This document shows positions 1-64,000 of a DNA stretch of 64,000 nucleotides, one piece after another. The notes beneath the pieces are model-generated. The model did not search any database and was not told the DNA's origin. It saw only the letters and a list, made by a program, of their open reading frames with translations. Each line of letters opens with the position of its first letter. The first letter of the stretch is position 1. Position numbers and translations under genes: made by a program. Location of the stretch: the NCBI GenBank assembly GCA_964188305.1, contig OZ076900.1, one strand, 5' to 3'. The DNA comes from Podarcis bocagei. Taxonomy: Eukaryota.

Positions 1-42
<42 letters not shown>
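1..42. repeat. (ATT)n microsatellite
   Basis: Read directly. Others: (CT)n 377-406, (ATAC)n 3713-3750, (CA)n 4290-4335, (TG)n 8823-8857, (TTAA)n 25829-25856, (TTA)n 35360-35418, (AAT)n 36109-36180, (TTA)/(CTA)n 54041-54103, (TG)n 58724-58780. Confidence 0.95.
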
Positions 43-45
<3 letters not shown>

Positions 46-373
46 ACAGGGAGTGGGAAAATCACATATGTCATCCTGAGCTCCTTAGAAGAAGAGGAGA
101 TTACAATGTCATTTTTAAATAATACAATTCCCCCCCCCCTGCTGAATCTGGAGCATGGATAATGTGAGAAAAGAAATAATATGCCACAGTTTTCTTTAAC
201 CTAGAAATATAAATGGGGATGAAGTTTTTTTGGCTTTATTTAAAAGTTAGTTTGCTTTCATAATAAAATAAATCCTCAAGGCATTTGGTTATGCAATGTC
301 ATCAGAATCCTTCTTCAAAATAAGGGCTGCTAAATCTGTTCGACAGAAGTTGCTTCCCTTTCGTCTATGAAAA

Positions 374-412
<39 letters not shown>

Positions 413-1893
413 CTTGTGCTAAAGATAAATCCTTTGTTGATTATTAGATGTTAGTTGCAAACATTTAATCAGAAGGGCATCCATTATCTCTGCCGCTATA
501 AGTTGACCCTTGTGGTTTCCAGCTCCAGCTTCCTGGAGAATGGGGCAGACATTTAACTCAAGACAAAGGCAATGTTCCCTCTTAGACCACTTTTCCAAGA
601 ACAGTGTATTCATAAGCCACATCAGGTTCTTACGCACAAAGTGGAAGGATGTAATTTATTTGGTCAATAAAACTAGTCTTACCAGACCATTGAGGGCTTA
701 AAAAAACAAAAACTTCACATTTTGCACTGAAAACAAGCACATACCTACGTAGACTTAAATAAGTAAAACAAATCAGGCAGAATCTGGGGAAAACAGACCA
801 CAGATAACAAAATACTATCATGGGGTTTGCTAAGAGGTTTTAGTGAACAGGAGTATCACAGTAGCCTGGTTTGCACATAGCACTAAACTATGGTTTATAA
901 AACATGGTTTAGGTTGCTCGCCCAAGGCAGGCCCAGAAGTTTAACTATGGTTTACTAACCAACCACACTCATGGTTTGTGGTTAGTTAGCCTTGCTGTTA
1001 ACCAGAACTTAGTGTTGCACGTGAATCCAAATGTTGAGCTGTATTCAGTGTTAGTTCTGCTCAGAGTAAACCCACTGAAAAGAGTGGACATGACTAACAT
1101 AGACACATTGATTTCAATGTTCTGCTTGGTAGAACTTATGTAGCCTAAGCTTTGGAAAAGCATCCCAAGAGTGTTCCGAATAACTCAAGACTGTACTTCC
1201 ATACCATGTGGATTTACTCTTAGAAGCATCAGTTGCACTTTAGAATGAGAAACTTCAATCTTCTCTCATTGCACTGACATCAGTATAAAAACAGGTCTTC
1301 ATTTCTTCTACACTCATCTGTCTTTTATACAAGAAATGAGTCAAACTTTCCTGACATTCAAATTACTCTGAATCAGCCAGACTTTAATGAAGCCGTTTCA
1401 TGTCGATTTTTGATTTCCAGATAGGAAAAATTTAAGGGAAGCTCCAATGCAAGCAAATGTTTGACTTTGGGGTCTGTTCTGCTCTTACCTTGTTAAAGAC
1501 AGGCTCTTGCCATATAATCCTGCCCACTACTCACTGCATTCAACACTGGAGGCTATGATATGCAACCCACCGCTATGCACAATAGGCTGGGGAATGAGAT
1601 GGGGCTTTCTTCCAATGTCCTACTCAGTTTGTGCAATCCCCTCCCTCAGGGGAGCCTCAGTTCTGCAAGATGGTCACAGTTGGCCACTGGGATGCTGGAC
1701 TAGATAGGTCTTTGTTCTGATCAAGTGCAGCTCTTCTGGTGTTCTCAAGCAGGGTGAGGGGAATCTTTTTCAGACTGAGAGCTGCCCATTCACAACTGGG
1801 CAACCTTCCAGAGGCAAGGAAACAGTGGTCAGTGCACCGAGGGGCAAGAAAGGTTGGACAATGAATGTAAATAATTGCATTTATATGGTAGGG

Positions 1894-2260
1894 CAGATGC
1901 TTTTGAATTATGGTGCTGGAGGAGACTCTTGAGAGCCCCATGGACTGCAAGAAGATCAAACCTATCCATTCTTAAGGAAATCAGCCCTGAGTCCTCACTG
2001 AAGGACAGATCCTGAAGCTGAGGCTCCAATACTTTGGCCACCTCATGAGAAGAGAAGACTCTCTGGGAAAGACCCTGATGTTGGGAAAGATTGAGGGCAC
2101 AAGGAAAAGGGGATGACAGAGGACGAGATGGTTGGATGGTGCTCTCAAAGCTACCAGCATGAGATTGACCAAACTGTGGGAGGCAGTGGAAGACAGGAGT
2201 GCCTGGCGTGCTCTGGTCCATGGGGTCACAAAGAGTCGGACACGACTAAACAACAACAAA
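1894..2260 (+). mobile_element. BovB (RTE) LINE, 5'-truncated 3' end
   Basis: Near-identical to the copies at 39.9 kb and 47.2 kb; ends GACTAAACAACAACAA. Confidence 0.9.
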
Positions 2261-3750
2261 TTCTAGATATGCTCACACACATCCCTCTCTATCTTCCATC
2301 CAGGAAAGCAAGAGGAATGATAAGAGTTCCAAGGATGCATCCCAGCCAAGCAAAAACACTTGAAGGTTCAAAGCAGGGCTGGTGAGGGTGTGGCCTGGGA
2401 GAGGGGGTGTGGCCTTGGTAAGGTCCCAAGGGCTGTTCTGTACCACTGAGCATGCTTTAGATTTTGCATTATCTCTTTGTCTCCAGTAGGCCAAATTATC
2501 ACTTCTCCCAGTTGTTTCCCCAGACTTTCCAGACAGTGTCAAGCAAACAAGGCTATTCTCCTTTCTCTCGTCCCTTCCACACACACATAGAGGTTTGACA
2601 CAGGTCTCTCCCTAACATTTTCTTCAAGAGCCACCAGGAAGCTCCCCCAGCTGTCACCCTTGCTTAGCATGCCAATACAAACGGTTCTAATTATGCTAGG
2701 AGCTAATCACCACCACCTTGTCTTCTTCAAGTGAGCATTTCTCCGTGGGCATTTGGAGTTAACTGCACTTCCATTTCAAGTAATCAGGGCATGTTCTCAT
2801 ACCAGGAGAACATTCAGCCAAAATGGGGGGAGGGGAGGGAATGCCGCTGATTTCCCTCTTCCTCTTGATTGGGTTTTTAAAAATCTGAGCGGATATTTAG
2901 AGTCATTGTATATAACTTGATCAGGCCACAGCTGGAAATTTAGAAGTGCACTCTCAGCCTTCTACATGCTCCCAGCAAAGGGGGGAAAAATCAACCTCAG
3001 TTCTGCAAGATGGCCACAAATGGAGATTTTCTTCATATTAAAAAGGGGTTAAAACCATTTTTAAAATCAGGTTTTATCCAAAAGATTTAGGGGTGGGCGA
3101 CCTTTCACAGGCTTATCTGGTCTTGCAACTTTACTGCCCCTTTTATCGTATCATTGAACCTCAATGGGATGTATCAATTGGATGTATCCCATTGAGGATT
3201 ACACAAAAGAGGAATTAGAGAAATTCATGGAGAAGGCTATCAATGGCCTTACCAACTCACCATGATGCCTACACTCTGGCTCCACAGTCAGAGGCAGTAG
3301 TGCTTCTGAATACCAGTTGCTCGAAACCACAGGAGGGGAGAGTGGTGTTGTGCTCAGGACGTGCTTTTGGGCTTCCCACGGGCATCTGCTTGCCCACCGC
3401 GAGTACAGGATGCTGGACTGGAGGGACCATTGCCCTGATCCAGCAGGCTCTTCTCCAATAATAGTCGAACTCAAAATAAAACCATTGACATCTATGAGCT
3501 GAACTATCTCATGTTTACTGCAATAGGCCTACTTTGGGTATTACCCATTGCTTCCTATTACTTGGTGCCATGCAAAATGTCTCGGGTTCACAGAATTGTA
3601 GAGTTGGAAGGGACAACAAGGGTCATCAAGTCCAGCCTCCTGGAATGCAGGAATCTTTTGCCCAACATGGGGCTAAAACCCATGGCCCTGAGATACTCTA
3701 GCTCCAGTTTTTATACATACATACATACATACATACATACATACATACAT

Positions 3751-4289
3751 GGATGCGGGTGGCGCTGTGGGTTAAACCACAGAGCCTAGGGCTTGCCAAT
3801 CAGAAGATCGGCGGTTCAAATCCCCATGACGGGGTGAGCTCCTGTTGCTCGGTCCCAGCTCCTGCCAACCTAGCAGTTTGAAAGCACGTCAAAGTGCAAG
3901 TAGATAAATAAATAGGTACCACTCCGATTGGAAGGTAAATGGCATTTCCATGCGCTGTTCTGGTTCACCAGAAGCGGCTTAGTCCTGCTGGCCACATGAC
4001 CCGGAAGCTGTATGCCGGCTCCCTCGGTCAGTAAAGCTAGATGAGCGCTTTAAGCTAGATGAGCGCTTGAAAGCACGTCAAAGTGCAAGTAGATAAATAA
4101 ATAGGTACCACTCCGATTGGAAGGTAAATGGCATTTCCATGCGCTGTTCTGGTTCACCAGAAGCGGCTTAGTCCTGCTGGCCACATGACCCGGAAGCTGT
4201 ATGCCGGCTCCCTCGGTCAGTAAAGCTAGATGAGCGCTGCAACCCCAGAGTCAGTCACGACTGGACCTAATGGTCAGGGGTCCCTTTGC
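3751..4289 (+). mobile_element. Sauria SINE with an internal 172-bp tandem duplication
   Basis: GGGTGGCGCTGTGGGTTAAACCACAGAGCCTAGG head to GACTGGACCTAATGGTCAGGGGTCCCTTT tail; 3878-4049 repeated at 4067-4238. Confidence 0.9.
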
Positions 4290-4295
4290 CACACA

Positions 4296-4337
<42 letters not shown>

Positions 4338-6089
4338 TAATGATGAGAGGAAGGGAAAGACCTCTTAGAGAGCTCTTACCAATCAGAGCTCACAACACTA
4401 GGCTAGACTGACAAGCATCCTGACTTGAGAAAAGGCACATTCCTATGTTCCAGTGTCTTGCCAAGTAAATTATGAGTATAGCTATCTGGAGAGCTGTGGA
4501 TAGATTTTGGCTGGCTAAGCTGATGGCTATTCATGGGCTTATAAAAAAGTGAGCTAGAATCAGGGGTAGGCAGCCAGTGGCCCTCCAGATGTCACTGGAC
4601 TCCAGTTCCCATCAACCCAGCCAGCATGGCTAATGGCCAGGGGTGACAGGGGCTATAGTCCATCAACATCTGCAAGGTCACAGGCTCACTAGCCTGAGCT
4701 AGATGGTCCTTAATGGCTTGGAATATCTCTCCAAAGTTTGTAATGGAATACTTCAGTGTATTGGGAGTGGGCAGGGACAGAAAGACAGTGAAGGAGGGAT
4801 GTTTGAAGTCTGGATGTGGGCAGAGACTATGGGAGAGAGCTGTGAAGCATCTTTAAGGTTGAGTGGCTCTCTTCTGGAATCTAAGCAGAGCCTTGCACAT
4901 CAGGCTAATGTAACACCAGTGCACTGATTCCAGCAGTTATCATCCGGACACTTCCAGAAAGACAACAAGTGAAGCTTGAAGGCAGCGATCTTCCCCTTGT
5001 CATCTGTATTCAGAGGTACACTGCCCTTGAATATGGATGTTCTACTAAGGGATTCAGGGTGTGGGGATCTAACCTGGTGCAGGATTGGCTATTGTGCTCC
5101 TTGCTCTCAGACTATCACTGTGCTCCAAAGTGCTCTTGGTATATATTTGCAAAATAAAGTAAATGTAACAAAGGCACCATAGGCTTGGAGGGCTTTCTGG
5201 TCCAAAGGAAACCAACAGTGCAATCCTATGTCTAAGAAGGATTACTTAAATACGTTCAGGATCTCAGCCTTGATCCTTTACCATTGCCCTTATTTTCCCC
5301 AACATGCAAAGTATTGCAGGGCATTCATCATATAATTAAAATGACTGCAGAGCATGAAGAGATTCCCTCTCTTTCCCTAATGAATGAGCAACTGCAGCCT
5401 GCCCTCACTCTTAGAATAAAGAAGCTGAGTTTCCGAACAGGAAAATGGCAAGTCTCAAATGAATTTAAGTGAAGGAACATAAAGTACTGCATTCCACAGC
5501 CACTGCACCCTTTTTTTTAAAAAAAAGTCCATAAAAATACACCATACTAGACACTTTCACAAAATTAAGGAAGAGGGGTGGGGAGAGAAGGCAAATAAAA
5601 AACCAAAATCTTACAATTCAATTCAACTGGACTTACTCCCTGATCATTATATACTCAGAAATAGCCACCATGATGTTCTCCAGATGTTGCTAGACTGGGA
5701 TTTGCCCACCAGCCCTGGCCAGCATGGCCAATGGTCAGGGCTGATAGGAGATGTAAGCATCTGGAGGTACCACATTGACCACCCCAGTAGATAGGACTCT
5801 GGTCCTGTAGAATTGTAGAGTTGGAAGGGACCCCCAGAAGAAGAGTCCACCACCTTTGGAGGTGGTCCACTCCAGTGCTTTTCCTCTCGGGGTATGCAAG
5901 GGTACTCAGTACCAGTACTTTTTTCCAGATGTTAAAAGTGTGGCACTTACTGCAACAACTTCATGGTGAGAACCAGCACCTTTTCCTTCTTCCTTTTTTT
6001 AAAAAAAGGTGCTGGTCCATTCCACTGCCAAACAGCAATTACTGCCAGAAAATGTTTCCTAAAGTTTAGTCAGAAACTTTCTTATCTGA

Positions 6090-6392
6090 ATCCATTGATT
6101 CAGATCCTAGACTCTGGAGCAGCAGAAAATAAGCTTTGCTCCATCTTCCGTGTGTGGCAGCCCTTCAGATAGTTGAATATGGGTATCATATCGCCTATCC
6201 GTCTTCTCCAGGCTAAACATACCCAATTCATTCAACCATTCCTCATAAGTCTTGGTTTCCAGACCCTTGATCGTCTTGGTCACCCTCCTCCACACACATT
6301 CCAGCTTATTGATATCCTTCTTAAACCATAGTGCCCTGATTTGGTTACAGTTCTCCAGGTGTGATCTGACCAAGGCAGAATCCAGCAGTGCA
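6090..6392 (-). mobile_element. CR1 LINE ORF2 3' fragment
   Basis: Translation FKKDINKLECVWRRVTKTIKGLETKTYEEWLNELGMFSLEK is typical of the CR1 ORF2 C-terminus. Confidence 0.88.
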
Positions 6393-7169
6393 ATACGTGT
6401 TTACATGGTTGTTGGTCCCACTGAATTCAGGGGTTTACTGATAGGTGAATAGATAAAGGGCTGCAAGCTTAGGATATCTAAATCTATCCCAAGTGAAGAG
6501 GAGGAGATGCATATCATACAAAATGTTTAATATATGTTCCACAAGTACATTTCCACAAACCCATACAATTCCCAGCTGTCACTAGAAAGAGTGGGCCTGC
6601 ATTTTCTCCATCTCTTGGCATAAGTCCAGTGGCGACTTGGCTTTATTGCATTTTCCCTTTGCCTCTTCTCTCCACCTCAGAAGAGAAACTTGTAAATGAT
6701 CATCGGTACTGGAGTCACATCCATGTAACTGCTAGATTTTATATTTTCAACGGAGGGCTGGGGACCACCATTAGTGCTATTTCTTGTCCTAGAAGTCTTT
6801 AGTTCATCCTGACATCATTTTTACCGCCTATCAGAAGCTCATCTAATAAAACAACAGCAAAAAGCTTTGTGAGGCACCTCAAAGATTAACAATAAATAGC
6901 ACTCATATCATACTATTAAGAAGTTGTCAACAACTTTCCCACAATGATCTCACTACTCACCTGATTATTGCAAGATATTGGAAGACTCCAAATGTAGACC
7001 TGTTTGAGACCTGGATCTCACAACTAAATACAAATGGACAAAGTGACAGCCCAGGTCCAAGAGAGTTGAACAGACAAGAAAAACACTACTCTTCAATCAA
7101 CCTGGCATAGTTTTATGATATATGCAACATCAAAAAGCCTCCAGTGACACATGGCAACTTGTGGAGTTA

Positions 7170-7428
7170 CCGTATTTTTTGCTCTATAAGACTCACCTTT
7201 TCCCTCCTAAAAAGTAAGGGGAAATGTGTGTGCATCTTATGGAGCGAATGCAGGCTGCGCAGCTATCCCAGAAGCCAGAACAGCAAGAGGGATTGCTGCT
7301 TTCACTGCGCAGCGATCCCTCTTGCTGTTCTAGCTTCTGAGATTCAGAATATTTTTTTTCTTGTTTTCCTCCTCCAGAAACTAGGTGTGTCTTGTGGTCT
7401 GGTGCATCTTATAGAGTGAAAAATACGG
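7170..7428. mobile_element. Tc1/mariner (Tc2/pogo-like) MITE
   Basis: TA-CCGTATTTTTTGCTCTATAAG ... CTTATAGAGTGAAAAATACGG-TA; internal hairpin at about 7270-7339. Confidence 0.85.
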
Positions 7429-8820
7429 TATATATTTGTTTAAAAAACTGAAATGGCCTAAATGAAATCAAACAGGAATTTAGTGATTCTGCTGGGGGTA
7501 GGTTTCTTGACTGTTGATTGCTCTTTGTATAAATAAGCAAAAACAATGGAAAAATCTACTTTTAAGATTAACATATTTATTATGGGCAGAAGCTTTTCTT
7601 GGTCTTCTAAACAGGGATGAAGAACCTTCAGCCTGCTGGTCAGTCTTGGCCCTGAAGGCTTCCCCCCAAAAAAAGAACCACATGTCCATCTGTCAATCAG
7701 TTGGCATTACTGGGTGACATCAGCTGATGAGCAAGGTGGTGCAGTTCAATTCTGCTGGGTGATGCTATGCCAGCAAGTATACTGTGGAGGATGTGCTGGC
7801 AAAGCAGACCCCTCCCCCACCCCAACGTTTTATTTATTAAAAACGTCCTGATGTCATCACAACATCAGGTGAGTGACCCTGTACATCTGTCAAAGTCAGC
7901 TCATGGATGGGGTCGGGGAGATAAAGATCTGAGCCACTAGGCCAAACGTATTTCCCACCACTTGTCAAGAAAGCCTACCCCATAAGAGGCATGAAGGCAT
8001 GCGGGCTATAAATCAGTCTTTCAATGTATGTAGGAGGTGCACACCCAATGTGTTTCTTGGGCTCATGATTCCAGTTCAAAAATGGACCAATGGTGCAGTT
8101 AGGCAATTTAGATGGCAGTATGCATTACTTCAAAATTTGTTACTCCTCATTCTATTGACTGGGGTCCTGGTCTTCTGTCCCCAAAGCCATACTCTGATGG
8201 TCTCACTGCCGAACTTGCCACTTCCCTATTGCAGCAATGGGGGGGGGGGGTGATTTGCATAGGAGAAACAGCAGACAGGTGTGTGAGCTTGACCCTTCAT
8301 TGTTCTCCCCCATCAACTCCTATTCAACCATGTCTCCCTACCCACAACTCAATGTGGCAAGAAGGAATCTGAGAATGTAGTAACTGAGATGCAGATAGAT
8401 GGAGGGAAATGGCCAGCAGGGGGATGGTTAAGCATGCCGTCTGGCTCTGCAAATTCTCCCCTTTGCTGCTTTGAAAGGGATAACAAGTTTATTTCATAAG
8501 TTTATTATTCTAGCCAGAGGCCATGACAAACATGTATTAAGCAATAGTACCAACAACATAATACAAAACGTGCATAATATAACAATCTGCAAATACTTTG
8601 CCAAATTCCTGGGCATTAGAACAGTTTCCCTTTGTGCATCTCTTACAACTCAAATTCTAGCATTATTTTGCCTTTTTAAAATCCAATTTGCCAACATCCA
8701 TTATGTAAGAAAGAGAAGTTACCACAGACACAAAGAAACTCAAATCCAGTGTGATTTCAGATTAAACCTCTGAATCATCAAAACAATTTATCGTTATTAT
8801 AGCTGACTCCTTTTTCCAGA

Positions 8821-8858
<38 letters not shown>

Positions 8859-9757
8859 CAGCCAGTGCATAGAGGGCCACCTATGTGTTATGAAGATACT
8901 ATTTTTACTTAAAAGAAACCAAACCATTTGTGCCAGAGTGTGCCTGATTGCTTGTGCTTTGTTTCAGAAAGGAATCTCTTGGGTCTCTAGATAAGGGGCA
9001 GGCTAACAAATAGAGTGAGGTCTTCCACCTGAGGTTGACCACAAATACAAAGTCTGTCTGCATATGGGACCTTGCTGAAGCAGCCATCCAAGACTGCAGT
9101 GGGCTTCACTTGGAAACAGAGCTCAATAAAGGCATTTCTTATGGAAACTGGTGAGATAACTAGCTCTACAATGCTCTGCTTTGAAAGGGAGAAGAAGCAG
9201 TCCAAATTTTCCCTGAACACTCAGTGTGATCCCCCTGTAGCAAAAATTAGTTGCTTCTTGGAGATCCACAGAACACTTCTTTGCAAGATAAATATTATCT
9301 TTGTGGGGAAATAATGTGCCATATTGCAGAACAGACCCCCATTAGCAATAGATTGCGTGTCTAATGGTTATGACAACCACACATTTCACCAGAGGGCAAT
9401 CACTCTGTTATTGCTGTTTGTTTTAACTGACACTTTCTCTGAAACTCATTTGCAGCTAAGCAACTGTAAGCTCACAGCTTGGTTATAACTTTGTAGGAAC
9501 CTTAATAAATCATGGCAAACTGGGCAGGTGGGAGGGGAGAGGAAGGAAGTTTAAAATCAACAGCGATCCATATCCAAAACTCCACAAACCATTTTCAAAT
9601 AAAATAAGGAAAGTTTATCACAAACACACCCTCTCCCTCTTCAAAGGTTTATTTACATTCACTCTGACCGAGTGTCATCAACCATGCAAGTCTTTTCCTA
9701 TTTACACATGGCCAAGCATGCATGTCTTAAATGAATATGAACCACATTTGTCTTAAG

Positions 9758-9925
9758 CACAAGGGAAATTTTAGACACATGCAGCTCTCCAGTTCGAAAT
9801 CCAAGACCATAGACACAAGGGAAATTTCAGAAATTTGCAATTCTCGAAATACAAATCCATGACCCTAGACACAAAGGTAATTTCAGGTAGGTGCAATTCT
9901 CCAAAGCAATAATCATCCATGACTC
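9758..9925. repeat. Diverged 56-bp minisatellite, three units
   Basis: CACAA(G/A)GG(A/T)AATTT starts at 9758, 9814 and 9870. Confidence 0.8.
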
Positions 9926-11527
9926 CCAAAGCCACCATCTTACAAAAATGCCCATCACCACAAGAGCCAACCCGTCTCCCACCCCTGAGAGCTGTTGCCA
10001 TACCATTGATTCATCCTTTCCTCTAGACTGCAATAGCAGCTACCAGACATTAAAAATTTGCCTTGGGACTTGTCCCCCCCACTACACCAGCTCTCTGAAA
10101 GAACTTACAACCCAATGGGATGTTTGACTGGGTGTAGAGAGAGCTTTGCAGTGTCCAGAGCAAGAAAACAGATGACAGGTGGCAACAGGAGCGTCAAAGG
10201 TTTGGGCAACAAAGCAGACAACTTGGACAAAGTCTCATGGGATGCACCCATCCAACTAACATAGAAGGACCACAGCTCAATAGTAGAGCAACTCCTTTGC
10301 ACACAAAAGGTCTCTGACTCAATCCCCTGCTTGAAACCCTGGGGAGCCACTGTGTAGAGAAGACTGAGCAAGGAGGACCAATGGTCTGACACAGTATAAT
10401 GCAGTTTCCCATGTCCCTTTCCTACAGGAAAATAAGAGTGGCTGGTCGTTTTTTGGAGAGCACTTTCACAGCAAGGTAGCAAAGGGAGTAAGATACAGAG
10501 GAAGTAAAGGGGAAGGGTGGTTTGGTGAGGAAAGCATTGGCATCCCGTTTAGCAAGCATGGAAGGCTTGTGGAGAATGGGACACAGTGGGAAGAACCACC
10601 CTTTGGAATATAGCCAATGTCAGTTCTACTCAGAGAAGGCCCATTGAAATTAATGGATGTGCCTAGGTGATGTCCATTAACTTCATTGGGTCTACTCTGA
10701 GTAGAACTTAGCTGGATACGCTCCTTTGTAATCCACCTTTGAGTCCGCTTGCAGTTGATCACAGGAAGGTGCCTTGTACCAATTCCACCTAGTCTAGCAG
10801 TGTCTTTCCAGGGACACTCCCAGTCCTACCTGAAGGTGCTAGGGATTTGACCTGAACCTTCTGCATACATGGTGGATGTTCTTCTAAGGAGCTACAGCCC
10901 TTCTCCAAAACATAAGAGGCTGCCTTTGACAGCTCCTCTCCAGAGTTTCAGCCAGGGAAAATTCTCAACTCTACCTGGAGATTTCTAAACACAAAGCAGA
11001 TTATTCACCACTGAGCTCTGGCCCTTCCTTCAATGTGGGATATATAATCCAAAAAAGAACTGGCACCCCAAAACACAAAAGTTAGCATTTTTACATTTCA
11101 GTTTAACCAGGCACTCCTATGCATGTTTAGTCAGAAGTTCCACTAAGTTCAAGGGGACTTACTTTACACGATCAGTAATGTCTATATTAGCAGGAATGTA
11201 ATTCAGATCAGAAATTAATCTGTCTTGGGATCTTACTTTCAAAGCAAAAAAAACAACAACAAAAAACGCAAACACGCTCCTGCGAGCAAATGGCATACAA
11301 GTCTCCCAAATGTGTGTTAAGTATGTGCTAAAGCCTTCTTTGACAAGGGAGAACGGAGGGGGCTCTTAAATCTCGAAAGGGAGCAGTTCCGGCGGGCGCC
11401 TTTACAGCACACTGGATAGAAGAAGGAAGAAAGAAACCGGAGGGCCAGCCAGAAGGCATCCGATCCCCACCGCCACCATGCGAACAACGACGACTGAGGA
11501 AGGTTTGGGGAGAGCGGCTTCCTCAGG

Positions 11528-11548
11528 ATCAGCACCATGGAGAGAGCT
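11528..11548 (+). promoter_or_regulatory. REST/NRSF binding site (RE1/NRSE)
   Basis: ATCAGCACCATGGAGAGAGCT versus consensus TTCAGCACCnnGGACAGCGCC, canonical 2-nt spacer, in a neuronal channel gene. Confidence 0.7.
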
Positions 11549-11635
11549 CACTGAGGGCATGAAGTAGTAACAGGAGTCCGGAGCCGCTCAGAGTACAACC
11601 AGCGAAACGGCTGCGAGTAAAAGCGGAACGCAGCG

Positions 11636-11656
11636 ATAAGCACCTTGGAGAGCGCT
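11636..11656 (+). promoter_or_regulatory. Second RE1/NRSE-like site
   Basis: ATAAGCACCTTGGAGAGCGCT; AGCACC-nn-GGAGAGCGC core intact, same orientation, 108 bp from the first site. Confidence 0.55.
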
Positions 11657-11821
11657 CCAGGCGCCCTCTTACCAGCGGCCGCTATTTTGTCGCCTTTTGA
11701 CCCAGCAACCTCCAACCAAAAGCACCGTCATTTCGACCCCAGCACTCTTGAAACGCTTCTGTGCCCATCGTGAGGTTTCCCTGTGCCCTTGGTCCGTCCT
11801 CCTCCCGCTCTGCGCTCTTAC

Positions 11822-12016
11822 CTGTCGTCGTTTTGAAAGCTCTGATCCCCCAGGAGCAGGTCCCGGAACCGGTAGCGAGGCGGCAAGGGAAGCACCTCGG
11901 AGTCCAGCTCGTTCATCGTCAAGGAGGAGATGTCCAGGATGACCCCGCTCTTCTGCTTGTTGGCGCCAGCCGTGCCGGTGCCGCCGCTTCGGTAGCCGCC
12001 AGTTGACGACTTCAGC
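11822..12016 (-). CDS. KCNT1: KCNT1 coding exon 2 (195 nt, phase 2-2)
   Basis: Encodes [93 protein letters not shown] is the KCNT1 version of the motif (KCNT2 has LESEVPPLPP...GWQNDDR). Pyrimidine tract plus CGCAG| acceptor and AG|GTAAG donor. Downstream exons lie outside the window. Confidence 0.95.
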
Positions 12017-12744
12017 CTGCGAGGAATAGAGGGGCGAAGAAGATGAGAAGATGGAGCAAGGCTAGAGACTGTGCTCTCCTTTCCTACCCGCTGGACGGAA
12101 GCCTTGGCGGAGGAGGAAGGCGACTGCCCGCCGTTCAAAGACCTCCTCTGCAAAACTGGCTCCGGAGGCGCGTTCCCCGCGGATCTAACTTAGATTTCCT
12201 TTGGGGGTTGTGTGGAGTTGATTCCCTGGACTGCAAATGAGACACCGCTCTCTCTCTAACTGGGACACTCCAGCCCCCCAAATGAACATGATCTCCCAAG
12301 CCCCATCCGGCTTCGCATCCTTCAACCTCCCCTTTTGATAAAAGGAAAAACACGCTCTCGTTCTTTTAAAGGACCCTCACCAGCTTCCTTGAAGCACAGA
12401 GGGGTATAGGCACAGTTTCTGTGCCTTCCTTCCAGATTGACAGGCAATATCGAAGTAGGAGAGGAATTTGGGGGGAAGAGGGAAGAGTATGAGGCACCCG
12501 GAGACAATGCACAGCTCTGACTGACCGTCCTGCCAGCAACGAAGAGGGAAGGCGAGGAGAGATCTTGAATCTGGACGTGTGGAGTGTCCACAGAGACACA
12601 CTAACAAGGCAAACATCTGGATCAGCAAAATGGGGGGAGGGAAGAGAAGAGATTTCAGCAAAAGTCAAGGAGAGGTACTGGGTTGGAGCCAACTAATTTC
12701 TATTCTGAGTAGATCCAGCTAAAATCAATGACCTGAAGTTTGGG

Positions 12745-12960
12745 AGGTAGTGTGGGGGGTAGTGTTGAGTGTCAGAGTATTACCCAGGAGACCAGGGTTC
12801 AAATCCCCCACTCAGCTATGAAGCTCACTAGAGTACTCTGGGCCAGTCACTGCCTCACAGTCTAACCTACCTCACAGGGTTGTTGTGGGATTAAATGAGA
12901 TGGGGGAGAACCATGTATGCCATTTGGAGAAAAAGGTGTGAGATAAATGCAGTAAATAAA
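12745..12960 (+). mobile_element. Old tRNA-derived (CORE/MIR-like) SINE
   Basis: B-box GGTTCAAATCC and CTAACCTACCTCACAGGGTTGTTGTG; related copies at about 14790-14960, 48985-49180 (-) and 63245-63470. Confidence 0.7.
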
Positions 12961-13572
12961 TTTCAGTGGATATGCTCAAAGTAGAACTAACACTGGATAC
13001 AACTGCCCTTCTCTAGTGTAAGAATGTCATATATGCACATACATCATATTCCACTGTCACCGTTGATGCAATCAATAAGGCTGCTGCTCCTTGAGATCCC
13101 TTCCAACCCTACAATTCTATGATTCTATCCTGCATTACATTCACTGACAAATCAAACTGGAATCCAGCTAGACTTTAGTAACAATTTACAGAAAGGTGGC
13201 TGTGCTGGTTGTTGTTTTTGTTTTGCTATAGCAGAATCCTTAAGATGCCACAGGATTAACACATTTATACTGTAATGGCACCTGCTTTTATGGACCACAG
13301 TCAGGGGAATTCTGTAGCTCAGTGGTAAGCGTCCCAAGATCAATCCCAGTCTGAAACTCTGGAGACCCACAGCCAACCTTGAGTAGGCAATACTGAGCCA
13401 GCAGGACCAATAGAGTTGGCATAAAGCAGTTACAACTTATTTGGGAGGTGGGACAGGTAACTCAGTGGTGGAGCATCTGCTTTGCATGCAGAAGGTCCCA
13501 GGTTCAATTCTTGGCATCTCCAAGTCAGACTGGAAAAGATAACCTGGAGGGCTGCTGTTAGTCCCTGTAGAC

Positions 13573-13915
13573 CAGGGGTCGGCAACCTAAAGCCCATGGG
13601 CCACAAGCGGCCCACAGGGGTCACTTAACCAGCCCACAAGCTGCCCCTGAACCAAGCTGCCCACTAGACAAGTCCCCATGCTCTGCGCTAAACCGGTGTA
13701 GCGTGGTGCGGGGACTCACTTCCATGGTGCCAGAAATTGTGTCTGCGCATGCTCAGGCGCCTAAAATTGCATCTGCGCACAGACGCCAGAAATCGTATCT
13801 GTGCAGACCCCAGAAATCATGGCCATGCACACTCACACGAGTGCGCAATCCGGCCCACGGAGGGATCTCCACTGGAGTGAACCAGCCCAGGCAAGGTAAA
13901 CCTTGCCAACCCTTG
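13573..13915. mobile_element. hAT (Charlie-like) MITE inserted in a tRNA-derived SINE (about 13451-13985)
   Basis: TIRs CAGGGGTCGGCAA / TTGCCAACCCTTG; TSD CTGTAGAC / CTGCAGAC; the SINE resumes after the TSD. Confidence 0.85.
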
Positions 13916-14219
13916 CTGCAGACAATACTAAGCTAGATAGACCAATGGCCTGACTCAATATAAGGCAGTGTCTAATGTTCCTATGTCCACTTTTATCACT
14001 TGCATGATGTGTAACCCTTAATTGGCCAGCATGTATAAATGCCAAAATTTTGTGTTTACACCACTGCTGTCTAGTCAAATTAATAACTGTAATGCCTTCT
14101 TAGTTGATTTTCTAATTATTTTACTTTCAGGTAATCATCACCATCTCTCATTTTGCTGTACACTTTCCACTGAACTCTCTCCATGTGCACATACATTCGC
14201 CGATTCAAGGTTTACACAT

Positions 14220-14545
14220 CATGCATCTGACAAACGTCTATATCCACACTTACTTTCCCCCACTTTTTCCAGGCACAGTCTGCACTTTAATGCTCTGTGT
14301 CAGGGTTTATTTTTTCCACAAGCTGCCTTCACAAACACACACCACACTTTTTAAAGCTAAATCAGAGCAAACATCAATTCGGGTTTACCGTGGATTGACG
14401 TTTGCTCCGATTGAGCTTTGAAGAGCGGGATTTTGTGGGGGAAGTTCCAGAGCAAAAACAAAGGAGGGCACTGAGCTTTAAATTGTGGGCCATGCCTGGA
14501 AAAAGCAAAGGAAAAATAAGTGTGGGTAAGTGAGCTATGCTGCAT
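14220..14545. mobile_element. Palindromic MITE-like element
   Basis: Central hairpin at 14353-14419 (about 28-bp arms) plus degenerate outer inverted arms. Confidence 0.6.
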
Positions 14546-15499
14546 GAAAGCTTATGCCATTTTTTCATGTGTGTGGTTTTTTTTAATGCTTCAAGGTGCC
14601 ACAAGAGTCTTTGTTGTTTTAGAAATCCATCATTGGACTGCAGTCTTTATTGCTGATATGCCTTAAAGCAGTGGCCAATCTGATGGAGCAGGTTTTGGAT
14701 TCACCTCAACCTAAAGTGTTGGTGCTAATCCTAAATACTTTACATGGATGTATGGAGAGCATCTCTGTAGATGTAGTCCCTTGCAACACCTGGGCTAGTG
14801 TTTGAACCTGGGTTTAAATCCCCACTTGACCATGGTGCTTCCTGAGTGTCCTTGGGTCACTATCTCTCAGCCTCACCTACCTCACAGGTAGCTGGGGGCA
14901 AAAATGGAGTGGGGAGAACCTTGAACTCTTCAAAGGAAAGATATAAATACAGTAAATAAAGCCCCTTTTACAGCCATCTAAGCTAATAAGAACAAGATGG
15001 AAGGATAAGCTGCAACTGTTTGCAAAGTTCAATGTTTCAGAATTTACTACAATCTGAAACTCCCAAGATTGCAGGATAAGTTGCCTTATGTGTACACAAT
15101 TGCAAAAGGCATGTTTGCCCCTTCCATGAGATATGGAAGCTCAAATCTCACCTTAGCACAAATTCCTCCAGCATTATTCCCATTGTCTGCAATTGTCTAC
15201 AATTCAGCCCTGAATCATTAACATGATGAGCAGCAACAGACTGCTCATTGCCAGTCACTCAAGCTTTAACTGCATCACAGGCTTTGTAGTCTTAAACCAG
15301 AAGTGGGGAAGTTTTGGCCCTCCAGATGCTAATGGACTACTGTTCCCATCAGCCCCAGCCAGCGTGGACAATATCCAGCAACATCTCAGGGGCACAGTTT
15401 TCCCCAGCCCTGTTTTAAAGGACATTTTCTTTCCAATTCCCAATGGGCCTTAGTCCAAAAAGGGGCTATTGTGGAATTGGCTGATATTATAGGACAGGT

Positions 15500-15819
15500 A
15501 GGACGTGGGTGGCACTGTGGGTTAAACCACAGAGCCTAGGGCTTGCCGATCAGAAGGTCGGCGGTTCGAATCCCTGCGACAGGGTGAGCTCCCGTTGCGT
15601 GGTCCCTGCTCCTGCCAACCTAGCAGTTCGAAAGCACATCAAAGTGCAAGTAGATAGATAGGTACTGCTCCAGCGGGAAGGTAAACGGCGTTTCCGTGCG
15701 CTGCTCTGGTTTGCCAGAAGCAGCTTAGTCATGCTGGCCAATAAAGCGAGATGAGCGCCGCAACCCCAGAGTCGGCCACAGTTGGCCTAATGGTCAGGGG
15801 TCCCTTTACCTTTACCTTT
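15500..15819 (+). mobile_element. Sauria SINE (internal deletion)
   Basis: Same family sequence with (ACCTTT)n tail. Confidence 0.9.
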
Positions 15820-16139
15820 AGGATGAAGCATTGGCTTTCCAGATGCTGCTGGACTACAGCTCTTATCATCCATCACTGTTGTCCATGACAGCTGGAGCTG
15901 ATGGGAGTTGTAGCTCAGCAACATCTGGAGGGCCAAAGATTCATCACATCTATTACAGGAGGTGCTTTTCTGCTTAAGGGTTAGCATATGATGCTCGATG
16001 CCATGACGCTGGAAGGCACTGAAAACATTCTAGATGGACTTACAGCAGCTTGATTCAGCAAAAGTAATACACGTTTTGGGTAAGACTGCATCTGGGCAAG
16101 AGCCAGCAATTAGAGAGGAGACTGAGAGGAGATATGATA

Positions 16140-16536
16140 GCCATGGAGGATGGAGCAAGCTTGTTTTCTTCTGCTCCTGAGGTAGGACCAGAACCAATGG
16201 CTTCAAGTTACAACAAAGGAGACTCTGGATAAGCATTAGGAAAAACTTTCTGAGGACTTCTGGTCCATTGCAGAGGAGAATGGCGGTGTGCTAAGTGTCG
16301 TCCGCAACACAGAGCCAGCAGAAAGGCTTTGAGGGCAGCGCTAGAGCTCAGCGCACCCCCCCCCCAAAAAAAAAACCCCACTCAGAAGGTGATGGACTCT
16401 CCTTCTTTGAAGGTTTCTAAGCAGGGGTTGGATGGCCATCTGTCATGGTTGCTTTAGCTGAGATTCCTGCATTGCACGGGGTCAGACTAGATGACCCTCA
16501 CGGTCCCTTCCAACTCTACAATTTTATGATTCTATG
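16140..16536 (+). mobile_element. CR1 LINE 3' end (interrupted at about 16253-16380)
   Basis: GGACCAGAACCAATGGCTTCAAGTTACAA...GGTCCCTTCCAACTCTACAATTTTATGATTCTATGA CR1 tail. Confidence 0.82.
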
Positions 16537-16697
16537 AATTGGCTGGTGTTGATGGTGGCCCCAGAGTTTATTCCATGGTTTTGAACCTGGTCTGAGGCCT
16601 TGGCACCTACATAGCATCAGCTCTCAACAATACTGGGTGAAAGAGAGCAAAACTGAACAGCCTTTATCAGCCACATTTTCACCAGGGGAGAGGAGAT

Positions 16698-16754
16698 GAG
16701 GAGGAGGAGGAGGAGGAGGAGGAGGAGGAGGAGGAGGAGGAGGAGGAGGAGGAG
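16698..16754. repeat. (GAG)n microsatellite
   Basis: Read directly. Confidence 0.95.
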
Positions 16755-17130
16755 GCTGTCTGGCTCCAGTAAACTGCTGTAAAGATGCATTCTTGTTTTA
16801 GTAGCTGAGGCACCTCCTAATATAGCTTGCCAAAGTGCAAAAAGTCAATTAATTTGCCTAAAATTGCATTTCCTGGGTTGGTTGAGAAGCAAAGGGCATC
16901 TGAAATTTCTGCTGAAGGATGCACTGAGGAGCCTGAGGAAGCTGCTTTTCAGTGCTCTTGAGATCAAAGTTTCACCCACCATGTGCTACTCATAAGTACC
17001 ATTGCTTTATTCTATCCCCCTTGAGCAAGAGTGGGTAGAATCCTATTTCTTTCCGGGAGCCAGCCTGTGCTTAAATAATCAGAGCCAACTGAACTTTATC
17101 CACACAACCAAGAAGTGTTCAAAACCTAAG

Positions 17131-18172
17131 ATCATAGAATTGTAGAGTTGGGAGGTACCCCCAATGGTCATCTAGTCCAACCCCCTGCAATGCAAGAATC
17201 TTATCTAAAGCATCCACGGCAGGTGGCCATCCAACCTCTGCTTTAAAAACCCCCAAGGGAGGTGAGTCCACAACCTCCTGAGAGAGACTATTCCACTGTC
17301 GAACAGCTCTTACTGCCAGAAAGGTCTTTCTGATGTTTAGTCAGAATCTTCTTTCTTGCAGCTTGAAGCCTTTGGTCTGAGCATAGGCGCCGACTCCATG
17401 GGGCCTGAGGGGGCCCGAGCCCCCTCAAAAATTCGTTTGGGGGGGCTCCGCCCCCCAATAATTTAAGAAAATTATTAGGCACCTTGCCGAAAACTGCGCA
17501 GGGGACTCCGGCGCGCGCCTCCCAAAGTGACCGGGAGCTCCTGAGAAGGGGCGGGCAGGTCGGTCAGTCAGAGGAAGACCCCCAGCGGTGGGACTTTAGA
17601 AAGGAATGGAGCCGCGGGGCCGAGGAACGGCGTATTCGTCGCCGGCGAGGGACCAGGGTGAAGGGAGAATGGAGGGGACGGGAGTTCCCGTCGCCGGAGC
17701 GGGGCTTTTTTTCTGGGTTCGGCTAAGGTGACGTTGGTAGGAGGGGGTGGCCGCCTCCCGGCGCAAAGCCTGGGGAGGGCAGGCCGGTTCTTGCATGCAA
17801 AAGCACCACTGCCATCCTGCCGCCAGTATGGACCCCGGTATGGGCCCCCCAATATTTTTTATAAGTCGGCGCCCCTGGGTCTGAGTCCTATGCTCTGTTG
17901 AAAACAAGCTTGCTCTGTCTTCCATGTGACAGCCCTTGAGATATTTGAAGATGGCTATCATTTCTCTTCCCAGTCTCTTCTTTTCCAGGCTATGCATACC
18001 CAACTCCTTCAAGCGCTCCCCATAAGGCTGAGTTTCCAGACCCTTGATCATCTTGGTTGCCTCCTCTGCACACATCCTACCTTTTCAGTATCCTCCATAA
18101 ATTGTGGCACCCATAACTGGACAGAGTACTCCAGGTGTGGTCTGGCCAAGGCAGAGTAGAGTGGTACTATTA
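17131..18172 (-). mobile_element. CR1 LINE 3' end, split by a hAT MITE
   Basis: [30 protein letters not shown] peptide; CR1 tail at about 17131. Confidence 0.88.
17382..17877. mobile_element. hAT-type non-autonomous element
   Basis: TIRs CATAGGCGCCGACT / AGTCGGCGCCCCTG; perfect 8-bp TSD GGTCTGAG. Confidence 0.88.
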
Positions 18173-19227
18173 CACACACACATCCCTTGTTAAATAATTT
18201 TTACAAAAATCCAATATGTGCCATATTATATTAACACTAAATACCAATACCAATTCAAATACAAATCGATTACATAGCCACTTATAATTTTTGTGTGGCT
18301 TCCCACATGCTGTACTTCAGGGTTTTATTCCCTTAAGTTCTGCCTCCAGACTGTTGTACTATTACTTCCCTTGATCGGGACACTATCTGTTGATGCAGCC
18401 TAGAATAGCATTGGCTAATTCTGACCTTCTCACTAAGGTGCTCCAAAAATTGGAAATTTGTATAGATTTACTAATAACTGATTAGGGTTACCTGTTCCAA
18501 AAGATGCTGAAAGCTGCATATAATCAAAAACATTTTAAAAATAAAAATAAAGAAATCAATCACTGTAAAGTGATTCTTACAAGTAGACAATATGTTATCA
18601 GTATCAAAACCCTCTCACTCATTCACACACCTGGCACTAGGTAAAACAGGTGTGGGGGACATTTGGCCCTCTAGGTGTTACTGAACTACAGTTCCCACTA
18701 GCTCTAGCAAGCATGGCCAGTGGCCAGTGATGTTGGGAACTGCAGTTCAACAACATATGGAGGGTCAAAGGTCCCCCAGTTGAAACAACAAAAACATTAG
18801 AGCAACTCTGTTGGATGACACCAAAGGTCTGCCAAGTCCATTGTTCTGCTTGTAAAGAGGAGCAGCCAAATGTCTCATGGGCATGTTCTAGGGAATGCAG
18901 GGAAGGCTGCTCCATTTGAGCAAGTGGGGCACTGCCCCACCCATCTCAGTCTTCCCTCAGCCATCCCCCATCCCCATGTATTTACAACCAGCCTAAGGTG
19001 TGGTCCTGGCTGTCAGCTTCCTCCTCCTTATTGTCTCAGTGTTGCCCTTGCAGAACTATGCAAGGAGAAGGAGGTGGGGGTGGGGGAGAGAATAAAGTAG
19101 AATGAGTTGGCTCTGCCTGCCACTGACTCTGCTAAGTGCACTCTGCCCCACAAGTCCCAATGGATACTAGCCACCACTAAGGATGTTGTCTGAAGACACA
19201 TGTCCCAGCAACCTTGCTGAAGCTAAG

Positions 19228-19426
19228 TACGTGGTACTTAATTCGTTCTGGAGGTCTGTTCTTAACCTGAAACTGTTCTTAACCTAAACCACTTTAGCTA
19301 ATAGGGCCTCCTGCTGCCGCTGCACAATTTCTGTTCTCATCCTGAAGCAAAGTTCTTAACCCGAGGTGATATTTCTGGGTTAGCGGAGTCTGTAACCTGA
19401 AGCGTATGTAACCTGAGGTACCACTG
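19228..19426 (-). mobile_element. Tigger/pogo-like MITE (TTAACC family)
   Basis: Ends AACCTGAGGTACCACTG-TA; same family as the copies at 60825 and 62089. Confidence 0.8.
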
Positions 19427-19763
19427 TATAGGAAACTGCTTTATACAAAGTGAGATCAGAGGTCCACTTTGCTAAGTACTGTGCACTGCAGGGGTGAGGA
19501 ACCTCAGGCCTGGGTGCTAAATGCAGGGCTCCAAGTCTCCCTGCCTGGCCCTCAAAGATTCTCCCCACCCCACAGTGCAGCCAGAAGACCTTTTCCTTAT
19601 TCTTGTTAGTGCTCACATGCTTGGAGAAGGCAGGTGAACAGGCAGCAACAACAAAGAGGACAACCAGAAGGGGGCTGGTCAGCAGTGCTGGCCCTGCTGG
19701 GCTGTGAGCCACGACAGGTGCCTGGTGATGCTGATTTATTGATGAGACCCCTGGATACATGCC

Positions 19764-19911
19764 CATGGGCATAGCCAGAGGGGGCAGGGGGCAGCTGCCA
19801 CGCCCCCCGATCAAGTAAATAAATAAAAATACTTAACTAACTGATCAATCATGTCACAGATAGCTTGGTCACAGATAGTCCTGTCCCCCCTACAAAAATC
19901 CTGGCAACATG
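19764..19911. mobile_element. Short hAT-type MITE
   Basis: 8-bp TSD TACATGCC; ends CATGGGCATAGCCAG / CTGGCAACATG. Confidence 0.7.
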
Positions 19912-20699
19912 TACATGCCCACCATACCAGAGGTGGGGAGCATTTTTCATACTGAGGGCCACATTCCTTTCTGGGTAAGGCTCCAGGGGCCACATGCCAG
20001 TGGTGGGTGGCGCCAGAGTCAAAGTGGGTGGGGCAATGAATTTTACTTTTGCACAGTGGCCTGGTTTCTTCACACTTGCACAACGCACTCTACCTTCCAT
20101 CCAGGCAAGCAAGAAGCATTACCCAAGCTCCATGACACATTCCAGCCAGGCAAAAACACTCAAGGAGGGTGCAAAGCAGAACTGGTAAGGGGTATGGCCT
20201 GGGGAGAATCCCCAGGACCAGATAGAGAAGCTTGGAGGCTGAGGCTGAGCTTGAGCGTCCCATAGTTTCCCAAAATATAAAATCCTCAAACCACTTGGGG
20301 GATCTTTGTTTTTTTTTGGGGGGGACACCTAGATTCCAGCTGCTTCCCAGTTATGGATGGGCTCAAGTTACTTCAAATGGAACCACCATTGCTGATATCT
20401 GGTCCTTCTGCACCCCAGTCTGTATGACCAGCATTACAAAAAAAAAGTCAGCAGTCCCCCACTGCATGCTGCAACATTCCTGAAACAACTAACAGCAGAG
20501 GCAAAGCATGTTGGCAGATGAAAACTAGAAGCATATTGTGGCACTGAACAGTTGGAAAGCTGTACTATCAAAGCACCAAGGAGTGAGAGGTGGCCTCCCC
20601 CGGAGGAAGGGAACACCCCCTGCAATCCATAGTGCAATTAGGCAATCTGAAACTCTGGACTTAGCAGTCTTATGGTGGAGAGCATGGTTTCTTTATATA

Positions 20700-21021
20700 C
20701 AGGTTTCAACTTAAAAGGTGAAACTAATATATGAGATCGACTCATGACATGCAAAGCAAGATATGCTTCCACTTCTCAGAGGTCCAATCTTGCTCTATTT
20801 GCAATCCTTGTTTTGCTGATTTCATTGAATATTCTAATTTTCTGTGATGGTGAATTTGGGGTTTTCATAAGCTGTACGCCATGATCATCACAATGATAAC
20901 AAAGAAAGGCTTGACATATCTTGCTTTGCATGTCATGAGTCGATCTCATGTATTAGTTTCACCTTTCAAGCTGAAATCAATGAACTTTTCCACGATACTC
21001 TAATTTTTTGAGTTTCACCTG
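20700..21021. mobile_element. Tc1-like non-autonomous element with long inverted repeats
   Basis: AAAGGTGAAACTAATATATGAGATCGACTCATGACATGCAAAGCAAGATATG recurs inverted at about 20915-20966; TA flanks; left end partly deleted. Confidence 0.8.
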
Positions 21022-22176
21022 TATATTGTGCATATTACTTCACTTCCTTTAACACATGGCATGCCCTCCTACTCATTATACAGAGTAAGGCTCTGGACAT
21101 CTGCCCCCAAGTCCTGCTGTTGACTTTAGCACTACTAACTGACCTTCCTTTCCGCATAAATCACTAATCTGAGGCAAACTCAAACAGCAGATCACACAGA
21201 CATAGAACCGGCAGGTGCTCTGAGGGCAGATCTTCTGTTGGTAACCTGAGCCCGGTGGGGAACTCATGCAGAGACAAAGCAGGCAGTCCCCTTTGAGGGT
21301 GGGCATTTTCACTGCATCACTTACGGAAAGCTCCAATTGCCACTGATGCCACAAGAAGGGCCAGAATGACCACTCCTTGGCAGAGGCTGACCAGGAGGAG
21401 GCACAAGGCCAGGCCAGTGATTCATTCAGAGGCCTTGGAGGTGAGACTCCTAGGTTTGGGGAAATACCATGTGATAAGGTGTCCTCCATGCTGACATCAC
21501 TTGCGACAGAGGGAAAAACTGCACTGGGCTCCTTTTAAAATTGCTACATTCACCTTTTCCCCCAAAAGGATGAAAGAGTCACACTTCCAGCTATATCCAC
21601 ACCAGTACCTGGAGCCAGCCAGTGTGTCTCCTCTTCTGGCAGACACTGACCTCATCAGTTCCTGAGCGAGATCATCCCTCCTGGAACGATGACTCAACAT
21701 CATATTGGGTGCAAGCATGCTGGGTGCCGAGCCTTGGGAATCAGCTGCTCAGCAAATACACTTTTTCGAATCAAGCACAGCAGAGGAGGACCCCACAGCC
21801 AGGAAGCCTCTCCCACGCCGACAGGTGGGGTGGCTACAGCCCGTTCCAAAAATCCACTTCCTTAAACGAAGGTTCATCTGCCCCCACTTTGTTCTGCACC
21901 CAGAAACTGATGGGAAATCATCACACTCTCTTATTTCATCTCGGCAGGTCCAGAGGCTGCTGCCACTTTGCCAGTTTCCCCCACCCACGGCTCTCGGCGA
22001 TCTCAGCTTCTGTGCTGAAGGATGACAACGGGCCTCCAGGCACACGCACAATGAGGAAACAGCAGGGAAAGAGGCAAAGCAGCTCACATGCACAGAGGAG
22101 GAATGCATGCCATATCCGTCTCCACAAGCCACTCCAATCCCTCATGCAGTCGTGTGAGCTGGCTGAGTGACAACGC

Positions 22177-22180
<4 letters not shown>

Positions 22181-22227
<47 letters not shown>
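22181..22227. repeat. (AG)n microsatellite
   Basis: Read directly. Confidence 0.95.
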
Positions 22228-22230
<3 letters not shown>

Positions 22231-23303
22231 GGGGGGAGAGATTTTCCTTTCTGGAAGTGCTGGTGGCTCATCCTCCTTCCTTCCCCACACGATCCTTGTT
22301 ATAATCACCTCTGCATGTTCAGGACTTAGCCATCACTGCATTTCACATGTACTGTGATAGCTCTAATCACAGCAGATCATCTTAGGACAACCTCCTGCTT
22401 GGAAATGCAGGAATTCCAGAATAAAGAGCTTTCAGGGGTGCAAAGCCCTTCCCACGTCAGGGCAGGTGGTACTTTTGCACCCAAAGGGCTGCATTCCCTA
22501 AAGAGTAGCCTTGTGGGGCCACAGGCCAGAAGTGGGTGTGGCCAGGGGCAAAAGTGGGTGGAGCAATGGGTGTGAATCTTACCTCTGTATGCTAGTAGGC
22601 TAGTTTCTACTCACACTCACACAAGTTCCTCTCTCTGTTTTCCATCCAGGCAAGCAGGAGGTACCACCAGAGCTCAAGGGCACATTCCAGACAGGCAAAA
22701 ACACCTGAGGAGGATGCAAAGCAGGGCTTGCGAGGGGTGTGTGTCCAGAGGGTCAGAGTGAAAGGCCTAGAAGGCTGCGCTTGGCCCCTGGACCTAACGT
22801 TCCCGACCCCTGCCTTGCAACTACTCTGCAAGGTAAGTCAATATGATCACCCCCTCCCTTTGTCCCAACTTGCCTTTAGACTGCAGAACTGACGTCCTCC
22901 ACCAGCCAGCAGAACTGAGGGCTACTGAGAGGCTGTTCCACCAGTCTCCAATGAAGGCTCTTATGGAGCAAGAGGGAAATCAGCTTGGGCTCCTCCACTG
23001 GCCAGAGAAGGAGCAGGTGCAAGGAGTTTGCTTTCATTCCCTCTCTGTGAGAAAGAACTCTAAAATACAGGTTGTTCTGAATTCCTCCCCATCCTGATTG
23101 CCTCCCAGCTTGATCTCATGTTTAGATAAATCACTCTGCTTAGTTGCTAAATAATACATCCAGACCACCCCTCTTAACTGACTTACCCTTAAGGCACCTC
23201 ATCAAATGATCTCCGTTGTTACACTTCCAATAGGAGTACTATAAGCAGTATTCAGGAAAAGGTACCAGGAGCTGAACATTAAGCCTCTGTGCAATATTAT
23301 GCC

Positions 23304-23432
23304 GAATCATAGAATTGTAGAGTTGGAAGGACCACGAGGGCCACCTAGTCCAATAAAGGAAACTTTTGCCCAGCCTGGGGGTTGAACCCATGACAATGAG
23401 ATTAAAAGACTCGTTCTCTACTGACTGAGCTA
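23304..23432 (-). mobile_element. tRNA-Lys-derived SINE with a CR1-type tail
   Basis: Minus strand TAGCTCAGTCAGTAGAG...TTAATCTCA...GGGTTCAACCCCCA followed by CCTTCCAACTCTACAATTCTATGATTC; a truncated copy lies at about 3586-3693. Confidence 0.7.
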
Positions 23433-24040
23433 TGCATTTTCTCTGCTTAATATTTCTCAGCCAGCTTTTGCTCTCAGCAGCATTCCTGTAATGATGGGCT
23501 GCTTGATGGAAATCTTACTTAACTGCTCCCATGAGTGATACGGCTTTTCATCCCAAGCCACAATTCCCGCCATCCTTTAAATATTTCAGTCTCCTTTGGA
23601 GGAGCACTTGCCTGCAGGGAGCCCACAAATGCCCGTTCCTGGTAATCTTTCTAACAAGACAGGGATGAAGAACCTTCTGCAGTCAGGAGGCCACATTCCC
23701 TTGCATGAAATCTTCCAGGGGCCACATGCCAAGGGCAGGGTGGGGCCCGGGGCAAAAGCAACCAGAGCAATAGATGCAGCTCCAGTACAATAGGCTATAA
23801 TCCAGCCACACAATGTCAAGGACTGGCTGCGTGAAGAGGAATGGTTGGAGCCTCCGGCTGAAGAACCCCCCAGGGAAGCAGCTGGGGAGGAAAACACACA
23901 GCCAGGAATGTGGTGTTGTGAGTCTGAAGACAGGTCAGAGGAGGAGGGACGCTGGGAGGTGGGAGAAACAACAGGCTCGAGGGAAAGAGAAGGCCAGAGG
24001 CAGAAAACCCTTCATAGGCTTGCCAGAAGGAACAACCCCC

Positions 24041-24545
24041 TGTGATGTTAACATATGAGAGTGCTGGAGGTGAAATAGTTAAACAAGTTACCCAATCAGA
24101 ACCCAGGGGGGTGGAGTCAGGGGAACTATAAAACCAGCTCTGGGAGGGGTGAAGGGAAGAGTTCGTTGGGAGGTTGGTTGGAGTGGGAGTGAATTGGGAT
24201 AGAGTCTGTGGGTAGGTTGAGTTAGTATAATGAAATAAGCTGAGTCAGGAACAGTTAGGGGCTAGGAAGAGAAGTAAATATCTGAGAGGTGGTTTAGTGA
24301 GTGAGAGCAGGTAGTGGAAGTTATAGGTCTGGATAGGCACCCCATGACTGTAATTGACTGAGACCGTTTATGAAACCACATGCTTGTTAAACTGCAATAA
24401 ATAAACAGAAGTTTATGTTTCAATTTAACCCTGACTGGACTCAGTATTGTCCCAGGTAGGGGCTGGGTGGTGGCAGCGAGAAATAAAGTGGTGGCACAGG
24501 GATCAATAGAAGGTGAAACGTCCGGGGACCCTGTGTGATCGCCAC
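24041..24545 (+). mobile_element. Probable solo LTR
   Basis: About 500 bp starting TGTGATG and ending GATCGCCA(C), with CCAAT, TATAAAA and AATAAA in LTR order; CCCC on both flanks. Confidence 0.6.
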
Positions 24546-25973
24546 CCCTCCCCCCTTCCTTACACATTGCTGGGGGGAATTTCTCAACATGGGGAGAAAG
24601 GAAAGCCCCATTTTGCCTGATGGGCTTCGTTCATTAGATGAATCCCACCCAGAAAACATGGAAAGGATATTCAGTATGAGGATTCCAAAGCAGAAAAGCT
24701 GGCAACTTGGAAAAGGTCAGGTTTTGGCTCACACCTCTGTTTAGAAGTTGAGCCCCATCAAGCTTGCCAACCTCCTGAGTTATAGGAGACGGGAGCACAA
24801 CTTTCTGACTGTGCAGTTTGGATATAGGGAAGCTGAACTCTAATGAACTTTGGCTGCCAGATCCAGTACTCCAGATGGGTTTCATTCCCTCTCTCCCACC
24901 CAACCCAGCATTTCTGAATCCACAACTAGGTCATTTTGCACGTAGCTCAGAGTCAATCTTCAAGTCAGCCTATCTCTCTCGTGAGAAATGGCACACTCTT
25001 GGAATTCTGTAGAGCATGGAATATATCTTGGGAAAAGCAGGACTTGCTCAGAGGCAAAACTCAACCCCTGGCATAATTTTTTAAAAAATGGAGTCTGCTT
25101 TATTAATATCAGCAGGAGATGCCTGTTCTGAGCAGTTATCAGCCCTAATAGAATTTAAAAGAATTAGCTTCAGTCATCAGTTAGACAGGCTGCACAGATG
25201 GATGCTTAATAGCGCTCATGGTGAGCCCAGGCCTGGTACCAGAAACGGTTCTCATAAGAACCCTGGACAACCCACAAGTGGAAGACTTGGAGGAGCAAGG
25301 AGGTCCCCTGTAACCATTGTTGGTGACCCCTGAAGGGGCTCCCAGTCCTTGAGAAAGGTCCGGGTCAAAGAAAGGCAACATAGCACACATCTATGAAGTC
25401 ACCGCACGGCTCATGAGCAAGAGGTCTCCTCATGAGCAAGCACTTCATAAAACGGCTTCACTACCAATAGGGGTGGTTTGGGTGTTGTCCTGGGGACTAA
25501 AATATGTAAGGCATCCTTTGGGAGTCTTACAACAGGTGGAAATAACCAAAGTCCCTGGCTTCTTGGTCAGATGATCTTGCCTAGCATTGGTGCACATTGC
25601 TTGAGGACCTGATGGTGGTGCCTCACCTTGCCTCTAGATCATGTTTCCATGCTGGACCCTTGCTCCTTTGGACAGTGCTGCACATGCAACCTTATTCTGG
25701 TTGGTGAGGGTTTTGTGAAGAGGCTTATAATAAATCATAATACTGTTGTATTTGTTATTGTGCTATATATTTTTGTGTTTTACATTGCAAACTGCCCTGT
25801 GATCTCTGGATGAAGGGCAGAATAGAAATTTAATTAATTAATTAATTAATTAATTAAAAAAAACTCCTTGAAGTGCACCCTTCTCCCCAAGGGCACCCAC
25901 AGGAGTGCTATGCAGATGGTGGCATTACGTACACTTTGCCCAATGACAGCACATTACTTTGTTCCCTCTAGAG

Positions 25974-27234
25974 CAGTGGCTCCCAATTAGGGGTCCCCTG
26001 GGGGTCCGGTGAGTCATCCAGCCTCTGCTCACAACCAGTGCCTGCTTCCTGGTAGGGGAAAAACTTGTGAAATATTTGCTGAATGGCAAGTGAGCTGGGA
26101 TTGGGCACAAACCTCTGGCACAGTTTCTTAGGGCTCTTGCAATGGGGGGGGGAAGAGGGGGGAGAGAGTGCAAACAGCTCACATGCTTATCATTTTAAAA
26201 AATGTAAAGGATTCCTTCTCCTTGCTCTCTACTTTTTAACTGAAAAGAACTTCTAATCGCTTTCAACAACAACAAGTTTAGAGGACTCTCCCACTGCTTG
26301 TAGGTAGGGTTTTCAGTGAATCTTGCCTGATGAGTTTGGGATTCATGTCTCATCTTGGAAGTCCAACAGGGGAAGCAGTTAAGCACATTGCCACTATGAT
26401 TAGCACAACAGCTCAACCTCTGATGATTTAGTTTAGTGATGGGGTGGGCGATTCTTTCTTTTCAACTTTGTGATATATCAGCAGCTCAATACTGGTATAT
26501 GCAGATATATCACAATGACTGGACTTTATCTCGACTGTTACTTTCCACCTTAGGGAAAGAAGAAGCAGCCAAGATACAGGGCCCAGTCCTACACAGTAAG
26601 TCCTGTCCGGGCTCCATGCAATCGGAGAGGGCGCTTCGGAGCCAGACAGTCAATAGCCCTGGTTAACTCTGCATTCCAGCGGGCCACCAGGGAATCAGCT
26701 GAAAGGCCATCAGCATGGGATAAAGCATCTCCTACCACTCTCTGGAAACCATTTGGATCCATTAAGTGGTGGGGGCGGACCTTCCGAATCGGTCCCACCT
26801 CCACTTCTTTAGTTTTGCTTTTACTTAGTGTCAGATCACCAACATCCATTGCTAAGATGTACCATCTCATATTAGAAGTAAGGAATAGCATGTTTGAATA
26901 TTCTCTCATGTAAAAAGCCTGTTGCATATAGAGTAATTGCAAGTTAGATACACAATTACATTTCTTTCTTTCTTTAGTTGTAGTGGAGCAATGGAGACAA
27001 GTTTTTCCTGCTGTCTGGGGATAGGCAATTTGTGATAATATCACAAATTTTATGGTCTTTTTTAAAGTATGCCTAAAATCCTTTGCTTATTAGGGGCTAA
27101 CCAGCATTTTATTCAAAAAATTGCTTTGCACAGGTAACAACCATAGAGTTATCAAAATTTTCAAAGGAGGGGGTTCCTGGCTTGGCTTTTGAAAAATAGA
27201 GGTTCCTCAGTAATTAGCTAATTGGAAACCACTG
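25974..27234. mobile_element. Old hAT element containing an L2-like fragment (about 26590-26803)
   Basis: TIRs CAGTGGCTCCCAA / TTGGAAACCACTG; degenerate TSD CTCTAGAG / GTATAGAG; internal peptide LVARWNAELTRAIDCLAPKRPL is L2/CR1-clade like. Confidence 0.6.
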
Positions 27235-28311
27235 GTATAGAGCACTACTATTATTAACAGACAAATATCTGCAATGAGTTGCCTTGGAAGATGCTCCAGG
27301 AACATCAGTTAGCCTAAAATCAGTAGAAGCCGGTCCACGAGGGTGAAAGGGTTACTGCCCCACCAACTTCAGCCTGCCCTCAGCTGGCCCCGACCTGCCT
27401 GATTGCCTTTTTCCAATTAATACTTATTGGGTTTTGTCTTCTTCTTTTTTCAAATTTCCACCTGCCTGCTTTCCTACTTACAACTAATCGGGCGGGGGGG
27501 GGGAGGAGAGAGAGTGCTATCAGATTCCTCCTCCTTAGTCACAGTGTTGCCCTTATAGAACTCAGCAGCAAGGAGGAGTCTGGGAATGTAACAGGAATGA
27601 ATTGGCGCCACCTACAGTTGGGCTCCTTGCATTCCACCCTACCAGTCCCAAAGGGAGCCAGGCACCATGGTTCAAAACAGGGCTATGAGGTTGTTCACTG
27701 GGACTGGGTGCTTTGATCATATTTATGTCAGGGCTTTCTTATCTGCACTGTCTTCCAGTCCATCCAGTCCTTTTTAAGGCCCTGGTAGCAAGGTTCTGGA
27801 AAAGGCTGCCTCTTCCCACACATCCCTTCCCAGACCTTGCAATCCTCTTTGGTGACCTTTATCCAGGCGCCCCCTGCCAAGGGAGGTATGGCTAGCAGCT
27901 ACTAGAGAAGGGGTCTTTTTGGTGTTGGCACCCCAATTAAGGAATGCTCTCCCTATAGGGATTCACTTGGGCCCTACTCTGCAGTCTTTCTGGTGACAGG
28001 TGAAGACCCTTTTTATCTTCTCAGGCAGTATTACTATCATCACCATTGATTTATTATTCTCTTTCTATACAGTTGTCTCAAAGCAACAATAAAAGCAGCA
28101 TAAACAAAACAAAAAAAAACCCCTGATAAGCCAAAAAACCAACAGATATTTTTAAAACAAAACTTACATCGTACAAAATAGACACTCATGGCAAAGATTC
28201 ATTTATCCAGCTGGGAAAGTGTATTGGAACAAAAATGTCTTCCGTTGTTGTTGGGCAATGCTGAGAGTGGGTGCTTGTCATATCTCAACAGGAATGCTGT
28301 TCCACATAGCA

Positions 28312-29004
28312 TATGGTTACCAGATGTCCCCGTTTCCTGGGGACTGTCCCCAGATTTACAAAGCTGTCCCGGGACAAAATCCATCCCTAGAATGTCCTCG
28401 GATTTCATTTAATATCCCTGGATTTATATTTTTTAAGTGTGGTAGATTTATTAGTAGGGAATGAATGTTGCGTGATTGGTTCAACGGCACAAGACACATC
28501 ATATGGGGACTTCCGGCGAGGCAAAATGACAGGCACCACAGCAGCGAGCAGCTCCTGAAGCCAGCCAGAGCCAAGTGCACTACCAGGCTTGATCCGGGCT
28601 ACTGAGACTGCCGCTGCCACTGCCAAGGGAGAACCGGGGACGCCCGGCACGTCAACCCCAGAAAACCCCAGAGCCAACACAGGGAGAAGGAGGATAGAAG
28701 GAAGAGAGAGAAAGAGGAGGAGAAAAAAAGAGGGGAGCCCTGACCTTGCCCCGCTGCTACCGCCACTGCCGCTAAGGTAGGGCAGGAACATGTGGCCGAG
28801 CCTACTCAACGGCTGCTAGCACTCTCTTGGAGCTCCAAGAGAGCAGGCCAGGGCCCAGAGGAAGGCCATGCAGCAGAGGAGACCACAGAAGAGAAGATAC
28901 TACATCTTCTTTTTTTAAAAAAAAAAACTTTTTTAAAAAACTTTTTTTCTCTTTTCAAAAAAAAAAGTGTCCCAAGATTCTTTGAAAAAAATCTGGTAAC
29001 CTTA
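28312..29004. mobile_element. hAT (Tip100-like) non-autonomous element
   Basis: TIRs TATGGTTACCAGAT / ATCTGGTAACCTTA; perfect TSD ACATAGCA; subterminal TGTCCC motifs. Confidence 0.82.
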
Positions 29005-29022
29005 ACATAGCAGGCTTCTCAG

Positions 29023-29361
29023 CAGCAGCATAGCTAGCCGCTTGGGTGCCTGGTGTGGGGGGGTGTCCTGCAGCCGGGGGCGGGGCGATCTGTCCATGGG
29101 GGCGGGGCAAGCCTCTCCACTCCTCCCTCTCAGCTGTAGGGTGGCTGAGGGAGAGGCAGTAGGCAGACAAAAGTCCCACACTGCCGTTTCAGGCAGCGCG
29201 GAACCTGCAGGCACCTATGCCACCACGTCACTCCTAAAAAGTTTCGTGAGCCCAATTTTTTATTTTTTATTTTAAACTCATTTTGCCACACACTCCCTCT
29301 CAGTGATGACCCCTTTGGGGGGGGGCTGCAGCCCCCCGCACCTCCGCTTCCTCTGCCACTG
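29023..29361. mobile_element. hAT-type MITE
   Basis: Perfect TSD CTTCTCAG; ends CAGCAGCATAGC / TCTGCCACTG. Confidence 0.75.
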
Positions 29362-31774
29362 CTTCTCAGTTCTTTGGAACTAGCAGGAGAAAATCTCCTA
29401 CAGGCCACAGTGAACTGCTGGGTATATAAGGGATAATGCAGTCTCTCAAGGAACATATAGGACCCTATATATTAGTACCAACACCTTGAGCTTTGTCCAG
29501 CAACAGATTTGGCATTTTAAAGCTATTCTTATTATCCTTACTAAACTTTAAAGTTGTTGAAGTTAAAATATTGCCTTGGGAATTTTTATACGATCCATTC
29601 TCACAGCTTATTATCAGGTTGTACTGACTTCTATTCAAAGCGGGTCCGCTGCTATTAATGGATCTAATGGATCACATTGCTAGGGCTAAAAGGTTGCTGA
29701 AAATCCCTGGAAATCTCTCCCAATATGTTGGCTTTGTGGCTTCAGCAAATGTCTCAACCAGATCAACACTGATGCACACCGATAAGGATATTTTATTCCA
29801 CAAAGCAATCACACCTTTTCACAGCAAAACATGCAAACTTACAAACTCAGTAGCCAGGTAGAAAAGCAGTGATCTCTATCAATGAAGGACATGTCCGAAT
29901 AACAGCAACCATCAAGGATTTGCCTCAATTGCTCAAGGAGTGGGAGCAAAGAAAGGTTGAGTTCTCTTCTTACCTCCTATTAATGCCTTATTTTATAATT
30001 ATTGATTTCTGTGCTAGAGCTGGCAAGTCCATTGGTTAAAATTATGTCTCCCTATGGAAAATGACAATAACAGAGAATCCTCTTCAGTTACTGTTCGCAT
30101 CTGTTTTTCTGTTGCAAGAAACTGGCATTGACCTGAAAGTCCATTAAACCTGAGCAAAACTTTAATACAGCGGCTATCAATTGCTTACTTATGCTCATTA
30201 ACACTCAACTTTGATTTAACTAAAAATAATAATTAAGTAATAAGCAATTTCTTAATTACATCAAGTATCCTGAATCAGTATATATAATACAAAGGTTTCA
30301 TATTTAAATCAGCACCAGAGAAGGCTGTTTCCCTAACACAAGCCTACTTCTAATCAATGCGAACACACAATGTGTAGTGTGTTTTTACAAAACTGGTAAA
30401 CTGAAAACTTTTAATAATAATGTTCATTATTATCAATAGGTCTAGTTTGAGTATGACTAGCAGTGGATAAAACTAATTATGTTTTAATGTTCTTGTTCAT
30501 AGAGAGTTACTTTGCCTCCATGCTGCCAATATTTTGTGGGAAGGCATGAGGCAGAAATTTCGCTTTCCACCATTGAAGTGAGTTAAAAGGGCTCGGTTGT
30601 CCTAGAGCAACAAAATCAGTTTAAAAATAGGCAGACTATTTGCAATTAAGGAGAGGTCAAACTGAAATAATTATCATATTGTGCTGACTGGAGCTGATGG
30701 GAGTTATAGTTCAAGGCACCAGCAGGTCACAAGGTTGGCAGAAGCTGATTTTAATCAAATCACACCTGCCGCACTTCCCCCAAACAAACAGAATGATTCA
30801 GAAAGTAATATGCTGAATGTGGCATTGCAGTCAATTTCAGAGTGCTGGGATGTTCGATTTAAACTCCTAGACTTGCCCTAGCCACTAACTAATACAGGCA
30901 GAAAACTTTTCTTACATGCTGCTGGTGATCCCAGCTGAGTCTGGACTCAGAAGTCTCTCCTGGCAGACGGGCTCTGCAGATTTGCTTTCCGCTGTGGACT
31001 TTCTGGAGTCTGCTAACTCCACCTGAAGACACTCCAACTGGGGATTTGGGTTAAGCATTTGTAGATCTTAGCTTGTGAAATCACGGCAGTTACCTGGTCA
31101 GCTTCCAAGGTGTTGACACAGAGCAGACAAAGGTCAATCCCAATTGCCCACTCAGGAAGGAAGGAAGGAAGGAAGATTGGAGTCTTTGGTGGGGAGTGTA
31201 ACAAAATGTCAAACTTACCCATTTTCAGCCTTTTCTATCATCAAACTGTTAACAGGGGCAGCCTGGCTGTGGTGATTCATGCATTGGTAACCTCAAGACT
31301 TGATTACTGCAATACACACTGCGTGGGGCTACACTTGCACCTGGTTCGGAAGCTCTAGATGGTTTAAAATGCTGCAGATTGTTGATCAGGAAATATTATT
31401 CCTACCCAGCACATAAATCCAGTGCTCAAAACCTTGTGATGGCTACCCACATGTTACTGGGCCAGGTTCAAGGTTCTTGTATTAATTTACAAAGCCCTTA
31501 ACAACTTGACTCCAGGAGAGTTGAGGACCACCAAGTCCTTTATATTTCTGCCCCACACTGCCAATTTAAATGTATCCCTATTGTGTTTCATGACTTCCCT
31601 GATTTTGTATGTGAGCTGGAACTGGTCTGTGACCGAAATAATAAATTCATTCATTCCTGCCCCATAACTGAAATATCTGAGGGAGTTTTTGTTATTTGCC
31701 CCCCCCCCCGGCTCTCAACTAAGTCATGCATTCAGCTTTGTGGTTCAAGCTTGTCAAACTCCCTCCTGACTTAG

Positions 31775-32166
31775 CAGAGGCATACCTCGGATACCTTGAG
31801 CCCTTGGCAAGGAGCTGTATTGGCACAGTTGTGTTGGCACCCCGCAGTAAAATAAAATAGAATCACTTTACCGCAATAGCCACACTAAAAATGACCACAT
31901 TTACAGGACCCAAGTACTCAAAATGTCTGGAGTGAGGCTGAGGCAAAAGAGGAAGGGTGAAAAAAATTGCACACTTTTTTGTGGAACGGTGCAAGAAGTA
32001 TGGTAGGTTTCTCTCACATTTTATCTTTCTGGGACTGTGGTCGTGCATCACCACAAACATATCCACCATACACTACATAGTCTGGTAGGTGGTTTTTTTG
32101 GGGGGGGGGAGCTGGGCCTGCACTCCTGTCCAGGGCTGGTTTTGCCAACCCCTAGATATGCCTCTG
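31775..32166. mobile_element. hAT-type MITE
   Basis: TIRs CAGAGGCATA / TATGCCTCTG; degenerate TSD TGACTTAG / TGACTGAA. Confidence 0.65.
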
Positions 32167-32218
32167 TGACTGAATTTAGATGGAAACCCTCGCTGAACTT
32201 CAGGCATATGACTAAGAG

Positions 32219-33034
32219 CAGCGGTCGGCAACCTAAGGCCCATGGGCCACAAGCGGCCCATGGGGGTCGTTTAACCGGCCCATAGATTCCTGCTGCCCGC
32301 TCAGGGACCCCCATCACCCACTCGGTTGGCTCCCATGCGCTGCGCTAAATCAGCACGGAGAAGAGCAGTCACCGCCTTCCGCGATGCTGGCCAGTTTCCC
32401 ATTGGCTGCAGGAAGCTCCTGCAGCCAATGGGAAGCTGCATACGCCTCCTCAGCACTGGAAAGAGTGTTTGCATATGTGTGCGTGTGCGCGCACTCAGCG
32501 GCGTAGCGTGAGTTGTCAGCACCCGGGGCAAGGCAAGTAATTTGCGCCCCCGCACCCGGGGCAAGGCAAGTAATTTGCGCCCCCCCCTAACCCCATACCT
32601 GCCGATCTGAGGTGAGTTGCCGCTGGCGCTGCCGCCCAAACTACGCCGCTTGCCCGGAGGAGGGGGGGGCAGAGAGGCGAGGAAAATGCAACATGGCCCA
32701 GCAGCTGCAGCAGCAGCAGCGGAGGCGGGGCTGTGAGGAGGGGCTGCCTGGCGCGTCCTCCGCGGCCCTGAGAGCTGCTGCCTGCCGGACGCCTTCAGCC
32801 CGGACGCGCGCACAGCTTGTCGGTTCCACGAGACATGGGGCTCTGCTACATCCTGCGCCGGAGACTCTTCAGCGACTCTGGAGGCAGCGAGCGCGCCCCC
32901 CCCCCAGATGTTGCGCCCGGTGCGGCCGGCCCCCCTGGCACCCCCCACGCTATGCCACTGCGCGCACTCCAGCCCACCGTAGTATCTGCGGGACCGTGAA
33001 CCTGCCCAAGCCACAGAAACTTTGCTGACCCCTG
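32219..33034. mobile_element. hAT MITE (outer element of a nest)
   Basis: TIRs CAGCGGTCGGCAA / TTGCTGACCCCTG; perfect TSD ACTAAGAG; 5' end similar to the element at 13573. Confidence 0.88.
32496..32960. mobile_element. hAT MITE (inner element of the nest)
   Basis: TIRs CAGCGGCGTAGCGTG / CACGCTATGCCACTG; perfect TSD CGCGCACT; internal 33-bp tandem duplication at 32519-32584. Confidence 0.88.
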
Positions 33035-34637
33035 ACTAAGAGTTTCTTATACCTGCAGGCATTTCAAGGAGGGCTTTTTGTTGTTTCAGCGATGATTTTT
33101 AAAATTGTTATTATTCTTTGTATTATTCTTTTTAAATTATGTGCACCACTCTTCCCTCACCGATGCTTTCCCCCCCAGTAACTACCTGTAGACTGTTTGA
33201 TTTTCAGGCTTTGCTCGTCTCACGACTCCATGATGGCCACATGTAAGTCTGTGCTCAGAATGGTTTGTTTGCCAGGAGTAATAACCCTTAAGTTTATTTA
33301 CTCATCCATTCATCCATTCATTCATTCAGCCAGGTTGGCATGCATCTGTCTCAAGAAACCATGGAATGCGCCTCCAGGAATGAAGTCAAACTGCTATGTT
33401 AGCAGCACTGAAATTACTTCCCCGGGGTGCAAGCCTGGGCACTGCTCAGGCGACAAGACTCCCCTCTTGGCCTTGCTGATGTGGTCCAAAGAAAAGCAGA
33501 TATATTAGCATACTATTTACTTACTTATTCCTGCACTGCTATATATGCCAAACTTTACATGGCTAGCCAAATGCCCAGCCTTGTTTGTCCTCTGGAAAAA
33601 GCTGGGGGGGGGGGGCTGGCACAAGCACCTCTCTTAAATAAAGCTTTTAACAGCATTGTTCTGTTTTTATTTGGTTGCTTTAAAAAACAACAACACCAAT
33701 ATACATTGTTATCAGATTCTTCCTTAAATGGCATGCCACCAAACTGTATTCTGCATCTCATCATTTTAATACAGTACTGAATAAACAAGTTCCAGCCCTG
33801 CACAAATAAATCGTTTTGTTCTCTTAACTCCCCTAGTTCTTTTAATATTGGTAAGTTTAACCATATAGGCCAGATCCCAAATTCTGAGGCAGCAGTCCTC
33901 TGTTGATAAGTGGATCCACCTCTGATCCATGCATTATTTGTATTACACACCAGTTATAAATAGAAAGCTATAAATATTACCTTTCAGTCCCATCTTTGTG
34001 GGAACAGACAGTCGATACGGGCGCCCCAATGCCTCTTCCCCACAGAAGGTGTAAAGTTGAATTACCTCCACCGCAATCAGAGATAAAACTGCTGCATTTT
34101 CTGCCCAGATTCCAGTCCACAAAGTACTTCTGAAACTCAATACTGCTCCAGAAAATCCTCAGTTCCAGAAGAAGCACTTGGAGGGCATTGCCTCTTCTGA
34201 AATCCGAGTTGCACCTTCCTCCTCCTCCTCTTCCTCCCCCTCCCCCCACCCAATATACAACCTCTTTAAGAGCAGGTTATTTTGGAAAGAGCGTGCTGCC
34301 TTCATTCCTGTTCCTTTGCCATCCGGAGTTCCCTTACATGGTCAAGAGAGGGATTTGACAGGTCCCAGGAGGCTTTTCCCTAAGGCAAACAGATTTCCCA
34401 TAAGTGAAAGTCAGGGGGGAGGAAGGCTGATTTTGTGCTTCTGTCCTGCAGCACAAATAACATAAGCAAATGACAACGGGAAGCTGGGATGGAAATTATC
34501 TTTGCCACACATACAGAATAATTTTGCAATCTCCAAATCCTACTGGGGTGGGGAAGACACTGTACAGGGTGGCAGCAACCTGATTTAGGCACCACAGCAT
34601 CAAAGTAACAGAGGACCTGCTAATGTAATGTAATATA

Positions 34638-34985
34638 AAAGGTAAAGGGACCCCTGACCATTAGGTCCAGTTGTGACCGACTCTGGGGTTGTGGCGCTCA
34701 TCTCGCTTTATTGGCCGAGGGAGCCGGCATGCAGCTTCCGGGTCATGTGGCCAGCATGACTAAGCCGCTTCTGGCCAACCAGAGCAGCACACGAAAGCGC
34801 CGTTTACCTTCCCGCTGGAGTGGTACCTATTTATCTACTTGCATTTTGTGCTTTTGAACTGCTAGGTTGGCAGGAGCAGGGACCGAGCAACGGGAGCTCA
34901 CCCCGTCGCGGGGATTCAAACCGCCGACCTTCTGATTGGCAAGTCCTAGGCTCTGCGGTTTAACCCACAGCACCACCCGCGTCCC
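34638..34985 (-). mobile_element. Sauria SINE, full length
   Basis: Reverse complement of the family sequence from AAAGGTAAAGGGACCCC to CACCACCCGCGTCCC. Confidence 0.92.
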
Positions 34986-35359
34986 TTTCCTTAAATAATT
35001 TGGGGTTATGGGCAGGGCCATCCCAATACATTTTGTCACATGAGGCTAACCACAAAATGGCACCTCCCCCACCAGGGAAGAAGAGGTGAGTGAAGATCTA
35101 CATCAGGACCAATGGAGGAAAAAAGATCTACACTGGAAATAAGCAGTGAGTGAAGATCTATGTTGGGAACAAGAGGTGGAATCAAATCAACCTTACCTAA
35201 CAGTTGAAGTGGGAATCAAAGGTACTCATGAAGTGGAAAGGGGCATGCACTGAATCACACTGGGCAGACACAGACCCCAGGAGACCACAGAAGACAGCTT
35301 CTGCCATTTCCTTCCTAGGGGTGGGGAAAGGCCAGCAGCATCTCTGATTTGCAGAGGCA

Positions 35360-35420
<61 letters not shown>

Positions 35421-36108
35421 TTGTACCCCACAAAACTAACACAGTATACAAAGAACATACGAACATAAAAACAGGCAATCAATTAATTAAAATACATCTT
35501 AAAATTAGTTCAGAGCAAATTAAAATCTGGACAGATGCAGTCCACAGGTAAAATTGAAAGTGGTTAACATTCTCCAGGGCCAACTGTTACTAATGGTCTT
35601 ATAAAAGACCTGTAAGTGGGCTAGGAGGCCTCTTTAATGCTTGTTAAAGAAAAGAATCAGACTGAACCCAACCAAAGGCCTGGCGGAACAGCTCCATCTT
35701 GCAGGCCTCGTGGAAAGATGTCAAATCCCACAGGGCCCTGGTCTCTTGTGAGAGAATGTTCCATCAGGCTGGGGCCATGGCTGGAAAGGCCCTGGCTCTG
35801 GTCAAGGCCAGTCTAATCTCCCTGGGGCCTGGGATCTTCAGGGTGTTATTATTTGCAGACCTTAAGGTCCTCCGTGGGGCATACCAGGAGAGGCAGTCCC
35901 ATAGGTACAAGGGTCTAGGCCGTATAGAGCCGGCAGTGGGGTGAGGCCAAAGGAGGAGGCAGATCCAGCCTCCAAAGAGCTTGTGCCATTGCAGCAGCAG
36001 AGGATACACTCCTTGGAAGCTGGATCCCCTGCCCTCATGGATCCTACCACCCGAGGCAGTCGCCTCCCCTGGCCTAAACGATGAGCGGACCATGGCTTTG
36101 GATGTTAC

Positions 36109-36180
<72 letters not shown>

Positions 36181-36570
36181 TATTATTTATACCCTGCCCA
36201 TCTGGATGGGTTTCCCCAGCCACTCTGGGCGGCTTCCAACAAAATATTAAAATACAATAGTCTGTCAAACATTAAAAGCTTCCCTAAACAGGGCTGCCTT
36301 CAGATGTCTTCTAAAAGTCTGGTAGTTGTTCTTCTCTTTGACATCTGGTGGGAGGGCGTTCCACAGGGCAGGTGCCACTACCAAGAAGACTCTCTGCCTG
36401 GTTCCCTGTAACTTGGCTTCTCGCAGTGAGGGAACCACCAGAAGGCCCTCAGTGTCCGGGCAGAACGATGGGGGTGGAGACGCTCCTTCAGGTATACAGG
36501 ACCAAAGCCGTTTAGGGCTTTACAGGTCAGCACCAACACTTTGAATTGTGCTCGGAAACGTACTGGGATC
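36181..36570 (-). mobile_element. L2-like LINE 3' end with microsatellite tail
   Basis: PVRFRAQFKVLVLTCKALNGFGPVYLKERL peptide; similar older fragments at about 27680-28025, 31240-31560, 35650-35925 and 53770-54030. Confidence 0.8.
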
Positions 36571-36735
36571 AAAAGATCAAAGCAGACTTTAAAGCAGTGT
36601 TTCTCAAACTTGGGTCTCCAGCTGTGGTTGGACTACTACTCACATCATCCCTGACTACTGGTTCTGCTATAGGTAGGGAAGATTGGAGTTGTAAGTCCAT
36701 GTTAGAGAAACACTTGCTTGACGTATTGGCCGTTC

Positions 36736-36951
36736 CACGCCAAAGTGCAAGTAGATAAATAGGTACCACTCCGGCGGGAAGGTAAACGGCGTTTCCGTGC
36801 GCTGCTCTGGTTTGCCAGAAGCGGCTTAGTCATGCTGGCCACATGAGCCGGAAGCTGTACGCTGGCTCCCTCGGCCAATAAAGCGAGATGAACACCGCAA
36901 CCCCAGAGTCGGCCACGACTGGACCTAATGGTCAGGGGTCCCTTTACCTTT
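36736..36951 (+). mobile_element. Sauria SINE, 5'-truncated
   Basis: 3' part of the family sequence with ACCTTT tail. Confidence 0.88.
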
Positions 36952-38728
36952 AACATTGGACCCTTTCGTTTTCACCTTTTTCATGAGCAGGGGATACAAA
37001 GGAACTGAACAAGAAAGAATATTCCATTGGTATTGGGGCCGTGATTAAAAATCAGTCCTGCTCCAGGGGGATGGGACGACAATCCATCAAAGCTCTCAAA
37101 AATATGGCACCAGGAGTGGAGCCTTATTGGCTGCAATGAGGACTTTGGGGCATAAGTCTCACTGCTCTGTTGCCAGGCAGGGGGAGGGGGAGGGATTTCC
37201 AAACTGGAATCCAGACAATGGCAACAAGAAGCTGTGCAGTAGCAGTCCATCACCATCAGCTTCTTCAAAGCAACATGAGTGACAATGAGCTTGACCAATC
37301 AGATGCCAGCTTTGGTGCTGGAGCAGGGAGGGGGTTGGTTCAGCACCTGTTTGGCTGAGCTTGTTGCTGCTGCAGCTGGCGGTTATTGCTTTTTTAAAAA
37401 AAAATTGTCCACTCCAGTGCAGAGCAGAAGGCATGTTCCACATGCAAAATTTCTCAGCTCGCTCCTTTCCTGTGGTACATTTTGAGTGTGATTTGCATTC
37501 CGAACGAGCAGCATTTGAACTTGGAATTCTTCCAATGATACTTAGCAATTATGTTTTTTCAGATCATCATTTTTTTAAAAGGAAATCATAACTTTCCCCC
37601 AAACTATACAGTTCCTACACTCTTATTATAACAATAATAACAATGTTATAACAATATGACTTTTCTTTCCATTCTATCTCTTGGTTCAGAATACCAGTTT
37701 CCATTCTGAAATCGTTCATACCTGCACACACCAAAACAAAAACCCCTGCACTCAGTTATCTATCGCAGGCTGTTGATTATCCCCAAACTAAATAGATGTG
37801 CTGATTAAATCCCAAACCTTAGCCAGTCATCAGCTTTCTTCCTTACTGAGCTCCCAAATAATAGCATGTCAGCTTTGAGCACAGAAAGCTGTGAGTCCAC
37901 CTAGCTCAGTCTTGTCTACGTTGAAAGAGCACGACTACCTTGAAAGAGCAGAAATCTGCCCATGCTCTGAGATCTCCTACAGAAGCTAGATTGGCTTCCT
38001 CCTTGCAGGCCTTCTGCCGGCAAGGCTGTTTTATTCTGGCAGGCCCTTGGGAATGGACTGGTTTGTTTTGTTTAAAGAAAGGGCTTCTATTAGTGTTGTG
38101 CTGTTTTTACCACCTGTATTTTAATGTTTGGTTTAGCCTTATTAGAAATTAATTACTTTTTAATGATTATCTGTAAATAAATAAATGCTTTTAGCTTTTT
38201 GTATTCTATCTGTGCCGTTTTAATTTGTGTAAGCCACCCTGAGTTCTGGTCTGCGGAAAATGTGGAGTATAAATAAATAGATAAGTAAATGATACACTGA
38301 CTGGCAGCAGCTCTCCGGGGTCTCATATCCTGCGTATCCTCTATCCCAACATAAATTAGGCATATAAAAAGACACTACAGTGGTATATATATTGCACCTG
38401 AACCAATAGGAGAATTTCATTGAACAGTATGATATATAGGAGAAGGTTTTTGCATTTCTCCAAGTGTATCTTCTAACAAAGTTGTGGTAGGGGAAAGAGA
38501 CAAGGCGTCATCTGTGGAAACTTAAACTGCAACAGGCAAAGCAGTTTGCCACTGGGGGTCCAAGAAGCTGCATCTGTTTGATTTCTGCCTATCAGGCAGC
38601 CCAAAACACATTGCTTCTTTCCACCTTCTCTGGGAATTTTAACTTGACTTATGGAATGTTGTCATCAGCTGAGCCTTTTCACAGCTTGGAGATGCAGGCA
38701 AGAGACTTCTGGTTTGTGTTATGGTGTA

Positions 38729-38980
38729 CAGTGGTACCTCTGGATGCGAACGGGATCCGTTCCAGAGCCCCGTTCGCATCCTGAGCAGAACGCAACCCGC
38801 GTCTGCACGTGCACAGGTCGTGATTTGTCACTTCTGTGCATGCATGTGACGTCATTTTGAGCGTCTGCGTATGCACAAGCAGCGAAACCCGGAAGTAACC
38901 CGTTCCGTTACTTCCGGGTTGCCGCAGAATGCAACCTGAAAACGCTCAACCTGAAGCTACTTTAACCCAAGGTATGACTG
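38729..38980. mobile_element. Tigger/pogo-like MITE
   Basis: TA-CAGTGGTACCTC ... AAGGTATGACTG-TA; internal palindrome ACCCGGAAGTAAC...GTTACTTCCGGGT. Confidence 0.8.
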
Positions 38981-39400
38981 TATTTATGTATGCAACAACA
39001 GCCGCTCAAATTATATATGCCCAGAGATGGAAAGAAGAAGTAGTCCCAACCAAGGAAGATTGGCAGCAAAAACTGTTGGAGCATGCAGAAACTAACCGGA
39101 AGAATAAGAAATCAAGAAGATAGACTTTTTGATTTAGAATGGGGAATACTATCTGAAAAACTATTCCAAACAGCTTAAAAGACCTAGCAGTATTAAATTT
39201 TAAAAATGAGCAGTGAAACAAATTAAATAAATAAAGGATAAGTAACAAATTGATTTAAATTGGATATGCAGTTATAAAAGATATGACATAAGCAGCCACA
39301 GAAAGAGGGGAGGGGGTCAGTATTAATATCTGGTAATTTAAATTGCATGTGTAAATTTGTACTATTATAAGTTTATAACTGAGAAAATGAAAAATAAAAT
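38981..39400 (+). mobile_element. L1/Tx1-clade LINE 3' fragment
   Basis: FMYATTAAQIIYAQRWKEEVVPTKEDWQQKL resembles a reptile L1 ORF2 C-terminus, followed by an A-rich tail. Confidence 0.65.
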
Positions 39401-39850
39401 TACAAAAGAGGGAGGCATGGGTATTCTCTCAAATCCCTCGCACCCCAAAGAAAAATCAGCCATCTTAATAAAGGCACAGAGTCTCTTTGAGAAGCAAGGG
39501 TGGCAAAGCTGGAAGCAGGGCAGGGGAACAGAAAAAAACAAGATTGGTCTGCCTGACAAGGTTGTAGTAGACTAGGCAATGTGGCCACAAACTTCCTTGA
39601 TTTAACAGCCAGACAGTTTCATGTATAAGATCCATGGATCCTAGGAACAAACAGGAGATGCTGGCAATTGAACCTGGAGCCTTCTGTACACAAAGCAGAG
39701 GCTCCACTACTGAGCTACATCTGTTCCCCTAGCAACAAACTAAGGTTCCAGTCCTCATTGTTCTGAATAAAGAGCTGGTTTAAATAAAAGCACAGAGAGC
39801 TGCCTTCTAGCCTGTCAGGCCAATATTTGCCATTGCTTAGTATTCTTCTG

Positions 39851-40402
39851 GATCACTGCAGATGGTGACAGCAGTCACAAAATTAAAAGGCACCTGCTTC
39901 TTGGGAGAAAAGCAATGACAAACCTAGAAAGCATCTTAAAAAGCAGAGACATCACCTTGCCAACAAAGGTTTGTATAGTTAAAGCCATGGTTTTCCCAGT
40001 AGTGATGTATGGAAGTGAGAGATGGACCATAAAGAAGGTTGATTGCCGAAGAATTGATGCTTTTGAATTATGGTGCTGGAGGAGACTCTTGAGAGTCCCA
40101 TGGACTGCAAGAAGATCAAACCTCTCCATTCTGAAGGAAATCAGCCCTGGGGGATCACTGGAAGGACAGATCCTGAAGCTGAGACTCCAATACTTTGGCC
40201 TCCTCATGAGAAAAGAAGACTCCCTGGAGAAGACCCTGATGTTGGGAAAGATGGAGGGCACAAGGAGAAGGGGACGACAGAGGACGAGGTGGTTGGATAG
40301 TGTTCTCGAAGCTACCAGCATGAGTCTGACCAAACTGCGGGAGGCAGTGGAAGACAGGAGTGCCTGGCGTGCTCTGGTCCATGGGGTCACAAAGAGTCGG
40401 AC
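39851..40402 (+). mobile_element. BovB (RTE) LINE 3' fragment inserted in a tRNA-derived SINE
   Basis: ORF 39915-40418 (TKVCIVKAMVFPVVMYGSERWTIKK...RIDAFELWCWRRLLRVPWTARRSN) is the BovB ORF C-terminus; flanked by AGTATTCTTCTG / AGTATTTTTCTG TSD. Confidence 0.93.
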
Positions 40403-41397
40403 ACCACTAAACATCTAAACAAAGTATTTTTCTGCACTGACTGGCAGTGGCATTTCAGGATCTCAAGCAGGGCAATTCCCCAACCCCAACTGGAAAGGCC
40501 AAGGACTCAACCTGGGACCTTCTGTATGCAAAGCAGACGCCCTACCACCCCCTTTCATGGAGCCTTCTTGTTCAGAAGCAGTCTACCCTGGAATACCAGT
40601 TGCCGTGGGAGCAACAGAGAGCAAGTGGCTTCCCATGATCTCCCAAGGCGGCCAGTGAATGCAAGGACACCAGACTACTATGAGGCATGTCTTCCCCTTG
40701 TGCTCAAGATCACATACTGACCCATCTCCTGGTTTCACAGGCAGAAGACCTCTGGCCTGGCCATTGGATGCTGCGGACATGCAACGGGGGGGGGGGGAGG
40801 CTGGCTGCCTTTCCGTGCCTCTTGTGTTCTTCCCAGAGAAGTACCAGGGTGATGACTTTTGGAAACAGGATGTCAGACAAGTATCACCTGGTGCACCTTT
40901 TGCCTGATCCCGTCAAGCAGCTCCTACACTAGAAAGGCTATTGAGATGCGTGTGTGATTTGAACACACACATAGATACAGTTATTTTATGCGGGATGTTG
41001 TGCTGGTCCCAGGACAAAAACGTTTGTTTCCTACTTTAGGGCAGGACTCTCTCCTCTGTTACCTTAGTCACCGAAATAAATATAACAGGTTGGAATCCAA
41101 CTATGGTCTAATCAGACCTACGGAAATTAGTGGACCTTTATTAGCCATCTGTTCAATTCGGTGGGTCTGCTCTGAGCAGGACTAACAGCGGGGTGCAACT
41201 CGTTGGTTTTAGCTAACAATCTGCATCCTCCGGGGCTCTGTAACAAACTTGCCTGAAGTGCCGCTTAACGCTTTGAAAAATAAATAAATGTGCATATCGT
41301 CAGCTCATTAAGTAATAATGTATAAACGCTTGTCATCAACGCTTGACATTATATACAGCTACATCTAAGTGATAAAAATAAATCTCTTATTCCTTAC

Positions 41398-41546
41398 CTC
41401 CGTGAGGTGCCATCGTCAAACAGAAAGGTCTGGTTGGTGTAGCATTCCGGGCAGGATTGGGTCTCTTCCGCTTGCTGGCCACCACTGCGGCCGCAGGTGG
41501 GCTTGTAGACCCCGGCCAGCCCTCGTCCTTCTCCGGGGCAAGGCAT
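41398..41546 (-). CDS. KCNT1: KCNT1 (Slack/KNa1.1) coding exon 1
   Basis: Encodes MPCPGEGRGLAGVYKPTCGRSGGQQAEETQSCPECYTNQTFLFDDGTSR, resembling the recalled human N-terminus MPLPDGARTPGGVC...GYTNRTFEFDDG. Ends at donor AG|GTAAGG (phase 2), matching the phase of the exon at 12016. ATG at 41546 has a purine at -3; the in-frame upstream ATGs (41591, 41579) have weak context. Confidence 0.85.
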
Positions 41547-42350
41547 CTCTCGCGTCCGGATCGGCGCGCCTGCCAACATCAACCAGCGCATAGGATGGCC
41601 GCGGGCGCCTGCTTAAAGATGATGCTCCCGTCTCTCTCTCTCTCTCTCTCCCTCCTTCCCCCACCTTGCCTGAGCTCGAACCTGTTCACCAGGAGAGCTC
41701 TTGGCCGCCCCCCAGAGCTACACCGGTCGCAGCTAAACCACAGCCTGGGTGCCGTGACATCAAGAGCGAAGGGCAATAGCCGCTTAGTCTTCTCTCCTAG
41801 AGCTCCTCCGGCCGCGCATTGCAAGGAGCGATCCTACTCGCCTTTGCCTCGCGATCCTGATCCGGGCGCAGCGAGGACACACACAAAACAATCAACAAGT
41901 CAGGCTGGAGAAGGGAAGAAGTTGCAGCTCCACGAAAGGCCAGACAATTTCCTCCTAGGAGGGCCATTAAACAGCTGGAGGGGTGTGATCCTTCTCACCT
42001 CCCTCCATCCCTCTGGGCGACCGCAGCAGAGGGATCGCGAACAGCTACATCCAAGGAAAGGCGTCTGCAAAAAAAAAAAAAAGATGTCAGATTCGCGGTC
42101 TCAAAAATCACACATATATACAGACATAAGCCTTTTCTTCCTCTTAACTTGGCTTTTCCTGGAGGTCTGTATAGGGGTGAATGGGATCGGTTTGTTGCGT
42201 TGTGGCGGCATCTAGTGGTCAGGACGAGAAGCGTGCAGCTTAAGGTAACATCTAGTCTGTGGGAAACCAGCAAACAGGACCCCGAGCGCAAGAGTGCTTC
42301 CCCAGCCCACTCCTGTGGTTTCCAGCAACTGGTACTCGAAGCATTGCTGC
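41400..42350 (-). promoter_or_regulatory. CpG-island promoter and 5' UTR of KCNT1
   Basis: CpG-dense, non-repeat stretch overlapping and upstream of exon 1, against a CpG-poor background; boundaries approximate. Confidence 0.7.
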
Positions 42351-44676
42351 ATCCAAACTTAGAAGAATTTTCGTGCAAAAAAGCGAGTGAATTTTAGATG
42401 ATTGGGTTTAATCTGTATGCATTTGCACATGAGAAATATATAAATATTGCAGCCTAGCCCAAATGCACTCTTAGCCCAAATGTGGACTTCATGCCACACT
42501 CAGATCCCATAATTGTTATGTGCAGTGCAATCTCAGAAGTAGGAATGGAGAAAAAAATTCACTTTGTTTGCATTTAAACGCAAAATGCAAATACACAACT
42601 GTTCACAAACTGAAACACAGCCATCCTTTGAAACTCATCTTTTCCAAATCTTGCAGTGCCGAGTCATTTCTGGCCAATGTGCATACAAAAATGCATGTAC
42701 TATGGCAAAGTGTCCATGAAATAATGTAAAACATGCATCATGTTGGGGAAAGCCACTTTGAAAAAAAGGTGTACGCTAGCAGTTACAGCCCTGCTCGTCC
42801 CACTTGACATCCCCTTTGACATCCCCTCTTCCTCCACACCTGACCAACACCTTCTCCCTTTACATCTCACCTATCCCCTTACATTCCACCCAAACTGTCA
42901 CTCTCTTTTAAAGGCGGTAAGAGGCACGTCAGAAAGCAAATTGCCAAACCCCTCTCTGACTTGCCTCCCCCTCCTGCACTCTGTTAAACAGCTTACCTGG
43001 GCCACCTGCCTCCCATACTGCTCGCTCACCTGCCTGCCTGTTGTTGTGCCATCATACTGAAGTTGGCATGACCACCTATTGGTGGCCAGATTAACTGCAG
43101 CATGACAACAGACTTACATTTTTAAGTATATGGGAAGATCAGGCAAAATAGCATGCACACATATTTCTATTGGGATAACTTTACAGAAAAATGCTGAATT
43201 ATGAGGACTCCTTTTTAAAAAGTCGCAAACTGATGTGAAGATGCAGAGAACTGAACTTAAGACTGCAAGAATGAGAAACTGAAGTTTGAGATCCCCCCCC
43301 CCATCCTTGCTTAGAAGTGAATCCCAGAGTTCAGTGAGGCTTCTACCCAAGTAAGTATACATGCATTTGGAGCCTTTACCATCTCCAGTCAAAACAGGGG
43401 AGAGATTCCTCCTTTATTCCTTTTGGGTCTTCCACATAGGTACAAGTTCATATCCTTTTACTTCTGAACACGTTACATTGCAGATGGGTGAACAATTCTC
43501 AAAACAAGGAACAGAGTCCAGACCTGCTTTCCAAACTTGCAGTCTAGCTCTCAACTTCCCCCTCCTTTTCCTCTTCCATGACATTATTGCTCCAGTTAGT
43601 TCCAATGTCCGGAGGTGAGTGCAGCCGAAACAGCAACACCCATGCACAAGAGGGACATTACAGTACAGGTGGTGTGGGGGGCTCTCGAGGGTTGCAGTAC
43701 AAAAAAGGGGGCTCTAAGACTAGGCTGCTCCCCCAAAAAAAACTCCAGCTCAGCGAAGATGGGCCTTTCTCAGTGGCCGCAGAATGCTGACAGCCATTAC
43801 CAGCATGCGGAGCACACAAAATCAAAAGGCAAGAACAATGAGTGGAGTATGTTGAACAAGGGCATTTTACTGCAGGTCCCCACTTGTGACTGTATTTTTA
43901 TTGACTATTATATCTGCCTTTCATATTGCTTCAGCTTCCTTTATCTTATGTTACAGTTTCATGCTGCAATAACATTGTTGCCATAAACCATCAGCTTGAA
44001 CTACTGCTACTACTACTACTACTGCACTGCTAGTTTAGCAAAACATGTTTGTGCTTATCCTTTATAGCAAGTTACTCATTTCTACCCACCCACTGAAGTG
44101 CTCCTTCTCAGATCTAATCTGTGTAGCTCACAAAGCTGTGGGAGAGAAGCAATGGGAGCTAGGTGAGAGGCATCATAGCACACCTCTAGAAAGAAGATTG
44201 CATTGCTTTTAAGCCTGAGAAAGACATCTAGATAATAATGAAGATAATAAAACAAAAATACCCAACAGCTTAAAATGTTGAAGGGAGCCCTATGTGAATG
44301 CTTAAAGTCCTCTATAAAGAGCCAAGTATAACCAACAATGCAAGCCTATATGTCAATGGGAGAGAACCTTACCCCCCCAAGGGCCGCATTCACATCTAGG
44401 CAACCATCTAAGGGCCATATTCCAGTGATGGGCGGAGCCAGAGGCAAAAGTGGGTGGAGCAATGGATGCTGATTTTTACCTTGAGGTACCAAGCTGATTT
44501 CTATGCACACCACTCCCTATCCTCCATCTAGGCAAGCAATAGGCATTATTAGGGTTCAAGGACACATCCCAAAAAGCACTTGCGGTATGAAAAGGGGTCA
44601 GTGAGAAGTGGGGCCTGGGGAGACTCTCAAAGGCCAGACAGAGAGATGCCAGCCCTTGGGCCTGATGTTTCCTCTA

Positions 44677-45028
44677 GGTAAAGTTAAAGGGACGCTGACC
44701 GTTGGGTCCAGTCGTGGACGACTCTGGGGTTGCGGCGCTCATCTTGCTTTATTGGCCGAGGGAGCCGGAGTACAGCTTCCGGGTCATGTGGCCAGCATGA
44801 CTAAGCCGTTTCTGGCGAACCGGAGCAGCGCACGGAAACGCCGTTTACCTTCCCGCCAGAGCAGTACCTATTTATCTACTTGCACTTTGACGTGCTTTTG
44901 AACTGCTAGGTTGGCAGGAGCAGGGACCGAGCAACGGGAGCTCACCCCGTCGTGGGGATTCGAACCACCGACCTTCCGATCGACAAGTCCTAGGCTCTGT
45001 TGTTTAACCCACAGCACCACCCACGTCC
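44677..45028 (-). mobile_element. Sauria SINE, full length
   Basis: Reverse complement of the family sequence; CCTGATGTTT.CTCTA repeated on both flanks. Confidence 0.92.
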
Positions 45029-47087
45029 TGATGTTTTCTCTACTTGCCAGCGAGTAAGTCCCATTGAACTTAAAAGGGTTTAATGCTTAGCAGATGTGTT
45101 TTGATTGCACCGTAAGTCAAGGGTGGAGAATCTGTGGCTCTCCAGATGTTGTTGAACTCTAACTCCCACCATCCAGGATTATGGGAGTTGTAGCCCAACA
45201 AAACCTGAAGAGCTACATGTTCTCCACCATTTCAGCTGAATTCAGATGCTTTGTACCCTAGATAACATGTTGCGGGGGGGGGGGATTCCCTTCACAGATG
45301 GGGGGTGTGCAATTGGATTTAGTCCATACACACACCATCAGAGGGCTAATAGCATCCACTATTCCTTTTTTGCCCATCTCCCTTTTAAAAAATGTACTGA
45401 TGGGTTGATTTTCAATAATATGATGTATATAGAGAAGCAAGAAATTAAACTGGTGTGTTCTTCCTCCCAATCCCGCCCATGAGTGTCTAAAATTCTCAGT
45501 AGCTGCATTAAGGCAAGCATAAATTCCACATCTGTTTGGGCATTCATGCAACATTAACATGATTCCTCCCCCCCCCCCATATACATAAAAATGTAACACT
45601 GTCTTCACATAGTCCTCACTGGAGGATTTGTAGTGCGACATCTCAGTGTTGGATTTGCATGGAAAAATGGGGTTGGGAAGGTGAAAAGTGAGGCTAGTAG
45701 TTGCCTGGGGTGAGAAGGGGAAGTTCTAAAGGATTAAGGAGGGGAGCATGGCAGGGGAGTAGTGAGTGGAGTGAGCCGAACCCCTAGTATCTTTTATTTA
45801 TCCAGGGGCAAAACTATGCTTCTTTTCACTGGTCAAAGACCCAATTTGGCGTGCGCGCACACACACACACACACACCATGCACATCTGTGTACATACAGA
45901 GAGAAACTGGTAGCCTCAATGGCACCCCTCTGGAGGCTTCACCTGGGGCAAAAAAACCTGGCTAACCCCACTGTAGCTATGGCTCTGATTTATCTTAATA
46001 TGCCCAGATTTGCTTTAAGTAGCAATTAGGCATACATGAAAATATAAATTGAGTATGCTCTGTTTTAACTTACATGCTTGTTGTAAGTATAAATTCCACA
46101 CTTGGTTGGATGTTTAGACAGAGTAACATAATTTATCCTATATTTATCTTAACAGGTCTACCTTCATTCATTCACTGTTTGGAATGTACTGAATAAAGTA
46201 AGTGCATGGTTCTTATTTGATTCTAGTTGTTTTAGTTGGATACCTTGGCAGCTTGGGGCCATTTGATTGTCTCTCTGTGGCCATCAGCAGCTCATCGTCT
46301 TGGCTTCTGAGCTCGCACTCTTAAAGGTGGTGGTCCCTGCAGGAAGATCCTCTGACAACCACTTTCCAGCAGGAAGGAAGCCAAGTGCAAGGAAATGTCA
46401 AAAGAGCGAGCAGCAGATTCACAGAAGACAGAAGTGGTGAGTCACCCATCACAGAGAAGCTTTCCACAGTTCCAGCAACATGGAGCACAGTCTAATAAAT
46501 GGCACAGGTCCCCAAGGGGCCAAACTAAGCTCGTTTTAGGGATAGGGAAGAATTTGGATTCGGCTCACATGTTAAGGCGAACTTTCTTAATCTATGCTTT
46601 CCCAAACAATAAACAAACTGAGAAACACCCATCCTTCAAAATCTGCCTTTCTCCACCTTTTGCAATGCAGTTCTCCTGCTAAAATGAAATCAACATACAA
46701 AGATGTATTAGGTTTGGGGAAATAGCTTTGCCAAAAATGTGTGTACTGGGGCAAGAAATGAACGCAAAAGTGGGTCCTTTTAGAAGAATTTTGCACTAAA
46801 ATGCTGGTGAATTCTCAAGAAGACTAAATAAAAATAATAATAAATAAAGACTAAATAAATAAATAAATAAATAAAATCACAAAGTGATATGGAAATGTAG
46901 AGAACTAAACTTAAGACTGGAAGGGAAAATTGAGAGAAACTGCCTCGCTGATATTTTGTGCAAATGTAGTTACCACCCATGGGACACACTGCATGGAATA
47001 CAAACACCAAAAGGTGGTCACTTCCAGGTAACCTGTTTATCAGTTGTTTATGAAGTATCTGTTCTGATTTGTTGGTAGATGACAGAC

Positions 47088-47775
47088 CCCACCTGTACAT
47101 TTAAAGCAATATCATACCACTTGAAAGAGCCATGGCTTCCCCCAAAGAATCCTGAGAACTGTAGTTCGTTAAGGGTGCTAAGAGTGGTTGTTGTTGTTGT
47201 TTAGTCGTTTAGTCGTGTCCGACTCTTCGTGACCCCATGGACCAGAGCATGCCAGGCACTCCTGTCTTCCACTGCCTCCCGCAGTTTGGTCAAACCCATG
47301 CTGGTAGCTTCAAGAACACTATCCAACCACCTCATCCTCTGTCGTCCCCTTCTCCTTGTGCCCTCCATCTTTCCCAACATCAGGGTCTTTTCCAGGGAGT
47401 CTTCTCTTCTCATGAGGTGGCCAAAGTATTGGAGCCTCAGCTTCAGGATCTGTCCTTCCCGTGAGCACTCAGGGCTGATTTCCTTCAGAATGGATCGGTT
47501 TGATCTTCTTGCAGTCCATGGGACTCTCAAGAGTCTGCTCCAGCACCATAATTCGAAAGCATCAAGAGTGGTTAGGAGACCCCATTCTCCTCACAGAGCT
47601 ACAATTCTAGAGTCACTTTTCCCAGGAAACTGTGAATTGTAGCTCCCTGAGGAAAATAGGATTTTCCTACCAAGTCTCTGCACCCTTAACAAACTACAGT
47701 TCCCATGATTCATTGGGGGAAGCCATGGCTCTTTCAAGTGATTTGATACTGCTTTAAATGCACAGTGCAGATGGG
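47088..47775. mobile_element. Palindromic MITE-like element interrupted by BovB
   Basis: CATTTAAAGCAATATCATACCACTTGAAAGAGCCATGGCTTCCCCCAA recurs inverted at about 47712-47760. Confidence 0.7.
47190..47563 (-). mobile_element. BovB (RTE) LINE 3' fragment inserted in a palindromic MITE
   Basis: BovB C-terminal ORF, (CAA)n tail, perfect TSD AAGAGTGGTT at 47180-47189 and 47564-47573. Confidence 0.93.
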
Positions 47776-49711
47776 TCCAGTGCTGGGTCAAGCAATTGTT
47801 AGCTTCTACTTTCCAGTGCATTTTCCTGTCAAGTCTGGATTTGGGGGTGGGTAGGAGTAGGTTTGTTGTACGGGAGAAACAAACCAACTTTAATTGTGCA
47901 GCCTAAGTTTGCCAGTATGTGATTAAATTCCACCTCAAAATAGCAACAGTACAGAAGCACTCTTTGGCACAGGGGAGGTAACTAATTCCTTCCTTTTCCT
48001 CCCCCACCAATCTTTGAATCCCCTTCCTCAACAGCTGGGGTCAATTGAGGGCTGGTAGCAGTAGGACTGAGATGTAATTTGATTTGTTGTTTTTCTCCCC
48101 CACCCACTGTTTAGGGGCTGGGTGAGAAATAAACTCAAAACATATTTTAAGGATCTATGCTAACTTTTTAAATTACAAAAACTCTTGTAATTTGTTGTCA
48201 GTTGGTTTTCATCATAGTGATTTTTTAATCATTTTATTGTATTGTACCCACCCTGAGGCCATATTGTTGCAAGTGCAGCAGCAGGGATCATTCACTTTGT
48301 AATTTAAGGGTTAATTCTATTAGCAGTAAGTCAAGATGTGAGTAGAGGTGTTGCTTGGCAACCAGACAGAGTGGCATGAGGTTTACTGAGGTAGTGCATG
48401 CCCTGATTGGCTGTGTAGCTCTGAAGGAGTTTTCCCTCTGGCTGAATTGTCTCCCTGATATGTACAAGGTCTGAAGAAAGAAAGAGGGAACCTCTCTGCT
48501 CTTTTCTCCTCAAATTACACAGACTTTGTCCAGTTTTCTCAGTGAAATGTTATCAGGATTTCTTTTCTCTTTAGACTTATTTCAGCTGCTTATTTCAGCG
48601 GCTTTGTTAAAACTTAGAATGAAGGGAGGGTTGGAAATATCCCATAAATCAGAAAATTATATTAACCAGGAATCCTTATTCTGTTTTATATATTTAGCTT
48701 CTTTTATTTTTGAACTTGGGTTTACTTATTTTTCTGTTACATTTATACACTGCCTATAGAGCCTTGCTTTTTTGGGGAGTGTTTTCAAAATCCATTCAAA
48801 GTACAAAAACAAACATAAACAGCCCAAACCATTATAAATATATGAAAACAGCAACAAAAAAGAAAATCTAAAAATTGACATAAGCACAACAGCTAAAGAA
48901 CATTCTTTAAAACAGCAAAAACCAGCAAGGGAATCTTAAAAACAAACAAACAACAGATTATTGGAATTATTTATTTGTTTATTTATTATTGCATTTACAT
49001 TCCACCTTTCCTCCACAGAGCTCAAGGTGGCATACATTGTTCTCCTCCTCCCCATTTTATCCTCACAATGACAACCCTGTGGGGTTGGGCTGAGAGTGAG
49101 TGACTGGCCCAAGGTCACCCAGTGAGGTTCATGGCTCGGTAGGGATTTGAACCCAGGTCTCCCAGGTCCTAGTCCAACCCTCCAATATTTCTCTGATGAA
49201 AATAGCAGCATAGTAAGGAAATGCAGGGTGTTCTGGGATCTAATCGGAAACTGAGACGGCTTCTGTAAACATGGGACTGTCCCTAGAAAATAGGGTCACT
49301 TGGAGGGTGTGCACTGTGACCAGTACACCACACTGGTGGTTGGCTCAAAGGAGATCTGGGAGAACTTCATCAGCACCCTTGATACATGCAGTGGAGGCTG
49401 ATCCATGGGAGAAAATAGGGGCATTGCCCGGCCAACCTCAGCGTGTCCTCAGGAACTCCCCACCTGCCTCCCTTCTTCCTTACATCCAGTCCAGGGGGTG
49501 GCCCTGCCTCCTTCCTTCTCCTTAGTCTCAGAGTTGCCCCTTGTAGAACACAGTAGAGAGGAGGAGGATGGGGACAAAAGTAGAATTCGTTGGCTCTGCC
49601 CATCATTAGCTCTGCTGCCACCTGCTGTTGGGATCCCTGCCTTCTTGCACATCTGCCCTATGGGCACCAGCCCCCACTGGCTATAAATATACATACTAGC
49701 AATGTTTAAAC

Positions 49712-50099
49712 CAGGGGTCCCCAAACTAAGGTCCACGGGCTGGATAAGGCCCGAGGGACTCGTTTATCCAGCCTGCGGCAACCACCACTGCCCGCTCTTA
49801 CCGGTGCTGCGCTGTGCTGCGCGGCTGCCCACTTCTGGGTCAGAGAAGCACCGGAAATAGCTTGTGCGCATGTGCAAGCATTATTTGTGCATGCACATGC
49901 ATTATTTCTGGTGCATGTCCGGGTCGGAGGAGGCCCGTGCACATGTGCACAAGCCATTTCTGGTGCTCCTCCGACCCGGAAGTGCTCCGGTAATAGCGTG
50001 TGTGCATGCGTATGGGCACACGCTACCCCGCCCTCCAGCCCGCCGTGCAATTAGCGCTGGAGACACCGGCCTCAGGTGCGGTAAGTTTGCTGACCCCTG
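49712..50099. mobile_element. hAT (Charlie-like) MITE
   Basis: TIRs CAGGGGTCCCCAAACT / AGTTTGCTGACCCCTG; perfect TSD GTTTAAAC. Confidence 0.88.
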
Positions 50100-51504
50100 G
50101 TTTAAACTTTCATGACGTCGAAAGACACTCAAGGGGAAACAGCATAGCATTACGGGAAGATTCACTTTGCATGCACCACACTTAAAAGAAAATAAAAACA
50201 GCAGTATTAACGTCCTTGAAGAACACCGTATACTGATCTCCCAAAGCCTCGGGGTCTAAGGTCACAGCAGCCGAGATTGCAACCTGCTCTGCTTTGCGTT
50301 AAACAGAATAATAGACAGGGGTGGTTTTGATGATTGGGATAAAGACTAGCAACTCCACGCCCACATTTTGAAATATCCCTTCCCTCATAACCCCCTCCCT
50401 AAAAACAAATCAAAACAGAATAGAACCCACCTTTCTGCTTAAAAGGCAATAGGAATTCACAATGTAACCACGAAGGCAAATTTGGGTGAATCTACTAATG
50501 CAGCAGTGCCCTCTAATGAGTGGTGAGCATGAGACCAGCTTCTAATTCCAGCCTTTAATAAAAATTTGTTTATTATGTTTAGCCAAACAGCAGAGCCTCG
50601 CCACTTGGGGACTAGCAATAATGCCTGTTCATTTGTGCCAAGCTTCCAACAGCACTCATAAATTTGCTGCTAGGCTATTTCTCTCTTGCGGCATAGGAAA
50701 GTTATAAGAAATACCTGCCTCCCCTAATGTAGCTTGTATTTACATTAAAAGTTGCCGACTTTTTGGAATCTCTGGGCACCACCCAAGCATATGGGCCTCT
50801 TATTCTATGGGCTAAGGGGAGGCCTGTAGCTCAGCGGAAGGACATCTGCTTTGCATGCAGAAGGTCTCGCCTTCAGTCCCCAACATCTCCAGGTAAGGCA
50901 AGGAATAAGCCTTGCCCCAAACCCCTGCAGAGCTGTTGCAAGTCAGTGTAGTCAATACTGAAGCATGTCATCTGACTCGCTGTAAGACACCTTCCCATGT
51001 TCCTACTTAATTCAACCCTTTGTTCAGAACCATGAGGGCTGGAATCTTACATTAGGTGTTAGAGAAGGACAAGAGCTCAGTGACACAGCAGAAAAGATGC
51101 CAGGTTCAGTTCCTAGCATATCTAGGTACACTCTTGCCTGAAATCCTGGAGAGCTGCTGACAGTCAGTGTAGACAGTACTGGGATAGCTGGACCAATCAT
51201 CTTACTCAATGTAAGGTAGCTTCCTATATCCCTGGTAGAGAACTAATTGCATCTGGAAGATGGGCGGGAGAGGGGACCCTGTGGGCACCATGTAAGACTT
51301 CTGTGGGTGCCCATGAGACCATGTTAGTGACCAGTGCCTTACATTAAGTCGGTCTCCCATGTTTTTCTGAAGATAAACTCAGGAGGCATATTCAGTGGGC
51401 CTGGAAGTGAACGTGTTTGTTCATTTTGTGGTTTAGGGCAGAGGAGAGGCATTAAATAAAGAATTGTCAGACGGGAAAAGATGAGTCTTCCTCCTCCAGT
51501 AAAC

Positions 51505-51953
51505 TGTTAGAATTCCTGCTCCATGGTTGCAGTCATGGGGTTTTTGTCTATCACATGACGGTATATGTTTTGACTCCACAAAGTGTGGGAAGTGACGGAG
51601 ACAGGATGTTTGTGTTACTGTGTTCCGTGAAGTGGGACTATTGTCCTTTGTTCTTTCTCTCTTTGCTGTCTGATGCTAGAGAGAGAGGGAGCCATGTTGC
51701 AGTGCTTCGTGTGTGTTTATATGTAAATAAAGTAGATTAGCCAAAATGCTGAGTTGCTGAGGTCTGTTACGCAAGCTGCAAAGACTCGGCGGATCCCTAA
51801 GTGTGCCGGTGTCTGTTGGCATCAGTCGCTGTGATGTTCGGGCAGAAGAAAGCTTTTGAAGCTCCCGAACGATCGGCCAGGAGGGAGAGAACATGCCAGT
51901 TGGGTATGTGTCTCTGCCAGGGTCCTACTCGAGTGTAGGACAATCTCCTAACA
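51505..51953 (+). mobile_element. Probable solo LTR
   Basis: TGTTAG...CTAACA inverted termini, internal AATAAA, about 450 bp; TSD unclear. Confidence 0.6.
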
Positions 51954-52353
51954 ACTATGTAACAGCTCTCCAAATTAAACAATTGAAGCATAGGATTGTA
52001 GAGTTTGAAGGTACTCCCAAGACATCTATTCCACCCCCTGCAAAGCTTCAGCTACTTTCAGGCAAAGGACAAACTAAATATATTCTGGGATACACAGAAC
52101 TAACACTTAAAACATCAGCACTGTGTCATTGTCTCCTGCTTATTATTGATATAGGGGCACAAATGGGCATGGGCAAGGGGTCCCTGCCCCAAGAAGCTTA
52201 CAATCTAAAATTTGACACAGGTGACACAATCAAAAGAGGGGGAAGAGCAGGAAGAAGTCAAGCATGTAGTTTAGTAACGCATCGTGTGTCATTTGTATAC
52301 TAAACACCAAACAAGGAAGTCCAGAATTTGCTGCTGCTGTGTGTGTTGTTTTT

Positions 52354-52456
52354 TTATCTGCTCCAAGGCGACTCAGAAAGTTCCAGATAATCAGGAGGCG
52401 TTTTGATCACAGTGACACCTCCACCTGGATGACAGGTTTGTGTGTTTCCAAAACGT
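52354..52456 (-). CDS. KLHL20-like kelch protein terminal coding exon
   Basis: Pyrimidine tract plus TTGCAG| acceptor; encodes RFGNTQTCHPGGGVTVIKTPPDYLELSESPWSR-stop, paralleling recalled KLHL20 RLYGGMNYRRLGGGVGVIK; phase matches. Confidence 0.9.
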
Positions 52457-53377
52457 CTGCAAGAGAAGAGAGAGGCTGTTAATGGAGCGTATACTGTTGA
52501 TGCAAAGGCAAGGGGTGGGGAACATTTTTCTACCTGAGGGCCATATTCCAGTCTTCGTGACATGCCAGGGGCCACATAGGTGAGGCCACAGGCAGAAGTG
52601 GTGGAGCAACTAATGTAAATGCCACCTTTGTGTTGCAGGCTGGTTTCCACACTAACTCACAGATCCCTTGCTATCCTCATTCCAGGTGAGCAAGAGTTCA
52701 AGAATACGTTTCAGCCAGGCAAAAACACTTGAGGTGAGCCAGGCCCTCCAAGGTCATGTGCCATGGGGGGGGGATATACCCCCCTCAGCCATCTCACCAC
52801 ACCCTTTCCCACCAGGTGGCTCCCACCTCCTAACTCCCAAGGCCAGGCTGGGGCTCTGGGGTCCTTTCTGGTGCAAGGTGGGCTCTGCAAGTTTCTCCAC
52901 TCCTGCTTCTGAAGGCACAGCATTGATCGAAGAAGCCATGGGGGGGTGGGGGGGCAGCTTCCTTTCTTCCAAAAATGTGTTCCTCCCTCCCCATGCAAGC
53001 AGACAGTTAGCGACGCAAGTTACTATATTAATAATAATACTGAGGAGTTGATGGAAGCGTCTGCCTTAATACGTGTGCCATAAGAAGACCCTGTTTCGTT
53101 ATTCGTTCTGCTTGTGTTGCACGTTCCTGCCCTTTGGGAAATCAGAGGCTGCCTCACAAGATTGAGAGAAATTACAGCTTAAGCCAAGTAATAAACTAGC
53201 AGCAACTAAAGGAAATTGTGCATAAAAGTCAAAATAACAGGCCCCCAGCAGCAGCCAGAGGTACCCCTCCCTCCAAACTGTGGAATCTGGAACAGATTTA
53301 GTCTTCCACTCTGAGGTGAGGAGGATGCCCCCCACCCACTCTGCATGCCTCCTCCTCCTACTTTTTCATGGGCTGTA

Positions 53378-53713
53378 CAGTGGTGCCTCGCAAGACGAAA
53401 AGAATCCGTTCTGTGATTCTCTTCGTCTGGCGGTTTTTTCGTCTTGCGAAGCAAGCCCATTGACGGATTAGTGGATTAGCGCTATTAGCGGCTTTTAGCG
53501 GCTTATCAGCTTATCGGATCAGCTGATAAGCAGCTTAGCGGCTTAGAAAAGGGGGGGGGGAGGAAAAAAAACCAGCAGGAACTCGCAATACATTTTCATC
53601 TTGCGAAGCAAGCCCATAGGAGATTCGTTTCGCGAAGCACCTCCAAAACGGAAAACCCTTTCGTCTAACGAGTTTTCCGTCTTGCGAGGCATTCGTCTTG
53701 CGGGGCACCACTG
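53378..53713. mobile_element. Tigger/pogo-like MITE
   Basis: TA-CAGTGGTGCCTCGCAAGACGAA ... TTCGTCTTGCGGGGCACCACTG-TA. Confidence 0.88.
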
Positions 53714-54056
53714 TATTTATTTACGGGCTCCACAAGAGGCTCAAATCCTTTTCACTACAAGCCTTATAAAATAAATTACTACTGCGGGACTTGACATCTT
53801 TCTGCAGGGCCTGCAAGACAGAGCTGTTCCACCTGGCCTTCGGTTCGGACTCAATCTGACCCTTATGTTGCCCTCCAATTATGGTTTTGATGAGGCTGCA
53901 TTTTAAATTGCATTTTAACCTGTATTTTATTTTATTTTTTCCTTTCCCCCCTATTATGTTTTTACTGTAATTTTACTGTTGTTAGCCACCCTGGTTCTGG
54001 CCGGGAAGGGCGGGCTATAAATAAAACTTATTATTAAAATTTATTATTATTATTAT

Positions 54057-54103
<47 letters not shown>

Positions 54104-54563
54104 ATACTATACCGTGCCTGTTTATCCTGACAGGGACTCGATGTCTGTGTTGTTAACGAAAGTGCATACCTCTGTTCGTGCATAAATAAATATATTAAAT
54201 CTATTAAGTGTGTACATGTGTGTGTGTGTGTGTTCAGTTAAATATATTGTGCATATTTAATATTATTTAATTTAATAATAAATAATATCATTTACTTGTG
54301 TATATTAAATAATATTAACTACACTGCGTATTTACAATATGGAAATGTAATTCTGTGTGTGGCCCCCGGGCTCTGTGTTGAAGTACTCTTGCAGCCCACT
54401 TGGACTGAGAGGTTGGACCGCCCTGGCTAAGAACTTGGAGGGCTCCTCTCCCCACCCCCCACCCCCATCCTCAAGGTGGCGCCATGCAAGGTCTCAAGAG
54501 TTGTGTTGCTGGGCCAGGAAACTCCCATAAGAGCAGCCTCACAGAAAAGGGATGATAGCTTAC

Positions 54564-54670
54564 CTCCATCCATTTAGCTCCACGTCAAACGCTTCCACAG
54601 TGGTTACGTGGACAGTGCCGTCATAACCCCCGATGGCTAAGAGGTAACCATTGGCAGCAACCAGGCTCAC
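54564..54670 (-). CDS. KLHL20-like kelch protein exon (107 nt, phase 0-2)
   Basis: Encodes VSLVAANGYLLAIGGYDGTVHVTTVEAFDVELNGW(R); GAAG| acceptor, AG|GTAAGC donor. Confidence 0.92.
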
Positions 54671-54898
54671 CTTCGTTGTTAAAAGTAAATAGAGAATTCT
54701 CAGTTTTGGCACCACACACATAAATTTTCATGCAATGGCTGTGGAAGGCCTGCAGCTGAGTGGTGGAACAACTGCTTTGTGTGCAAAATGTTCCACGTTC
54801 AACATGTGGCATCTGCAGACGGAGTGGAAGAAAGACTCCTGTCTAGAACTCCAGTAAGCCGTTGTGTAGATAGTCAGGGTATTATTACTATTACTATT

Positions 54899-55209
54899 AA
54901 AGGTAAAGGGACCCCTGACCATTAGGTCCAGTCGTGGGGTTTATTGGCCGAGGGAGCCGGCGTACAGCCTCCAGGTCATGTGGCCAGCATGACTAACCCA
55001 CTTCTGAAGAACCAGAGCAGCGCAGAGAAACGCTGTTTACCTTCCCGCCAGAGCAGTACCTACGGTATTTATCTACTTGCACTTTGATGAGCTTTCGAAC
55101 TGCTAGCTTGGCAGGGGAAGGGACCGAGCAACAGAAGCTCACCCCGTCGCTCACTTCTGATTGGCAAGCCCTAGGCTCAGTGGTCTGATCCACAGTGCCA
55201 CCTGCATCC
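54899..55209 (-). mobile_element. Sauria SINE with deletions, in a kelch-gene intron
   Basis: Family sequence; ACTATTACTATT repeated on both flanks. Confidence 0.88.
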
Positions 55210-56039
55210 CACTATTACTATTTATTAAATGTGAATACCACCCTATAGCCACAGGTGGTTCACAAGATAAAATCACATTATAAAAACACAAAACACGTAA
55301 TGAAAATAAAAACCCAATAACCCCCCCCCCAACACATTTTAAATGGGTGTCAATCAGCCAAAGGCCTGGTTAAAAAAGAACATTTTTGCCTGGTGCCTAA
55401 AGGTGCATAACAAAGGCGCCAGATGAAACCCCTGGGGTAGACAATGCCTATTTAGATGGACCAGTGGCCTCAATTGGTATAAGGCAGATTCCTGTCATTT
55501 AAAGGGGAAGGGCCATAGCTCAGTGGTAGAGCAATAGAAGATCCCAGGTTAAGTCCCCAGCATCTCCATGTAGGGCTGAGAAGGACCCCTGTCTGAAATC
55601 CTCTGGCCACTGCCAGTCATTGCAGACATTATTGAGCCAAATGGACCAAGGGTCTGGCTCTGAGGAATGTTCCCATCTTCCTAACATTCTGTCATGGGTT
55701 GATCTAGTCATGAAACAAAGAGGCCAGATAAAAAATAAATAAAGCAGAGCTGCAAATATCATTTCAAGCAACAGTCTGATCCTATACCTATCTACAATAT
55801 AAATATAAATCCTATACATATATATTGAGTTCAGTGGGACTTGCTTACAGGTAGGTGAACACTGGGATGACAGCCTAAATAGATTGAGGGTTTAGGCCGC
55901 TATCCTAAACACACTCATCCCTCCATCCCTTAAGCACCCAGTAGATTGCTATGGTCTGCTAGAGAGTTTCTCCTACAAGTTCGGAAGGCGTTGAAAGAAG
56001 TTTAGATGTTACTGTGATGAGTTCCCACAACACTGATAC

Positions 56040-56248
56040 CTTGCTCCTTCTTGACTTCATGGGCGTGACAACAGACCATTCATTGGCAAGAGGATCAAAT
56101 CGCTCAACACTGCACAGCTCAGTGAGGTCATCTCTCCCACCAACCACATAGATATTGCCTTGAAAGGTAACGCAACCAAGGTTCTCTCGACAGGTCTTCA
56201 GGGGAGGGCAGGGAGTCCATCTGTCTTCCAGGGGGTTGTAGCGCTCCA
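56040..56248 (-). CDS. KLHL20-like kelch protein exon (209 nt, phase 1-0)
   Basis: Encodes VERYNPLEDRWTPCPPLKTCRENLGCVTFQGNIYVVGGRDDLTELCSVERFDPLANEWSVVTPMKSRRSK; GGRDDxTEL is characteristic of KLHL20. CCTCCAG| acceptor, AAG|GTATCA donor. Confidence 0.95.
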
Positions 56249-56428
56249 CTGGAGGAGGCAATAAAATTGGGACACAGGGTGCATTCAGGAATGGGAACTA
56301 TTGCATTAGTTTCCCTGTTTTCTCATGCTCCTTTGGCAGCCCAGTACCTCTTGTGTAATGGAACTGCGGCTTTTTGACTGGTGTGCCGGCATGCCATACT
56401 AAATACCATTCACACTTGTGGGCATGGT

Positions 56429-56654
56429 CACTGGCAGAGGAAGAGGAATGCGGGGGGAGTGCACCACCCCTGGCAGCGCGATCCCGGTGGGGTGCCATCA
56501 CAGCTGCCCCCCCCCCCGCCTGCACTGGACACCACGCCCCCAGGACGCATGTCACACCCCTGCGGGTGGTGCGCCCCACCCCCAGGATGTGCGCCCCACC
56601 CCGCCTGCTCTCCACCCCCTGCCCCCGGTGCCAGAACATGAAGTTCCACCACTG
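56429..56654. mobile_element. hAT-type MITE
   Basis: Perfect TSD GGCATGGT; ends CACTGGCAGAG / TTCCACCACTG; GC-rich interior. Confidence 0.78.
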
Positions 56655-56938
56655 GGCATGGTGTGACACAACAAACATCACTAGACAGCATTGCTACTCC
56701 CATTCCCTTTCCACATTTATGCTTCTGTTCTCCCATGGTTCCCCCATGAAAACAACAGGAAATAATTCTTGTCACTTCACTCCCAAATATTTTCCAGGTT
56801 AAGGAAGATGCAATTGAGGGGGAGGGCGCTTCCACTAGGCTCCACTAGATTTCTGGAAGTGGCTTTTATACCCCCAAAAAATAATGTGAAAATTAATATC
56901 TAGGGAAATGTCCATGTGAATGCAGCCACAGTCTAGAT

Positions 56939-57139
56939 CAGAGCTTTCAAAACTTTTTCATGTTGGTGACATACTGTTTAGACATGCATCATTTTGCAAT
57001 ACAGTAATTCACTTCTACTAGCAAACCGGAGGTTAAACTAACCCCTTTCCAGGAGGAGAGCAGGGAGCATTTGCATGGCACACCTACACACTACAGCTGA
57101 CACACTAACGTGTCATGACACACTGCTTGGAAAGCTCTG
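56939..57139. mobile_element. hAT (Charlie-like) MITE
   Basis: TIRs CAGAGCTTTC / GAAAGCTCTG; TSD GTCTAGAT / GTGTAGAT. Confidence 0.82.
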
Positions 57140-58128
57140 GTGTAGATATTCAAAGCTTCGCATTTGCTCCAGTGTGCATGTGGTGCTCTCTCCGGACTGG
57201 ATGTCGCCACTGACTTCAGCACTGGGGGCCAGTTAGGGATGAGAGAGAAATTAGACTCAGCTTACATTTGAAGGCAAACCTATATAATCCAGACTTTCTG
57301 AAACATTAGGCAAACACAGCTCTCCTTTGAAATTTGCATTTCTTTGGATTTTGCAATACCATGCTCCAGCCAAGCAGTGGTGTACCAAAATGCTTATGGT
57401 AGTATAAAGTGTGCTTTAAAAGGGTGCATATTTTTATGACAATAACATACAGAAAGTGTGTTTGGAGAAACCACTTGCAAGAATGTGTATATTAGGCAAA
57501 ATCGCACACACAAAATGTGTACATGCGGTGAAACTCAAACTTGAAATGCTGGTGAATTTTCATCTTTAAAAATAAAAATCACACACTCCCATGGAAATGC
57601 ATGGAACTGAATTAAGACTGGAAAAATGAGAACCTGAGAGAAACCAAAGTTGGCATATTTGCCAATTTGTACGCAACCAGTAGCAACAGCCACAGTTTAC
57701 ACTTGCTGATTCATGCTGGAGAAAAATAAATACAATTGCTTCTCACTGAGCTTCATGTTAATGCATGTGTTACTTTAAACCACATGAGGGCACTGTTTGT
57801 CTATTAGTCTAGCCAACACTTGGTTGCAATGTCTCTGTCTAAGTGAATTCTGCCCCTAAAAGCTGAGCCAGTTGGTTTTTTCTCTCTCCCAACATGTTGA
57901 GACAAGATGTCTATTTCTCTCTTTCACCTCTACTCATCCTGTAAATAGTTCTTGCCCAGATGAACCTTTTTCTGCATGAATAAAGCCTTTGAACTCCAGA
58001 AACTGTAAGGGATCGTTCCAATCTAATTCATCCAAGCTGCAATCTTTCCTAACAGTTGGAGGGTGTTTTTTTGGGGGGGGTTGCATCTCCTCTTCAGACT
58101 CCTGTCTACAACCAGAGCTTCTTGTTAC

Positions 58129-58262
58129 CTGAATGTAATGTAGAGTATCCATCAGATCCACCAACAGCATACAAGTAGCCATCCAGTACTGCCAAGCCTA
58201 GGCCCCTCCGGCAACGATTCATAGGTGCCATCTTGCGCCACCTGTTGAGTAGTGGATCATAT
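58129..58262 (-). CDS. KLHL20-like kelch protein exon (134 nt, phase 2-1)
   Basis: Encodes YDPLLNRWRKMAPMNRCRRGLGLAVLDGYLYAVGGSDGYSTLHS; TCTAG| acceptor, CAG|GTAAC donor; frame continuous with flanking exons. Confidence 0.93.
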
Positions 58263-58737
58263 CTAGAGACAAATTTACAATTGTGAGAATGCTTAGAGAC
58301 GATTGAACCAGTGTTTACTTCACTGGACGGAGAGTTCCAAAGGGCACAAAGGATGCAATGGAAAGAATAAGATGGATGCAAACAGAATATAATTTATTGA
58401 TATTGACTTATGCAAAGAAAGTACCTGTATATTTAAGAGAGTTAATATTATAAATGACTGTTGCCACTAGACTTGGTTATGCCATATACTGGAGATGGTC
58501 CAACATTCATGTTGTTAACTGGGAAGCACAGTTATATGAGTTGCATAAAGTATGTCAAAGGTTACTGAGTATTAACAAAGGTCCACAGAAGCAAAATTTG
58601 AGAGTTTGGAAACTTCCTGTAGCAGCCCCAAATATATGGGATTCCTTCCACACAGAGATGCATCTGGCATCTTCGTTGTATAGCTTTTGTCATATGTTGA
58701 AGATGACAAAGCCTTCTTTGACATTGTGTGTGTGTGT

Positions 58738-58783
<46 letters not shown>

Positions 58784-59138
58784 CCACCCTATTCTTCTGA
58801 TTACACATTTGAACTAATTTTAATATTGTATTTTTACACTGTTGTAACCTTATCTGAGGCTTTATGGTGAATTAAGAAATAACTACCAACCACCACATCA
58901 TAACAAAATGACAATAATGGTGCATTTCTAGACAACAGAGGAGCTTTTTAAAGTTTCTAGTGCATTAAAGCTCCTTTATAATATGGTTGGAGTTTATTTA
59001 ATGGTGTTAAATACATACTTACTAAACGTACATGCAGCTATATAGATTACCAAACTGGTTATATGAAATTAATCAATAAAGAAAAGGGACCATTAAATAA
59101 TTATTTGTATCAAATGTTCATAGTGTTCCATTTAATTA

Positions 59139-59265
59139 CCGTATTTTTTGCACCATGTGCGTGTTATGGAGGGAATGCCTACGGGTGGCATGCCTACGGA
59201 TTTTCCTCCTCTAAAAACTACGTGCGTGTTGTGATCGGGTGCGTGTTATAGAGCGAAAAATACGG
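59139..59265. mobile_element. Tc1/mariner (Tc2/pogo-like) MITE
   Basis: TA-CCGTATTTTTTGC ... GCGAAAAATACGG-TA. Confidence 0.8.
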
Positions 59266-59443
59266 TAATCGTTTCTTTTTAGGACTGATTCAGTATAAGT
59301 CCCACTGGAAAATCTCTATTCGAAAGGCAGGGTGGACACTGGTTTATCTTTTTAATGAAAACCAAATAAATGAACAAATGTACAAGAACAATCATCATCT
59401 TGCCATCATCACACCCAAAGGGCATCCATTGGATGCAGCTTAC

Positions 59444-59587
59444 CTCTCAGTGGTGTTGACGCATAGGAGCCCATCGTAGCCACCAACACAGTACAGGTAG
59501 CCTCCTAGCTCAGCCACGGCCGCATCCTGCTTGGGTTCACGAAGCGGCGCCACATCCCGCCTCCACTCGTTGATTTCAGGATCGTAC
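59444..59587 (-). CDS. KLHL20/diablo-like kelch protein, internal exon (144 nt, phase 2-2)
   Basis: Encodes YDPEINEWRRDVAPLREPKQDAAVAELGGYLYCVGGYDGLLCVNTTE(R), a kelch repeat with the W-x-x-DVAP feature of KLHL20/diablo. AAG| acceptor, AG|GTAAGC donor. Absent from the ORF track. Confidence 0.92.
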
Positions 59588-59764
59588 CTTCAGCAGCACA
59601 AGAAGGAAGATGAAACAGAGTTGCAGTATTGTTGTTCTTTATTTTACTTTCTTTATTGAAAAATAAAAAGTACAAAATTACAAGTGCACAGAGATAAGAT
59701 AAGACACACAAAAAAGAAGAAACAAGAAACAGTACCCGTGAAGACATATGTGGTGCTGTATCGT

Positions 59765-60080
59765 TCAAACTGATGAAATTCTTTCAACGGCATCTGAAGT
59801 ATTGATGTATTTAGAACCAAGTGCTACCCATCTTTGCAGAGGTGCTACGTAAGAGTATTCCAAGGATGCCCAATTTGGACAATTATTATCGGTTGCAGAT
59901 CTCCAGAACTGTGCACTTGACAGTAAATAGGCATGATGATATAGTTCTATATCTGGGATCCCAAATCCTCCTTCCTTTATTTTCTGCATGGATATTCCCG
60001 GGGTTTAAGACCCTCAAAGGCATTTTCTAAACAAAGATTTGATTCTTTGTATTTGCTAGAAATATATGGTTTGGAACAGA
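59765..60080 (-). mobile_element. L1/Tx1-clade LINE ORF2 fragment
   Basis: KEGGFGIPDIELYHHAYLL matches the post-RT GG(L/F)GxP..LYY motif of L1 ORF2. Confidence 0.7.
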
Positions 60081-60236
60081 GTTAGAAGCTGCTAAGGCAG
60101 ACCATAAAGGCCCACTAGGAGCAGGAGGGCAGAAGACAGAGATGTCCACAGAAGGTGGAGCTAATGACAACCACAGCCAATGAGAGACAGAGCCAGCCAA
60201 CTCTGGTTTTGTTTCTAAAATATACTAAGAGTTGAG

Positions 60237-60507
60237 TGTTGATTTCATGCTCTTTATTTCGGCTCATGGTAAACAGTGAGTGCTTTTCCCTAAAACCTCT
60301 GGCTATATATACATTATGTACACAATAGGTCCCATGTGATTGGCTGATTCAACTTCTGTCCTGGAGCCTGATTGGACTGCTTCTGCAGGCCAATCCAGTT
60401 GCTGATTCACTTCCTCTTGGAGCCTGATTGGGCTGTTCCTGCAGACCAATCAGGTTGCTGCCTTCCAGAATCCTAGCTGCCTATTGTTCTAGGATCCAAG
60501 CTTAGTA
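60237..60507 (-). mobile_element. Probable solo LTR with duplicated CCAAT module
   Basis: Minus-strand order CCAAT repeats, TATATA, AATAAA; approximately 58-bp internal duplication; TG...CA termini are restored when the Tigger-like MITE is removed. Confidence 0.55.
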
Positions 60508-60757
60508 CAGTAGAACCTCGACTTACCACCGCCCCTACTCATGAACAATTCGACTCGCGACTGTGACAAAGCTGGAAGTAAATACTGGGTTTGCCGCGAT
60601 TCACGCATGTGCAGAAGCAGCTTCTGCCATCGGCACATGAGCAGAATAGCACTGCCGCCAAATGCACACGCGCAGAATGGTGCTTCTACCAGCGACCCAG
60701 ATCGACTCACAAACGGACCTTCGGAATGGATTTCATATGTGAGTGGAGGTTCCACCG
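60508..60757. mobile_element. Tigger-like MITE inserted at the terminus of an LTR
   Basis: TA-CAGTAGAACCTCGACTTAC ... GTGAGTGGAGGTTCCACCG-TA. Confidence 0.75.
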
Positions 60758-60824
60758 TACATAATAGTTTCCATAGGAGTTCTACACAAGAAACACTGGA
60801 GCTAAAAGAGGTATAAGGGCAATA

Positions 60825-61028
60825 CAGTTGTACCTTGGGTTACATACGCTTCAGGTTACAGACTCCGCTAACCCAGAAATATTACCTCGGGTTAAGAACT
60901 TAGCTTCAGGATGAGAACAGAAATCGTGTGGTGGTGGCGGCAGCGGGAGGCCCCATTTGCTAAAGTGGTGCTTCAGGTTAAGAATGGACCTCCGGAACGA
61001 ATTAAGTACTTAACCCAAGGTATCACTG
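60825..61028 (+). mobile_element. Tigger/pogo-like MITE (TTAACC family)
   Basis: TA-CAGTTGTACCTTGGGTTA ... TAACCCAAGGTATCACTG-TA. Confidence 0.85.
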
Positions 61029-61884
61029 TAACCCACTGAACTAGCTATAAGTAAGGAGGTGGGCTGGCTATGGGCAAAGTGTGCTTGGTGGGGCTGGGTC
61101 TCGCTCAGATGAAGACTACTGACCCATGCCATGTAAGGACGTTCCAGTGCAATGCTAAGGCTAAGCAAGCGCCTCCATATAGCCAAGACCCTGACTTAGC
61201 AACCAGAGATAGCAACAAATTTTTTTTAACCCAGCTATCCTTCTGTCTTACATCACTGGACCCTGAGCTACCCTTGCAGTAAAGCAATCTCTTTTGGGAG
61301 ACAGGCAGCCTCCTGAAGCCAACCGCAGGCTGCAAATACAGCATGACGCATTACTGGCACCCCGCTGCCCACTCAATTAAGCATATATTTAGCTGTGGGA
61401 TTCCAGCCCTCCCTCCCTGGCAACACTTGCAAAATGAGCCAGAGGCACTGAGTTTGCCTTTAGCGAGAAATATCACATAGTAAATAGGTTGTCAAAGCCA
61501 TCAATCAGAGGAAGCAGTAATCACGTGGGTGGCTAAAGAGGCGCAGGGGAGGCCAAGGACGGCCTGTTTTGAAAAAACATTCATTCCACTGATGAGATGG
61601 ATGCTGCTGGCAAAACTCTGTTGCAACGAGGGAAAGGGTCCATATATTATTTCTCACCTGTTGCCTGGTGCCTTGACATCTCTATGCATATGTTTGCATG
61701 CATGTGTGCTGGACAGAAAAAACATCTGCTCCCTTCTCTTGAGATTTTCCATTTTAAAGCCACTTGAGAAGATCTGGCACCATTGGGGCAGGATTTGGGG
61801 GCAGAAATCCAGGACCCAGCTCAGGAGTAGGAGGGCCTCCAAAAGCAGCAGGACTGATTTGCCATGTTTCTAGGGAAGTGAGGT

Positions 61885-62087
61885 GATGCGGGTGGCGCTG
61901 TGGGTTAAACCACAGAGCCTAGGACTTGCCGATCCGAAGGTTGGCGGTTTGAATCCCTGCGATGGGGTGAGCTCCCATTGCTCGGTCCCAGCTCCTGCCA
62001 ACCTAGCAGTTCGAAAGCACGTCAAAGTGCAAGTAGATAAATAGGTACCTCTCTGGTGGGAAGGTAAACGGCGTTTCTGTGCGCTGC
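61885..62087 (+). mobile_element. Sauria SINE 5' half, fused to a truncated Tc1/mariner MITE
   Basis: Family head through GCGTTTCTGTGCGCTGC, then an abrupt switch to MITE sequence. Confidence 0.85.
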
Positions 62088-62088
62088 A

Positions 62089-62292
62089 GGTCTGGAGGTC
62101 CATTCTTAACCTGAAACTGTTCTTAACCTGAAGCACCACTTTAGCTAATGGGGCCTCCTGCTGCCGCCGCTGCACGATTTCTGTTCTCATCCTGAAGCAA
62201 AGTTCTTAACTTGAAGCACTATTTCTGGGTTAGCAGAGTCTGTAACCTGAAGCGTATGTAACCTGAAGCGCCTGTAACCCGAGGTACCACTG
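62089..62292 (-). mobile_element. Tigger/pogo-like MITE, one end missing
   Basis: Same family; intact end TAACCCGAGGTACCACTG-TA. Confidence 0.8.
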
Positions 62293-64000
62293 TAATATTT
62301 TTTTTTTAAAAAAAAACCATTTCTTTGTTAAACAGGCCTCCCCAAAGACAGAAAATATAACGGCAGTGGTTTATGAGGGGCAGGTCCTAGGAAATAAGGT
62401 CAGCCATGGTGCATGAAATCAGGTGAGAAATAGCTCGGGAGCAAGAGGAAAGTGATGGGCTCATTCTGAATCAGCTGGAGAGGGGAGAAAGATGTCAGCA
62501 GAGAAGGATTCTCAGCTTGGCCTCATTTCTATAAATGAGAGGTTGGAGTCTAACAGGGTTCATTAAACAGATATTTTTGTTCTTAAGCACCCAGCCACAG
62601 AAGCTCAGCTTTTCCACCCTGGGGGGCACGACCCAGCTACCCACCCTATGTTCCAAGCAAGCAAGAAACTGGTTTTTGATGAAGAAAGGCAGGTGAAGAA
62701 GTTCTCACTTGGCCCCTCCTTTTGACATCTTGGGGGGGGGAGGCATTCAAGTGAGGCTGAAAGTGAGCGAGTCCCCAAGGTTAGCCAAAAGGAACAGAAA
62801 ACAGAAGTGACTAAGGAGGAAATTGAAGAGATGGGGAGAAAAGGGCTGAACTCATGAGATGCAGCAGTGAAAATCAAAATACCAAAATACTCATTTGCCC
62901 CTGCAGACACCTGAGACACTTGTCATTAGAACCATGGCAGGTCACTTTACCCTCCCCCAGAGTATTTCCAGCTATACTGTGGGGATTTAAAGACATGATT
63001 TGGGATGCGGGATGAATTAAATTCAGTTTGCATTTAAAGGCTGTATCCCATTCAGTCCTACTCAGGAGTTGAACCACTGAAATTAAAGGATCTAAGTTTA
63101 TTGTTTCCATCATTTTCAGAGGGTGCACTCTGATTAGGACTAGTATTGACCAATCCCTAATTTGCAAAACAATATGCGAATGTCATAGAATCTTTCAGCA
63201 TTGGTATCTCAGCGCTTCCTCCAAGTCAGCATAGTGTAGATGCAATCTGGTGTAGTGGTTACAGTGTTGGACTAGGACCTAGGAGGCTAGGCTTCAAATC
63301 TCCACTCAGCCTATGAAGCTCACCAAGTGACCTTGGGGCAGTAGAACTCTCTCCCTATAACCCACTTCACAGGATTGTTGTGAGGACAAAATAGAGAGGA
63401 AAGGGGACCATGCATGCCTTCTTGAGTTCCTGGGGGGGGGGAGGTGGAATACAAAAGTAAGACATAATTAAATAAAAAAATAAATTAAATTACACTTTCC
63501 CTAAAGTCTTCAGGTTGGTACAGCAATTTCCCCCAGTTTATCCTCACAATAAGCTGAAAATTAAGCCACGTTGGCCTAGGATTACCCAGAAAGTTTCTTT
63601 CTCAACAGACAGGGATTATGAACTCTGGTCTAAGTTCAACACTCTGTTCAGTTTTTTGTGTTGTTTTTTTTAATAAGAAAAAGATTACACCAAAGTTGCT
63701 GCATTGCTAATGGTGCAACCATCTGGACCCTTCATGAAGGTAGTTATTTATGGCCAAGCCACCCTCCTTTCTGGAAAGTCAGTCCTATTTGTTCCTCCTG
63801 CTTAGGGTCATAGCTATTTTACAGTCCTTCAACGACTACTTTAGTCTCTTCTCATGTTTCTGATTGAGTAGCCCAGGCTGGATGGTTCAGATCTGCCAAA
63901 TTCTGAGAACTCAGCACTTGCACTAAGGATGCGATTGGTGTATCCATCGACCACTTTCAGATTATTGTTAAACCATCGTGGACTTGAAGGGAGCCTTAAA

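Follow-up and report, generated by a model that had tools for sequence, protein, structure and literature searches.

The stretch of DNA analysed here (the window; 64,000 nt of Podarcis bocagei contig OZ076900.1) contains five exons that make up the 3' two-thirds of a kelch gene (blades 3-6 and the C-terminus) and, 40 kb downstream on the same strand, an exon of KCNT1. The kelch gene lies on the minus strand, which an earlier note on this DNA had left unstated. The features are as follows.

59587-59444, minus strand: exon A, 144 nt, kelch blade 3 (YDPEINEWRRDVAPL...); acceptor used in RNA
58262-58129, minus strand: exon B, 134 nt, kelch blade 4; supported by frame, Pfam and RNA junctions on both sides
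56248-56040, minus strand: exon C, 209 nt, blade 5 and the start of blade 6
54670-54564, minus strand: exon D, 107 nt, blade 6; RNA junction 54670/56040
52456-52354, minus strand: exon E, terminal coding part, 103 nt (100 nt coding plus TAA at 52356-52354)
51912-52353, minus strand: inferred 3' UTR, at least about 440 nt
11821-11922, minus strand: KCNT1 Slack-A-type first coding exon; 30 of its 32 residues match human KCNT1

When joined, exons A-E give one stop-free frame of 231 aa that ends in a stop codon and encodes kelch blades 3-6, with AG...GT at every internal exon boundary and Pfam Kelch_1 matches in exons A-D. Splicing, translation and the RNA junctions bear out the earlier proposal of five exons of these sizes with GT-AG sites in a single open frame; the motifs it had listed are present (EWRRDVAP, GGRDDLTEL, GGGVTVIK), as is the KCNT1 neighbour it had named. 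Exon C contains 'RENLGC', a motif specific to the kelch-only family described below, with Glu-Asn in place of Lys498-His499 of KLHL20; the closing strand in exon E, 'HPGGGVTVIK', carries Pro for KLHL20 Leu592 and is followed by a short tail with ..SPWSR as its last residues. Beyond exon A the window extends another 4.4 kb upstream, and the 5' exons of the gene lie past position 64000; when 59588-64000 was searched by tblastn with proteins of snake, gecko, caecilian and fish, neither the MGV exon nor the linker exon nor the 184-nt blade exon appeared. A search of the 12-52 kb interval for the upstream (Slack-B-type) first exon of KCNT1 yielded only a CpG-island-like kilobase at 32001-33000.

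The RNA check joined exons D-C-B-A in a single contig and added stranded reads. A 1266-nt contig from RNA run X1 has junctions 54670/56040, 56248/58129 and 58262/59444 exactly as predicted, appearing as CT..AC on the plus strand and hence as GT..AG on the minus strand. This contig extends 126 nt 5' of exon A, into one or more exons outside the 64-kb window, and 545 nt 3' of exon D; since 103 of the latter are exon E, the 3' UTR should span about 440 nt or more. Additionally, raw reads of RNA run X20 span two of these three junctions (5 and 3 reads), with the first mate always on the plus strand. Expression was low or absent in two of the three bulk RNA runs. A Gly-to-Asp difference between one transcript contig and the window affects a glycine that is invariant across the kelch-only family; it could stem from an assembly error or a variant.

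A kelch-only relative of KLHL20

Both trees united KLHL20 and the sequences here named the kelch-only (KO) family in one clade (support 100/100), with KO itself monophyletic (100/99). Branching inside KO follows the species tree (caecilian, opossum, gharial and squamates; sturgeon and teleosts), and the window gene sits within the squamate KO sequences; the KLHL2/3/17/12/8/18/1/4/5/10 and KEAP1 families were ruled out by the tree. The stem branch of KO measures 0.35-0.39 vs about 0-0.02 for canonical vertebrate KLHL20 branches, indicating fast evolution. KLHL20 is also the closest match of the window gene among solved structures, and the window kelch domain is 49-53% identical to canonical KLHL20 vs 29-40% to other KLHLs; for exon C, the identity put at about 40/70 in the earlier note was measured as 41/71. 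The assignment to a diverged KLHL20-type kelch gene therefore holds. As to method, a HMMER search with exon C alone (69 aa) returned mostly giant multi-kelch proteins, whose scores sum over repeats, and these matches became usable once the spliced peptide was compared with them by local BLAST; a phmmer search of the PDB with one exon was dominated by designed repeat proteins.

The exon structure agrees with this ancestry. Canonical klhl20 has exons of 184/144/134/209/107 nt and the window gene 144/134/209/107, with identical phases; the pike and sturgeon KO exon sizes deviate by 3-nt indels only. The kelch-domain introns and phases held in common with canonical klhl20 rule out a retrocopy and support the intron-preserving duplicate that had been proposed. 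The identity of fish KO sequences to the window gene (44-53%) is not above that of canonical KLHL20, so the fish members are identified as orthologues by the tree, the N-terminal exon, the loss of BTB, the shared pocket substitutions and synteny rather than by raw similarity.

KO genes were found in teleosts, sturgeon, caecilian, squamates, gharial and opossum, and none were found in sharks, hagfish or invertebrates in database searches for relatives. The opossum member makes the earlier statement that the gene was lost in mammals too strong. In pike, a 1303-aa Slo/KCNT-type channel lies 5 kb downstream of the KO gene on the same strand, with the Slack-A exon 9 kb past the KO stop; this shared order bears out an ancient position upstream of KCNT1. 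On the other side of the gene, an upstream galactosyltransferase is common to the snake and gharial KO loci. In databases, KO members appear as 'kelch-like protein 20', 'kelch-like protein diablo', 'uncharacterized LOC...' or 'kcnt1b isoform X21', as automatically named and often partial models from fish, Crotalus, Geotrypetes, Gavialis and Monodelphis, and annotation pipelines fuse the KO gene with KCNT1 in stickleback and Anabarilius. None of these entries has a curated name, and the literature searched contained no paper treating KO as a family.

Architecture and binding pocket of the KO proteins

KO proteins measure about 330-350 aa: an MGV..GE start leads into some 45 aa of disordered linker, after which comes a closed propeller of six kelch blades. 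The first coding exon encodes 8 residues (MGVYNEQG in fish, MGVYKERG in snake, MGVIKGEQ in opossum) and is followed by the linker exon in fish, caecilian, snake and opossum. Pfam lists for KO sequences from more than 60 species include no BTB (PF00651) or BACK (PF07707) domain, and a tblastn probe of KLHL20 residues 1-300 gave no match to the window or to the KO loci of gecko, snake, pike and sturgeon, while matching canonical klhl20 at E=5e-118. Judging from its orthologues, the window protein, encoded in part by 5' exons beyond the window, would likewise lack BTB and BACK. Among these orthologues, gecko is represented by an incomplete gene model, and the 5' extensions of the rattlesnake models are doubtful. 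Because both domains are absent, KO proteins are very probably not CUL3 adaptors and would not dimerise through BTB. The earlier suggestion of an uncharacterised CUL3 substrate adaptor is thus not supported: all orthologues lack BTB/BACK, no DNA coding for these domains precedes the gene in snake, gecko, pike or sturgeon, and the disruption of upstream BTB/BACK exons named in the earlier note as a refutation has in effect taken place at the family level, as absence.

In an AlphaFold2 model of a KO orthologue, 24 strands form six blades (core pLDDT >90) and residues 1-54 are disordered; Foldseek ranks the kelch domain of human KLHL20, 6GY5, first among its matches (TM 0.97, rmsd 1.4 A, 48% identity). 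In KLHL20, 11 residues contact the LPDLV degron of DAPK1, namely W326, C356, H373, Y378, Q421, G423, K498, H499, R515, Y567 and L592 (PMC6720452). All 11 are invariant in KLHL20 from Nematostella to shark, and 7-9 of the 11 are changed in KO, including a charge reversal at Lys498. K498E, H499N and L592P are common to the KO family, and at the pocket positions from 421 to 592 the window gene has Y, G, E, N, R, H and P. These substitutions suggest that KO binds a new ligand and does not simply compete with KLHL20 for its substrates.

By sequence, tree and predicted fold, the nearest kelch domain is that of KLHL20 (KLEIP; Drosophila diablo), a CUL3 adaptor with which KO has in common the positions and phases of the kelch introns and a GGGV.VIK-type C-terminal closing strand. 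KLHL20 has BTB and BACK/3-box regions, whereas KO lacks them and with them CUL3 docking and dimerisation; KO differs further in its new 8-residue first coding exon, changed pocket, fast evolution and locus upstream of KCNT1. Free propellers of similar size are known: KLHDC2, KLHDC3, KLHDC10 and KLHDC8A/B, of about 330-400 aa, consist of one six-blade kelch propeller without BTB, and KLHDC2/3/10 join CUL2 via a C-terminal BC/Cul2 box. In contrast, KO stops right after the closing strand, and inspection revealed no BC/Cul2 box; KO is related to the KLHDC proteins through the repeat alone, as it nests in the KLHL20 clade and its best family matches are of KLHL20 type.

Origin, alternatives and significance

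Combined, these results show that the five exons belong to an expressed, constrained gene of the KLHL20 clade, which is probably kelch-only with a new pocket and has lain upstream of KCNT1 since the bony-vertebrate ancestor. An intron-preserving, DNA-level duplication of KLHL20 would have preceded the split of ray-finned fishes and tetrapods, possibly as part of a whole-genome duplication followed by 5' truncation; such an origin is compatible with the data and unproven. The product would be a free-standing beta-propeller binding module and no E3 adaptor, in which the residues of the top-face pocket that read the LPDLV degron were swapped for another family-conserved set. The arrangement with KCNT1 is head-to-tail, and the 5' exons of this species, outside the window, would match those of the orthologues.

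A possible but less probable origin is a small-scale partial duplication that copied the KLHL20 linker and kelch exons beside KCNT1 in the bony-vertebrate ancestor. Such an event would explain the absence of BTB/BACK in one step and agrees with the failure to find KO in sharks, hagfish and invertebrates; additionally, the first retained exon of KO ends at the same ..LFA/VGGW boundary as the canonical linker exon. The sturgeon linker exon gave a weak 17-aa match to canonical residues 284-300, and the post-BACK linker exon of KLHL20 may have been retained in KO. The point at which KO attaches was left unresolved by the tree, which leaves room for this origin; however, KO and vertebrate KLHL20 as one clade were not rejected (AU p=0.425). 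KO also adjoins KCNT1 and PSMD5 (human 9q33-34), in a region well known as paralogous to 1q23-31, which harbours KLHL20 and KCNT2, and a random insertion into the sister paralogon is roughly estimated at about 1 in 20.

It is highly unlikely that the window gene is instead a full BTB-BACK-Kelch CUL3 adaptor with its BTB/BACK exons beyond the window edge, despite the location of its 5' part there and the transcript contig that runs upstream of exon A. Wherever the 5' end of an orthologue can be seen, the protein is kelch-only with an MGV..GE start, and the window gene is nested among such sequences at 97-100% support. In gecko, a linker exon rather than BACK exons lies upstream of blade 1; in snake, PSMD5-like and galactosyltransferase genes fill the 9 kb upstream of the KO gene, and the first coding and linker exons of rattlesnake crowd to within 1-3 kb of neighbouring genes, with no BTB/BACK-like DNA there.

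The low expression, the small number of tetrapod annotations that include the gene, and the gharial copy, in which exon C is frameshifted and GG motifs are degraded, could raise the suspicion of an unprocessed pseudogene or of a non-coding remnant whose transcription is a by-product of the KCNT1 locus. For squamates this reading is largely refuted, and overall it has very little probability: the frame is open over 231 codons, splicing in RNA is correct, the derived pocket residues are conserved across the family, and the gecko and rattlesnake orthologues have the same exon lengths, splice sites and stop position as the window gene. The dN/dS analysis proposed earlier gave 0.12-0.20 at dS 0.7-1.5 among these three species; purifying selection acts on the window gene, which is expressed and protein-coding.

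That the window gene represents the true KLHL20 orthologue of this species with an unusually high rate of evolution, as the automatic name 'kelch-like protein 20' given to its relatives would have it, is virtually excluded: canonical KLHL20 and KO coexist in squamates and fish, confirming the distinction drawn in the earlier note, and Podarcis has a canonical KLHL20 (98% identical to shark, with a kelch domain identical to that of frog) to which the window gene, placed in the separate KO clade, is 51% identical.

Within the favoured reading of a constrained kelch-only gene, the head-to-tail pairing of KO and KCNT1 for more than 400 million years, close enough for annotation pipelines to fuse the two, could, as an improbable extension, reflect functional coupling, with the KO propeller and its rebuilt pocket a dedicated binding partner or regulator of Slack (KCNT1) that eutherians have dispensed with. 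The conserved MGV..GE N-terminus would then possibly be lipid-anchored. N-myristoylation of the MG.. start is a low-odds idea; residue 6 is Glu in most KO members, which is atypical for NMT substrates.

Few CUL3 adaptors are as conserved as KLHL20, which is also a drug target in autophagy, cancer and targeted degradation. Vertebrates outside eutherians would carry a second KLHL20-derived propeller, freed from the ligase and with a pocket both new and conserved, providing a natural experiment in which a substrate-receptor domain persists without its E3. Dozens of entries named 'kelch-like protein 20/diablo' or 'kcnt1b isoform' belong to this separate gene, and orthology-based transfer of CUL3-adaptor function to them would be wrong. 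For comparative work on KCNT1, an epilepsy gene, KO marks a conserved upstream neighbour absent in human, and its presence in zebrafish-type models and opossum makes a knockout possible.

Gene structure, transcription and constraint

Five minus-strand exons of the window, lettered A to E, encode blades 3-6 and the C-terminus of a kelch protein; the window holds these exons only, and the 5' exons of the P. bocagei gene lie beyond its edge. The canonical splice sites and single stop-free frame described in the earlier note were borne out, with the spliced exons totaling 697 nt and giving one 231-aa frame with a terminal stop. Pfam Kelch_1 matches fall in exons A-D, and the motifs that had been named are present in the translation. 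KCNT1 was also confirmed as the neighbor by its exon at 11821-11922, with the kelch gene lying ~40 kb upstream on the same strand.

Features of the kelch gene and its neighbor
Exon A, 59587-59444, minus strand: 144 nt, AG/GT at internal boundaries
Exon B, 58262-58129, minus strand: 134 nt, AG/GT at internal boundaries
Exon C, 56248-56040, minus strand: 209 nt, AG/GT at internal boundaries
Exon D, 54670-54564, minus strand: 107 nt, AG/GT at internal boundaries
Exon E, 52456-52354, minus strand: 100 coding nt plus TAA
KCNT1 exon, 11821-11922, minus strand: 30 of 32 residues identical to the human KCNT1 N-terminus

The kelch-gene introns contain a (TAC)n microsatellite at 54037-54103 and a (GT)n microsatellite at 58720-58780. 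Positions 32001-33000 (GC 0.63, CpG o/e 0.66) form the sole CpG-island-like kilobase between the kelch gene and the KCNT1 Slack-A exon and may be an upstream promoter or first exon of KCNT1; no recognizable coding exon was found there.

RNA reads and contigs were mapped to window positions 54400-59700. A contig from run X1 (1266 nt, depth 51) spans exons D, C, B and A, joining 54670 to 56040, 56248 to 58129 and 58262 to 59444; the skipped ends read CT..AC, equivalent to GT..AG in minus-strand orientation. The contig continues 545 nt 3' (exon E and a UTR of ~440 nt) and 126 nt 5', onto an exon outside the window. Two of these joints were also seen in raw reads of run X20 (B-C, 5 reads; A-B, 3 reads; first mate always on the plus strand), so the exon model agrees with the RNA. 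The bulk RNA runs X18 and X19 gave 0 reads over the kelch-gene junctions, so the gene is expressed either at a low level or in certain tissues only.

The window and the transcripts differ at 8 positions, 5 of them synonymous. The X1 contig reads T rather than C at 56158 (codon 123 of the partial CDS), changing the family-invariant Gly of 'RENLGC' to Asp, and three X20 reads carry the window's base. The I5T and Y37H transcript differences are states found in gecko and snake; the RNA runs therefore probably come from a population or species slightly different from that of the assembly. Intronic repeats at 54754-55284 and 59156-59355 show very high RNA depth on both strands with many loose ends, and are dispersed SINE-type copies expressed elsewhere, outside the kelch transcript. 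One of these repeats begins with a tRNA-like head, 'GGGCCATAGCTCAGTGGTAGAGC', at ~55510.

The gecko (L001) and rattlesnake (L002) loci match the window exactly in exon lengths, AG/GT sites and stop position for all five exons. The proposed dN/dS check gave pairwise values of 0.12-0.20 at dS 0.7-1.5 among window, gecko and rattlesnake. Given the RNA splicing, this common exon layout, the dN/dS values and the mostly synonymous differences, the exons belong to a functioning coding gene, not a relic.

The kelch-only family and its relationship to KLHL20

A single-exon search was swamped by multi-kelch giants; local BLAST with the spliced peptide was then informative, and a Crotalus protein matches the window gene end to end at 70.6%. 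Searches from this protein, relatives' profiles and cluster look-ups gathered a KLHL20-derived family, here termed kelch-only (KO), of short proteins (mostly 330-350 aa) in >60 teleosts, a sturgeon, the caecilian Geotrypetes, Gekko, Phrynosoma, three Crotalus species, gharial and opossum. A literature search for the family found no paper, and its database names are automatic and misleading. Over the kelch domain, identity to the window protein falls from 83% in Gekko through 74% in Phrynosoma, 72.5% in Crotalus, 64% in opossum and 62% in the caecilian to 44-53% in fish KO; canonical KLHL20s, whatever the animal, reach 49-53% and other KLHLs 29-40%.

In maximum-likelihood trees (LG+C20; 48 and 54 sequences), KLHL20 and KO form one clade at 100/100, upholding the earlier proposal of a KLHL20-type paralog, and KO is monophyletic at 100/99. 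Within KO the species tree is reproduced, as (caecilian, (opossum, (gharial, (Phrynosoma, (Crotalus, (window, Gekko)))))) and (sturgeon, teleosts), so the family arose once, before the actinopterygian-sarcopterygian split, and has descended vertically since. With canonical KLHL20 branches of nearly zero length (the kelch domains of lizard and frog do not differ), the trees favor no single attachment point for KO among the KLHL20s. Forcing KO and vertebrate KLHL20 into one clade cost 1.46 log-likelihood units (AU p=0.425), which is compatible with, and no proof of, a vertebrate-stage duplication.

Kelch-region exon lengths
Onychostoma canonical klhl20: 184/144/134/209/107 nt
Pike KO: 184/144/134/212/107 nt
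Sturgeon KO: 184/141/134/206/107 nt
Window gene: 144/134/209/107 nt

Intron phases in this region are common to all four genes. The exon sizes and phases shared with canonical klhl20 rule out a retrocopy and bear out an intron-preserving duplicate. Orthology was also ruled out: Podarcis has a canonical KLHL20 (561-aa isoform, 98% identical to shark) and fish carry both genes, and the window gene is therefore a paralog.

The coding part of KO upstream of the shared boundary between ..LFA and VGGW consists of just two exons, a first exon with 24 coding nt and a linker exon, which in sturgeon weakly matches the canonical post-BACK linker. The protein layout is an MGV start (MGVYNEQG in fish, MGVQHERG in caecilian, MGVIKGEQ in opossum), a variable linker, six kelch blades and an end ..HPGG.V..; the snake start, MGVYKERG, lies in frame inside a longer model of doubtful 5' extent. 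In an AlphaFold model of the eel KO protein, 54 disordered N-terminal residues precede a confident six-blade propeller. Among solved structures, the model comes closest to the kelch domain of human KLHL20 (6GY5; TM 0.97, rmsd 1.4 A, 48% identity), with KLHL17 ranking below (33% identity). No BTB (PF00651) or BACK (PF07707) match occurs in any KO protein found. Used as a probe, KLHL20 residues 1-300 recovered the canonical klhl20 locus at E=5e-118 and nothing in the window, gecko, snake, pike and sturgeon KO loci with 10-kb flanks; a role as a CUL3 substrate adaptor, as had been suggested, was thus not borne out. In snake, a PSMD5-type gene and a galactosyltransferase gene fill the upstream space; the galactosyltransferase is also a neighbor of gharial KO.

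The supposed loss in mammals did not hold, since opossum carries KO. Word-filtered, length-limited protein searches, which are weak negative evidence, found none in eutherian, bird, turtle, frog, salamander, coelacanth, shark or cyclostome. The opossum protein with the MGVIKGEQ start (P0411, Monodelphis domestica 'kelch-like protein 20 isoform X2') has 282 aa and skips ~47 residues of the exon-C region. At the gharial locus (L006, one-third Ns; segment 22200-22417), the frame changes inside exon C at ~22301-22305 and GG motifs are damaged (GSPDG, GGFGG), reflecting either ongoing decay into a pseudogene or a fault in the assembly. The cyprinids Leuciscus and Siphateles (clusters of proteins P0320 and P0322) each have two KO genes on different chromosomes, consistent with both copies having been retained after the teleost genome duplication, possibly beside kcnt1a and kcnt1b.

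Linkage to KCNT1 and origin of the family

In pike, a gene 5 kb beyond KO and in the same orientation encodes a 1303-aa channel with Ion_trans_2, RCK and BK_channel_a domains; its Slack-A-type exon lies 9.3 kb past the KO stop. This KO to KCNT1 order is that of the window, bearing out an ancient position beside KCNT1. Additionally, a stickleback (Gasterosteus) KO protein (P0267) is labelled 'kcnt1b isoform X21', and a 1362-aa 'KCNT1' model of Anabarilius grahami (P0383) falls into a KO cluster at 90% identity. Both ties come from automatic annotation and reflect either read-through transcription or fused gene models.

Human 9q33-34, the location of KCNT1 and PSMD5, is paralogous to 1q23-31, where KLHL20 and KCNT2 lie. 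This paralogy, with the age of the KO family, favors an ohnolog whose 5' half was later lost. A partial small-scale copy of the KLHL20 linker and kelch exons beside KCNT1 would account for the KO architecture in one step, and we regard it as possible, if rather unlikely. Overall, the earlier reading is half right (a paralog, intron-preserving, ancient, beside KCNT1) and half wrong (a CUL3 adaptor, absent from all mammals).

Predicted ligand pocket and function

KLHL20 contacts DAPK1 through Trp326, Cys356, His373, Tyr378, Gln421, Gly423, Lys498, His499, Arg515, Tyr567 and Leu592 (PMC6720452). All eleven residues are the same in KLHL20 of sea anemone, amphioxus, butterfly, carp and shark, and most are replaced in KO. 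The family-wide states are Lys498Glu, His499Asn (mostly), Leu592Pro, Gln421Tyr/Phe/His, Tyr567His/Asn/Asp and Tyr378Cys, and the window gene reads Y-G-E-N-R-H-P at contact positions 421-592. With these substitutions, the KO pocket has lost the salt bridge to the degron Asp and the Leu592/His499 sandwich round the buried Leu. Conservation of the new residues from fish to reptiles suggests that the pocket has been re-specified and has not simply decayed.

KO would be a six-blade propeller, either soluble or anchored at its N-terminus, that binds a peptide ligand different from that of KLHL20. Predicted to be unable to recruit CUL3, it would putatively sequester or scaffold its own ligand; alternatively, it may join another complex via the conserved MGV..GE start.
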